The notes under the pieces are model-generated. The model did not search any database, was not told where the DNA came from, and saw only the letters and a program-made list of their open reading frames with translations. DNA of 44,292 nucleotides from Candidatus Sediminicultor quintus (GTDB lineage Bacteria > Atribacterota > Phoenicimicrobiia > Phoenicimicrobiales > Phoenicimicrobiaceae). The position numbers and the translations under genes were made by a program. How positions within the stretch are numbered: the first letter of the stretch is position 1; each line of letters starts with the position of its first letter. Shown here piece after piece: positions 1-44,292 of the stretch. The stretch spans positions 13,787 through 58,078 of the forward strand of contig MEYH01000048.1 in the NCBI GenBank assembly GCA_001773955.1, in the 5' to 3' direction.

Positions 1-1182
1 GGATATCCTAAAGAAACCGCTTGTTGGATGAGTCATCAAGATTTAATAGAAGATCTTCCTCTAAATTTTATTGCCATCGCTAGCAGCGAAAATACCAAAG
101 TTGCAGCCATGGTAAATAGAGAGAAGAAAATTTATGGAATCCAATTTCATCCTGAAGTGACCCATACACCTTTAGGAAAAAAGGTATTTGAGAATTTTCT
201 TTATAAAATATGCCAGTGTAAGCCTGGTTGGAATCTGAAATCATTCATCGAACAATCTGTAAAGGAGATTAAAGAAAAAGTAGGCAAAGATATAGTAGTA
301 GCAGGCGTAAGTGGAGGGATAGATTCATTGGTGGCAGCAGTATTAACCCACAAGGCTATTGGCCATCAACTTTATTGTATTTTCATTAATAATGGTTTAT
401 TAAGAAAAGGAGAGGCAGAAGAAGTACAAAAAAGATTTAAAGAGAATTTTAAAATAGATTTAATCTATGTTGATGCCTCTGAGAGATTTTTAAAGAGATT
501 GAAAGGCGTAAGTGACCCCGAGAAAAAGAGAATGGTCGTTGGGGAAGAATTTATCCGAATATTTGAGGAAAAGGCAAAAGACATCGGTAAGGTAGAATAT
601 TTATTACAAGGGACTCTCTATCCCGATGTCATAGAGAGTATTTCTTTAGAAGGTCCTTCTTCAAAGATTAAATCTCATCATAATGTAGGTGGATTGCCTG
701 AGGAAATGAAACTTAAAGTCCTGGAGCCTTTAAAATATCTGTTTAAGGATGAAGTGAGGAAAATAGCGAAAAAGCTAAAGTTACCTGAAGAGGTAATCTG
801 GAGACAACCTTTCCCTGGGCCGGGATTATCTATAAGAGTAATTGGTGTCGTCGATAAAGAAAAATTAGATATTTTAAGAGAAGCAGATGAGATAATTATG
901 CAGGAAATAAAAAAGAATAACTTATATAAAAAGGTCTGGCAATCTTTTGGTATTTTACTTCCGATAAAGACGGTAGGAGTGATGGGAGATATTCGAACCT
1001 ATGATTTTGTTCTTGTCTTGAGAATTGTAAATAGCAGTGACGGGATGACTGCTGACTGGGCGAAAATTTCAGATAAGATATTAGGAGAGATATCTAATAG
1101 AATTATCAACGAGGTTAAAGGCATTAACCGCGTGGTTTATGATATAAGTTCAAAACCGCCAGCGACGATCGAATGGGAATGA
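1..1182 (+). CDS. guaA: GMP synthase (glutamine-hydrolysing), 5' end outside window
   Basis: Frame 1 is open from base 1, so the ATG at 28 is internal. GATase tail [13 protein letters not shown]-PPase P-loop [13 protein letters not shown]-terminal dimerisation domain ending [11 protein letters not shown] stop 1180-1182. Confidence 0.95.
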
Positions 1183-1262
1183 AAATAGTCGCTAGTAAAG
1201 AAGAAAATAGAATACAGGAACAAAGTTAGTATATAGTAAATAAAGTAAAAGAGAAAAAAGAA

Positions 1263-1283
1263 GGGGCGTATTGCATACACCCT
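1263..1283. repeat. degenerate REP-like hairpin (GGGGCGTATTGCATACACCCT)
   Basis: One mismatch from the GGGGCGTAT..ATACGCCCC stems at 17832 and 24264. Followed by CTGATAG, as is the copy at 32822. Confidence 0.4.
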
Positions 1284-1369
1284 GATAGTATATAGCGGGT
1301 AGCGAAATAGTGTAAAGTGTAGAACTAAAAACGCAAAACCAAAACTTAAAAGTTAAAATTGAAGAAAAA

Positions 1370-1420
1370 GTTTTGAATTTTGAATTATGGTTTTTCGTTT
1401 TTCGTTTTAAATTTTTAGCT
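1370..1420 (+). repeat. element B copy (GTTTTGAATTTTGAATTATGGTTTTTCGTTTTTCGTTTTAAATTTTTAGCT)
   Basis: Same 51-nt sequence family at 3072-3108, 24136-24186 (reverse) and 36819-36926 (interrupted). Internally made of doubled heptamers TTTTGAA x2 and TTTTTCG x2. A partial inverted copy (CTAAAAACGCAAAACC) lies at about 1325-1340. Confidence 0.7.
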
Positions 1421-1500
1421 AACCAGAAATCACTTAAAGCCAACCATATAACTGGTTAACTGAATATCTGAATAATTATAGATAATTAAAGACGACTTAA

Positions 1501-2826
<1,326 letters not shown>

Positions 2827-2880
2827 AAAATAAAAATTAACTAATTGTTTGTTTGGTTAGTTAGTTAACTGGTTGAGAAA

Positions 2881-2964
2881 AAGAAGTCAGAATTCAGAAG
2901 CCAGAATTCAGAAGCCAGAATTCAGAAGCCAGAAGCCAGAATTCAGAAGTTAGAAGCCAGAATA
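2881..2964 (+). repeat. 12-unit heptamer array CAGAAGC/CAGAATT
   Basis: Counted units: AAGAAGT CAGAATT CAGAAGC CAGAATT CAGAAGC CAGAATT CAGAAGC CAGAAGC CAGAATT CAGAAGT TAGAAGC CAGAATA. Confidence 0.95.
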
Positions 2965-2977
2965 AAAAAACAGAAAT

Positions 2978-3037
2978 GTCATTGCGAGTGACCGCAGGGA
3001 GCGTGGCAATCCCGTACCTTTTGAGATTGCTTCGTCG
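2978..3037 (-). repeat. truncated GTCATTGCGAG-family palindromic element
   Basis: Left terminus GTCATTGCGAG, then TGACCGCAGGGAGCGTGGCAATC, which matches the reverse complement of 17926-17960. Continues to GAGATTGCTTCGTCG. The right terminus CTCGCAATGAC is missing. Confidence 0.6.
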
Positions 3038-3071
3038 TTTTCGTAATAAGAAATACGCAATACGAAAAAAG

Positions 3072-3108
3072 GTTTTGAGTTTTGAATTATGGTTTTACAT
3101 TTTTAGCC
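3072..3108 (+). repeat. element B, short variant
   Basis: GTTTTGAGTTTTGAATTATGGTTTTACATTTTTAGCC. Lacks the TTTTTCG doublet of the 1370 copy. Confidence 0.6.
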
Positions 3109-3160
3109 TTAACTTTTTAATTTAATTAGGAATTAGGGTAAGCATCCTATTAATCCAAAA

Positions 3161-3195
3161 CTATACGCTAAACGCTGTACGCTCTACGCTAATTA
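3161..3195 (+). repeat. heptamer array CTNTACG x5
   Basis: CTATACG CTAAACG CTGTACG CTCTACG CTAATTA. Confidence 0.9.
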
Positions 3196-3198
3196 TAT

Positions 3199-3231
3199 AC
3201 TAACGACTATTCACTATTTCACTAACGACTA
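3199..3231 (-). repeat. reverse-complement TAGTGAA/TAGTCGT array abutting the purB RBS
   Basis: ACGACTA TTCACTA TTTCACTA ACGACTA, ending 3 nt before the AAGAGGTGA Shine-Dalgarno. Confidence 0.9.
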
Positions 3232-3248
3232 AATAAGAGGTGATAATA

Positions 3249-4544
3249 ATGATTGATAGATATTCCCTCCCGGTTATGAAAAATATCTGGGATGAGAAGA
3301 ATAAATATAAAACTTGGTTAAAAATAGAGCTTTTAGTTTGTGAAGCTTTATTTGAATTAGGAAAGATAGACCAAGAAGCTATTGAAAACATCAGAAAAAA
3401 TGCCAGATATTCTGTATATCGTATTCAAGAAATAGAAAAAGTAACTCGGCACGATGTATTAGCTTTTACTACTGCTGTGGGGGAAAATTTAGGAGAGTAT
3501 TCCCGTTATTTCCATCAAGGATTAACCTCTTCTGATATATTAGATACTTCTTTGGCTTTGATGTTAAAGCATTCTGCTGAAATAATCATAGAAGGCATTA
3601 ATGATTTGATAAATGCGTTAAAAGAAAAAGCTTTGGAGCACAAATATACTCTAATGGCAGGAAGGACACATGGTGTTCATGCCGAACCGATTACTTTTGG
3701 TTTTAAAGTGGCTTTATGGTTCTCCGAAATGGAGAGAAATTTGGAAAGGATGAAGAGGGCGCAGGAAGAAATAAGTTATGGTAAGATATCGGGGGCAGTA
3801 GGCACTTTTGCCCATATTGGTCTCCATGTTGAGGAATATGTTTGTGCAAAATTAAGTCTGAAACCAGCAAAGATTTCTAATCAAATTATTCAAAGAGATC
3901 GACATGCCTATTATTTAGTTACCTTAGCAGTAATTGCCAGTTCTTTAGAAAAGTTTGCCACTGAAATAAGGGGGTTGCAGAGAACTGAAATTTACGAAGC
4001 AGAAGAAAATTTTACCCCTGGTCAGAAGGGTTCTTCAGCCATGCCACACAAGAGAAATCCCATAATTTGTGAGAGAATTTGCGGACTTTCCCGAGTAGTT
4101 AGAGCTAATGCTATGACTGCCCTGGAAAATGTAAACCTGTGGCATGAGAGAGACATTTCTCATTCTTCTGCAGAGCGGATTATTATTCCCGATAGCAATA
4201 TTTTAGTTGATTATATGTTACAAAAATTTACTAATCTTATCTCTAATTTAAATGTATATCCCGAGCGAATGAAAGAAAATTTGGAAAAAACTAAAGGTCT
4301 AATCTTTTCTCAAAAGATAATGTTGGACCTTACCGAAAAAGGTCTTTCCCGAGAGGAAGCATATAGAATAGTTCAGGGAATTTCTATGCGGGTCTGGCAG
4401 GGTCAAGCCGAGTTCAAAGAACTTTTATTGGGGGACCCGGAAGTAGGTAAATATTTAACAAAATCAGAGATAGAAGAATGTTTTGATTATCAGACTTATC
4501 TGAAAAATATAGATTCGATATTTATCAGAGTATTCGACGAATAG
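3249..4544 (+). CDS. purB: adenylosuccinate lyase
   Basis: Fumarate-lyase signature GSSAMPHKRNP. Start moved from GTG 3240 to ATG 3249 (MIDRYSLPVM, as in PurB homologues), with SD AAGAGGTGA at 3235-3243. Confidence 0.95.
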   Translation: MIDRYSLPVMKNIWDEKNKYKTWLKIELLVCEALFELGKIDQEAIENIRKNARYSVYRIQEIEKVTRHDVLAFTTAVGENLGEYSRYFHQGLTSSDILDTSLALMLKHSAEIIIEGINDLINALKEKALEHKYTLMAGRTHGVHAEPITFGFKVALWFSEMERNLERMKRAQEEISYGKISGAVGTFAHIGLHVEEYVCAKLSLKPAKISNQIIQRDRHAYYLVTLAVIASSLEKFATEIRGLQRTEIYEAEENFTPGQKGSSAMPHKRNPIICERICGLSRVVRANAMTALENVNLWHERDISHSSAERIIIPDSNILVDYMLQKFTNLISNLNVYPERMKENLEKTKGLIFSQKIMLDLTEKGLSREEAYRIVQGISMRVWQGQAEFKELLLGDPEVGKYLTKSEIEECFDYQTYLKNIDSIFIRVFDE

Positions 4545-4670
4545 AATTATCTGGACAATAAATATTTAGAGATAAAATAGAGAAAAAACAATAAAAAATA
4601 ACATGTACAACAGAATTATGCCCACTCGCATTTTTTTATAAAAAAAAATTAAAAAATTTATTAAAATGTA

Positions 4671-4699
4671 TTGATTAATTGCAGAGATTTTGATATATT
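4671..4699 (+). promoter_or_regulatory. candidate sigma-70 promoter for speD operon
   Basis: TTGATT (4671-4676), 17-nt spacer, TATATT (4694-4699), preceded by TGA (extended -10 like). An A/T tract lies upstream. Confidence 0.45.
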
Positions 4700-4818
4700 A
4701 TCTTTTGTATTTTAATGATTTTTAAATATTGCGAAATATCAAGAAAGTAGATGATATATGCAGTAAATTTTTTAAAGAAGGGGGGGCGATATTCCGTCAT
4801 ATATCGCGAAGTTGAGGA

Positions 4819-5211
4819 ATGAACTACTTGGGGAATCATTTATTGGTAGAACTTTATAATTGCAATACCAGCTCAATTAATAATGTTGAAAAAATAGAAC
4901 AACTACTGTTAGAAGCAGTAAAGATTTCAGGAGCAACTGCTCTAAATTCGACCTTCCATAAATTCTCTCCTCATGGAGTAAGTGGGGTGGTGGTAATTTC
5001 CGAATCCCATTTTTCCATTCACACCTGGCCTGAATATGGCTATTGTGCTTTAGATATTTTTACCTGCGGAACTGAAATAAAAAGCGAAAAAGCATTGGAT
5101 TTTCTTAAAAAAGAATTAGGAGCGGGTTCAATTTCGGTTACAGAAGTAAAAAGAGGTATTTTGGATTTTCCAGTAAAACTTTTACACAAACCGGAGGTGT
5201 GTAAAAAATGA
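4819..5211 (+). CDS. speD: S-adenosylmethionine decarboxylase proenzyme (small SpeD/SpeH type)
   Basis: Self-processing motif VVVISESHFSIHTWPEYGY and overall colinearity with Bacillus and Thermotoga AdoMetDC. Confidence 0.9.
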   Translation: MNYLGNHLLVELYNCNTSSINNVEKIEQLLLEAVKISGATALNSTFHKFSPHGVSGVVVISESHFSIHTWPEYGYCALDIFTCGTEIKSEKALDFLKKELGAGSISVTEVKRGILDFPVKLLHKPEVCKK

Positions 5212-5591
5212 AAAATTTTAAGAAAGAATATTATGCTAATAAAGCCTGGGGTTTGTTAACTAGTGTAGATCTTTATAATTGTGACCCTCAAATCATAAGA
5301 GATGCAGAAGCAATAAAAAGATATGTCAAAGAACTTTGTGAATTAATTGAAATGAAACAATTTGGGGATACTCAAGTTGTTCATTTTGGCGAAGACGAGA
5401 GAGTTGCTGGGTTTTCTATGGTGCAGTTGATTGAAACTTCTTTAATTTCAGGACATTTTGCCAATAGTACTAACAATGCTTATATAGATATATTTAGTTG
5501 TAAATATTATGAGCCATCAGTGGCAGCAGAGTTTACCAAGAAATTTTTTGAAGCAAAGGAAGTTAAAATGCATTATATTTTAAGGGGCTAA
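5208..5591 (+). CDS. AdoMetDC-fold paralogue, function uncertain
   Basis: Same length and N-terminal WGLLTSVDLYNC pattern as SpeD. The processing region reads QLIETSLISGHF instead of ISESHFSIHTWPE. ATGA overlap with the speD stop (5208-5211). Confidence 0.75.
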   Translation: MKNFKKEYYANKAWGLLTSVDLYNCDPQIIRDAEAIKRYVKELCELIEMKQFGDTQVVHFGEDERVAGFSMVQLIETSLISGHFANSTNNAYIDIFSCKYYEPSVAAEFTKKFFEAKEVKMHYILRG

Positions 5592-5596
5592 AATAT

Positions 5597-6445
5597 TTGA
5601 ATCATAAAGACATTTGGATAGAAGAAAAATATGAAATAGAAAAAGGCAGAACTTTAAAGATAAAGATTACGAAATCTCTCGAAAAGATAAAATCAGAATT
5701 TCAAGAGATTGAAGTAGTAGAAAGTGTGTCCTTTGGAAAAATTATGCTTATTGATGGAGTAATTATGCTTACTGAGGCAGATGAATTCTGTTACCATGAA
5801 ATGATTGCCCATGTCCCTTTATGTGTGCATAAAAAAGCTCAAAAAGTTCTGGTAATTGGTGGAGGAGATGGAGGAACAGTAAGGGAAATATTAAAACACG
5901 ATAATGTTAAAGAAGTAGATGTCTGTGAGATTGATAGAAAAGTAATAGAGATATCTAAAAGACATTTTCCTTATTTGGCTAATAGTTTCGACGACCCTAA
6001 AGTAAAAATATATTATGAGGATGGAAATGAATTCGTAAAAACTCATAAGAATGAATATGATATAATTATCGTCGATTCTTCTGATCCCATAGGATTTGCT
6101 GAAGTTTTATTTAGAAGAGAATTTTTTGAAGCAATGTTTCAGACCTTAAAAGATGATGGAATTGTAGTTACCCAGGCAGAATCGTTTTTCTATCATTCAG
6201 AAATAATTAAATCACTATTCTTTTTTGTAAGAGATATTTATCCTATTTCGGAATATTATTACACCTTGGTGCCCACTTATCCCAGTGGGGTGATTGGATT
6301 TACTTTCTGTTCCAAGAAATATCACCCCATAAATAACTTCAACGAAACAGAGGCTCTAAAATTGAACGATTTGAAATATTATGATAAAGGCATCCATAAA
6401 TCAGCCTTTAACCTTCCTTTCTTTGCCCAAGGTTATAAGTATTAA
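5597..6445 (+). CDS. speE: spermidine synthase (aminopropyltransferase)
   Basis: VLVIGGGDGGTVRE, CEID and IIVDSSDP motifs. TTG start with AAGGGG SD 9 nt upstream. Confidence 0.9.
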   Translation: MNHKDIWIEEKYEIEKGRTLKIKITKSLEKIKSEFQEIEVVESVSFGKIMLIDGVIMLTEADEFCYHEMIAHVPLCVHKKAQKVLVIGGGDGGTVREILKHDNVKEVDVCEIDRKVIEISKRHFPYLANSFDDPKVKIYYEDGNEFVKTHKNEYDIIIVDSSDPIGFAEVLFRREFFEAMFQTLKDDGIVVTQAESFFYHSEIIKSLFFFVRDIYPISEYYYTLVPTYPSGVIGFTFCSKKYHPINNFNETEALKLNDLKYYDKGIHKSAFNLPFFAQGYKY

Positions 6446-6512
6446 AACCCGTAAATTAATTTTTCATGTAAAGAATATTGCTTGTATTTTACAGAAAAAA
6501 AGGGAGTATTAA

Positions 6513-7319
6513 ATGAAAGAGCAACCGGTTGGTTTTTTAGATTCGGGCTTAGGTGGTTTATCGGTAGTAAAAGAAGTAAAAAAATTGCTTCCCCGGGAAA
6601 ATATTGAATATTTTGCTGATAATCAGCGTCAACCTTATGGCGAGAAAAACCAATCAGAACTAACTAAATTTACTTTCCAGATAATTAGCTTCCTTTTAAA
6701 GAAAAAAATAAAAATTTGTGTTATAGCATGCAATACAGCTACCGCTGCCAGCCTCAAAAAAGTAAGAGAATATTTTTCCATTCCCATCATTGGAGTTATC
6801 CAGCCAGCAGTTCAAGATGCCATAAAGAAGACTTTAAACAAAAAGATTGGAATTATTGCCACCGAATTTACCACCAAAAATGGAGCTTATCTTAGAGAGA
6901 TTAAAAAAGTTGCTCCTGAAATAAAAGTTTTTTCTAATTTCTGCCCTAAATTTGTCTCTATAGTTGAGGCCGGTAAATTTACTGCACCTGAAACCTACGA
7001 AGTTGCCCGAGAATATTTAAAACCTTTAAAAGATGCGCAAATTGACACTTTGATATTAGGCTGTACACACTATTCCTTTTTAAAAAGGGTCATATCAGAT
7101 ATTATGGGTTCAGGAGTAATATTAATTGATCCATCTATCAGCACCTCATTAACTTTAAAAGAAGTTCTAATTCAAAAGGGAATCTCAAAAGAAGAAGGGG
7201 AAAGTAAAGAAAATTACTACACCACCGGTTTAACAGATAAAGTAAGAAAAACCGCTAAAATCATTCTTAATAGTGATAATATTGCAATCCAAAGAGTAAA
7301 GTTAGAAGAATTAGGATAA
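6513..7319 (+). CDS. murI: glutamate racemase
   Basis: FLDSGLGGLSV, catalytic Cys motifs ACNTAT and GCTHY. Confidence 0.92.
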   Translation: MKEQPVGFLDSGLGGLSVVKEVKKLLPRENIEYFADNQRQPYGEKNQSELTKFTFQIISFLLKKKIKICVIACNTATAASLKKVREYFSIPIIGVIQPAVQDAIKKTLNKKIGIIATEFTTKNGAYLREIKKVAPEIKVFSNFCPKFVSIVEAGKFTAPETYEVAREYLKPLKDAQIDTLILGCTHYSFLKRVISDIMGSGVILIDPSISTSLTLKEVLIQKGISKEEGESKENYYTTGLTDKVRKTAKIILNSDNIAIQRVKLEELG

Positions 7320-7373
7320 AATATTTAATTAGCATTATGTGATTACAACCCAAAAAGTAAACAAAATGATAAT

Positions 7374-7397
7374 GTAGAGGCACGATGTATCGTGCCC
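7374..7397 (+). repeat. REP-like hairpin with 5' GTAG
   Basis: GTAG A GGCACGAT GT ATCGTGCC C. Arms of 8 bp. Confidence 0.7.
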
Positions 7398-7455
7398 ACA
7401 GGATACTGAATTCTGACTCCCGAATTTATATGAGGACTGTGCAATTTTGGTTACT

Positions 7456-7519
7456 CTATATTCTATATGTTATGCGCTAAAAAACGAGATACGATTCACG
7501 AGATACGAGATACGTATTA
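7456..7519 (+). repeat. heptamer arrays CTATATT/CTATATG then CGAGATA family
   Basis: CTATATT CTATATG TTATGCG CTAAAAA, then (7485-7519) CGAGATA CGATTCA CGAGATA CGAGATA CGTATTA. Confidence 0.85.
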
Positions 7520-7589
7520 ATAGTATGTAATTTTTATAAAAATGTGTTAAAATTATTAAAACTTTGTTTTGAGAAGGAGGTAAGTAAAA

Positions 7590-8498
7590 ATGAAAGCTGA
7601 AAAAATCTGGATGGATGGGAAGATGGTCGATTGGGATGAGGCAAAAGTTCATGTATGCACTCATGCACTGCATTATGGGAGTGGAGTATTTGAAGGTATA
7701 AGGGCTTACGAGACCGAGAGTGGGACCGCAGTTTTTAGGTTAAAAGAACATATCGAACGCTTATTTAATTCTGCAAAAATATTTAAAATGGATATTCCTT
7801 ATACAAAAGAAGATATTAGGGAAGCTATTAAAAACACTATAAAGGCGAATAAGCTTAAGAGTGGTTACATCCGTCCTTTAATCTATCGTGGTTTTGAACA
7901 ATTAGGATTAAATCCCTTCACCTGTCCAGTTAATTGTTCTATTGCTGTTTGGGAATGGGGTGCTTATTTAGGTGAGGAAGCATTAGCGAATGGGATTAAA
8001 ACTAAGATTTCGAGTTATGCCCGAAGTTATATAAATTCCACCTCTCAAAAAGCTAAAATTTGTGGAAATTACGTTAATTCTATATTTGCTAAGATGGAAG
8101 CAATTGAAGCAGGGGCAGATGAAGCCATCTTATTAGACACAAGAGGCTTTGTAACTGAGGGATCAGGTGAGAATATATTTTGGATTAAAAATGGAATAAT
8201 TTATACAACGCCTACTGCCACAGTGTTAGAGGGAATTACCCGAGATTCTATAATAAAAATTGCAGAGGATATGAATTACCAATTTCAAGAGAAATATATC
8301 TGTCGAGATGAACTTTATATATCTGATGAGGTATTTTTTACCGGTACAGCGGCCGAAGTCACTCCTATCAGGGAAATTGATAATTATCAGATCGGTGAAG
8401 GTAAGCGTGGTCCAATAACTGAAAATATTCAGAAAAAGTTTTTTGCTATCGCTAAAGGGGAAGAAGAGAAATACTTAAGTTGGCTCGATTTTGTCTAA
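7590..8498 (+). CDS. ilvE: branched-chain amino acid aminotransferase (class IV)
   Basis: HALHYGSGVFEGIRAY and GTAAEVTPI. GAAGGAGG SD upstream. A D-amino-acid aminotransferase role cannot be fully excluded. Confidence 0.85.
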   Translation: MKAEKIWMDGKMVDWDEAKVHVCTHALHYGSGVFEGIRAYETESGTAVFRLKEHIERLFNSAKIFKMDIPYTKEDIREAIKNTIKANKLKSGYIRPLIYRGFEQLGLNPFTCPVNCSIAVWEWGAYLGEEALANGIKTKISSYARSYINSTSQKAKICGNYVNSIFAKMEAIEAGADEAILLDTRGFVTEGSGENIFWIKNGIIYTTPTATVLEGITRDSIIKIAEDMNYQFQEKYICRDELYISDEVFFTGTAAEVTPIREIDNYQIGEGKRGPITENIQKKFFAIAKGEEEKYLSWLDFV

Positions 8499-8521
8499 TA
8501 TAATGGAGAAAAATGGGGTCA

Positions 8522-8584
8522 GGTCTCAACATTTGACATATCTATTAAAAATAATTAAGCAAAACTATATCAAATATTGAGACC
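8522..8584. repeat. 15-bp inverted repeat in the ilvE-aminotransferase spacer
   Basis: GGTCTCAACATTTGA (8522-8536) versus TCAAATATTGAGACC (8570-8584). 14 of 15 positions are complementary, with a 33-nt loop. Confidence 0.6.
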
Positions 8585-8616
8585 ACAAAATCAAAATAAG
8601 AGGAGGAAATTAGAAG

Positions 8617-9807
8617 GTGACTATTTCGGATAGAGCAAAGAGTATAAATCCGTCCCAGACTTTGGCTATGACCGCTCAGGCGTTAAAGATGAAGCGGGAA
8701 GGAAAGAAGGTGATTAGTTTTGCTGCTGGTGAGCCTGACTTTGATACTCCCGAAAATATTCAGGAAGAGGCAATATCTGCAATTAAACAAGGATTTACTC
8801 ACTATACGGTTAATTCGGGAATAATTGAATTGAAAGAAGCAATAATAGGAAAATTAAAAAAAGATAATAAAGTAGAATATAAGACTGCAGAAATTATTAT
8901 TTCCAATGGAGCAAAACAATGTTTGTTTAATGCCCTATTGACCGTATGCAATCCAGAAGATGAAGTATTATTGCCGACTCCTTGCTGGGTTAGTTATACT
9001 GAGCAGATAAAATTCGCAGAAGCAGTCCCTATATTTATTAATACTTATCAGGAGGATGCTTTTAAATTGTCTGCTGCTCAAGTTGAAGAAAAAATATCTT
9101 CCAAGACTAAATTGCTTATCTTAAATAGCCCTAATAACCCTACTGGTGCTGTATATGACGTGGAAGAACTAAAAAAGATAGCCAAGCTTCTGGTAAAGCA
9201 TGATATTTATTGTATATCTGATGAAATATATGAAAAATTAGTTTATGATAATACAAAACATCTAAGCATAGCTTCCTTAAGTGATGAAATAAAGGAAAAA
9301 ATTATTACTATAAATGGTGTTTCTAAATCATATGCTATGACTGGTTGGAGGATTGGCTATGCGGCAGGGCCGGAAGATATTATTTCTGGAATGGGTAAAA
9401 TTCAGGAACATAGTACTTCTAATCCAAATTCTATAGCTCAAAAAGCTAGTGTGGAAGCTTTAAACGGGAGACAAGATACTATCGAAGAGATGAGAAGAGA
9501 ATTCGAAGAGAGAAGGAAATATATGGTAGAAAAGCTAAACCAGATAAAAGGAATTTCCTGTCTTAAGCCTTCTGGAGCCTTTTACGCCTTTCCTAATGTG
9601 AGTAAAATATTAGAGAAAGGGTTTAAATGTAATGGTAAGAGAATTATTAATTCGTTTGACCTTGCTGATTTTATTTTAAAGGAAGCGGAAGTTGCTGTAA
9701 TTCCGGGCAGCGCATTCGAAGCAGAAGGATATTTGAGGTTGTCTTATGCTGCATCTTTAGAAGATATTAAAGAGGGGTTGGATAGAATAGAAAATATTTT
9801 AAAATAA
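8617..9807 (+). CDS. aspartate/aromatic aminotransferase (class I PLP enzyme)
   Basis: NSPNNPTG and PLP-lysine motif GVSKSYAMTGWRIGY. GTG start with AGGAGGA SD. Confidence 0.88.
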   Translation: MTISDRAKSINPSQTLAMTAQALKMKREGKKVISFAAGEPDFDTPENIQEEAISAIKQGFTHYTVNSGIIELKEAIIGKLKKDNKVEYKTAEIIISNGAKQCLFNALLTVCNPEDEVLLPTPCWVSYTEQIKFAEAVPIFINTYQEDAFKLSAAQVEEKISSKTKLLILNSPNNPTGAVYDVEELKKIAKLLVKHDIYCISDEIYEKLVYDNTKHLSIASLSDEIKEKIITINGVSKSYAMTGWRIGYAAGPEDIISGMGKIQEHSTSNPNSIAQKASVEALNGRQDTIEEMRREFEERRKYMVEKLNQIKGISCLKPSGAFYAFPNVSKILEKGFKCNGKRIINSFDLADFILKEAEVAVIPGSAFEAEGYLRLSYAASLEDIKEGLDRIENILK

Positions 9808-9810
9808 ATT

Positions 9811-10287
9811 ATGAAAGAAAATTGCTTTATAGTTTATAGATTGCAAAAATTAGCAATTTTGCTCAGGATTTTAGGTTTTGATGTCCTGTATTTTCAAAAT
9901 GATTATATATCAGTCATTCATCTGACTAAAAGAGAGTATAGAATATTGTTATCCAGGGTAAAGTTTTTAAGAAAATTACCCTGGATTTTTTATCTTGATA
10001 AAGATGATCTTGACGAGCAATTAAAACAAATTATAAAAGAATTTAAATTAAAAATAAATAAAGAAAATCTATTTAGTAGATGCTCAAATTGTAATAATTT
10101 CTTGCAAAAAATTAATGAAGAGGAGGTTAAGGGAGAGGTTCCCTTAGATGTCCGCGGGAAAGGTTATTGGTTTAAAAAATGTCTTAATTGCGGGAAAATA
10201 TTCTGGAATGGAAATCATATACCAACTTTAGAAGAAAAACTTAGGAAAATTGGAGTTATAGAAGAAAAAAATGACGATACTGGATAA
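9811..10287 (+). CDS. Mut7-C (DUF82) RNase-domain family protein
   Basis: N-terminal LQKLAILLRILGFDV pattern and C-terminal zinc ribbon CSNCN...CLNCGKIFWNGNH, both typical of the family. Confidence 0.65.
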   Translation: MKENCFIVYRLQKLAILLRILGFDVLYFQNDYISVIHLTKREYRILLSRVKFLRKLPWIFYLDKDDLDEQLKQIIKEFKLKINKENLFSRCSNCNNFLQKINEEEVKGEVPLDVRGKGYWFKKCLNCGKIFWNGNHIPTLEEKLRKIGVIEEKNDDTG

Positions 10288-12418
10288 TTTAAATTCGAGA
10301 CAGCAAGAAGCAGTAGAAGTTAAAGAAGCTTCCATATTAGTTATTGCCGGAGCGGGTAGCGGAAAAACAAAAGTTCTGACCCACAGGATTGCCTATTTAA
10401 TTTTTCAAAAAAAAATAGATCCCGGAAATATACTGGCTGTTACTTTTACCAATAAAGCTGCTCAAGAGATGAAAAATAGGATTGAATTGTTAAGTAAAGT
10501 TAGTTCCAATAGAAATATGATGAAAGGCTTATGGATGGGCACTTTTCATTCTATCTGCGCACGGATTTTACGCCAGGAGATAGATATCCTGGGTTATGAT
10601 AAAAATTTTATTATATATGATAAAGGCGATCAGCTTAGTATGATAAGAAGGTGTCTGGAAACTCTCGATTTAGATAATAAAAAATACAGCCCCAATATTA
10701 TTTCTTCTATAATAGACAGAGCAAAAAATAATTTAGAAGATGTAGAATTGTTTGAATATAACGCTATAGGTTATTTTAAGAAAATTGTAGCAAGAGTTTA
10801 CCAACAATATCAAATAGATTTATTCGAAAATAACGCTTTGGATTTTGGAGATCTGATTTTACTAACCGTGAAACTATTTAGAGAAAGACCTGAAATTTTA
10901 GAGCATTATCAGAATAAATTTAGATTTATTTTAGTAGATGAATATCAAGATATAAACATAGCCCAATACCAGTTAGTAAAATTACTTTCGAATAGAGATC
11001 ATAATTTATTTGTAGTAGGTGATCCAGATCAGAGCATCTATAAATTCAGAGGAGCTGACTTAAGCAATATTTTAAGATTTGAACAGGATTTTCCTCACAG
11101 TAGAGTAATTAAATTGGAACAGAATTATCGGTCTACTAAAGTTATATTAGAAGGTGCAATAAATCTGATAAAACACAATAGAAATCGAAAAGAAAAAGAG
11201 CTTTGGACCGATAAAAAGGGTGGAGAGAAGATAAGGTGTTTTGAGGCAGTAAGTGCCCTGGACGAGGCGTTGTTTGTCAGTCAAGAGATTAAAAAATTAA
11301 ACAAAGAAGAAGACAAGGCTTTTAACAATTTTGCCATTTTATATCGGACTAATGCTCAATCGAGAGCATTTGAAGAGATATTTAGTAAAGAAGGGGTCCC
11401 TTTTAGAATAGTGGGCGGTTTAAGATTTTACGAGAGAAAGGAAGTAAAAGATATTCTGGCTTATCTGCGTTTTATTTATGATCAAAAAGACGGAGTGAGC
11501 TTTTTCAGGATCATTAATAATGCCAAATTAGGTATAGGCAAGATTACTTTAAGTAAAATAGAAGAATTAGCCAGAAAAAATAATTTAAATTTCCACCAGG
11601 CTTTAAAACAGGGATTAAGGGTAATAAAAATTTCTGCAGACAGGAAAGAAGCAATAAAAAAACATACTTCCCTGATTGATGAACTTAATGAAAAGAAAAA
11701 AGAAATCAAAGGGAGCGAACTACTCATAGAGTTAATAAAAAAAATCAACTATTATGAGGAACTAAAAAAAGAAGGGGAATTTAAAGCTCAAAGCAAAATC
11801 GAAAATATAAAGGAATTGATCCTGGCAGTACAAGAGTTTGAAGAGAAAAACGAAGATAAATCTATAACTGCCTTCTTGGAGTACGTTGCTTTAATTACAG
11901 ATATCGATCTTTACAAAGGAGAAGAGGATGTAGTTACAGTTATGACCCTGCATAGTGCCAAGGGTTTAGAATTTCCGGTAGTTTTTATTACCGGGTTTGA
12001 GGAAGGCATATTCCCTCATTCCCGTTCCCTGAACAGCGAGGAGGAATTAGAAGAAGAAAGAAGGTTGTGTTATGTGGGAATGACCAGGGCCAAAGAAAGG
12101 TTATATTTGACTTATGCCTGGAGAAGAAATTTGAATGGTAATACTTTATTCAACAGTGTTTCACGATTTATTTCTGAGATTCCAAAACATCTTAAAGAAG
12201 AAGCAGATATAGAAAAAGGAGAAGAAATTCCTTCAATAGATAATAGAAGAGAAAAAATAGAGGTAGCAGTGGGAGATAAGATAAGGCATGTGGATTGGGG
12301 AATAGGGGTTATATTAAATAAAATAGATACTAAAAATGATATTTTTATAACTGTGGATTTTGAAAGAGTGGGATCAAAAAAGTTATCGGTGAATTTCGCA
12401 CCTTTGGAGAAAGTATAA
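10271..12418 (+). CDS. pcrA: ATP-dependent DNA helicase PcrA/UvrD
   Basis: Walker A AGAGSGKTKVL, DEYQD, QNYRST, VMTLHSAKGLEF. Overlaps the upstream ORF by 17 nt. Confidence 0.93.
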   Translation: MTILDNLNSRQQEAVEVKEASILVIAGAGSGKTKVLTHRIAYLIFQKKIDPGNILAVTFTNKAAQEMKNRIELLSKVSSNRNMMKGLWMGTFHSICARILRQEIDILGYDKNFIIYDKGDQLSMIRRCLETLDLDNKKYSPNIISSIIDRAKNNLEDVELFEYNAIGYFKKIVARVYQQYQIDLFENNALDFGDLILLTVKLFRERPEILEHYQNKFRFILVDEYQDINIAQYQLVKLLSNRDHNLFVVGDPDQSIYKFRGADLSNILRFEQDFPHSRVIKLEQNYRSTKVILEGAINLIKHNRNRKEKELWTDKKGGEKIRCFEAVSALDEALFVSQEIKKLNKEEDKAFNNFAILYRTNAQSRAFEEIFSKEGVPFRIVGGLRFYERKEVKDILAYLRFIYDQKDGVSFFRIINNAKLGIGKITLSKIEELARKNNLNFHQALKQGLRVIKISADRKEAIKKHTSLIDELNEKKKEIKGSELLIELIKKINYYEELKKEGEFKAQSKIENIKELILAVQEFEEKNEDKSITAFLEYVALITDIDLYKGEEDVVTVMTLHSAKGLEFPVVFITGFEEGIFPHSRSLNSEEELEEERRLCYVGMTRAKERLYLTYAWRRNLNGNTLFNSVSRFISEIPKHLKEEADIEKGEEIPSIDNRREKIEVAVGDKIRHVDWGIGVILNKIDTKNDIFITVDFERVGSKKLSVNFAPLEKV

Positions 12419-12453
12419 TAGTCGTTAGTGAATAGTGAATAGTCGTTAGTGGT
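12419..12453 (+). repeat. TAGTCGT/TAGTGAA array directly after the pcrA stop
   Basis: TAGTCGT TAGTGAA TAGTGAA TAGTCGT TAGTGGT, starting the base after TAA 12416-12418. Confidence 0.95.
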
Positions 12454-12475
12454 AGGGGCACGATGCATCGTGCCC
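12452..12475 (+). repeat. REP-like hairpin, GTAG + perfect 20-bp palindrome
   Basis: GTAG then GGGCACGATG CATCGTGCCC (12456-12475). Confidence 0.85.
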
Positions 12476-12503
12476 ATGGAAAACGAGAGGTAATAAAACA
12501 GGG

Positions 12504-12528
12504 AGGGCACAATTCATTGTGCCCCTAC
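12504..12528 (-). repeat. REP-like hairpin, inverted orientation (ends CCCCTAC)
   Basis: GGGCACAAT TC ATTGTGCCC followed by CTAC. With 12452-12475 it forms an inverted REP pair between convergent genes. Confidence 0.85.
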
Positions 12529-12546
12529 ACCCGAATCCTAGTTTTT

Positions 12547-12574
12547 TACGCAATACTCGATACGCAATACTATT
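12547..12574 (+). repeat. heptamer array TACGCAA/TACTCGA overlapping the stop of the minus-strand PPIase gene
   Basis: TACGCAA TACTCGA TACGCAA TACTATT. The stop codon complement CTA is at 12570-12572. Confidence 0.8.
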
Positions 12575-13466
12575 TTAATGCTTCTTCATTAATTTCGATT
12601 ACTGTTTTACCCTTTAGTTCTGCTAAGAGATTGTCAAAAGCTTCCTTTTGCTTGGCAGGAAGTAAGGTTTGAATGATACCTTCTTTAACCTCTTCAAGGG
12701 TTTTAACGGTTTCTGGTTTTTTCTCAGTAATTTTTAAAATATGGAACCCGAAATCAGTTTTAACTATTTTGCTCAATTCTTCTATCTCTAAGGCAAAGAC
12801 TACCTCTTCAATTTCTGGAATTATTGTGCCTTTAGTCAAAAATCCTAAATCTCCGTCCTGGGCAGCACCGGGGCCAGTAGATTTTTCTTTGGCAATTTCG
12901 CTAAAATCTCCCCCTGCCTTCAATTGTTCCAGAATAGCTTGAGCCTCTTCCTCGGTCTCTAATAAAATATTATACAAGTGGACTTGCTCTTTTTCAGTAA
13001 AGCTTTCCTTACTTTGTTCATAGTATTCTAAAACTTCTTCGTCATTAACCTTTATCTTATCTAATATTTCTTTTTGTATTAAAGCCTGTACTAGTATTTG
13101 TTCGGTCATTTTTTCTATCTGTTCTAATATATCGTTATCTTTTTCTAACTCCATATTTTTTGCTTCTTGAATTAGAAGTTTTTCAGAAATCACCTGGTCA
13201 AGTACCATGCTTTTATCAAGTTGTAACTTATACTCTTCCGGTACCTGTTCCCATATTTGATTAAACTCACCCAGAGTAATAGTTTGATCACCAAAAGAAA
13301 CTAATATCGTCTCCGGAGGCAAAATAGTTTCAACGCCTTCTGGATTTGTTTCGGTAGCAGATGTACCTTCATCAGCTAAAGTAGAAGAGGGATTAAAAAT
13401 CAATAAAGCTAAAAGACATAAAGTTAAAATAGCTGCAGTTCTAAAAATGTTCATTGATTTATTCAT
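12570..13466 (-). CDS. secreted PpiC/parvulin-type peptidyl-prolyl isomerase (PrsA/SurA-like)
   Basis: Parvulin domain GDLGFLTKG...DFGFHILKITEKK and signal peptide MNKSMNIFRTAAILTLCLLALLIF. Start set at ATG 13466 (AAAGGAG SD 7 nt upstream) rather than the ORF-track 13508. Confidence 0.85.
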   Translation of the reverse strand: MNKSMNIFRTAAILTLCLLALLIFNPSSTLADEGTSATETNPEGVETILPPETILVSFGDQTITLGEFNQIWEQVPEEYKLQLDKSMVLDQVISEKLLIQEAKNMELEKDNDILEQIEKMTEQILVQALIQKEILDKIKVNDEEVLEYYEQSKESFTEKEQVHLYNILLETEEEAQAILEQLKAGGDFSEIAKEKSTGPGAAQDGDLGFLTKGTIIPEIEEVVFALEIEELSKIVKTDFGFHILKITEKKPETVKTLEEVKEGIIQTLLPAKQKEAFDNLLAELKGKTVIEINEEALK

Positions 13467-13637
13467 TAAAAGACTCCTTTCAAAATTTATATATATGAAT
13501 TGTAACATTTAAGTTAAAGTTTATCATTTTTTAAAATTAAAGTAAAGATAATTTTAAATCCTGTTATCATAAACTTTATTGGGGTGGTTGGATGAAAAAA
13601 GAATACTATTTTTTTTATCATTTCTTCTCTTACTTAA

Positions 13638-13723
13638 CTCGATACTGTTTTTACTCGATACCTTTAATCTTTCTTTTCTTTTTCTTTCTTAACCCGATAC
13701 TCGATACTGTTTTTACTCGATGC
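13638..13723 (+). repeat. 24-nt direct repeat pair CTCGATACTGTTTTTACTCGAT(A/G)C
   Basis: Copies at 13638-13661 and 13700-13723 (23 of 24 identical). They flank a pyrimidine tract that is the complement of the AGAAAGAAAA purine module. Confidence 0.8.
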
Positions 13724-13738
13724 TTTCTTTAGATGTAT

Positions 13739-13767
13739 TTGAAAAACCTTTTTTAAAATGATAAACT
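13739..13767 (+). promoter_or_regulatory. candidate promoter for the ABC exporter
   Basis: TTGAAA, 17 nt, TAAACT, with TGA immediately upstream of the -10. Confidence 0.4.
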
Positions 13768-13835
13768 TGATAAGTTAAATCATGAACGTATTAGAAAAAG
13801 ATCAAATAAATTGAAATAATAAAAAAGGAAAAATA

Positions 13836-15572
13836 ATGTTAAAAAAATTTATAGCTTATTATAAACCTTACTGGAAACTATTTACTTTGGATATAAGTTG
13901 TGCTTTTCTAATAGCTTTCATTGATTTGGCCTTTCCCTTGATTACCAGACAATTTATTAATGATATCATTCCCAATAATAGATTAAGAATGTTTTATATA
14001 TTTACTATAGCCCTGTTGATACTTGCTGTTGTTCGGGCTATTTTGAATTATATTATAGATTACTGGGGACATATAGTGGGGACCAGAATGGAACGAGATA
14101 TGAGAAGAAACCTTTTTGAGCACTTACAGACTTTATCCTTTAATTATTTTGATAATGTAAAAACCGGACATATCATGTCTCGAATAGTAAATGACCTTAG
14201 GGAAATATCCGAATTAGCTCATCATGGACCAGAAGACTTATTTTTATCCCTGGTAATGCTTATAGGTTCATTTATTATTCTTGCCACGATAGAATGGAGA
14301 CTTACTTTAATAATCTATAGTTTTTTGCCTTTATTACTCTGGTATATAACGCTAAAAAGTGGAAAAATGACCAGTGCCTTCAGATTAGTCAGAAAAAGAA
14401 TAGCCAACGTCAATGCACAATTGGAAAATAGTATATCAGGTATACGTGTTGCAAAATCATTTACCAACGAAGAGTACGAAATTGAAAAATTTAACCAGGG
14501 GAATAGAGAGTTTAATAGTTCGAGAGAATTTGCTTACAAGGCAATGGCAGAATTTTTTGCCGGAATATTTTTTCTGTCAAATATTTTAAATATTGTGGCA
14601 CTAAGCATCGGTGGATTTTTTGTTTATTGGGGGTATATAAATATCGGAGATTTGGTTGCCTATATTTTGTACATAAATTTCTTTCTTCAACCGATTAGAA
14701 AGCTCACCAACTTTACTCAGCAATTTCAAGATGGTATGACTGGTTTTGAACGATTTGTGGAGATTATGGAAGTAAAACCAGCTATAATAGATACAGAAGA
14801 TGCAGTTACTTTAAAAGAAATAAAGGGAAAGATTGAATTTAAAAACGTTGCCTTTAAATATGGTGATAAAAAATATGTTCTATCCGATATAAATCTTACC
14901 ATAATGCCGGGAGAGACGATGGCTTTGGTGGGTCCCTCTGGTGGTGGCAAAACGACTCTTTGCCAGTTGATTCCCAGATTTTATGAAGTAAACGATGGTG
15001 AAATATTAGTTGATGATATTAATATAAAAAAAGTAAAAATAAAATCATTAAGAGAAAATATTGGTATGGTTCAGCAGGATGTTTTTTTATTTACCGGGTC
15101 GATAAAGGAGAATATATTATATGGAAAACCTAACTCCGAGAATGAAGAAATAATCAAAGCGGCTAAAAATGCCAATATTCACGATTTTATTATGGATTTG
15201 CCTGAAGGATATGACAGCTATATTGGAGAAAAAGGAATTAAACTTTCAGGAGGTCAAAAACAGAGGATATCTCTCGCCAGAGCATTTTTAAAAGATCCTG
15301 CCATTCTTATACTTGACGAAGCTACATCGGCTTTAGATAGTGAAGCTGAAATTGTAATACAACAAGCCTTAAAAAAGTTAACTATCGGTAGAACGGTGTT
15401 AGTAATTGCCCACCGGCTGTCTACTATTAAAAACGCTAAACAGATAGTTGTTTTAACTGATCAGGGAATTAAAGAAAAAGGCAATCACGATGAGCTTATT
15501 GCCCGGGATGGATTATATAGCAAGCTTTACCATGCTCAATTCAGAGGTTTTATACCGGATGAAATAGAGTAA
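13836..15572 (+). CDS. ABC exporter, fused permease-ATPase (MsbA/multidrug type)
   Basis: N-terminal six-helix TMD. Walker A GPSGGGKTT, signature LSGGQKQR, Walker B ILILDEATS. Confidence 0.9.
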   Translation: MLKKFIAYYKPYWKLFTLDISCAFLIAFIDLAFPLITRQFINDIIPNNRLRMFYIFTIALLILAVVRAILNYIIDYWGHIVGTRMERDMRRNLFEHLQTLSFNYFDNVKTGHIMSRIVNDLREISELAHHGPEDLFLSLVMLIGSFIILATIEWRLTLIIYSFLPLLLWYITLKSGKMTSAFRLVRKRIANVNAQLENSISGIRVAKSFTNEEYEIEKFNQGNREFNSSREFAYKAMAEFFAGIFFLSNILNIVALSIGGFFVYWGYINIGDLVAYILYINFFLQPIRKLTNFTQQFQDGMTGFERFVEIMEVKPAIIDTEDAVTLKEIKGKIEFKNVAFKYGDKKYVLSDINLTIMPGETMALVGPSGGGKTTLCQLIPRFYEVNDGEILVDDINIKKVKIKSLRENIGMVQQDVFLFTGSIKENILYGKPNSENEEIIKAAKNANIHDFIMDLPEGYDSYIGEKGIKLSGGQKQRISLARAFLKDPAILILDEATSALDSEAEIVIQQALKKLTIGRTVLVIAHRLSTIKNAKQIVVLTDQGIKEKGNHDELIARDGLYSKLYHAQFRGFIPDEIE

Positions 15573-15669
15573 CATTTTTTTCTAAACCTTTTTCTCATTT
15601 CCCTTAATTTGTTTTATCTTATCTATCTTAATGCAATACGCAAGTCTCGATACAATAAGAATAACCTGG

Positions 15670-15698
15670 TTGTGTTATATCAATCTTTTGTATATACT
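15670..15698 (+). promoter_or_regulatory. candidate promoter for ligA
   Basis: TTGTGT, 17 nt, TATACT. Chance matches are common in AT-rich sequence. Confidence 0.3.
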
Positions 15699-15756
15699 TA
15701 ATTGTAATAAAATATTAAACCAGGCAGTCCTTATAGAGTAAATCTAAATAAACTGA

Positions 15757-17831
<2,075 letters not shown>

Positions 17832-17833
<2 letters not shown>

Positions 17834-17859
17834 AGGGGCGTATTGCAATACGCCCCTAC
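17832..17859. repeat. REP-like hairpin, perfect 28-bp palindrome
   Basis: GTAGGGGCGTATTG CAATACGCCCCTAC. Confidence 0.9.
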
Positions 17860-17864
17860 TTCCA

Positions 17865-17960
17865 GTCATTGCGAGGAGTGAAACAAGCCTGCCCCATGCG
17901 AAAGCAGGGGAAGCAATCTCAATTGAGATTGCCACGCTTCCTGCGGTCGCTCGCAATGAC
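17865..17960 (+). repeat. 96-bp palindromic element bounded by GTCATTGCGAG / CTCGCAATGAC
   Basis: Terminal 11-mers are exact inverted repeats. Central palindrome AGCAATCTCAATTGAGATTGC. Confidence 0.85.
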
Positions 17961-17967
17961 AAAAACC

Positions 17968-17995
17968 TATACGCTATGCGCTATGCGCTATAATA
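17968..17995 (+). repeat. heptamer array TATACGC/TATGCGC
   Basis: TATACGC TATGCGC TATGCGC TATAATA. Confidence 0.85.
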
Positions 17996-18026
17996 CGAGA
18001 TACTATTTCAACAAGGAGAAAATATT

Positions 18027-18320
18027 ATGACCGAAAAAATAATTACTAAAAAGGAAGTAGAATATGTCGCTAAATTAGCTAAATTAGAATTTAATGAAGA
18101 AGAAAAAGAGGAATTTACTTCTCAGTTAAATTCAATTTTAGATTATTTTAAAAAATTAAATGAACTTGATACTGAAAGAGTTGAACCTACTGCTTATGTT
18201 ATTTCCATGCCTAATTTACTGAATGAAGACAAGGTTAAACCTTCTTTGCCCCAGGATGAAGTCCTTTTCAATAGTAAATATGTTAAAAAAGGCTATTTCA
18301 AAGTACCTAAAATAATGTGA
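18027..18320 (+). CDS. gatC: Asp/Glu-tRNA amidotransferase subunit C
   Basis: Size, VEYVAKLAKLEF..EE motif, and position upstream of gatA/gatB. Confidence 0.9.
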   Translation: MTEKIITKKEVEYVAKLAKLEFNEEEKEEFTSQLNSILDYFKKLNELDTERVEPTAYVISMPNLLNEDKVKPSLPQDEVLFNSKYVKKGYFKVPKIM

Positions 18321-18331
18321 TTTAAAATAAA

Positions 18332-18355
18332 GGGCACAATTCATTGTGCCCCTAC
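18332..18355 (-). repeat. REP-like hairpin inside the gatCAB operon
   Basis: GGGCACAAT TC ATTGTGCCC CTAC, identical in stem to 12505-12528. Lies 12 nt after the gatC stop and 28 nt before the gatA start. Confidence 0.85.
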
Positions 18356-18382
18356 AGGAAGCAATAAAAGGAGGAAAGATAG

Positions 18383-19873
18383 TTGACCTTAAACCAATTA
18401 ACTGCTCACGAAGCTGTAAACTTAATTAAAAAAAAGAGAATAACTGCTTATGAAATCATGCAGGATATTTTTAATCAAATAGATAAAGTAGACAATCTAA
18501 TCAAAGCCTTTCTATTTATTAACCGAGAAGAGGCCTTAAAACAAGCCAAAGAAATAGACAAAAAAGTGAAAAACGGAGAAAAACTTCCTCCTCTGGCAGG
18601 TGTAGCGGTTGCTATAAAGGATATTATAGCTACTCGAGGAACGGAGACAACTTGTGGTTCTAAAATACTAAAAGGTTTTATCCCGCCCTATAATGCTATG
18701 GTAATAAATAAATTACGGGAAGCGGGAGCAATAATAATAGGAAAAACCAATATGGATGAATTTGCTATGGGTTCATCTACTGAAAATTCTGCTTTTGGCC
18801 CCACTTATAATCCCTGGGACCTGGAAAGGGTGCCCGGTGGTTCCAGCGGTGGTTCAGCTGCCGCAGTAGCAGCAGATGAGACCCTTGTTGCTTTGGGCAC
18901 AGATACGGGAGGCTCTATACGTCAGCCGGCATCTCTCTGTGGAATGGTGGGGTTAAAACCGACTTATGGCAGGATCTCCAGATACGGTTTGGTTGCCTAT
19001 GCCTCGTCTTTAGATCAAATAGGACCCATAGCAAAAGATGTGACCGATTGTGCTTTAGTAATGAAAGTTATAAGCGGACATGATAATATGGATTCTACTT
19101 CCGTAAATTTAGAAGTGCCTGATTATCTAAAATCTTGCCAGGAAGGAATAGAGGAATTAAAAGTGGGTGTCCCTAAGGAGTATTTCATTGAAGGAATAGA
19201 CCCGGAAGTAAAGGCTGCCCTGGAAAAAGCTTTGAAAATATTTGAAAAATTAGGAGCAAGGATTGAAGAAGCATCATTACCCCACACAGAATATTCTCTA
19301 CCCACTTATTACTTGATTGCTACTGCAGAAGCAAGCTCAAACTTAGCGCGATATGATGGTGTACAATATGGTTATAGAGCAGAAGAGTATGAAGATCTGT
19401 CCTCCATGTATCAGAAGACCAGAAGTGAAGGTTTTGGAAGTGAAGTAAAAAGAAGAATCATGTTAGGTACATATGCCTTGAGTTCAGGTTATTATGATGC
19501 TTATTATTTGAAAGCCCAGAAAGTTCGTACTTTGATAAAAGAAGATTTTGATAAAGTATTTAGTAAATACGATATCCTTATTACCCCTACTTCACCTACC
19601 CCTGCTTTTAAGCTGAATGAGAAGGTATCTGATCCTTTAACCATGTATCTATCTGATATTTATACCATCCCTATTAATTTGGCCGGTATACCTGCAATCT
19701 CTCTTAATTGCGGATATAGCAAAAGTAATCTGCCTATAGGTTTACAAATTATCGGTAAGCATTTTAGTGAAGAGACTATACTTCGAGCAGCTTTTAACTT
19801 TGAACAAAATAATGAAGTAGAAAAGAAGAAGCCATCGATAAAACCAGCAAAACATAAGGGGGTAAAAAAATGA
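18383..19873 (+). CDS. gatA: Asp/Glu-tRNA amidotransferase subunit A
   Basis: Amidase signature [15 protein letters not shown] start with AAAGGAGGA SD. Confidence 0.95.
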
Positions 19874-21321
19874 GAGAAGAAGTAGTAATCGGTCTAGAAA
19901 TTCATATCCAATTAATGACTAAAGCAAAAATGTTCTGTCATTGCAGTACTGATTACATTGGAAAAGAACCCAATACCAATACCTGTCCGGTATGTTTGGG
20001 TTTACCCGGTTCACTTCCTGTACTTAATAAAAAAGTATTAGAATTTGCCATAAGAACAGCGGTGGCTTTAAATTGTGAAATTAATCAGGTAAGCAGATTT
20101 CATCGTAAAAATTATTTTTATCCCGATTTACCCAAAGCTTATCAGATTTCCCAATATGATAGTCCTTTGGGGGCAAGTGGATACATGGAAATTTCCCTAC
20201 CTGAAAACAAAGAAAAGCGCAGGATAAGGATTACCCGGGTTCACTTAGAGGAAGATGCCGGTAAACTGATTCACGAGGGGGATATTGCTTCCTCATCTTA
20301 CTCTCTGGTAGATTATAACCGTTGCGGAATTCCTCTGGCAGAGATTGTAACCGAACCTGATTTTCGTTCTCCCGAAGAAGCTCGAATATTCTTGGTAAAA
20401 TTAAGAAGTATAGTCCAGCATTTAGGAGTATGTGATGGAAATATGGAAGAAGGATCGATGCGCTGCGATGCCAATGTTTCACTTAGAGATGCGAAATCCA
20501 GTACTTTAGGCACCAAGGCAGAAATAAAGAATATGAATTCGTTTAAGGCAGTCAAAAAAGCCTTGCAATTTGAGGTGGACCGCCAAAAGAAGCTCTTGGC
20601 TGAGGGGATAGAGATAATTCAGGAAACCAGGCACTGGGATGAATCAAAAAGTGTTACTATCTTAATGCGAAGCAAAGAAGAAGCCCATGATTATCGTTAT
20701 TTTCCCGAACCGGATCTCCTGCCTCTTAAAGTAGATTTAAAAATGGTTGAGGAGATCAGGAGAAGTCTTCCTGAACTACCTGAAGCAAGAAGAGAGCGGT
20801 TCATCAAAAATTATCAGATTCCCGAATATGATGCCGAGATATTAACTTCAAGCAAAGCATTGGGTGATTTTTACGAAAAGGCTGCTTCCTTATATTCCCA
20901 TAGTAAAGTTTTAAGTAATTGGATTATGGGAGAATTAATGCGTTATTTAAATGAAAACAAAGTAGAGATAGAAGATTCTCCTATTTCTCCAGAAAAATTA
21001 GTTGGGATGTTGAAATTAATTGATGAGGGAATAGTTAGCGGTAAGATGGCTAAAGGCATCTTTGAAAAGATGTTTAAGACCGGGAAGGATGCCTCTAAAA
21101 TCGTGAAAGAAAGCGGAATTACTCAGATTACCGATAAAAATGAATTATTTGCAGTAATAGATATAGTGATTAAGGAAAACCCCAGGTCGGTAGAAGATTT
21201 TAGTGAAGGAAAAGAAAAAGCTTTACACTATTTAGTAGGCCAGGTTATGCATTATACTAAAGGAAGGGCAAAACCCGGCTTTGTCTTTGAAGCTTTAAAA
21301 CAGAGGATAAAAAAAATATAA
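19870..21321 (+). CDS. gatB: Asp/Glu-tRNA amidotransferase subunit B
   Basis: [17 protein letters not shown]-terminal YqeY-like tail. ATGA overlap with gatA. Confidence 0.95.
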
Positions 21322-21329
21322 AACAGGAA

Positions 21330-21386
21330 GGGCACAATTCCTGTCTGCGTGCAGGCACGCACAACAGGCAGGTATTGTGCCCCTAC
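21330..21386 (-). repeat. composite: REP hairpin whose loop carries a 33-nt GC-rich palindrome
   Basis: GGGCACAAT TC [CTGTCTGCGTGCAGGCACGCACAACAGGCAGGT, 21341-21373] ATTGTGCCC CTAC. Uninterrupted versions at 12505 and 18332. Confidence 0.8.
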
Positions 21387-21416
21387 AAAATTATAAGATG
21401 GGAATTTAGCATTTTA

Positions 21417-22151
21417 TTATCTTTTTTTAAAGAGATTAAAAAATTTATCCTGATAATGTTCGAATAATCCCCAATTATCCAGTTCTTCTTTTAATTCAAC
21501 CGGCTCCAGTTCTCCTTTTTCCACTAATTTAAATAATATTTCTATTTCTTCTCGGGCAGCTACCGGGACACCATATCTATCTTTAGAGATGATAGCTTGA
21601 CCAATCTGGTTTACGCCTATAAACCCTCTTCTTCTAAAATCAGGTACCTGAGCAGTATAAACACTTCTAACCATCATATCTAAAATAAACTTCGAGAGAG
21701 ATACGTCCCATAGACCGGCTACACCCTTAATAACAGCACAAAGGGTATCTCCTTTTTTATCAATCTCATGGTTAATATTTTCTGCTACGGTTAACAAAGG
21801 ACCGGAAACGAAATTCATTTCATCAAGTTCTTTGTTAACTTTAAATTTATAAAGAATTCCCGCTAAATCAGGATATTGACTGGTCAGTATTTCAAAAGCC
21901 TTTTTAGCTTCACCGCTAAATCCCTCTATCCTAAACATATAAGAAGGGGTAAGTAATTTGGGTTGATACCAGCTTACTTTTCCTTCCCGAACCACAGTTT
22001 CTAAATTATCTTTGGTAAATTCAGAATATACTGGTTCAGTTAGAACATAATAATGAATGACCGAGGAACCAAAAGTAGATATTAGTTGTTTAGGTCTTCT
22101 TAATATTTCAGTATGTTCAAAGGCATGCCTTATTTTTTCATCTATATTCAT
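21417..22151 (-). CDS. hypothetical protein, 244 aa, no recognised domain
   Basis: Long ORF with an AGGAG SD 5 nt upstream of the ATG. No TM segment, no Cys/His motif, and no family I can name. Confidence 0.7.
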   Translation of the reverse strand: MNIDEKIRHAFEHTEILRRPKQLISTFGSSVIHYYVLTEPVYSEFTKDNLETVVREGKVSWYQPKLLTPSYMFRIEGFSGEAKKAFEILTSQYPDLAGILYKFKVNKELDEMNFVSGPLLTVAENINHEIDKKGDTLCAVIKGVAGLWDVSLSKFILDMMVRSVYTAQVPDFRRRGFIGVNQIGQAIISKDRYGVPVAAREEIEILFKLVEKGELEPVELKEELDNWGLFEHYQDKFFNLFKKR

Positions 22152-22206
22152 TTTTACTCCTGCTTAATTCGAAAAAATATTTAATTCTTTTTCTATTTCT
22201 TTATCC

Positions 22207-22290
22207 AATACGAAATACGCTATACGAGTTTTTTATAATTCCTGTTTTATATTATCTTTTATCTTTACGAGATACGATTACGAGATACTT
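22207..22290 (+). repeat. two short heptamer patches (AATACGA family; TACGAGA family)
   Basis: AATACGA AATACGC TATACGA (22207-22227). TACGAGA TACGAT TACGAGA TACTT (22266-22290). Confidence 0.7.
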
Positions 22291-22336
22291 ATTGCTGTTC
22301 TGATTTCTGTATCATATCTTCCTATTTTCATTTCTT

Positions 22337-22372
22337 TACTATTCACTATTCACTAACGACTATTCACTATTT
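22337..22372 (-). repeat. reverse-complement TAGTGAA/TAGTCGT array
   Basis: TTCACTA TTCACTA ACGACTA TTCACTA (22342-22369). Confidence 0.9.
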
Positions 22373-22382
22373 TATAATCAAC

Positions 22383-22411
22383 ATGACAAAAAAAATATTT
22401 TAATATATAAT
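22383..22411 (+). promoter_or_regulatory. candidate promoter for the RNase H fusion gene
   Basis: ATGACA, 17 nt, TATAAT. Confidence 0.45.
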
Positions 22412-22469
22412 AGTACTACGTATTATTTTACTACAAAAAATATAATTTTACCATAGGAAGTGGCTGATT

Positions 22470-24119
22470 ATGTCCAAAGTATTAATGAAAGTTGACGGTG
22501 CCTGTTATCCCAACCCAGGGAATATGGCAATTGGGATAGTGATTTATAAAGATGGGAAATTATTTAAAAAAATAAGTGAGGCCATCGGTTATGGAACCAA
22601 TAATGTTGCTGAATATAAAGCCTTAATTAGAGGATTGGAAGAGGTAAAAGAAATAAACCCTGAGAGGGTGGATATATATTGTGATAGCCAACTACTGGTT
22701 AAACAATTAAATAAAAAGTACAAAGTTAGGAATAAAGGGATAGTCCCACTATTTATTCGGGTTGAAGAAATTATTCGAACTATTCCAGGGAAAGTATATT
22801 TCATCTGGAATAGAAGAGATGACAATACCATGGCCGATGGCCTGGCTAAAAGAGCTCTGACTGAAGAAGAAATAAGCAAGAGGGAACAGTCTGTTAAAGA
22901 TTTAAAGGTAGAACAAAAAGATGATTATTTTTTAGTAAGTAGTTCAAAGCCGGGAAAATATTATAAGGTTGATATAAATATTCCTCAGTGCGAATGTATA
23001 GATTTTTTAAGAAGAGCTCGAAAATTAAAACTCGAGTGTAAGCATATAATGGCAGTTCGGAATTTTTTGCAAGAATCGGGAAGAAAAAGAGAGACCAAGA
23101 ATAGGCCAGAGATGAAAATTTTGATATTAAGCAAGATGGTGAAACCTCAAGTATGGGAAAAGGTATTTGATGAATTAAATGAAAAGGCAAAACTTAATTT
23201 AGAGTTTATTATATCTAAAAAAGATGAAAGGGAAACTATTGAAAAATATCTCAAAGAAGTTGAAGCGGTAATAGGAGGAACTTTTAGTAAAGAAGATCTT
23301 GAACAGGCCAAGAAATTAAAATTAATTCAAATTCCTTTTGCCGGGGTAGATAAATTAGATTTTAGTTTGTATAAAAATTATCCAGATATATTTATTTGTA
23401 ATATCCATACCAATAAGTTTGCAGTTGCCGAACACGCCTTTGCTCTTATTTTAGCTTTGGCTAAAAATATTGTTATTAACGACAGAGATTTAAGATTGGG
23501 TAAATGGCATGGCTTTCCAGCCAAAGAGCCTACAGTTCAACTTCAGGGGAAAAGTTTGGGAATAGTAGGTTTGGGATCAATTGGATGGGAGATTGCTAAA
23601 ATTGGTCATACCTTAGGCATGAAAGTGTTTGCTTTAAAAAGGAAGATAGAAGAGAGGGATTTAAAAAAGAAAAATATTTTGGAATTTTTGGGAGAGAAAA
23701 AAGATTTGGCAGAAGTGATTAAAGAATCAGACTTTATTGTGGCAGCTGTTCCTCTGACTAAGGAAACCAGGGGATTAATTGGAAAGGAAGAGCTAAAGTT
23801 AATGAAGGGAAAATATCTTATAAATATTTCCCGAGGTGTGGTGATAGACGAGGAAGCTTTATTTAAATCTTTAAAAGAAGGTAATCTTACTGGAGCAGCA
23901 ATAGATACCTGGTATCAATATCCTTCTTCGGAACAGAGAGAAGTGTTACCCAGTAAATATGATTTTAATAAATTAGCTAATGTAGTGATGAGTCCTCATA
24001 CAGCAGGCTATACTGATAGAGCATTAGAAGAAAATATAAAGTCTGTTTTTGATAATATAGTGAAGATTTATTACGGGGAAGAACCAGAAAGTAGAATAGA
24101 TCCTGAATTGGAATATTGA
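22470..24119 (+). CDS. three-domain fusion: RNase H (type 1, RVT_3-like) + SWIM zinc finger + D-isomer 2-hydroxyacid dehydrogenase
   Basis: RNase H (aa 1-135): DEDD residues in VDGAC, NNVAEY, CDSQL, MADGLA. SWIM (aa 174-192): CEC-x13-CKH. Dehydrogenase (aa 215-549): GKSLGIVGLGSIGWEIAK Rossmann motif, NISRG, SPHTAG. Confidence 0.85.
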   Translation: MSKVLMKVDGACYPNPGNMAIGIVIYKDGKLFKKISEAIGYGTNNVAEYKALIRGLEEVKEINPERVDIYCDSQLLVKQLNKKYKVRNKGIVPLFIRVEEIIRTIPGKVYFIWNRRDDNTMADGLAKRALTEEEISKREQSVKDLKVEQKDDYFLVSSSKPGKYYKVDINIPQCECIDFLRRARKLKLECKHIMAVRNFLQESGRKRETKNRPEMKILILSKMVKPQVWEKVFDELNEKAKLNLEFIISKKDERETIEKYLKEVEAVIGGTFSKEDLEQAKKLKLIQIPFAGVDKLDFSLYKNYPDIFICNIHTNKFAVAEHAFALILALAKNIVINDRDLRLGKWHGFPAKEPTVQLQGKSLGIVGLGSIGWEIAKIGHTLGMKVFALKRKIEERDLKKKNILEFLGEKKDLAEVIKESDFIVAAVPLTKETRGLIGKEELKLMKGKYLINISRGVVIDEEALFKSLKEGNLTGAAIDTWYQYPSSEQREVLPSKYDFNKLANVVMSPHTAGYTDRALEENIKSVFDNIVKIYYGEEPESRIDPELEY

Positions 24120-24135
24120 TGATATTCTAATTCTA

Positions 24136-24186
24136 AGCTAAAAACTTAAAGCGAAAAGCGCAAAACCATAATTCAAAATTTAAAAC
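24136..24186 (-). repeat. element B copy, reverse orientation
   Basis: Reverse complement reads GTTTTAAATTTTGAATTATGGTTTTGCGCTTTTCGCTTTAAGTTTTTAGCT. Confidence 0.7.
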
Positions 24187-24217
24187 ATTTTTCGTATAAA
24201 GTATATTATTATCGTAT

Positions 24218-24250
24218 AAAGGGGCAGATAAATCCGCCCCTTTATGTTTT
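24218..24250. terminator. intrinsic terminator between convergent genes, likely bidirectional
   Basis: AAAGGGGCAGA TAAA TCCGCCCCTTT (10 of 11 positions paired), followed by TTTATGTTTT. An A-rich stretch on the other side gives a U-tract for hflC transcripts. Confidence 0.75.
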
Positions 24251-24263
24251 GGTAATTATTTTT

Positions 24264-24286
24264 GGGCGTATGCAATACGCCCCTAC
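24264..24286 (-). repeat. REP-like hairpin ending CCCCTAC
   Basis: GGGCGTAT GCA ATACGCCC CTAC. Confidence 0.8.
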
Positions 24287-24293
24287 TTCTTTC

Positions 24294-24330
24294 CTAACTA
24301 TTCACTATTCACTAACGACTATTCACTATT
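24294..24330 (-). repeat. TAGTGAA/TAGTCGT array in the sense of hflC, abutting its stop codon
   Basis: TTCACTA TTCACTA ACGACTA TTCACTA TT on the plus strand. The hflC stop complement TTA is at 24331-24333. Confidence 0.9.
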
Positions 24331-25182
24331 TTAGGGTCTATTCAAGTATTTCAAAAATTCAGAATCAGTAGAAAGCAAGATCGTAGTTTTTTCTTTAAAA
24401 GTTTTTCTATAAGCTTCTAAAGTTCTATAAAACTTATAAAATTCAGGATCTTGATTGAAACTTTCGGCATAGATTTTGACAGACTCTGCCTCTCCTTCAC
24501 CTTTTAAAATCTGGGCAGATTTGTAAGCTTCTGCTAAAATAACGGTTTTCTCTCTTTCGGTTTCGGCAATAATTTTCGCTGATTCTTCTTCTCCTTCAGC
24601 TCGGTACTGTTTAGCTATGCGCTCTCTTTCTGCTTTCATTCTATCAAAGATATATTTTTCATTTTCGGGAGGTAAATCTACCCGTTTAATCCTTACATCT
24701 ACAATTTGTATTCCATAAGTATTGGCTTTTTCATTACTTATCTCGGTGACTCTTTTCATAATACCTTCTCTTTTTTCCGAAACTATTTCGCTCATATTGT
24801 ATAATCCTAAGTCAACTCTCAATTCGGAATAAATGATATCATCTAATCTTACCTGGGCGCCATTTAAATCTCGAACTGTTTGTAAAAACTTTAAAGGATC
24901 GATAATTTTCCAACGAGCATAATTATCCACAATGAGAGTCTTTTTATCTTTAGTAATGATTTCGGTCGGGGCAGAATCGTAAGTTAATAGTCGATCTTCA
25001 AAAAATACTACATTCTGAATGAAGGGAACTTTCCAGTTTAAACCGGACTCTTTAATCTCTCTTATTGGTTTACCAAATTGTAATACAATAGCTTGTTTAG
25101 TTTCGTCAACAATAAATAAACTTAAATTAGCTAAGAATAAGATTACTACAATAAGTATTATTAATAGCGTTCCTTTTTTCAT
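24331..25182 (-). CDS. hflC: SPFH/band-7 protease modulator HflC
   Basis: N-terminal TM helix, SPFH domain, coiled-coil AERERIAKQYRAEGEE. One-nt TAATG overlap with hflK. Confidence 0.9.
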   Translation of the reverse strand: MKKGTLLIILIVVILFLANLSLFIVDETKQAIVLQFGKPIREIKESGLNWKVPFIQNVVFFEDRLLTYDSAPTEIITKDKKTLIVDNYARWKIIDPLKFLQTVRDLNGAQVRLDDIIYSELRVDLGLYNMSEIVSEKREGIMKRVTEISNEKANTYGIQIVDVRIKRVDLPPENEKYIFDRMKAERERIAKQYRAEGEEESAKIIAETEREKTVILAEAYKSAQILKGEGEAESVKIYAESFNQDPEFYKFYRTLEAYRKTFKEKTTILLSTDSEFLKYLNRP

Positions 25183-26201
25183 TACTTGGTCACCTCCTGG
25201 GAAGGGGCAGTTAGGATACTTGAATCACCTAAAGGCAATAAATTTATTAAAGATTGATTTTCCTTTAAATCGACTATTACTTTATTCATGTTCGGTAAAA
25301 TTTCTTCCATAGTTTCCAGATAGAGACGAGCCTGAGTTATATATTCACCTTTTTTATATTCAGTTAAAATATTATTGAATTTTGCAACATCACCCTCCGC
25401 TTTTTTTATTCTTTCGATTTTATAACCTTCTGCTTCTTTAGTCATTTGTACTGCTTCCCCGCGAGCTTTGGGGATTAGATCATTTTCATATCCTTGAGCT
25501 TGATTTATATACTTACTCTTGTCTTCTTTTGCACTGGCTACATCTTTAAAGGCTTCTTGTACTTCTTTAGGGGGGTTAACATCTTGTAATTGAACTGCCA
25601 CTACGAAGATTCCTGATTTATACGAATCTAAAAGATCTTGAAGTAATTTTTTTGTTTCCTCTTGTATTTCATATTTTCCTACCGTAAGCGCATCATCAAT
25701 TTTTCTTCCTCCGATTACCTGTCTTAAGCTTGCTTCAGCAGCATTTCTGACTGTCTCTTCGGGTAAAATAATATTAAAGAGATAGCTAACCGGGTCCTTT
25801 ATTTTGTATTGCACAATCGCATCTGCGCTGACAATATTTTCATCACCGGTAAGCATTAATGCTTCATCTGGTATTTCTTGGTAGCGGGTAATTTGACCAG
25901 TAACAATAGAACGAAACCCTATTTCGATTCTTTTTACCTGAGTGACGGCTGGAGTAACTACTGTTTCCAGGGGATAGGGTAAGTGATAATTAAGCCCCGG
26001 ACTTTCTATGCGGACAAATTTACCAAATCTTCTAATCACTCCTTGCTCATCAGGCGCAACTACAAAAATACCAGTAGAAAGATAAGCAACAATCAATATC
26101 GCCAAGATAATAGTTAATAATGTTTTACTGAATTTTAATTTTGGTATTTTTTGGGCAAGATTAATAATCTTCTCTTTTTCCTCATCATAATAATCTGGCA
26201 T
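25182..26201 (-). CDS. hflK: SPFH/band-7 protease modulator HflK
   Basis: TM helix then VVAPDEQGVIRRFGKF SPFH domain. AAAGGAGGA SD upstream. Confidence 0.9.
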   Translation of the reverse strand: MPDYYDEEKEKIINLAQKIPKLKFSKTLLTIILAILIVAYLSTGIFVVAPDEQGVIRRFGKFVRIESPGLNYHLPYPLETVVTPAVTQVKRIEIGFRSIVTGQITRYQEIPDEALMLTGDENIVSADAIVQYKIKDPVSYLFNIILPEETVRNAAEASLRQVIGGRKIDDALTVGKYEIQEETKKLLQDLLDSYKSGIFVVAVQLQDVNPPKEVQEAFKDVASAKEDKSKYINQAQGYENDLIPKARGEAVQMTKEAEGYKIERIKKAEGDVAKFNNILTEYKKGEYITQARLYLETMEEILPNMNKVIVDLKENQSLINLLPLGDSSILTAPSQEVTK

Positions 26202-26237
26202 GATAATTTCCTCCTTTAATTAATATTTGTTATTAAA

Positions 26238-26266
26238 ACTATAACATTAATTCGGATTATTCTCAA
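26238..26266 (-). promoter_or_regulatory. candidate promoter for hflKC
   Basis: On the minus strand: TTGAGA, 17 nt, TATAGT. The -35 overlaps one arm of the inverted repeat ATTCTCAAAT (26259-26268) / ATTTGAGAAT (26340-26349). Confidence 0.45.
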
Positions 26267-26282
26267 ATTTATTATATAGTAT

Positions 26283-26326
26283 TAGTAAAGAGAGAAGAGT
26301 AAAGAGAAAAATGTCTGAAAAATAAA
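26283..26326 (+). repeat. purine-rich module D (TAGTAAAGAGAGAAGAGTAAAGAGAAAAATGTCTGAAAAATAAAA)
   Basis: About 85 percent identical by eye to 28732-28776. Shorter AGTAAAGAAAA versions follow arrays at 32733, 35794 and 44254. Confidence 0.6.
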
Positions 26327-26454
26327 AAAAACTTTCAAGATTTGAGAATCTAGTAAAAGGAATGGGAGCCGTTAAAAATGTTTATTAATTATCCGCTTAA
26401 TATTTTTTTTCAGTTGAACAGTTTCTTCCTTAACTAAATACTACATACTCGATA

Positions 26455-26609
26455 CTAGTAGAGCGTTTCTTTAATAATGTTACAATGATTTGTCATTGCG
26501 AGCGATAGCGAAGCAATCTCAAGCCTTATAAATAAAGGGATTGCTTCGTCGCTTTGCTCCTCGCAATGATAGAACAAAATGTAAAGATATTTAGAGAACG
26601 CTTTACTAG
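26455..26609. repeat. 155-bp MITE-like palindromic element (outer arms CTAGTAGAGCG...CGCT(T/G)TACTAG, inner GTCATTGCGAG...CTCGCAATGA)
   Basis: Near-identical second copy at 36561-36716. No coding capacity. Confidence 0.9.
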
Positions 26610-26630
26610 GTACTAGATACTAAATTGCCC

Positions 26631-26659
26631 TTGAAAAGAAAATTCAAACAGTTTATAAT
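26631..26659 (+). promoter_or_regulatory. candidate promoter for fba-pfk
   Basis: TTGAAA, 17 nt, TATAAT. Gives a leader of about 130 nt. Confidence 0.5.
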
Positions 26660-26795
26660 AAATAAAATTTCGTATAATTGGTGTTAATCCAAAAAGTAAA
26701 CATAATGATAACCAAAATGATAACGATAAATGAATTATTGTAATAGGTAATTAATAAATATAGATTAAAAAAATGAATGAAGGGAGAAATCAAAG

Positions 26796-27665
26796 ATGGC
26801 TTTTGTAACCACTAAAGAAATGTTAAAAGATGCTCAGAAAGGAAGATACGGTATTGGTGCATTTAATGCCAATAATATGGAGATTATTCAGGCAATAATA
26901 GAAACTGCCGAGGAAGAAAAAGCGCCGGTGATTTTACAGGCTTCTCAGGGAGCTATAAAATATGCGGGGTTAGATACTATTGTAGCTATGGTTAAAGTCA
27001 TGGCTGAAAAAGTAAAAGTACCAATAGCTTTACATTTAGATCACGGTACAGATTATTACCAAAATATAAAATGTTTAAGAGCAGGGTTTACCTCTCTAAT
27101 GTATGACGGGTCAAAATTACCATTCAACGAAAATGTTGATATGACTAAAAAAGTAGTGGAGATGGCTCATGCCTGTGAAATTCCGGTAGAGGCAGAATTA
27201 GGCCGGATAGGTACTATGGGAGACAGTGATGAACCCGGGGTGGCTTTGGAGAAAGTAAAAGAGAGTATGGCTGTTCCGGAGGAAGCTGCAAAATTTGTAG
27301 AGTTGACCGGAATTGATTCTCTTGCTGCTGCCGTGGGGACAATTCATGGATGTCGTACTCCTTTTGCAAAGTTAGATATCCCCCGCATCGAGAAAATAAG
27401 AGAATTAACCGGAGTTCCTTTGGTTTTACATGGTGCCTCCGGAGTGAATGATGATGAGGTCAGAAAAGGCATTACTGCCGGAATATGCAAGATAAATATA
27501 GATACCCGCATTAGAATGATTTTTACCAAAAAGATGAAAGAGATACTTGAAGAAAACCCAAACCAGATTGACCCGCGTAAAATATTGGAACCAGCAAAAG
27601 ATGCAGCCAAAGAAATCATAAGAGATAGAATGAGAGTTTTTGGTTGTACTGGAAAGGCGCGATGA
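26796..27665 (+). CDS. fba: class II fructose-1,6-bisphosphate aldolase
   Basis: GAFNANN, HLDHG, LVLHGASG motifs. Confidence 0.92.
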   Translation: MAFVTTKEMLKDAQKGRYGIGAFNANNMEIIQAIIETAEEEKAPVILQASQGAIKYAGLDTIVAMVKVMAEKVKVPIALHLDHGTDYYQNIKCLRAGFTSLMYDGSKLPFNENVDMTKKVVEMAHACEIPVEAELGRIGTMGDSDEPGVALEKVKESMAVPEEAAKFVELTGIDSLAAAVGTIHGCRTPFAKLDIPRIEKIRELTGVPLVLHGASGVNDDEVRKGITAGICKINIDTRIRMIFTKKMKEILEENPNQIDPRKILEPAKDAAKEIIRDRMRVFGCTGKAR

Positions 27666-28699
27666 ATATGATTAAAAGAGTAGGCATTTTAACCGGTGGA
27701 GGAGATTGTTCCGGATTAAATCCAACTATCAGAGGTGCAGTTTACCGGGCTCAGGATTATAATTACGAAGTCTATGGCATTCAAGAAGGATGGAAGGGAT
27801 TGGTAAAGGGAAATCTAAGCCCCCTATCTTTAGAACAGGTGAAAGAAATTATTGATCAAGGTGGAACTATTTTAGGAACTTCAAGATTAAATCCTTATAA
27901 AATAGATAATGGTATTAAACAAGTTCTTGATTCAATAAAAAGGTTAAAATTAGATGCGGTAATAGCTATTGGCGGGGAAGATACTTTAGGAGTAGCTAAT
28001 AAATTATTTAAAGAGGAAAATATTAAATTGATTGGTGCTCCCAAGACTATGGATAATGATCTTAGCGGGACAGATTACACTTTTGGTTTCGATAGTTCAG
28101 TCACCCGGGCAATTGAGGCGATGCGAAGCCTTCAAGATAGTGGACGCTCTCATCGCAGAATAATGGTTTTAGAAGTAATGGGAAGACATGCCGGTTGGGT
28201 TGCTCTATTTACCGGTATGGCTTCTGGTACAGATTGGACTCTTATTCCTGAAGAAAAAACAGATATAAAGAAGATGTGTCAGCATTTAAAGGAGGTCTAT
28301 AAAAAGAATAAATATGCTTCTGTGGTAATATCGGAAGGAGTAACGCTTCCTGGCATAGATATAGAGAAGGAAAGCTTGGACCAATTTGGGCATATGATAT
28401 TACGTAATAGAGGAGTGGGAAATCTCCTGGCTGATTTAATTGAAAAGAATACCGGCATTGAAACTCGCCATGCAGTGATAGGTCATATTCAAAGAGGTGG
28501 TTCTCCTACACTTTTTGACCGCATTTTAGGTCTCAGGTGTGGAGTTACTGCCGTAGATCTGATTGCTCAAGGAAAATATGGTTATATGGCTGCTTTAAAA
28601 GGAAATGAAGTTATCGGTGTCCCTTTGGAAGAAGCAGTAAGTAAAATTAAAGTAGTCGATAAAAAATGGTGGGAATTAGCTCAAGTATTTTTTAAGTAA
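27662..28699 (+). CDS. pfk: 6-phosphofructokinase (ATP or PPi donor unresolved)
   Basis: GILTGGGDCSGLN, IGGEDTLGVA, PKTMDNDL. Start set to ATG 27662 (ATGA overlap with the fba stop, GGAAAGG SD) instead of 27644. Confidence 0.92.
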   Translation: MNMIKRVGILTGGGDCSGLNPTIRGAVYRAQDYNYEVYGIQEGWKGLVKGNLSPLSLEQVKEIIDQGGTILGTSRLNPYKIDNGIKQVLDSIKRLKLDAVIAIGGEDTLGVANKLFKEENIKLIGAPKTMDNDLSGTDYTFGFDSSVTRAIEAMRSLQDSGRSHRRIMVLEVMGRHAGWVALFTGMASGTDWTLIPEEKTDIKKMCQHLKEVYKKNKYASVVISEGVTLPGIDIEKESLDQFGHMILRNRGVGNLLADLIEKNTGIETRHAVIGHIQRGGSPTLFDRILGLRCGVTAVDLIAQGKYGYMAALKGNEVIGVPLEEAVSKIKVVDKKWWELAQVFFK

Positions 28700-28705
28700 A
28701 AAACC

Positions 28706-28733
28706 GTATCGAGTATATAGTATCGAGTATATA
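28706..28733 (+). repeat. GTATCGAGTATATA x2 (two heptamers per unit)
   Basis: Exact 14-mer duplication starting 7 nt after the pfk stop. Confidence 0.9.
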
Positions 28734-28776
28734 GTAAAGAGAGAAAAGCAAAGAGAAGAATGACTGAAAAGATAAA
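28732..28776 (+). repeat. purine-rich module D, second copy
   Basis: TAGTAAAGAGAGAAAAGCAAAGAGAAGAATGACTGAAAAGATAAAA. Confidence 0.6.
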
Positions 28777-28853
28777 ATATATTTGTCGAATGACAGTAAA
28801 ACTAATACAAAAATTATAATCCAAATTTATATAAAGTATTCTTTGTTTTTAAT

Positions 28854-28903
28854 ATATACTCGGTACTCGATACTCGATACTATATACTGTTCTTACTCGA
28901 TAC
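28854..28903 (-). repeat. heptamer array ATATACT/CGATACT, complement of 28706-28733
   Basis: ATATACT CGGTACT CGATACT CGATACT ATATACT GTTCTTA CTCGATAC. Confidence 0.85.
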
Positions 28904-28927
28904 AAGATGTAGACTAGGGGGTTTATC

Positions 28928-31900
28928 GTGTGGCATGCAAACTTTGTTCACCTACATGTACATAGTGAATATAGTCTATTAGATGGAGCCTGCCGAATAT
29001 CAGAATTAGTAGCTCAAGCAAAAAAGAATAAGATGCCCGCCCTGGCTATTACCGATCACGGGGTTATGTATGGAGCTATACAATTCTACAAAGAAGCTAT
29101 TCGACAAGGAATAAAACCTATAATAGGCTGCGAAATGTATGTTGCGCAGCAAAGTAGGTTCGATAAATCCTCCCAAAGAAAAGAAACCCCTCATCATCTC
29201 ATACTGCTGGCTAAAAACAATGAAGGCTATAAAAATTTAATAAAGTTAGTTACTTTATCTTATCTGGAAGGTTTTTATTATAAACCAAGAATTGATAAAG
29301 AATTATTAAGAGAACATAGCAATGGATTAATTGCCCTTTCAGCCTGCTTAAAAGGAGAAATCTCTCAATGCATTTTACAGAAAAATATTAAGAAAGCAAA
29401 AGAAGTGGCACTTGATTTTTTAAATATTTTTGGAGAAGATAATTTTTATTTAGAATTGCAAAAAAACGGTATTCCCGAACAGGAAATTGTAAATGAAAAT
29501 CTCATTGAAATAAGCCAGGAACTCTCTATTCCAGTAGTAGCGAGCAATGATATCCATTATATAAATAAGGAAGATGCTCGAGCCCACGAAATTTTACTTT
29601 GTATCCAAACAGCGACTAATTTAAGCGATTCCAAGCGTTTAAAATTTGCTACCGATGCATTTTATTTTAATTCTCCAGAAGAGATGAACAATAATTTCTC
29701 AAAAGTTCCACAAGCCCTCGAAAATACTCTTCGTATTGCCGAAAAATGTAATTTAGAAATTGATTTTAGACAAGCTCAATTGCCAGAATTTAAAGTTCCT
29801 CCTGAATATAATATTAACACTTATTTAAAAGAACTTTGCTATAAAGGGCTTAATGAGAGATATTCTGAGGTTACAAAACAATTAGAGGGGAGGTTGGAGT
29901 ACGAACTTTCAGTTATTAAAAAGATGGAATTTGAACCTTATTTTTTAATTGTATGGGACTTTGTAAGATATGCCAAAGAAGAAGGAATTATGGTGGGACC
30001 TGGCCGAGGTTCTGCAGCAGGGAGTTTAGTTGCCTATTGTCTAAATATTACCAATATTGATCCTATAGCCTACGGATTGCTGTTTGAAAGGTTTTTAAAC
30101 CCTGAAAGAATCAATATGCCAGACTTCGATATTGATTTTTGTTACGAAAGAAGAGAAGAAGTAATAGAATATGTTTCCAAAAAATATGGTAACGATAAAG
30201 TAGCTCAGATAATTACTTTTGGTACTATGGCGGCTAGAGCTGCCGTGAGAGATGTGGGGAGAGCACTGGGAATTGCCTATGCTCGAGTGGATACTATTGC
30301 CAAAATGATCCCTTGGGAACCCAATATTACCATTGAAAAGGCTTTAAAGATGGAGAGCCGACTCAAGGAGTTAATGAAAAACGATGAGGATATAAAAAAA
30401 TTGATTGAGACGGCTTCTTCTTTAGAAGGTTTATCACGACATGCTTCTACTCATGCTGCGGGTATAGTTCTTTCTCGAAAGCCACTGGCTGATTATGTTC
30501 CTCTACAAAAGACAGCAGAAGGAGAAATATGTACTCAATATGCTATGGCTGAATTAGAAGAACTGGGATTATTAAAGATGGATTTTTTAGGACTTCGCAC
30601 TCTGACGGTTATAAGCAATGCCTTAAAAATAATAAAGCATACTCGGGGAGAAATGGTTGATATAAACAAGATTCCTTTGGATGACAAGAAGGTGTACAAG
30701 ATGTTGTCTAAAGGAAATTGTGCTGGTATTTTCCAATTAGAGAGCGAGGGGATGAGAGATTTAGTTAAAAGATTAAAGCCTGAAAATATAGAAGATATCA
30801 CTGCCTTGCTGGCATTATATAGACCTGGTCCTTTGGGGAGCGGTATGATCGAGGATTTCATCAATAGGAAGAAGGGAATTATCGAAATAAAATATGCACA
30901 TCCTCAATTAGAATCTATACTAAAAGAAACTTATGGAGTAATCGTTTATCAGGAACAGGTTATGAAAATTGCCAGTGAATTGGCCGGGTTTACTTTGGGA
31001 CAGGCAGATATCCTGCGAAAAGCTATAGGGAAAAAACAGAAAGGAGTGATGGAAAAACAAAGGGAACTTTTTACAAAGGGAGCTCAAAAAAATAATATTA
31101 AAAAAAATACAGCTGCTGAAATATTTGATTTGATTGCTTATTTCGCCGGATATGGTTTTAATAAATCTCACAGCGTTTCTTACGCCTTTATCTCATATCA
31201 GACGGCCTATTTAAAGACTCATTATACCATAGAATATATGGCCTCTTTACTTACCAGTATAATGGGAAACAACGATAAAGTAGCTTTGTATATAAAAGAA
31301 TGTCGGAATATGAATATTGAAATACTGCCTCCCGATATAAATCAGAGTTTAGTAAATTTCACTGTAGTAGGGGGAAAGGCTATTCGTTTTGGGTTAGCTG
31401 CCGTGAAAAATGTTGGCGAGAAAGCTATAAAAAGCATTATCGATGAACATAAAAGAAATTCTAATTTTACTTCTTTGCTCGATTTTTGCCAGAGAGTTGA
31501 TTTAAGAGTAGTAAATAAGAGGGTAATCGAAAGTTTAATAAAGTGTGGTGCCTTCGATTCTATCGGTGCAAGAAGATCCCAATTATTGGCAGTTTTAGAT
31601 CTATCATTAAAAAACGGGCAAGAATATCAAAAATCCAAGAGAAATGGACAGACCTCAATCTTTGATCTTTTCGAAGAAAATAGCCAAGTGAAAAATAGCA
31701 GTAATTACCAGGAAAGGTTACCAGATATATCAGAATTTTCTAAAAATGAACTTTTAGCTATGGAGAAGGAAATGTTAGGATTGTATATTTCCTATCACCC
31801 ATTGAATGATTACAGTGAAAGATTAAAGAAAATTATCACTTGCACCTCAATCGAATTAACCAATTTTTCAGATAAAAGTAGAGTAATTTTAGCTGGAGTG

Positions 31901-32422
31901 GTTAATAATTTAAAAAGAAAGAGTACCAAAAATGGGAATCTTATGGCATTTATTACCTTAGAAGATTTAGAGGGCAGTGTAGAAATAATAGCGTTTCCTA
32001 AGGTTTATGAAAAATGCAAAGAAATGATAAAAGAAGATGAGATTATCATAACAGAAGGACATATTGATGTGGCAGAAGGAAAGACAAAAATTATTGCTGA
32101 GAAGATATCTCTTTTAGAAAAATATATAGAAAATAAAAGACCTGCTCCTAAAACAGAAAAAATGAATCAGAATCTTGCTGAAGAACTTCATCTTGAGATT
32201 AACACAGGAAAAAATGAGCCTGATCTTTTAGGAAGATTGAAAGAATTATTTTATGGTTATCCAGGGGAAAGTCAAATAGTACTTCATTTTAAGGATAAAG
32301 ATAAGGATAAAACTATACTGCATGCCATAGATAAAAAATACTCAGTTAACCTTGGTGGTAAATTTATGGAAGAGGTTCGTAGTATTTTAGGAGATGAAAA
32401 AATATGGACAAAAAAATGTTAA
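28928..32422 (+). CDS. dnaE: DNA polymerase III alpha subunit
   Basis: PHP domain FVHLHVHSEYSLLDGA, pol III alpha core, OB fold near the C-terminus. GTG start with AGGGGG SD. Confidence 0.96.
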   Translation: MWHANFVHLHVHSEYSLLDGACRISELVAQAKKNKMPALAITDHGVMYGAIQFYKEAIRQGIKPIIGCEMYVAQQSRFDKSSQRKETPHHLILLAKNNEGYKNLIKLVTLSYLEGFYYKPRIDKELLREHSNGLIALSACLKGEISQCILQKNIKKAKEVALDFLNIFGEDNFYLELQKNGIPEQEIVNENLIEISQELSIPVVASNDIHYINKEDARAHEILLCIQTATNLSDSKRLKFATDAFYFNSPEEMNNNFSKVPQALENTLRIAEKCNLEIDFRQAQLPEFKVPPEYNINTYLKELCYKGLNERYSEVTKQLEGRLEYELSVIKKMEFEPYFLIVWDFVRYAKEEGIMVGPGRGSAAGSLVAYCLNITNIDPIAYGLLFERFLNPERINMPDFDIDFCYERREEVIEYVSKKYGNDKVAQIITFGTMAARAAVRDVGRALGIAYARVDTIAKMIPWEPNITIEKALKMESRLKELMKNDEDIKKLIETASSLEGLSRHASTHAAGIVLSRKPLADYVPLQKTAEGEICTQYAMAELEELGLLKMDFLGLRTLTVISNALKIIKHTRGEMVDINKIPLDDKKVYKMLSKGNCAGIFQLESEGMRDLVKRLKPENIEDITALLALYRPGPLGSGMIEDFINRKKGIIEIKYAHPQLESILKETYGVIVYQEQVMKIASELAGFTLGQADILRKAIGKKQKGVMEKQRELFTKGAQKNNIKKNTAAEIFDLIAYFAGYGFNKSHSVSYAFISYQTAYLKTHYTIEYMASLLTSIMGNNDKVALYIKECRNMNIEILPPDINQSLVNFTVVGGKAIRFGLAAVKNVGEKAIKSIIDEHKRNSNFTSLLDFCQRVDLRVVNKRVIESLIKCGAFDSIGARRSQLLAVLDLSLKNGQEYQKSKRNGQTSIFDLFEENSQVKNSSNYQERLPDISEFSKNELLAMEKEMLGLYISYHPLNDYSERLKKIITCTSIELTNFSDKSRVILAGVVNNLKRKSTKNGNLMAFITLEDLEGSVEIIAFPKVYEKCKEMIKEDEIIITEGHIDVAEGKTKIIAEKISLLEKYIENKRPAPKTEKMNQNLAEELHLEINTGKNEPDLLGRLKELFYGYPGESQIVLHFKDKDKDKTILHAIDKKYSVNLGGKFMEEVRSILGDEKIWTKKC

Positions 32423-32464
32423 AAAATAATAAAAATAACTATTAGATTAGAGGATTTGTTTATC

Positions 32465-32692
32465 ATGTGGAAAGTCATCTATATTGCTAAGGATTTTTTA
32501 TTAGCCAGAAATTTAGAAAAAGTATTAAAAGAAAAAGGGATTGTAACTATTCTAAACCAATTAGAAGTGGGGAAAAATGAATTATACGGAAATGTAGAAA
32601 TTTTAGTTCCTAAATGCGAAATTCAAGAAGCAGTTGATTTAATCAATCAAGTTCTGATTTGTAATGATGATTTTTTAGATGATGATGATTAG
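32465..32692 (+). CDS. small DUF2007-like protein (tentative)
   Basis: 75 aa from ATG 32465 (GAGGAT SD about 10 nt upstream; the ORF-track TTG at 32456 is less likely). Small alpha/beta pattern with an acidic tail. The family assignment is from memory only. Confidence 0.55.
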   Translation: MWKVIYIAKDFLLARNLEKVLKEKGIVTILNQLEVGKNELYGNVEILVPKCEIQEAVDLINQVLICNDDFLDDDD

Positions 32693-32738
32693 TATATAGT
32701 ATATAGTATATCGTATATCGTATATCGTATTTAGTAAA
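32690..32738 (+). repeat. heptamer array TAGTATA x3, TCGTATA x3, TAGTAAA, starting with the stop codon
   Basis: Unit 1 TAG is the stop codon 32690-32692. Confidence 0.95.
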
Positions 32739-32821
32739 GAAAACAGAAGTGAGAGGTCAGATGATAAGATAGTATCAAGTATCGAGTTATATAGCAATAA
32801 AAATAAGAGAGAGAAAAAATA

Positions 32822-32843
32822 GGGGCCTATTGCACCCCCCCCC
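32822..32843. repeat. degenerate REP-like remnant
   Basis: GGGGCCTATTGCACCCCCCCC followed by CTGATAG, as at 1263-1290. Confidence 0.35.
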
Positions 32844-32879
32844 TGATAGAATTAGGACTCTTATTTCCTGAATTCTTTT

Positions 32880-32914
32880 TACGACATACGATATACGACA
32901 TACGATATACGAGA
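32880..32914 (-). repeat. heptamer array TACGACA/TACGATA x5, abutting the tRNA 3' end
   Basis: TACGACA TACGATA TACGACA TACGATA TACGAGA. In tRNA sense it reads TCGTATA/TCGTATG, the family that follows protein genes. Confidence 0.95.
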
Positions 32915-32917
32915 AAG

Positions 32918-33006
32918 TGGTGCCGAAGGTCGGAGTCGAACCGACACGAGCTGTGAGGCTCGCTGGATTTTGAGTCCAGTGCGTCTACCAATTTCGCCAC
33001 TCCGGC
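32918..33006 (-). tRNA. tRNA-Leu (anticodon CAA), class II, CCA encoded
   Basis: Hand-folded. Acceptor GCCGGAG/CTTCGGC, D stem GCG/CGC, anticodon stem CTGGA/TCCAG with loop CTCAAAA. Long variable arm CGAGC..GCTCG, T arm GTCGG TTCGACT CCGAC, then ACCA. Confidence 0.93.
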
Positions 33007-33028
33007 ATAGGTGTGTCTCTGTTTAAAA

Positions 33029-33057
33029 ATTATAGGTTAAGTGATATTTATTGTCAA
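33029..33057 (-). promoter_or_regulatory. consensus sigma-70 promoter for tRNA-Leu
   Basis: Minus strand reads TTGACA (33057-33052), exactly 17 nt, TATAAT (33034-33029). The -10 ends 22 nt before the mature 5' end. Confidence 0.7.
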
Positions 33058-33093
33058 GAAAAAATAGAAAAAATAGAACGAAAGAAGAGAGTT

Positions 33094-35760
33094 ATGAATA
33101 ACCGGAAAAAATTTATTTTGATTGATGGACAAGGTTTACTCTACCGTGCTTATTATGCTTTACCTCAATTAACTACCACTTATGGCCAGATAATCAATGC
33201 AGTTTACGGGTTTACTATGATATTAATCAGATTATTGGAAGAAGAGAAACCAGAATATATTGTAGTTACCTTTGATACTCCTGTTCCTACTTTTCGACAT
33301 AAGGAGTTTAAAGAATACAAAGCTCATCGGAAGAAAATGCCTGACGAATTGATCAGCCAAATTCCTCTAATTAAAGAAATTATAAATAATTATAATATTA
33401 CTATTTGCTCAAAAGAAGGTTATGAAGCAGATGATGTTATTGGTACTATTGCAAGGGAAGCAGAAAAAAGAAATTGTAATACATTTATTGTTACCGGAGA
33501 TAAAGATGCTTTTCAGCTTATCTCTCCCTACACTAAGGTAATGACTACTATCAAGGGAGTTACCGAGGTGAAAATTTATGATGAAGAAGGTATAAAGAAA
33601 AAATACGGAGTAGATCCGGAGAGAATAGTTGATATTTTAGCGTTAAAGGGGGATATATCTGATAATATTCCAGGTGTTCCTGGTATAGGAGAAAAAACTG
33701 CCGCAGCTTTAGTTAAAGAATTGGGCAGTGTAGAAAATATTTTGAATAATACAGAAAAAATATCCAAAAAATCTTTGAGAGAACAGATAGAGAAATATGA
33801 AGACCAGATTAGGATGAGTAAAATGTTGGCTACTATAGTAAGAGAGGTACCCATAAAGTACGATTTTGATTCTTTTAAAGTAAAACTGCCAAATTACGAG
33901 GAATTGTGGAAAATTTTTAAGAAATTAGAATTTAAAAATCTATTAAAAAAGATTGCTTCTAAAATTAATCATGAAAAAACTATGCTAAAATTCAATTTGA
34001 TCGGCACTGAAGAAGGATTAGAAGGATTAACTAATAAAATTATAGAAAAGAAATATTTTTCTTTCTATTTGGTTACTTCCTCAGACCATGCGATTTCATC
34101 AAATATTTTAGGAATTGCACTCAGTTTCAAAGATAACGAAAATTATTATATCCCGTTATTTGCTTTAAATTTAATAGAAAATTCCAAATGTCTTTCTCTC
34201 GAATTAGTTTTAAGTAAATTGCGTCCATGTTTTGAAAACCAGGGAATTATTAAAATTAGTCATAACCTTAAATTTAATTTCATAGTTCTTTGTAGGCATG
34301 AAGTTGAAATAGAAGGAAATAATTTTGATACTATGATTGCTGCTTATTTGTTAAATCCCTCAAGAGAGAGCTATGGTTTAAGGGATTTGTTCTGGGAATA
34401 TTTAAAATATTTTAAAAACGAAGATAAAGAAATTAAAAAAAAGGTTATTATGAGTATAAGCATAGTAGAAGCTTGCGAAAATGCACAGAATATTTTGAAA
34501 TTAAAAGATATTTTAGAAGAAAAAATGGAAGAAAAAAACTTAATTTCATTATTTGGAAAAATTGAAATGCCTTTAGTAAAAATATTAGGAGAAATGGAGA
34601 TCAATGGCATAAAAGTGAATATTGATTTTTTAAAATTGATGTCCAGACAAGTGGATACCCGCCTTGAAGAGCTGAAAAATACTATTTATAATCTATCTGG
34701 AACGGAATTTAATATTAATTCTCCTAAACAGTTGAGTGTTTTACTTTTTGAAAGATTAAAACTGCCGGTAGTAAAAAAAACAAAAACTGGCTATTCTACC
34801 AATGCGGATGTACTTAATATCTTAGCTCCCCAGCACAAGGTTGTGTCTTTCATTCTGGAATATAGAGAATTAGACAAGTTAAAGAATACTTATATCGATA
34901 AATTACCCTTTTTGGTTAATAGTAAAACCAGGAGGATACACACTTCTTTTCATCAAACTGTTACTTCTACAGGGAGATTAAGCAGTAGTGAGCCTAATCT
35001 TCAAAATATTCCCATTAGGACCGAAATGGGGAGAGAAATTAGAAAAGCTTTTATCGCAGAGAAAGGATTTGTGCTGCTATCTGCAGATTATTCTCAGATA
35101 GAATTGCGTATTTTGGCTCATCTCTCTCGGGATGAAAGTTTGCTTAATGCTTTTAAAAATGATGAAGATATCCATGCTTATACTGCCTCGGGAATATTTA
35201 ACCTTGATCAAAATATAATTAGCGGGCAGATGAGAAGAATGGCTAAGGTAATTAATTTTGGTATTATTTATGGAATGAGTAGTTATGGGCTGGCAAGCAA
35301 TTTGGGGGTAGGGAGAGAAGAAGCCGAAAAATATATTAATAATTATTTTTTTAGATATCAAGGTGTAAAAAGATATATTGAAAGGGAGAAAGAAGAAGCT
35401 CAAAAGAAGGGCTATGTATTAACTTTACTAAACCGAAGGAGATATTTGGAAGGTATAAACAGTAAAGATAGAAAAATCCATGAATTTAATGAGAGAATTG
35501 CTATTAATGCTCCAATTCAAGGAAGTGCAGCTGATTTAATAAAATTAGCCATGATTAAAATAGATGAATCCTTCAAAAAAGAACGATTTAAAAGTAGATT
35601 ACTACTCCAAATACACGATGAGTTAATATTTGAGGTTTACCAGCCAGAGTTAGAAAAAGTCAAGTCCATTATTAAAGAGATTATGGAACATAGTTTAGAA
35701 CTTTCTGTTCCTGTAAAAGTAAATTTGAAGACGGGTAATAATTGGGCAGAATTAAATTAG
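33094..35760 (+). CDS. polA: DNA polymerase I
   Basis: 5' nuclease FILIDGQGLLYRAYYA, polymerase motifs DYSQIELRILAH and LLQIHDELIFE. Start set at ATG 33094. The ORF-track GTG at 33013 would run through the tRNA promoter. Confidence 0.95.
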   Translation: MNNRKKFILIDGQGLLYRAYYALPQLTTTYGQIINAVYGFTMILIRLLEEEKPEYIVVTFDTPVPTFRHKEFKEYKAHRKKMPDELISQIPLIKEIINNYNITICSKEGYEADDVIGTIAREAEKRNCNTFIVTGDKDAFQLISPYTKVMTTIKGVTEVKIYDEEGIKKKYGVDPERIVDILALKGDISDNIPGVPGIGEKTAAALVKELGSVENILNNTEKISKKSLREQIEKYEDQIRMSKMLATIVREVPIKYDFDSFKVKLPNYEELWKIFKKLEFKNLLKKIASKINHEKTMLKFNLIGTEEGLEGLTNKIIEKKYFSFYLVTSSDHAISSNILGIALSFKDNENYYIPLFALNLIENSKCLSLELVLSKLRPCFENQGIIKISHNLKFNFIVLCRHEVEIEGNNFDTMIAAYLLNPSRESYGLRDLFWEYLKYFKNEDKEIKKKVIMSISIVEACENAQNILKLKDILEEKMEEKNLISLFGKIEMPLVKILGEMEINGIKVNIDFLKLMSRQVDTRLEELKNTIYNLSGTEFNINSPKQLSVLLFERLKLPVVKKTKTGYSTNADVLNILAPQHKVVSFILEYRELDKLKNTYIDKLPFLVNSKTRRIHTSFHQTVTSTGRLSSSEPNLQNIPIRTEMGREIRKAFIAEKGFVLLSADYSQIELRILAHLSRDESLLNAFKNDEDIHAYTASGIFNLDQNIISGQMRRMAKVINFGIIYGMSSYGLASNLGVGREEAEKYINNYFFRYQGVKRYIEREKEEAQKKGYVLTLLNRRRYLEGINSKDRKIHEFNERIAINAPIQGSAADLIKLAMIKIDESFKKERFKSRLLLQIHDELIFEVYQPELEKVKSIIKEIMEHSLELSVPVKVNLKTGNNWAELN

Positions 35761-35799
35761 TGAATAGTCGTTAGTGAATAGTGAATAGTCTTTAGTAAA
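35758..35799 (+). repeat. TAGTGAA/TAGTCGT array starting with the polA stop codon
   Basis: TAGTGAA TAGTCGT TAGTGAA TAGTGAA TAGTCTT TAGTAAA. In frame it reads TAG TGA. Confidence 0.95.
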
Positions 35800-35812
35800 G
35801 AAAATAAAAAAA

Positions 35813-35832
35813 GTAGGGCGTATTGCATACGC
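35813..35832 (+). repeat. REP-like hairpin, eroded copy
   Basis: GTAG GG GCGTAT TGC ATACGC. The outer G:C pairs are lost. Confidence 0.55.
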
Positions 35833-35855
35833 AAGGTAAAAAATTACGGAATCTT

Positions 35856-35912
35856 TACTTGATACTCGATACTGGATACTAAAATATTATACTATGTGCT
35901 ATACGCTAGGCT
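35856..35912 (+). repeat. heptamer arrays TACTNGA x4 and CTATNNG x3
   Basis: TACTTGA TACTCGA TACTGGA TACTAAA (35856-35883). CTATGTG CTATACG CTAGGCT (35892-35912). Confidence 0.8.
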
Positions 35913-35919
35913 TGTATAA

Positions 35920-35943
35920 CTAAAGACTATTCACTAACGACTA
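35920..35943 (-). repeat. reverse-complement TAGTGAA/TAGTCGT array abutting the coaE RBS
   Basis: CTAAAGACTA TTCACTA ACGACTA. Its complement equals 35765-35795 minus one TAGTGAA unit. Confidence 0.85.
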
Positions 35944-35959
35944 ATTCAGGAGAGGAATC

Positions 35960-36580
35960 ATGGCATTGATTATTGGTCTTACCGGCGGGATTGTAAGTGG
36001 TAAAAGTACGGTGGCTAGAATGTTTAAAGATTTTGGGGCTAAGATTATTGATGCTGATATACTTGGCCATAGCGTAATTTTACCATACAAACCAGCCTGG
36101 AAGGAAATAGTTAAATTATTTGGGGAAGATATTTTGGGAAAGGATCTGACTATCAATAGAGAAAAATTGGGAAAAATAGTTTTTGCAGATCAGGCTCTCT
36201 TAAAAAAATTAAATGAAATTACTCATCCTGAAATAATGAAGTTGATTAAAAAAGAAATAAATTTGGTAAGAAATAAAACTCCTAACCAGGAAAAAATATT
36301 AGTTATAGATGCTGCCTTAATCTATGAAGCTAAGATAGATAGATTAATGGATAAGATAATAGTTGTATATATAGATGAAGATGAGCAGATAAAGAGATTA
36401 ATTAAAAGAAACAATTTATCCAAAGATGAAGCCTTACAGAGGGTAAAATCGCAAATACCCATGAAAGAAAAAATTAAAATGGCTGACTATGTGATAGATA
36501 ACAATGATACGTTAGATAAAACGAAGAAACAAGTTGAAACATTCTGGCAGAGTCTCGTATCTAGTAGAGCGTTTCTTTAA
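35960..36580 (+). CDS. coaE: dephospho-CoA kinase
   Basis: P-loop IGLTGGIVSGKST, typical length. The last six codons and the stop lie in the MITE-like element. Confidence 0.92.
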   Translation: MALIIGLTGGIVSGKSTVARMFKDFGAKIIDADILGHSVILPYKPAWKEIVKLFGEDILGKDLTINREKLGKIVFADQALLKKLNEITHPEIMKLIKKEINLVRNKTPNQEKILVIDAALIYEAKIDRLMDKIIVVYIDEDEQIKRLIKRNNLSKDEALQRVKSQIPMKEKIKMADYVIDNNDTLDKTKKQVETFWQSLVSSRAFL

Positions 36581-36716
36581 TAATGTTACAATGATTTGTC
36601 ATTGCGAGCGATAGCGAAGCAATCTCAAGTCCTTATAAATAAAGGGATTGCTTCGTCGCTTTGCTCCTCGCAATGACAGAACAAAATGTAAAGATATTTA
36701 GAGAACGCTGTACTAG
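36561..36716. repeat. 156-bp MITE-like palindromic element, second copy
   Basis: Aligns base for base with 26455-26609, with only a few substitutions and a 1-nt indel by eye. Confidence 0.9.
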
Positions 36717-36734
36717 TATATCGTATATCGTGAA
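36714..36734 (+). repeat. short heptamer array TAGTATA TCGTATA TCGTGAA
   Basis: Same unit order as 38842-38862 and 44238-44258. Confidence 0.7.
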
Positions 36735-36768
36735 GAAAATAAAAAGAGAAAAATTATTAAAACAACAC

Positions 36769-36792
36769 GGGTCGAATAAATTCAACCCCTAC
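36769..36792 (-). repeat. REP-like hairpin with a divergent stem
   Basis: GGGTCGAAT AA ATTCAACCC CTAC (one mismatch). Same GGG...CCCCTAC frame. Confidence 0.55.
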
Positions 36793-36818
36793 ACCAAAAG
36801 CAATACTTTATTACAAAG

Positions 36819-36926
36819 GTTTTGAATTTTGAATTATGGCTTTTCGTTTTTCTGCCTGTGCGTTGCCTGACTGCGAGCGTACTCGCTCAGGCAGGCACGC
36901 AGACAGGTCGCTTTAAATTTTTAGCT
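36819..36926 (+). repeat. element B copy split by a 56-nt insertion
   Basis: GTTTTGAATTTTGAATTATGGCTTTTCGTTTTT [insert 36852-36907] TCGCTTTAAATTTTTAGCT. Colinear with the 51-nt copy at 1370-1420. Confidence 0.8.
36852..36907. repeat. GC-rich imperfect palindrome (CTGCCTGTGCGTTGCCTGACTGCGAGCGTACTCGCTCAGGCAGGCACGCAGACAGG)
   Basis: Core GCGAG CGTA CTCGC, then TGCCTGA/TCAGGCA arms. Shares CCTGTCTGCGTGC..GGCAGG motifs with the insert at 21341-21373. Confidence 0.75.
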
Positions 36927-36997
36927 TAGCAAAGAGATTGGCACGCTCCGATAAATTAGAGCAATGGCAATTGGAATAAATCATTTTTTAATTCTCT

Positions 36998-37046
36998 AAC
37001 GATATACGACAAACGATATACGACAAACGATATACGACATACGAAA
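36998..37046 (-). repeat. heptamer array AACGATA/TACGACA x7, abutting the ade RBS
   Basis: AACGATA TACGACA AACGATA TACGACA AACGATA TACGACA TACGAAA. Confidence 0.95.
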
Positions 37047-37061
37047 GAAGGGGTGAATATA

Positions 37062-38774
37062 ATGAGCCTTGCTGAAATTATTAAAGTTGCCCGAGGAGAG
37101 GAAAAAGCAGATCTATTATTAAAAAATGGGAAGATAATTAATGTTTTTTCCGGAGAAACATATACTTCCGATGTTGCAATTTATAAAGATATGATTGTAG
37201 GATTAGGGGAAGGATATAACGCTGATAAGGAAATAGATATTTCTAATTGTTACCTGTCTCCTGGATTTATAGATGGCCACATTCACTTAGAAAGTTCTAT
37301 GGTCAAAATTTCGGAATTTGCTAAGACTGTAGTGCCAAAAGGGACAACTTCAGTGATTATTGATCCTCACGAAATTGCCAATGTATTGGGCTTAGAAGGT
37401 ATCAGGTATATGTTAGAATCCAGCAAATATAGTCCTTTAAATATTTTTATGATGCTTCCTTCTTGTGTTCCCGCTTCATCTTTAGGAACTTCCGGAGCAA
37501 ATCTTAGTGTAAATGATTTATTTCCCCTTTTAGACGAAAAATGGGTTTTAGGGTTGGGAGAGATGATGAATTTTCCGGGAGTTTTGAACCAAATTCCTGA
37601 TGTATTGGATAAAATCGTAGTACTTTCAAAAAAATGCATTGACGGTCATGCTCCCAATTTATCCGGCAAGGATCTTTGTGCCTATGTTTCTGCTCAAATT
37701 AGATCTGACCATGAATGTACTACGGTAGAAGAGGCTAAAGAAAAATTGAGATTAGGTATGTATATTATGTTGAGAGAAGGGTCAGTCACTCGAAATTTAA
37801 TCGACCTTTTACCCCTTATAAACCCTGATAATTCCCGGAGATGTTTCTTTTGTTGTGATGACCGCCACCCCAAAGATTTAATTGAAGAGGGGCATATTAA
37901 TTATATTATAAAAACTGCTATCAAGAAGGGTATAGATCCTGTTGCCGCTATAAGGATGGCCACCATAAATACTACTGAATATTTTAGACTAAGAAATTTA
38001 GGTGCAATTGCTCCTGGTTATGCGGCTAATTTAGTTGTCTTTGATAATTTTAAAGATTTTAATATCCTTAAAGTTTTTAATAATGGAAAATTGGCTGCCG
38101 AAAACGGAAAGTTAGTAGAACTAAGTGCCAAACTATTGGAGGTACCCATTAGAGGATCAATTAATATTAAGTGGCTTTATCCCGAAGATTTTAAGATTCC
38201 CGTAAGAGGGAGTAGATGCAGAGTTATAAAAATTACATCAGGTCAAATTATTACTGAAGAAACTATAGAAGTTCCTAAAATCGAAGAAGGCTTTGTAGTT
38301 TCTGATACCAAACGTGATATTTTAAAAATTGCTGTAGTAGAAAGACATCATGCTTCTGAAAAAGTAAGTAGAGGTTTAGTGAAAGGTATTGGCCTGAAAA
38401 GAGGCGCATTGGGGTCATCTGTTGCCCATGATTCCCACAATATTATCATTGTGGGCACTAATGATAAAGATATGTTGAATGTCGGGGCCGCTATTGCTAA
38501 GATGGGAGGCGGATTGGCAATATCCGTGGATGAAAAAATAGTAGATTCACTGCCTCTGCCTATTGCTGGTTTGATGTCAGATAGACCTTTATTAGAGGTG
38601 AAAGAAAATTTAGACTCCATCTACAAAACTGCCAAAGATTTAGGAGTTACAGTAGACAATCCTTTCATGAGTATCGCTTTCTTATCTTTAGAAGTGGCTC
38701 CCCATATTAAAATAACCAATAGAGGCTTGGTAGATGTTAATAATTCAAAAATTGTAGATTTGTTTGTAGATTAA
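37062..38774 (+). CDS. ade: adenine deaminase
   Basis: Amidohydrolase metal motif SPGFIDGHIHLESS and a length of about 570 aa typical of Ade. ATG 37062 preferred (GAAGGGG SD about 9 nt upstream) over GTG 37053. Confidence 0.9.
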   Translation: MSLAEIIKVARGEEKADLLLKNGKIINVFSGETYTSDVAIYKDMIVGLGEGYNADKEIDISNCYLSPGFIDGHIHLESSMVKISEFAKTVVPKGTTSVIIDPHEIANVLGLEGIRYMLESSKYSPLNIFMMLPSCVPASSLGTSGANLSVNDLFPLLDEKWVLGLGEMMNFPGVLNQIPDVLDKIVVLSKKCIDGHAPNLSGKDLCAYVSAQIRSDHECTTVEEAKEKLRLGMYIMLREGSVTRNLIDLLPLINPDNSRRCFFCCDDRHPKDLIEEGHINYIIKTAIKKGIDPVAAIRMATINTTEYFRLRNLGAIAPGYAANLVVFDNFKDFNILKVFNNGKLAAENGKLVELSAKLLEVPIRGSINIKWLYPEDFKIPVRGSRCRVIKITSGQIITEETIEVPKIEEGFVVSDTKRDILKIAVVERHHASEKVSRGLVKGIGLKRGALGSSVAHDSHNIIIVGTNDKDMLNVGAAIAKMGGGLAISVDEKIVDSLPLPIAGLMSDRPLLEVKENLDSIYKTAKDLGVTVDNPFMSIAFLSLEVAPHIKITNRGLVDVNNSKIVDLFVD

Positions 38775-38785
38775 GCTGATTAAGT

Positions 38786-38821
38786 AATTTACCAATTTAC
38801 CAATTCACCGATTCCCCAATT
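38786..38821 (+). repeat. octamer array AATTTACC x2, AATTCACC, GATTCCCC
   Basis: Period 8, not 7. A related complement is at 41261-41299. Confidence 0.8.
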
Positions 38822-38827
38822 AAAAAA

Positions 38828-38862
38828 ATGTCGTTAGTGAATAGTATATCGTATATCGCGTG
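38828..38862 (+). repeat. heptamer array ATGTCGT TAGTGAA TAGTATA TCGTATA TCGCGTG
   Basis: Same family order as the uvrA-distal array at 44231-44258. Confidence 0.85.
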
Positions 38863-38893
38863 AAAAGAATAAGATTTGTGTTTTGTTTGCCTT

Positions 38894-38917
38894 GGTCACG
38901 ATGCATCGTGCCCCTAC
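38894..38917 (-). repeat. REP-like hairpin ending CCCCTAC
   Basis: GGT CACGATG CATCGTG CCC CTAC. The inner 14 bp form a perfect palindrome. Confidence 0.8.
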
Positions 38918-38988
38918 AAATTACTTATTGCCATATCTATATAATATATATTCGATATGCTCTTTTCCAGTTAATCTTTTCTTTTTTT

Positions 38989-39037
38989 AACTATATACGA
39001 TATACGATATACTATATACGCTATACGATATACGATA
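38989..39037 (-). repeat. heptamer array TACGATA family x7
   Basis: AACTATA TACGATA TACGATA TACTATA TACGCTA TACGATA TACGATA. Confidence 0.9.
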
Positions 39038-39114
39038 TTAAGAGTATAATTATTTAAGGGCAGAAGTGAGTTTTAAATTTTAATTATAGTTGTAGTTTCT
39101 AAAAGGTGTTGTAA

Positions 39115-41109
39115 ATGACTCAAGAGTTTAATTTAATATCTGATTATCCCCCTCAAGGTGACCAACCCCATGCTATAAAAAAAATATTAGAGGGTATACG
39201 CAATGGTTACAAATATCAAACTTTAATGGGAGTAACCGGTTCAGGAAAGACTTTTACTATGGCAAATGTAATTCAAAAAGTTCAATTACCCACCCTGGTT
39301 ATTTCACACAATAAAACCTTGGCTGCTCAATTGTGCAGTGAGTTTAGAAGATTTTTTCCTGATAACGCTGTTGAATATTTTGTAAGCTATTATGATTATT
39401 ATCAACCCGAAGCTTATATTGCGAGAACGGATACTTATATAGAAAAAGATTCCTCCATAAACGAAGAAATTGACCGTTTAAGGCTCTCTGCTACCAGTTC
39501 CCTCTTAGAAAGAAGAGATGTGATTATTGTTGCCAGCGTATCCTGTATATACGGGTTAGGTTCTCCTGCGGATTATCAAGAATTAGTATTGAAAATTAGT
39601 AAGAACGAAATTATCAAAAGAGATAATATTTTAGAGAGGCTTATAAACATACATTACGAGAGAAATGATATTGATTTTCACCGTGGGTGTTTTAGAGTAA
39701 GAGGAGATGTAATGGAAATATTTCCTTCTTATTTAGAATATGCCTTTCGTATAGAGTTATGGGGTGATAGGATAGAAGCAATTTTCGAGATAGACCCTTT
39801 AACTGGAAAAGTTATAAAGAGAAAAGATAAATTGATAGTTTATCCTGCAAAACACTTTGTTACTACTAAAGATAAATTAGAAAAAGCGCTTTTGTCTATT
39901 GAAGAAGAATTAAGAGAAAGATTAAAGTATTTTAAAAAAGAAGGAAAGCTCCTGGAGGCTCAAAGATTAGAACAAAGAACAAAATATGATTTGGAAATGT
40001 TAAAAGAAGTAGGATATTGCAGTGGAATCGAGAACTATTCTCGTCATATTAGCGGAAGAAAATCAGGAGAACCGCCGGCAACTTTGTTAGATTATTTTCC
40101 TTCAGATTTTATGATGTTTATTGACGAATCCCATGTTACTATTCCTCAATTAAGAGGTATGTTTGCGGGTGATAAGTCTCGAAAGGATAGTTTGGTAGAA
40201 TATGGTTTTCGTCTACCTTCTGCCTATGATAATAGGCCACTGTATTTCAAAGAAATAGAAAATTATATGAATAAAGTTATTTTCGTTTCAGCCACCCCTG
40301 CCAAACATGAATTGGAAAGTAGCAAGCAAATAGTGGAACAGATTATCAGACCCACAGGATTGGTTGACCCGGAGATAATTTTAAGACCAGCTAAAAATCA
40401 GATTGATAACTTGATAGCGGAAATAAAAAAAAGGACAGAAAAAAAAGAGAGAGTATTAGTGACTACTTTAACTAAAAGAATGGCTGAAGATGCAGCTGAG
40501 TATTTGGAAGAAATTAATATAAAAGCAAAATATCTTCACTCAGAGATTAAGACTTTGGAAAGGATTAACATTTTAAGGGATTTAAGATTAGGTAAATTTA
40601 ATGTGTTAGTAGGAGTAAATCTTTTAAGAGAAGGGTTAGACCTCCCGGAAGTCTCTTTAGTAGCTATTTTGGATGCAGACAAAGAGGGTTTTTTAAGGTC
40701 AGAAACCTCTTTAATTCAGACTATGGGGAGAGCAGCAAGAAACATAAACGGCACAGTTATTTTGTATTGTGAAAATATTACCGGGTCGATAAGAAGGGCA
40801 GTGAAAGAAACTAATCGAAGAAGGGAAATACAATTAGAATATAATCGCAAATACCAGATAACTCCCAAAACGATAACTAAGACGGTAGAAGAATTTGCGG
40901 TTATTAATCACCTAAATGGTGCCGAAGATTTTTCTGCCGTAAACGAAGAACATGAAAAATATTTAAGTAAGAGTAATTTATGGTTATTGATAAAATCATT
41001 GGAGAAAGAGATGAAGCAGGCAGCAAAAAATTTAGATTTTGAAAGAGCAGCCTTGCTGAGAGACGAGATAAGAAGATTAAAAAAAGAGGAAACTTTATTC
41101 GGAAAATAA
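39115..41109 (+). CDS. uvrB: excinuclease ABC subunit B
   Basis: [12 protein letters not shown] Walker A, DESH box, C-terminal UVR domain [11 protein letters not shown]. Confidence 0.96.
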
Positions 41110-41112
41110 AAG

Positions 41113-41140
41113 TAGTCGTTAGTCGTTAGTGAATAGTGAA
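41113..41140 (+). repeat. TAGTCGT x2, TAGTGAA x2 array 3 nt after the uvrB stop
   Basis: Exact counting from TAA 41107-41109. Confidence 0.95.
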
Positions 41141-41191
41141 GAAAAAAGAATAGTAATATATAAGGACAAGATGAATCGTTCCAACTCGTTT

Positions 41192-41215
41192 CAACACAGC
41201 ACGCTGTGTTGCTAC
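41192..41215 (-). repeat. hairpin of REP architecture with an unrelated stem
   Basis: CAACACAGC AC GCTGTGTTG CTAC. Confidence 0.5.
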
Positions 41216-41260
41216 AATTACTGATTAATTAAAATTGACCAGGTAACTTGCTGATTATTA

Positions 41261-41299
41261 AATTGAATTTAATTGGTCAATTGTCAATTGCTAAATTGT
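41261..41299 (-). repeat. AATTG-type 7-8-mer array, complement-related to 38786-38821
   Basis: AATTGAATTT AATTGGTC AATTGTC AATTGCT AAATTGT. Confidence 0.55.
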
Positions 41300-41320
41300 A
41301 AACACTTGCATCTTACATTT

Positions 41321-41354
41321 GTACTAACGACTATTCACTAACGACTAACGACTA
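41321..41354 (-). repeat. reverse-complement TAGTGAA/TAGTCGT array abutting the uvrA RBS
   Basis: ACGACTA TTCACTA ACGACTA ACGACTA. 41331-41354 is the exact reverse complement of 41113-41136. Confidence 0.95.
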
Positions 41355-41374
41355 ATTCAGAGGAGAGTTCTTAA

Positions 41375-44197
41375 ATGGTTCAGGCGAAGATAATAATTAA
41401 AGGGGCACGAGAACATAATCTAAAGAATATTAATTTGGAAATACCTAGAAACAAATTAATTGTAATTACCGGATTGAGCGGTTCCGGTAAATCTTCTTTA
41501 GCTTTTGATACGATTTATGCAGAAGGCCAGAGAAGATATATTGAATCTTTGTCTTCTTATGCTCGTCAATTTATGGAAAGAATGAAAAAACCTGACCTGG
41601 ATTACATCGAAGGATTATCGCCGGCGATTTCTATTGATCAGAGAAAAGCAAGTAAGAATCCTCGCTCTACCGTAGGCACCGTAACGGAAATTTACGATTA
41701 TTTACGGTTACTTTTTGCCCGGATTGGAATACCTCATTGCCCGCAGTGCGGTAGGCAGGTTAGCAAGCAGACGGTCGAGCAGATGGTTGATCAAATTATA
41801 AATTTATCCCCGGGAACAAAAATACAAGTTTTAGCCCCGGTAATTCGCTTCAAAAAAGGTGAACACAAACAAATATTAGAAGATATTCAAAAGAAAGGAT
41901 TTGTTAGAGTAAGGGTTGATGGAAACACTTTCGAAGTAGAAGAGGATATAAAAATAGATCGTTATAAAAATCATAATATAGAAGTTGTAGTAGACAGGTT
42001 AATAGTAAATCCTGAAATGAAGACTCGTTTGGCTGGTTCTATCGAAACTGCTTTAAGTTTAAGTGAAGGAATAGTAGTTATTAATATAGAAGATGGTAAA
42101 GAAAAGATGTTTAGCGAGCATTTTTCTTGTCCCAGCTGTGGAATTAATTTACCAGAAATTGCTCCCCGAATCTTTTCATTTAATAATCCTTATGGAGCCT
42201 GTCCTGCTTGTGGTGGTTTAGGTTTTAAAATGGAATTTGATCCGGAATTAATTGTACCGGATAAGAACAAATCTATCCTTCAAGGTGCCTTAGTGCCCTG
42301 GGGAGAGGTTAAAGGAAAATATTTATACCACATATTAAAGGGTTTAGCCGATTTTTATGGCTTCAGCCTTGATACATCTTTCGTTAAATTAAAACCTGAA
42401 CTTCAGGAGATTATGTTATACGGCTCGGGAGGTATAAAAATACCCTTTAAATATCAGAATGATGAACAATCTACCAATTGGACTCATGAAAATTCTTTTG
42501 AAGGAGTAATTAATAATTTAAAAAGACGTTATCGAGAAACTAAATCAGAATATATTCGCACAGAGATACAAAAGTTTATGAATATTGGACCCTGTCCCTC
42601 TTGTGAGGGTAAAAGACTTCGTCCGGAAAGCTTAAGCGTTACTATTGATGGTTTTTCTATAGCGGATATTACCGAAAAATCTATCAAATGGAATTATGAT
42701 TTTTTTGAAAAACTGAAATTAGATGAAAGAAGAAGGATAATTGCCGTTCAAATTTTAAAAGAAATAAAAAATAGATTAAGTTTTTTAAGTAATGTAGGTT
42801 TAAATTATCTAACCCTATCTCGTTCATCTGCTACATTAGCAGGAGGAGAAAACCAGAGAATCCGTTTGGCTACCCAGATTGGCTCGAGCTTAACCGGAGT
42901 ACTTTACATCTTAGATGAACCGAGTATTGGTTTACATCAAAAAGATAATTCAAAACTTTTGAAGACTCTTATCAAACTGAGAGATTTAGGGAACACAGTG
43001 ATAGTAATAGAACATGATGAAGCTACGATGAGAATTGCAGATTACATTGTAGATCTTGGCCCTGGAGCAGGTATACATGGAGGATATTTAGTAGCTGAGG
43101 GGAGCTGCAAAGATATAATAGAAAATAAGAAATCTATTACTGGAAAATATCTGAGCCACTTCAGCAAGATTGATATCCCCTCCAGAAGAAGAAAGGGTAA
43201 TGGGAAATATTTAAAGATTTACGGAGCTCGTCAGTACAATTTAAAAAATATTGATGTATCTATTCCATTAGGTACACTGACTTGTATTACTGGAGTATCC
43301 GGTTCCGGGAAAAGTACTTTGATCGAGGAGACCTTGTATAAAACTTTAATCAAGAAAATATATCAGAGCAGAGTTCATCCTGGTGATTATGATAGGATTG
43401 AAGGAATAGAAAATATTGATAAAGTGATAATTATCGATCAATCACCCATAGGCAGAACATCTCGCTCTAATCCTGCTACTTACACCGGGGCATTTGCTCC
43501 GATTAGAGAAATATTTTCCAGGACAAAAGAGGCTAAAATTAGAGGTTATAAGGCGGGTAGATTTAGCTTTAATGTAAAAGGCGGTAGATGTGAGGCCTGT
43601 CAGGGTGGAGGGATAGTAAAGATTGAAATGTATTTTTTACCTGATGTATATATACCCTGTGAAATTTGTAAAGGCCAAAGGTTCAATCGTGAAACTTTGG
43701 ATATAAAATATAAGAGTAAAAATATAGCTCAGGCGTTAGATATGACTGTTGAAGAGGCTCTGGGATTTTTTTCAGCAATCCCTATTATAAAAAGAAAATT
43801 ACAAACTTTATATGATGTAGGATTAGGATATATAAAATTAGGACAATCCGCCACCACTATATCCGGTGGTGAAGCGCAAAGAGTGAAATTGGCTAAAGAA
43901 TTAAGCATTAAAAGTACAGGAAAAACCGCATATCTTTTAGACGAGCCTACTACTGGTCTGCATTTTGATGATGTAAAAAAATTACTCAATGTTTTAGATA
44001 GGTTGGTAGAGGCCGGGAATACAGTTTTGGTAATTGAACATAACTTAGAAGTAATTAAATCAGCAGATTATATTATTGATCTTGGTCCGGGAGGCGGAGA
44101 AGACGGCGGAAGAGTTGTGGCCGAGGGAACTCCTGAAGAAATAGCATATAATAAGAATTCATTTACTGGAGAATTTTTAAAAAAAGTGCTAAATTAG
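41375..44197 (+). CDS. uvrA: excinuclease ABC subunit A
   Basis: Two ABC modules ([20 protein letters not shown]), signatures LSGGENQR and ISGGEAQR, zinc fingers CPQCG and CEAC..C. Confidence 0.96.
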
Positions 44198-44258
44198 TCG
44201 TTAGTGAATTAGTCGTTAGTGAATAGTGAATAGTCGTTAGTATATCGTATCGCGTAAA
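44195..44258 (+). repeat. nine-unit array starting with the uvrA stop codon
   Basis: TAGTCGT TAGTGAAT TAGTCGT TAGTGAA TAGTGAA TAGTCGT TAGTATA TCGTATC GCGTAAA. Confidence 0.95.
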
Positions 44259-44276
44259 GAAAATTAGAAGCCAGGA

Positions 44277-44292
44277 GTAGGGGCACGATGCA
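44277..44292 (+). repeat. REP-like hairpin, cut by the window end
   Basis: GTAGGGGCACGATGCA, identical to the first 16 nt of 12452-12475. Confidence 0.7.

Follow-up and report, generated by a model that had tools for sequence, protein, structure and literature searches.

GTAG-footed intergenic hairpins in a Candidatus Sediminicultor genome fragment: probable REPs of the TnpA_REP subclass 2.4 (RAYT group 4) type

Genes and hairpin units of the window

The window, which denotes the whole stretch of 44,292 nucleotides analysed here (Candidatus Sediminicultor quintus, GCA_001773955.1, MEYH01000048.1:13787-58078), has a GC content of approximately 33% throughout and is composed of housekeeping genes that lie nearly all on the + strand: guaA, purA, purB, murI, ilvE, pcrA, a ppiC-type isomerase gene, an ABC exporter, ligA, gatCAB, hflKC, dnaE, polA, adenine deaminase, and uvrB. 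In addition, judging by size and position, a 940-aa ORF at 41375-44197 is a candidate uvrA. No Y1/RAYT gene was found among the ORFs of the 44-kb window, as an earlier note on this DNA had stated, and an Rfam scan of the window returned a tRNA as its only match and no family at any of the hairpins described here. Intergenic DNA constitutes 13% of the window and holds 14 of 14 hairpin units, distributed over 13 intergenic sites; GC-rich hairpins are present at every coordinate that the earlier note had listed. The units are located 3' of genes, 9-400 nt past the stop codon, and none occurs in the three divergent, promoter-only spacers. Arrays of heptamer repeats adjoin hairpins in the window. 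A cyanobacterial origin, to which these arrays might point, is contradicted by the gene content and by protein clusters named Atribacteria.

The unit is 24 nt long and comprises an unpaired GTAG, an 8-bp stem starting with GGGC, and a 4-nt loop, and its stem base consists of three G-C pairs (GGG/CCC) in four of the families described below, A-D. Folding of the units as single-stranded DNA leaves the GTAG unpaired next to the 8-bp stem and the 4-nt loop, with energies of -5 to -12.6 kcal/mol and z-scores of -2.6 to -6.3. The window contains nine copies of GTAGGGGC, compared with 0.32 expected from dinucleotide shuffles, and nine copies are reached in 0 of 100 shuffles. GTAG is the commonest tetranucleotide at hairpin feet in the window; GTAG-footed hairpins, counted with an 8-bp stem and a 3-4-nt loop, give nine matches at eight sites against 0.13 expected and a maximum of one in Markov-simulated sequence. 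The excess of GTAG-footed hairpins over chance is thus 28- to 70-fold.

Short stem-loops with an unpaired GTAG, present in the window as dispersed extragenic copies and divided into sub-families with complementary stems, are what characterizes the GTAG-tagged REP superfamily. The REP architecture that the earlier note had proposed is accordingly found in the window, with its unpaired GTAG, short palindrome, high copy number, extragenic position, and location 3' of genes. The frame GTAG-GGGC-core-GCCC-CTAC given for it holds for the GTAG-GGGC...GCCC portion but not for two feet, since CTAC is present only at 17832-17859. The CT dinucleotide, known as the cleavage site of TnpA_REP enzymes, does not stand consistently beside the units.

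The cores in the window fall into five discrete families, A-E, and do not form a continuum. Family A (core ACGATGCATCGT) has four members: a variant (GTAGAGGCACGATGTATCGTGCCC) at 7374..7397 on the + strand, 55 nt past murI; the unit GTAG GGGCACGATGCATCGTGCCC at 12452..12475 (+), which is the left arm of a doublet and folds with -9.6 kcal/mol (z -5.0); a unit at 38894..38917 on the - strand (GTAGGGGCACGATGCATCGTGACC), which is a surviving doublet arm; and a unit at 44277..44292 (+) truncated by the window end. Family B (core ACAATGAATTGT) consists of the right doublet arm, GTAG GGGCACAATGAATTGTGCCC on the - strand at 12505..12528, a unit at 18332..18355 (-) in the gatC-gatA spacer within the gatCAB operon, and a unit at 21330..21386 (-) that has a 33-nt hairpin (21341-21373) in its loop according to folding and to its ortholog in the related metagenome locus L228.

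Family C (core GTATTGCAATAC) includes a double-foot form at 17832..17859, 24 nt past ligA, which is a perfect 28-nt palindrome (GTAGGGGCGTATTGCAATACGCCCCTAC) and folds with -12.6 kcal/mol, as well as a variant with a 1-nt loop deletion at 24264..24286 (-). The unit at 35813..35832 (+; GTAGGGCGTATTGCATACGC), previously given as a copy of the frame, is a hairpin of this family but an eroded one. Two further copies already described as eroded were identified as family C remnants: one, listed at 1263 and extending over 1259..1282 (+), lacks the GTAG, and the other lies at 32822..32843 (+; GGGGCCTATTGCACCCCCCCCC), both being followed by TGATAG. The tail of the unit at 1259..1282 (TATGATAG) also follows a C unit beside the RAYT gene in locus L250. 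Families D and E have a single window member each, at 36769..36792 (-; GTAGGGGTTGAATTTATTCGACCC) and 41192..41215 (-; GTAG CAACACAGCGTGCTGTGTTG), respectively, both of which had been counted among the copies of the frame. The former is a hairpin, but its stem is GGGT...ACCC with one mismatch; the latter keeps the GTAG foot and the geometry, whereas its stem differs and the GGGC/GCCC base is missing.

Covariation, the inverted doublet, and orthologous loci

The compensatory covariation that the earlier note had described was recovered between the window families, across phyla, at an orthologous site, and within families D and E. Arms A and B of the doublet are identical at 21 of 24 positions, and families A and B differ by one compensated pair, while A and C differ by four. 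Family D has 13 relatives in related metagenome loci, including a compensated variant (TCGGATTTATCCGA), and copies of family E were found in L130 and L168, of which the latter shows a compensated A:T to G:C change. In L153, which represents a species 81% identical to the window, the left arm at the pcrA-ppiC site reads GGGCCTCGATTCATCGAGCCC versus GGGGCACGATGCATCGTGCCC in the window, a compensated change at one and the same locus (CACGATG/CATCGTG to CTCGAT/ATCGAG).

A scan of 185,579 species genomes, with the feet fixed and two bases allowed at nine core positions (512 cores), found at least 120 matching stretches, compared with approximately two expected by chance. Among the matches listed, 11 of the 16 possible palindromic stems are represented, nearly all of them fully complementary, and identical palindromes of 24-28 nt, such as GTAGGGGCGTATTGCAATACGCCCCTAC, are present in genomes of 27-72% GC from approximately 20 phylum-level groups. 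The occurrence of compensated stem changes across families, across phyla, and at an orthologous site argues that hairpin formation is under constraint. Unsupervised clustering of the ORFs near 120 hairpin-bearing genome tiles gave no recurrent neighbour gene except a RAYT cluster, which argues that the hairpins are dispersed and do not belong to any larger cassette of genes. Within a genome, a few master sequences make up most of the population, with A and B accounting for 137 and 67 of 242 exact-frame matches, respectively; the B count includes approximately 120 copies from the B-type pattern of the metagenome scan, so the A count alone is selection-free.

The two units at 12452..12475 and 12505..12528 constitute an inverted doublet of 77 nt (12452..12528), made up of A on the + strand, a 29-nt spacer (ATGGAAAACGAGAGGTAATAAAACAGGGA), and B on the - strand, with the GTAG feet outside. 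It sits between the convergent pcrA and ppiC-type isomerase genes and is the only doublet among the 13 window sites. The earlier note had called it a BIME-like inverted pair between convergent genes; the inversion and the convergence are as described, but a REPIN-type doublet fits better than a BIME. The whole 77-96 nt doublet stretch is matched at 81% by an Atribacterota MAG contig, and copies of the doublet with 78-91% identity turn up at dozens of unrelated sites in low-GC metagenome contigs. A count over 745 kb of these related contigs and the window gave 340 REPs, forming 124 adjacent pairs, of which 97 have the GTAG outside, eight have it inside, and 19 are in tandem. The spacing is exactly 29 nt in 51 of the 97 GTAG-outside pairs, and the 29-nt spacer of the doublet is conserved in relatives. 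The inverted doublet of approximately 77 nt (A, 29-nt spacer, B) is the evolving unit in this lineage and is REPIN-like. Loss of an arm or an internal deletion appears to have produced the singletons and the double-foot form from it.

Orthologous loci of related species reveal persistence as well as turnover. Both L153 and L170 have retained the pcrA-ppiC doublet at the corresponding site, with a decayed left arm in L170. After gatB, L228 (85% identical) has an intact 24-nt B unit where the window unit carries the nested 33-nt hairpin; in the ade-uvrB spacer, L149 (90% identical) has a full B(+)..A(-) doublet versus the A arm alone in the window; and after ligA, L201 has an A..B doublet versus the double-foot C unit of the window. 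Strains that are 97-99% identical in ligA/gatC possess this spacer in three unrelated versions, only one of which contains a REP, and the REP at 17832-17859 is absent from the ligA spacer in strains L005/L257 and L258/L262. Several sites, among them the pcrA-ppiC doublet and the unit 3' of gatB, keep the same position in species 81-86% identical to the window, so the elements must seldom move, and vertical inheritance with decay accounts for much of the pattern.

RAYT genes across phyla and in the lineage

RAYT-like ORFs were found in five of the 120 genome tiles. In three of these five, a hairpin matching the scan pattern lies in frame within the gene and encodes the peptide RGVLQYAPT or RGTMHRAPT directly after PNHxHG, and at this point the RAYT-like ORF of L092 likewise has, in frame, a related but divergent peptide, RRDTARCVPT. 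At least 7,980 RAYT homologues, approximately 60% identical across phyla, were found in a protein search, and a hairpin-encoded peptide is present at that in-frame position in nearly all of the 120 homologues listed. The core inside the gene tracks the RAYT subclade: C occurs with 'SPSQTIG' enzymes, A/B/F with 'FGKP' enzymes, and the GACCGGCCGGTC type with 'PKSIG' enzymes. The identity of REPs across phyla, taken together with this tracking of the subclade by the core, suggests that gene and REP move together.

A metagenome scan with the B unit gave 120 low-GC contigs (GC 0.28-0.41), several of which are orthologous to window genes at 81-93% identity. On two of these contigs there is a RAYT of subclass 2.4 whose flanks hold B/A doublets along with the same heptamer repeats that occur in the window. 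The RAYT clade of the lineage (P0121-P0155) was defined by a protein search from one metagenome-contig RAYT. In 22 of 22 fetched loci of this clade, comprising approximately seven protein variants, the gene has A(+)..B(-) doublets on both sides, 8-200 nt away from its ends; an in-frame REP at +283 to +346 is also present in most of these loci, and a C unit lies 30 nt upstream of the gene in the P0134 and P0235 types. A RAYT flanked by these hairpins had been suggested in the earlier note as the thing to look for, and it exists in the lineage, with A/B (and C) REPs on both sides. The same note had held that the hairpins would be better explained as ordinary terminators if the genome had neither a RAYT homologue nor an excess of GTAG at hairpin feet; a RAYT was found in the lineage and the GTAG-foot excess in the window.

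The context of the RAYT gene is conserved and chromosomal (lgt ... RAYT ... rluD or a response-regulator gene), and the genes, which share 69-100% identity between species, are intact and syntenic. The P0134/L250 translation contains the motifs NHFH (HUH), WQ, and YIQNNP (catalytic Tyr), which correspond to the signature NH[IFV]H, WQ, and YIxNNP given for subclass 2.4 in the classification table of Quentin et al. (2018; PMC6006769). The best NCBIfam match of the lineage RAYT is REP_Tyr_transpos with 64-91 bits, compared with 17-29 bits for IS200 models, and the sole PDB relative of P0134 is E. coli TnpA_REP (4ER8), of which the residues reported to contact GTAG (W94, Q95, E100, H101, and R104) are conserved in P0134. 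Judged by its sequence, the enzyme of the lineage is a TnpA_REP of subclass 2.4, equivalent to RAYT group 4.

It is likely that the P0134 gene lies in the genome from which the window comes, a circumstantial link drawn from co-occurrence. P0134 is encoded with 100% identity in ERZ27254736, ERZ4902948, and ERZ28563878, each of which also holds the strain of the window at 99.3% identity or more, and a window protein is likewise present in SRR4030066, the source of a member of the P0134 cluster. Identity to one common third species is 82-86% for the P0134 contig as well as for the window, and these divergences are compatible with a single species. The MAG GCA_001767595.1, which carries P0134, was not among the look-up matches of two window proteins; the RAYTs P0121, P0122, P0125, and P0128 come from assemblies other than that of the window; and the 20-kb RAYT locus L275 showed no overlap with the window.

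Interpretation and relation to known REP systems

GTAG-tagged REPs form a superfamily known from several phyla, for which Di Nocera et al. (2013; PMC3733652) provided a catalogue. The hairpins of the window are best explained, with a probability of roughly 0.85, as GTAG-tagged REPs of the TnpA_REP subclass 2.4 (RAYT group 4) type in an uncultured low-GC member of Atribacterota (JS1/Ca. Sediminicultor-like). The system itself is already known, and the hairpins add a further example of it.

By analogy with characterized enzymes, a single-copy chromosomal RAYT of the HUH/Y1 type, flanked by doublets and with an in-frame REP, would bind the hairpin in single-stranded DNA. It would read the GTAG foot, nick nearby through a 5'-phosphotyrosine link, and transfer the strand, a reaction that may copy, move, or remove elements in trans. 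This scheme is taken from in vitro work on the TnpA_REP enzymes of E. coli, S. maltophilia, and Marinomonas, which belong to other subclasses (groups 2 and 3) than the one considered here (PMC3479197; PMC3333891; PMC8266576). For S. maltophilia TnpA_REP, cleavage of a 23-nt REP was shown to depend on the GTAG and on the integrity of the stem (Corneloup et al., 2021; PMC8266576). A requirement of the RAYT for hairpin formation would explain the compensated stem changes. We know of no RAYT for which transposition of REPs has been shown in vivo. The upper stem of family C differs from the REPs in the lineage RAYT, so that a second enzyme or a relaxed specificity would be needed for this family. 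The elements would settle 3' of genes, where they would be co-transcribed, and from their position they probably also act as RNA hairpins in 3'-UTRs; they are not the canonical terminators of this genome.

A further idea, which we regard as possible but doubtful, is that the subclass 2.4 RAYT travels between phyla as a self-contained package and that the in-frame REP copy seeds a new REP population on arrival. Such seeding would explain the cross-phylum identity of the REPs, the tracking of RAYT subclades by the core, and the expansion in Atribacterota, where the density of REPs is approximately one per 3-4 kb. The presence of a REP in frame inside tnpA_REP is already published; the seeding role and the significance of the cross-phylum identity are what we infer here.

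The hairpins might be REPs by descent that are now inert relics, the RAYT having been lost or inactivated and the pattern reflecting vertical inheritance, decay, and recombination of spacers. The conserved positions in species 81-86% identical agree with this, as do the many singletons or eroded copies of the window (1259, 32822, 35813, and 38894), the strain differences, which are whole-spacer replacements and not clean insertions, and the circumstantial nature of the tie between the RAYT and the source genome. However, the RAYT genes of the lineage are intact and syntenic across its species, most window copies have a perfect hairpin with an intact GTAG, and the A and B masters dominate the population as continuing amplification or homogenization would yield, all of which makes complete inertness improbable.

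Still less probable is that the hairpins are ordinary transcript-end elements, i.e., intrinsic terminators or 3' stabilizers that are selected in place as RNA without a transposase. All units do lie 3' of genes and avoid the divergent promoter spacers, and a loosely set terminator scan flags four REP sites, owing to the T-rich tail of the B unit or a T-rich spacer. Terminator-like sites in the window are nevertheless at chance level (12 versus 12.2 expected), a T-run on the sense strand is missing at most units, and the flagged site at 18353-18330 is antisense to gatCAB, with its unit inside the operon. Canonical terminators also exist separately, at 24216-24245 in the window and as AAAAAAAGGGTACGAATTAATCGTACCCTTTTTT beside the doublet in L153/L170, and independent terminators would not be expected to have identical 24-nt sequences, a GTAG foot, a fixed 29-nt spacing, and copies flanking and inside RAYT genes.

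Descent from the ends or remnants of IS200/IS605-type elements or PATEs mobilized by a classical TnpA_IS200 is hardly tenable: the ends of such elements have subterminal hairpins recognized by a related Y1 enzyme, and the RAYT-like ORFs score weakly against IS200 models, but the units, of 24 nt or, in doublets, 77 nt, have left and right ends that are identical and not distinct, and they carry no cargo and no tnpB. The enzyme that goes with them scores better in bits against the REP-associated model, has subclass 2.4 motifs, and occupies a conserved place in the chromosome instead of being present in multiple copies. Integron attC sites, CRISPR repeats, dsDNA operators, and IS200/PATE elements were rejected as candidates owing to the single asymmetric foot, the 3' location, and the lack of arrays and cargo.

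Among known systems, the REPs of the window and its lineage most resemble those of subclass 2.4, equivalent to RAYT group 4 (Quentin et al., 2018, PMC6006769; Bertels et al., 2017, PMC5581495). Shared features are the GT[AG]G foot, the three G-C pairs at the stem base, the coexistence of single-foot ('canonical long') and double-foot REPs, the presence of REPs on both sides of tnpA_REP and, in frame, within it between the HuH and Tyr motifs, the enzyme motifs already mentioned, and a distribution scattered over many phyla. As a difference, the host belongs to Atribacterota, which is not among the taxa named in the accessible text of these papers (Cyanobacteria, Bacteroidetes, Chlorobia, Caldilineae, and others), and a doublet of A and B with fixed spacing is dominant in the Atribacterota lineage. 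According to Bertels et al. (2017), 16-mers associated with group 4 have approximately 14 occurrences and RAYTs of this group are described as weakly associated with abundant repeats, whereas 13 sites are found in only 44 kb here.

The arrangement is also similar to the REPINs of Pseudomonas fluorescens and related systems (Bertels and Rainey, 2011; PMC3116915), in which what is repeated is a pair of inverted REPs with a short conserved spacer. There, too, singletons result from the decay of doublets, a single-copy RAYT has doublets on its flanks, and sites are long-lived and vertically inherited. The two systems differ in that the RAYT belongs to group 4 here versus group 2 or 3 there, and in that the arms come from different families (A and B) here versus near-identical copies there. 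In addition, the REPINs of groups 2 and 3 are lineage-specific, whereas the REP sequences described here are common to several phyla.

REP_Sm (SMAG) of S. maltophilia, which works with TnpA_Sm, also has a GTAG and a perfect 8-bp stem, forms head-to-head dimers, and is located between unidirectional and convergent genes, but its loop is 3 nt (23 nt in total) versus a 4-nt loop and 24 nt here, its stem sequences are different, and its RAYT belongs to subclass 2.5 or group 3 (Corneloup et al., 2021; PMC8266576). The need of GTAG for cleavage, the CT cleavage site, and the G in the loop are known for TnpA_Sm from biochemistry. The S. maltophilia REPs correspond to GTAG families 6-9 of Di Nocera et al. 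(2013; PMC3733652). The REPs and BIMEs of E. coli likewise have the GTAG 5' of an extragenic palindrome and inverted pairs between convergent genes, and TnpA_REP (RayT) of E. coli is a homologous HUH/Y1 enzyme with conserved GTAG-contact residues. The palindromes of E. coli REPs, however, are imperfect, bulged, and longer, and BIMEs are built from defined REPs of the Y and Z types with linker motifs to which IHF or gyrase binds; by inspection, the doublet of the window shares only the inverted arrangement with BIMEs.

A literature search for the exact REP sequences of the window found none, and the GTAGGGGC strings are absent from the supplements of Di Nocera et al. (2013), which cover the families GTAG-1 to GTAG-24. 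Similarly, no paper linking Atribacterota to REPs or RAYTs was found in the literature search. The present case extends the REP/REPIN-RAYT system to an uncultured, low-GC phylum of the deep subsurface and indicates that a RAYT of group 4 (subclass 2.4) can be tied to a dense REP population. The high density of REPs for a group 4 RAYT and the identical REPs in approximately 20 phylum-level groups go slightly beyond the literature as represented by the accessible text of these papers, and the cross-phylum identity offers a concrete way to approach the question of joint horizontal spread of RAYTs and their REPs. On the practical side, the REPs and the heptamer arrays that adjoin them probably cause the MAG contigs of the lineage to break at spacers and its RAYT contigs to be short, and annotators should expect spurious ORFs and in-frame peptides of the type 'RGxxxxAPT' or 'VGAxxxxPL'.

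REP sequences across phyla and within RAYT genes

REPs (24-nt hairpins with GTAG feet, placed in families by their cores) that are identical over 24–28 nt, for example, GTAGGGGCGTATTGCAATACGCCCCTAC, were found in genomes ranging from 27 to 72% GC and representing roughly twenty phylum-level groups among the matches listed (hairpin-bearing loci L007–L126). These groups include cyanobacteria, Planctomycetota, Chloroflexota, Desulfobacterota, and Bacteroidota, together with CPR, Omnitrophota, Nitrospirota, and Sumerlaeota. The flanks of some copies in these loci form longer palindromes that enclose the REP.

Where RAYT genes of subclass 2.4 encode a REP core in frame, the type of core varies together with the segment immediately after it in the proteins (P0001–P0244). 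Core C is followed by SPSQTIG..VRGFKS; cores A, B, and F are followed by FGKP.S.SIPTI.R.FKS; and GDRPVAP/VGATGRSP is followed by PKSIG...AGFKS. Several tandem or partial copies of the core are present in some of these genes, e.g., those of P0054, P0095, and P0115.

Insertions, spacer turnover, and a possible rearrangement

The loop of a B-type REP in the window holds an inserted GC-rich hairpin of 33 nt (21341–21373; CTGTCTGCGTGCAGGCACGCACAACAGGCAGGT), and the orthologous REP in L228 is without it. A similar short insert, CCTGTCTGCAGG, lies in a C-type REP adjoining a RAYT gene in L250.

The ligA–gatC spacer (17809–18026), compared with its counterparts in L005/L257, L258/L262, and L259, has three or four unrelated versions among strains that are 97–99% identical in the flanking genes. 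The differences are replacements of the whole spacer, not point divergence. In L259, the MITE-like element described below is joined to a high-GC stretch in this spacer, and the locus may be a chimeric assembly. In a related species, the contig ERZ27248961 k141_260001 (L282) has its RAYT–response regulator locus joined directly to murI–ilvE, a region orthologous to 6509–7819 of the window with 82% identity, unlike seven other contigs, in which gas-vesicle genes follow the RAYT locus. Either the DNA has been rearranged at a REP here, or the assembly is chimeric.

Other repeats in the spacers

A second repeat family in the window is a MITE-like palindromic element of 80–96 nt, with copies at 17865–17960, 26492–26570, and 36598–36677 and a half copy at 2978. 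Its terminal inverted repeats are GTCATTGCGAG and CTCGCAATGAC, and matches resembling them occur in 30 of the loci compared, some of which come from other phyla.

Almost all spacers of the window are filled by short tandem heptamer arrays of two to seven copies each (for instance, 12426–12443, 17799–17829, 24297–24330, 32690–32736, 32880–32912, 36998–37044, 38993–39038, and 44192–44234), which directly adjoin REPs. The units include TAGTGAA, TAGTCGT, ATACTCG, TACGACA/TACGATA, CTATGCG, and ACTATTC. Indels of 7 and 21 nt between strains correspond to variable heptamer copy number. The arrays resemble the heptamer repeats of heterocystous cyanobacteria, although the host here belongs to Atribacterota.

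Terminators, a tRNA gene, and a fusion ORF

Canonical terminator hairpins with T-runs occur separately from the REPs, both in the window (24216–24245) and in L153 and L170, from two related species. In these two loci, a bidirectional terminator, AAAAAAAGGGTACGAATTAATCGTACCCTTTTTT, which is absent from the window, lies beside the inverted REP doublet between pcrA and ppiC. An eroded C-type REP is located approximately 80 nt from a minus-strand tRNA gene (32921–33006), itself just upstream of polA. The 549-aa ORF at 22470–24119 encodes an unusual fusion protein, with RNase H at the N terminus and a D-2-hydroxyacid dehydrogenase domain at the C terminus.

Follow-up and report, generated by a model that had tools for sequence, protein, structure and literature searches.

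The uvrB-uvrA spacer and its counterparts in the window

The window, a stretch of 44,292 nucleotides from Candidatus Sediminicultor quintus, belongs to a JS1-like Atribacterota genome, whose UvrB relatives at 92-96% identity are Atribacteria / Caldatribacteriota. The gene names PFK, DNA pol III alpha, Pol I, CoaE, UvrB and UvrA were confirmed with Pfam. On the forward strand, uvrB ends with the stop codon TAA at 41107-41109, and the start region of uvrA (41360-41377) consists of the RBS GAGGAGAG at 41360-41367 and an ATG start at 41375. The initial annotation had reported an exact 24-bp inverted repeat framing the spacer between these genes, and the sequence is as first described: 41113-41136 (TAGTCGT TAGTCGT TAGTGAA TAG) recurs without mismatch, as its reverse complement, at 41331-41354. 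The repeat begins 4 nt past the uvrB stop and stops 5 nt short of the uvrA RBS. In a repeat search, the match reached 28 nt with 96% of positions complementary (41110-41137 / 41330-41357, 192 nt apart). The left (5') arm at 41113-41140 consists of four heptamers, TAGTCGT TAGTCGT TAGTGAA TAGTGAA, in the G/T-rich orientation and with TAG in all three frames. The right (3') arm at 41323-41357 has five units, ACTAACG ACTATTC ACTAACG ACTAACG ACTAA, in the C/A-rich orientation, and these are the reverse complement of the left-arm unit types.

Between the arms, a purine-rich segment GAAGAAAAAAGAATAG (41138-41153) leads into a loop (41154-41304), which contains a small hairpin at 41195-41214 and is followed by a subterminal segment CTTGCATCTTACATTTGT (41305-41322). 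A search of Rfam with the window returned tRNA-Leu only and no known RNA family in any spacer. Counts from a promoter and terminator scan were not above those of shuffled sequence; the one promoter-like site in the uvrB-uvrA loop was TTGACC-N18-TAAATT at 41235-41264.

Three further brackets described in the initial annotation were each recovered by the repeat search. The polA-coaE bracket (35765-35789 / 35919-35943, 88%) has a left arm of TAGTGAA TAGTCGT TAGTGAA TAGTGAA TAGTCTT TAGTAAAG at 35758-35800, and its right arm, ACTAAAG ACTATTC ACTAACG ACTAA at 35919-35944, mirrors the left-arm unit order with one unit fewer. The pfk-dnaE bracket (28706-28747 / 28839-28880, 81%) pairs (GTATCGA GTATATA)x2 followed by GTAAAGA at 28706-28740 with ATACTCG / ATACTAT units at 28853-28888. 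The third bracket (32699-32729 / 32880-32910, 90%) lies in the convergent orf75|tRNA spacer, between a 74-aa ORF and a minus-strand tRNA-Leu(CAA). Its left arm reads TAGTATA x3, TCGTATA x3 and then TAGTAAAG (32690-32741), and its right arm of TACGACA / TACGATA units (32880-32914) abuts the 3' end of the tRNA gene. Strong end-to-end bracketing was found in only ~13 of 46 co-directional spacers and is common, not universal.

Period-7/8 arrays occur at 67 per 100 kb here compared to 4.4 per 100 kb at 80 loci from other phyla, which makes the host spacers ~15 times denser in 7-8-nt arrays. The first array detectors proved too stringent where units alternate and gave way to counts based on inverted repeats. 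TRF detected period-7 arrays in dozens, all of them intergenic. The 18-mer TAGTCGTTAGTGAATAGT occurs nine times in the window, with none expected under a random-sequence null, and a 25-mer identical to the uvrB-uvrA arm is also present at another junction in the relative L101. A chance match, or an assembly artefact of the kind seen as palindromic chimeras in amplified single-cell DNA, is vanishingly improbable and was refuted by the excess of this motif, by the identity of the uvrB-uvrA spacer across three independent metagenome assemblies and by the recurrence of the same architecture in many projects, at dozens of loci.

Arms match their own partner (mean 10.4) only a little better than they match arms of other spacers (mean 8.6, cross-spacer maxima 19-26; p=0.018). 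The perfect 24-mer is not special against this same-genome arm null, because arms of different spacers pair almost as well. Given this weak matching, we dropped the notion of a unique complementary pair in favour of a shared family plus fixed polarity; the real entity is a dispersed repeat family of fixed polarity. Two explanations of the arrangement were rejected. Gene-relative polarity, with G-type arms after stops and C-type arms before starts, does not explain it because the G...C arrangement is strand-symmetric and predicted by every gene arrangement. Nor can supply of stop codons in all frames be the purpose of the arrays, since the TCGTATA and TCGTATC families contain no stops. In L103, L092 and L114, the arm supplies the stop codon of the upstream gene.

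Turnover and folding of the uvrB-uvrA spacer

Orthologous uvrB|uvrA junctions of close relatives were checked for empty sites, as the initial annotation had proposed, and such sites exist: in L089, L097, L107, L110 and L106 the junction is empty or the genes overlap. Other relatives hold 36, 40, 159-300 or ~580 bp at this position with differing arm families, four in total (TAGTCGT/TAGTGAA, TAGTATA/GTATCGA, the 8-mer TAGTTAC and AGCGTAG). The same family is found on both sides of the spacer in ~11 of 13 lineages, and some brackets, as in L104 and L100, have mismatched arm families. Cassettes at one and the same junction are present or absent, and differ, among close relatives. Units are gained and lost in only one of the two arms at any one time, as slippage predicts; L099 and L109, for instance, differ by two units in the left arm only. 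A loop-less 18-bp palindrome, TTAGTCGTT/AACGACTAA, is present in L092. Newer modules were also seen nested inside older ones.

Parts of the spacer have matches at both orthologous and other sites. Over 41190-41340, identity to the L100 spacer at the orthologous junction is 90.7%, and 41305-41360, comprising the subterminal segment together with the arm, matches a polA|coaE module of L101 (56 nt, 87.5%), a non-orthologous site.

When the four spacers of the window were folded as RNA or ssDNA, the arms formed the outer stem in all of them (z -5.1 to -6.6), in agreement with the long stem suggested in the initial annotation. For uvrB-uvrA, the outer helix in both RNA and DNA folds is a stem of 25-28 bp at 96-100% complementarity. 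A stem that loops the spacer out of a polycistronic RNA is predicted from these folds; cutting of the predicted stem by RNase III would be a further step, with which the duplex length is compatible. The promoter-like site in the loop would place the two arms on separate transcripts.

Such a stem might serve a host RNA function, by coupling the uvrB stop to the uvrA RBS or by stabilising, terminating or processing the transcript. The predicted fold (z = -6) and the position of the arms, which abut the stop codon and the RBS, are consistent with this. In relatives without the spacer, uvrB and uvrA overlap and are coupled, so coupling may matter, and a role in transcript stability or translational coupling was suggested for the hairpin of the cyanobacterial STRR between hupS and hupL (PMC2670836). 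However, the spacer can be dispensed with, as its length is 0 bp in five relatives, and its interior turns over rapidly. Arm complementarity is strand-symmetric, and arm mismatches showed no preference for sense-strand G:U pairs (63 sense-compatible, 76 antisense-compatible). At the convergent orf75/tRNA junction and in a Nostoc cassette antisense to nrdAB, the bracketing arms cannot lie on one sense transcript, and the mismatched arm families in L104 and L100 also speak against such a function. We therefore give little credence to a host function for the stem.

PF05635 genes within inverted heptamer arrays

Complete PF05635 (S23p) genes were found inside the brackets at uvrB|uvrA in one lineage (L088/L099) and at orf75|tRNA in L088 and L089. 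The family assignment was made from Pfam scores of 125-135 bits (cutoff 33.8), TIGR02436 and PDB 2GSC. All three other junctions likewise contain PF05635 genes or remnants, in the window or in relatives. In the pfk-dnaE spacer of the window, 28760-28819 on the forward strand is an internally deleted PF05635 gene, a fusion of N- and C-terminal remnants reading MTEKIKYICRMTVKLIQKL up to its stop. Its N-terminus matches a remnant in opposite orientation at pfk|dnaE of L084, and its C-terminus and 3' flank match a near-full gene upstream of dnaE in L102; the PF05635 gene decays through internal deletion. At polA|coaE, the left arm of the window is also present in L111, L101 and L092, there with PF05635 remnants behind it and with TAGTCGT/TAGTGAA arms as at uvrB-uvrA of the window. 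A PF05635 ORF or remnant was also sought in the uvrB-uvrA interior at 41154-41304, and none was detectable.

The association extends across phyla. With the 99th percentile of 478 controls as the threshold for inverted period-7/8 arms, 15 of 21 PF05635 genes from at least 7 phyla are flanked by inverted heptamer arrays. The G-rich arm is on the 5' side in all 15, and one of the 15 is a true 23S rRNA IVS with heptamer-array arms (Azospirillum; Rfam LSU). The remaining six lack a clean inverted pair, their arms being distant, direct or one-sided. The heptamer arrays seen on cyanobacterial plasmids stand as inverted pairs on either side of PF05635 genes; on 50 kb of a Nostoc plasmid with 45 genes, no gene other than that for PF05635 has such flanks (score 31 compared to a median of 7). 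In Omnitrophota and Sedimentisphaerales, homologues with 73-80% identity have the same arms and sit at thrS|infC, fabG|acpP and similar sites, and whole cassettes, arms included, align across phyla with 78% mean column identity. The initial annotation had called either reading of these spacers unusual for housekeeping operons. That is correct in comparison with E. coli but not for this class of element, which in other phyla also sits at thrS|infC, fabG|acpP, nrdA|nrdB and in cas operons.

A PF05635 remnant is absent from most bracketed spacers of Atribacterota. The arrays might be a general property of these genomes, with PF05635 genes merely landing there. According to this explanation, the arrays evolve in place as hypermutable SSRs like the cyanobacterial STRRs, having arisen by slippage and independently of PF05635; their inversion is kept by hairpin-templated strand switching (quasipalindrome correction), and PF05635 genes are one of several small insertions into array-rich spacers. 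The single-arm unit changes between near-identical relatives and the loop-less palindrome of L092 fit this. The loops of same-family modules are mutually unrelated and hold other small repeats too, and among long bacterial SSRs heptamers are given as the commonest class (Mrazek 2007, as cited in PMC4679880). In contrast, evolution in place does not account for arms that travel with the gene between phyla with their units unchanged, and local slippage does not predict the uniform G-rich-5' polarity. Arrays are rare in Nostoc, where two of three perfect ones flank a PF05635 gene, and bona fide rRNA IVSs have the same arms in an SSR-free context (PMC4990558). Together, this makes an origin in place unlikely, though less so than a host function for the stem.

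A probable IVS-type cassette and its known counterparts

Collectively, these results suggest that the uvrB-uvrA spacer is probably an ORF-less, decayed member of a family of IVS-type foldback cassettes. An intact cassette begins with a 5' arm in G/T-rich orientation that consists of a short array of 7-8-nt units, followed by a purine-rich SD-like segment, a gene for a PF05635 four-helix-bundle protein of ~120 aa (S23p, '23S rRNA intervening-sequence protein', Avd-like) and a 3' arm that is the inverted array. This anatomy is that of the classical S23p-type IVS of 23S rRNA. Descent of the spacer from an ORF-bearing cassette is suggested by its arm family, by the shared subterminal segment and by the full cassettes at the orthologous junction of relatives, and GAAGAAAAAAGAATAG would correspond to GTAAAGGAAA, the RBS region of the PF05635 gene in ORF-bearing cassettes. 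The cassette with terminal inverted repeats proposed in the initial annotation is upheld as a class by empty and filled junctions, the PF05635 cargo and a unit shared across phyla. Filled and empty junctions, whose flanks are strongly diverged, revealed no consistent direct repeat that could be a TSD, and no transposase or integrase adjoins any cassette examined. To our knowledge, PF05635 has no known nuclease or transposase activity. The element may be tolerated because its arms would form a duplex of at least 25 bp in a co-transcript, looping the insert out or exposing it to RNase III, which was shown to cut rRNA IVSs.

The closest known counterparts are the S23p-type rRNA IVSs of Leptospira, Coxiella, Azospirillum and other bacteria. 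These have, as here, a stem of more than 20 bp from terminal inverted repeats and tandem heptamers in the arms, whose number varies between strains there and among relatives here. A purine-rich SD-like segment before the ORF, a PF05635 ORF prone to decay and deletion, and patchy presence with signs of horizontal transfer are common to both (PMC4990558). [quoted passage not shown] The sites differ: IVSs occupy helix 25 or 45 of 23S rRNA, whereas the element described here lies between the protein genes uvrB and uvrA and, unlike S23p-type IVSs, is without a PF05635 ORF. The cassettes here are also many per genome and nested, unlike rRNA IVSs, and their excision by RNase III is putative. STRRs resemble the present arrays in having 7-bp units in short intergenic arrays, capable of forming hairpins between co-transcribed genes; they belong to (filamentous) cyanobacteria and have G-rich CCCCAGT-type units, in contrast to TAGTGAA/TAGTCGT in Atribacterota. 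In a literature search, we found no publication tying PF05635 to STRRs or intergenic cassettes and none on heptamer or tandem repeats in Atribacteria.

The TAACTGA repeats of Beggiatoaceae, Cyanobacteria and Bacteroidetes (MacGregor 2015) also form short arrays adjoining the start codons of housekeeping genes, with a patchy phylogenetic distribution that suggests horizontal spread (PMC4679880). They differ in being forward direct repeats of a single unit (169 direct sets and one inverted) and in having no reported cargo gene (PMC4679880). REP/BIME and REPIN elements of Proteobacteria are extragenic palindromes in operons, mosaic and nested, whose inverted doublets form long hairpins, as here (PMC3116915). 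REPINs, however, have a conserved unit of 20-40 bp mobilised by RAYT (IS200/IS605-like), whereas the 7-8-nt units arrayed in the arms here belong to many families; a non-systematic look at ~290 kb of atribacterial DNA revealed no RAYT. MITEs and TIR transposons have an autonomous transposase relative, and here PF05635 was the only cargo gene found. The foldback (FB) transposons of Drosophila have long terminal inverted repeats of short tandem units, unequal arms, a variable or absent loop and occasional cargo. Their resemblance is structural only, as they are eukaryotic, larger and unrelated in sequence.

The arrays could instead be binding sites of a multimeric nucleic-acid-binding protein, with the inverted layout secondary. 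Candidates are HutP, which reads UAG-N4-UAG-N4-UAG spacing, TRAP-like, Csp-like or S1-like proteins and pentameric S23p itself. The left uvrB-uvrA arm presents UAG every 7 nt, and arrays contain 3-8 units. Protein binding was proposed by MacGregor for TAACTGA repeats adjoining start codons (PMC4679880). S23p, a relative of Avd, forms a pentameric toroid (PDB 2GSC; PMC4990558), and the arm family appears to track the PF05635 subtype in the few cases seen. This explanation leaves inverted pairing and presence/absence polymorphism unaccounted for. Several unit families are without UAG (TCGTATA, TCGTATC and the 8-mer TGGTTAC), so that a HutP-like reader would fit the TAGT families only, and no HutP-like or TRAP-like gene was seen in a non-systematic look at the DNA examined. 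We consider binding sites as the primary entity quite improbable.

Compared to the decayed cassette at uvrB-uvrA itself, a common origin of four of these repeat types is a far more tentative proposal, which we regard as possible but doubtful: STRRs, TAACTGA-type arrays, 23S IVSs and the repeat-filled spacers of Atribacterota, Omnitrophota and Sedimentisphaerales would be footprints of one ancient, cross-phylum PF05635 cassette family. In a stronger form, the Avd-like pentameric S23p may act in trans to recognise the arrays or to generate them. Conceivably, S23p and a reverse transcriptase would add repeats to 3' ends from a template, and this would account for the constant direction of the G-rich strand, 5'->3' into the element from either side.

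The origin of rRNA IVSs has been called unclear (PMC4990558) and the function of STRRs unknown (PMC2670836), and the origin and mobility of the former and the meaning of the latter have been open for more than 30 years. Comparison of their sequences suggests that rRNA IVSs and STRR heptamers may be one thing, a PF05635 gene bounded by inverted heptamer arrays. If so, the cassette lodges wherever a long stem does no harm, be it within rRNA helices or in the gap between a stop codon and the next RBS. The S23p / four-helix-bundle proteins, a very large family without known function, would gain a testable role, and the link between cassette and heptamers would be directly testable in Nostoc, which is genetically tractable. 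The long repetitive intergenic DNA of JS1 Atribacterota would be explained, and a putative link to their short, fragmented contigs would account for these too. RNase III-dependent cutting would also be predicted for many housekeeping operon transcripts of these uncultured lineages.

Inverted arrays at the ends of the spacers

The initial annotation described the uvrB-uvrA spacer as enclosed by a perfect 24-bp inverted repeat. This was confirmed: 41113-41136 (TAGTCGT twice, TAGTGAA and TAG) and 41331-41354 are exact reverse complements. Allowing one mismatch lengthens the repeat to 28 nt (41110-41137 / 41330-41357). It starts 4 nt past the uvrB stop and ends 5 nt ahead of the uvrA RBS. The spacer sequence was identical in three independent assemblies and is therefore not an artefact. 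The three further bracketed spacers that had been claimed were all found in the window, and Pfam bore out their gene names: polA-coaE (35765-35789 / 35919-35943), pfk-dnaE (28706-28747 / 28839-28880) and a spacer termed convergent (32699-32729 / 32880-32910), which is flanked by a 74-aa ORF and the minus-strand tRNA-Leu(CAA).

The 18-mer TAGTCGTTAGTGAATAGT occurs nine times in the window compared to zero expected from shuffled sequence, against which the perfect 24-mer is also far beyond chance. The proper null for the 24-mer pairing, however, is the repeat family itself. Across 46 spacers, mean arm pairing was 10.4 within the same spacer and 8.6 between spacers (p=0.018). Cross-spacer maxima reached 19-26, left arms pairing with foreign right arms almost as strongly as with those of the same spacer, and one relative has the identical 25-mer at polA-coaE. 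The uvrB-uvrA arms are therefore not a uniquely matched pair; the arrays belong to a dispersed short-unit repeat family of fixed polarity. Strong end-to-end bracketing was seen in about 13 of the 46 co-directional spacers.

Relatives of the window's UvrB at 92-96% identity bear the names Candidatus Atribacteria or Caldatribacteriota. The GC content is ~33%. In the window and four 22-kb relatives, nearly all long spacers were repeat mosaics of 7-nt units (TAGTGAA/TAGTCGT, TAGTATA/TCGTATA/TCGTATC, GTATCGA and AGCGTAG) and 8-nt units (TGGTTAC and AATTGGTG), with frequent nesting of the form A B ... B' A', for example at uvrA|uvrC in the relative L089. Array density was ~15 times that of 80 loci from other phyla. 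No Rfam families were found in the window's spacers.

Several other repeats were observed. At window 38786-38821, L084 15290-15383 and L086 15090-15242 are 8-nt arrays of two orientations. Those reading AATTTACC are located just past the ade stop, whereas the complementary AATTGGTG/AATCGGTG arrays precede uvrC and the HARE-HTH gene and terminate in the RBS-like AATTGGAG. MITE-like palindromic elements of ~80-100 nt (GTCATTGCGAG ... CTCGCAATGAC) occur within spacers at 2978-3040, 17865-17960, 26492-26575 and 36598-36677, and a related hairpin, GTCATTCCCACGAAAGTGGGAATC, in L088 (12080-12110), L089 and L102. GC-rich hairpins of the GTAGGGGCACGATGCATCGTGCCC and GGGGCGTATTGCAATACGCCCCTAC types are scattered over the spacers, often in a bracket loop (12452-12475/12505-12528, 7385-7410, 17832-17858, 18335-18360, 21330-21395, 24285-24310, 35806-35832, 38895-38920 and 44277-44292); compared with the window, L084 has one inserted at ade|uvrB. 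A second palindromic module family, in which the 5' arm is A-rich (AAAGCGA, AAAGCGC, AAAACCA...) and the 3' arm T-rich (TTTTGAA twice, TTATGG, TTTTTCG), was found at 1323-1410, 3075-3110, 24130-24185 (reverse) and 36820-36850, and at non-orthologous sites in L086 (hexapep|HARE), L089, L093 and L100. An AGAAGCC/AGAATTC array of ~11 units with period 7/14/21 (2882-2963) had no obvious same-family inverted partner nearby, and CAGAAkC-type units showed a strong strand bias in the window (33 vs 10).

Neighbouring genes were also inspected. The ORF after dnaE (32465-32689; 74-75 aa) is conserved in all relatives examined, has no Pfam match, and its stop codon abuts the array. In the region of 33029-33057 (minus strand), 32918-33006 and 33013, tRNA-Leu(CAA) is preceded by a perfect minus-strand promoter, TTGACA-N17-TATAAT, which sits inside the longest polA ORF, within its initial 45 nt. 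Since this ORF encodes 915 aa compared to 887-888 aa in relatives, the true polA start is probably ~27 codons downstream. A GTATAAT promoter-like site with a ~70-nt leader upstream of uvrB is conserved in relatives (window 39030-39114; L084 9920-10000; L086 and L088 9900-10000). The array bracket lies upstream of this site, so its arms would belong to the 3' part of the ade transcript. The palindrome ahead of the uvrB promoter and leader in relatives (CTATAGAATGTTATTATTCTATAG in L086) may be an SOS-type operator.

The uvrB|uvrA junction and PF05635 genes in relatives

Scanning for the uvrA start pattern and looking up contigs yielded ~20 uvrB|uvrA junctions. Empty sites were found in five relatives (L097, L107, L110, L089 and L106), in which the two genes either abut or share 13-25 nt (TGAGTG, TAATG) and are therefore translationally coupled wherever the cassette is missing. 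The spacer is 36 bp in L103 (TAGTGAA plus CTAACGACTAA) and consists of TAGTGAT plus an 18-bp palindrome without a loop (TTAGTCGTT/AACGACTAA) in L092. The remaining spacers span 159 to ~580 bp, with brackets drawn from four unit families. Left and right arms are of one family in about 11 of 13 lineages and are mismatched in L104 and L100. Between L099 and L109, only the left arm differs, by two units. Interiors were unrelated among lineages, the sole exception being window 41190-41340, which is 90.7% identical to L100 (adjacent coding DNA, 91.7%). The uvrB-uvrA spacer, being absent, short, long or differently bracketed, is thus dispensable and hypervariable. Most contigs carrying an atribacterial uvrB or PF05635 gene are only 0.5-10 kb, consistent with breakage of short-read assemblies by these repeats.

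In L088, L099 and L109, the uvrB|uvrA bracket (AGCGTAG arms) contains a 116-aa gene of PF05635 (S23p, the 23S rRNA intervening-sequence protein), and in L088 and L089 a 120-aa PF05635 gene lies inside the bracket (TCGTATC arms) that follows the 74-75-aa ORF. Both proteins scored 125-135 bits (cutoff 33.8) and also matched TIGR02436 (four helix bundle protein), PDB 2GSC and, weakly, Avd. The window's pfk-dnaE spacer holds a PF05635 remnant (28760-28819; MTEKIKYICRMTVKLIQKL*) with its N-terminus joined to its C-terminus, the 3' part and flank of which are matched by a nearly complete gene ahead of dnaE in L102. L084 has an N-terminal remnant in the opposite orientation at pfk-dnaE. At polA-coaE in L111, L101 and L092, N- or C-terminal remnants lie between TAGTCGT/TAGTGAA arms, which are common to the window's polA-coaE and uvrB-uvrA spacers. 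A PF05635 gene or remnant is thus present at every one of the four junctions, in the window or in a relative. No PF05635 remnant was found in the interior of the window's own uvrB-uvrA spacer; the spacer's right subterminal segment (56 nt) is 87.5% identical to the polA-coaE module of L101.

PF05635 cassettes in other phyla

PF05635 homologues at 73-80% identity were found in Omnitrophota and Sedimentisphaerales, at thrS-infC, at fabG-acpP and downstream of an Mpo1-like gene. All have a T(C/A)GTNNN-type array and GTAAAGG on the upstream side and the inverted array on the downstream side, and whole cassettes with arms could be aligned across these phyla (78% mean column identity). Matches by tblastn against plasmids were mostly from Nostoc, Calothrix and Anabaena, plus Riemerella. 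Inverted period-7/8 arms flank 15 of 21 PF05635 genes from at least 7 phyla (scoring no lower than the 99th percentile among 478 random controls), the G/purine-rich arm being 5' in all 15. On a 50-kb Nostoc edaphicum plasmid stretch, the PF05635 gene alone among 45 genes is so flanked (31 vs median 7), and two of the three perfect heptamer runs are its arms. One of the 21 genes lies in a true 23S rRNA intervening sequence (IVS) (Azospirillum; Rfam LSU_rRNA), with arms of GAGGACG, GATGACA, GAGGACG and GAGGACA and their inverse.

Cassettes were also seen within conserved operons in L120 (Pseudanabaena), L126 (Anabaena 90), L130 (Picosynechococcus), L118 (Nostoc edaphicum), L113 and L115, at cas6|cas4 (twice), cas10|cmr3, nrdA|nrdB (antisense), thrS|infC and fabG|acpP-fabF-rnc. 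Such locations may account for the appearance of PF05635 in surveys of CRISPR neighbourhoods. Non-atribacterial genomes with the cassette have ORF-less inverted-array modules as well, in L113 (4699-4844), L115 (2004-2191) and L114 (1733-1960), with sites at rplT|pheS (Sedimentisphaerales) and rluD|fabG (L115), so MITE-like derivatives exist outside Atribacterota too.

RNA folding and the nature of the uvrB-uvrA spacer

The spacers had initially been read either as cassettes with terminal inverted repeats or as RNA stems looping the spacer out. In folding, the arms of all four spacers formed the outer helix, as RNA of either strand or as ssDNA (z -5.1 to -6.6). The cassette reading is supported by the comparisons, and the RNA reading stands as a prediction. 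Arm mismatches compatible with G:U pairing were not enriched on the sense strand (63 vs 76), brackets also occur where the arms cannot share one sense transcript, and a promoter-like site lies within the uvrB-uvrA spacer loop. None of these three tests favoured an RNA-level host function of the brackets.

The Coxiella IVS, which has been called a selfish element, has a 28-bp terminal stem with 2-3 tandem, strain-variable heptamers ahead of a decaying S23p ORF, and is excised by RNase III (PMC4990558). S23p-type rRNA IVSs share this anatomy with the uvrB-uvrA copy, which differs in location and in ORF loss. Cyanobacterial STRR hairpins, such as that of hupS-hupL (PMC2670836), Beggiatoaceae TAACTGA repeats (PMC4679880) and, by a likeness that is structural only, REP/BIME/REPIN elements (PMC3116915) and Drosophila foldback elements are also among the closest in kind. 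We found no literature report of heptamer or tandem repeats in Atribacteria and none linking PF05635 to STRRs or intergenic cassettes; earlier priority is possible, as key older papers lay outside the search.

Collectively, the uvrB-uvrA spacer is best read as a derivative, without an ORF, of an IVS-type foldback cassette. Presence and absence are polymorphic at the same junction, the cargo gene decays through internal deletion, units are gained or lost in one arm alone, modules are nested in one another, gene and arms are jointly shared across phyla, and arm polarity is universal. The window's spacer would descend from an ORF-bearing copy. The insert may be tolerated because the 25-bp duplex loops it out or is cut by RNase III. 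Because the polarity is strand-symmetric, it is not attributable to gene orientation or replication direction; a speculative fit would be the addition of G-rich repeats to 3' ends. The interest extends beyond one spacer, as a single testable class of elements takes in rRNA IVSs, STRRs and a large protein family whose function is unknown.
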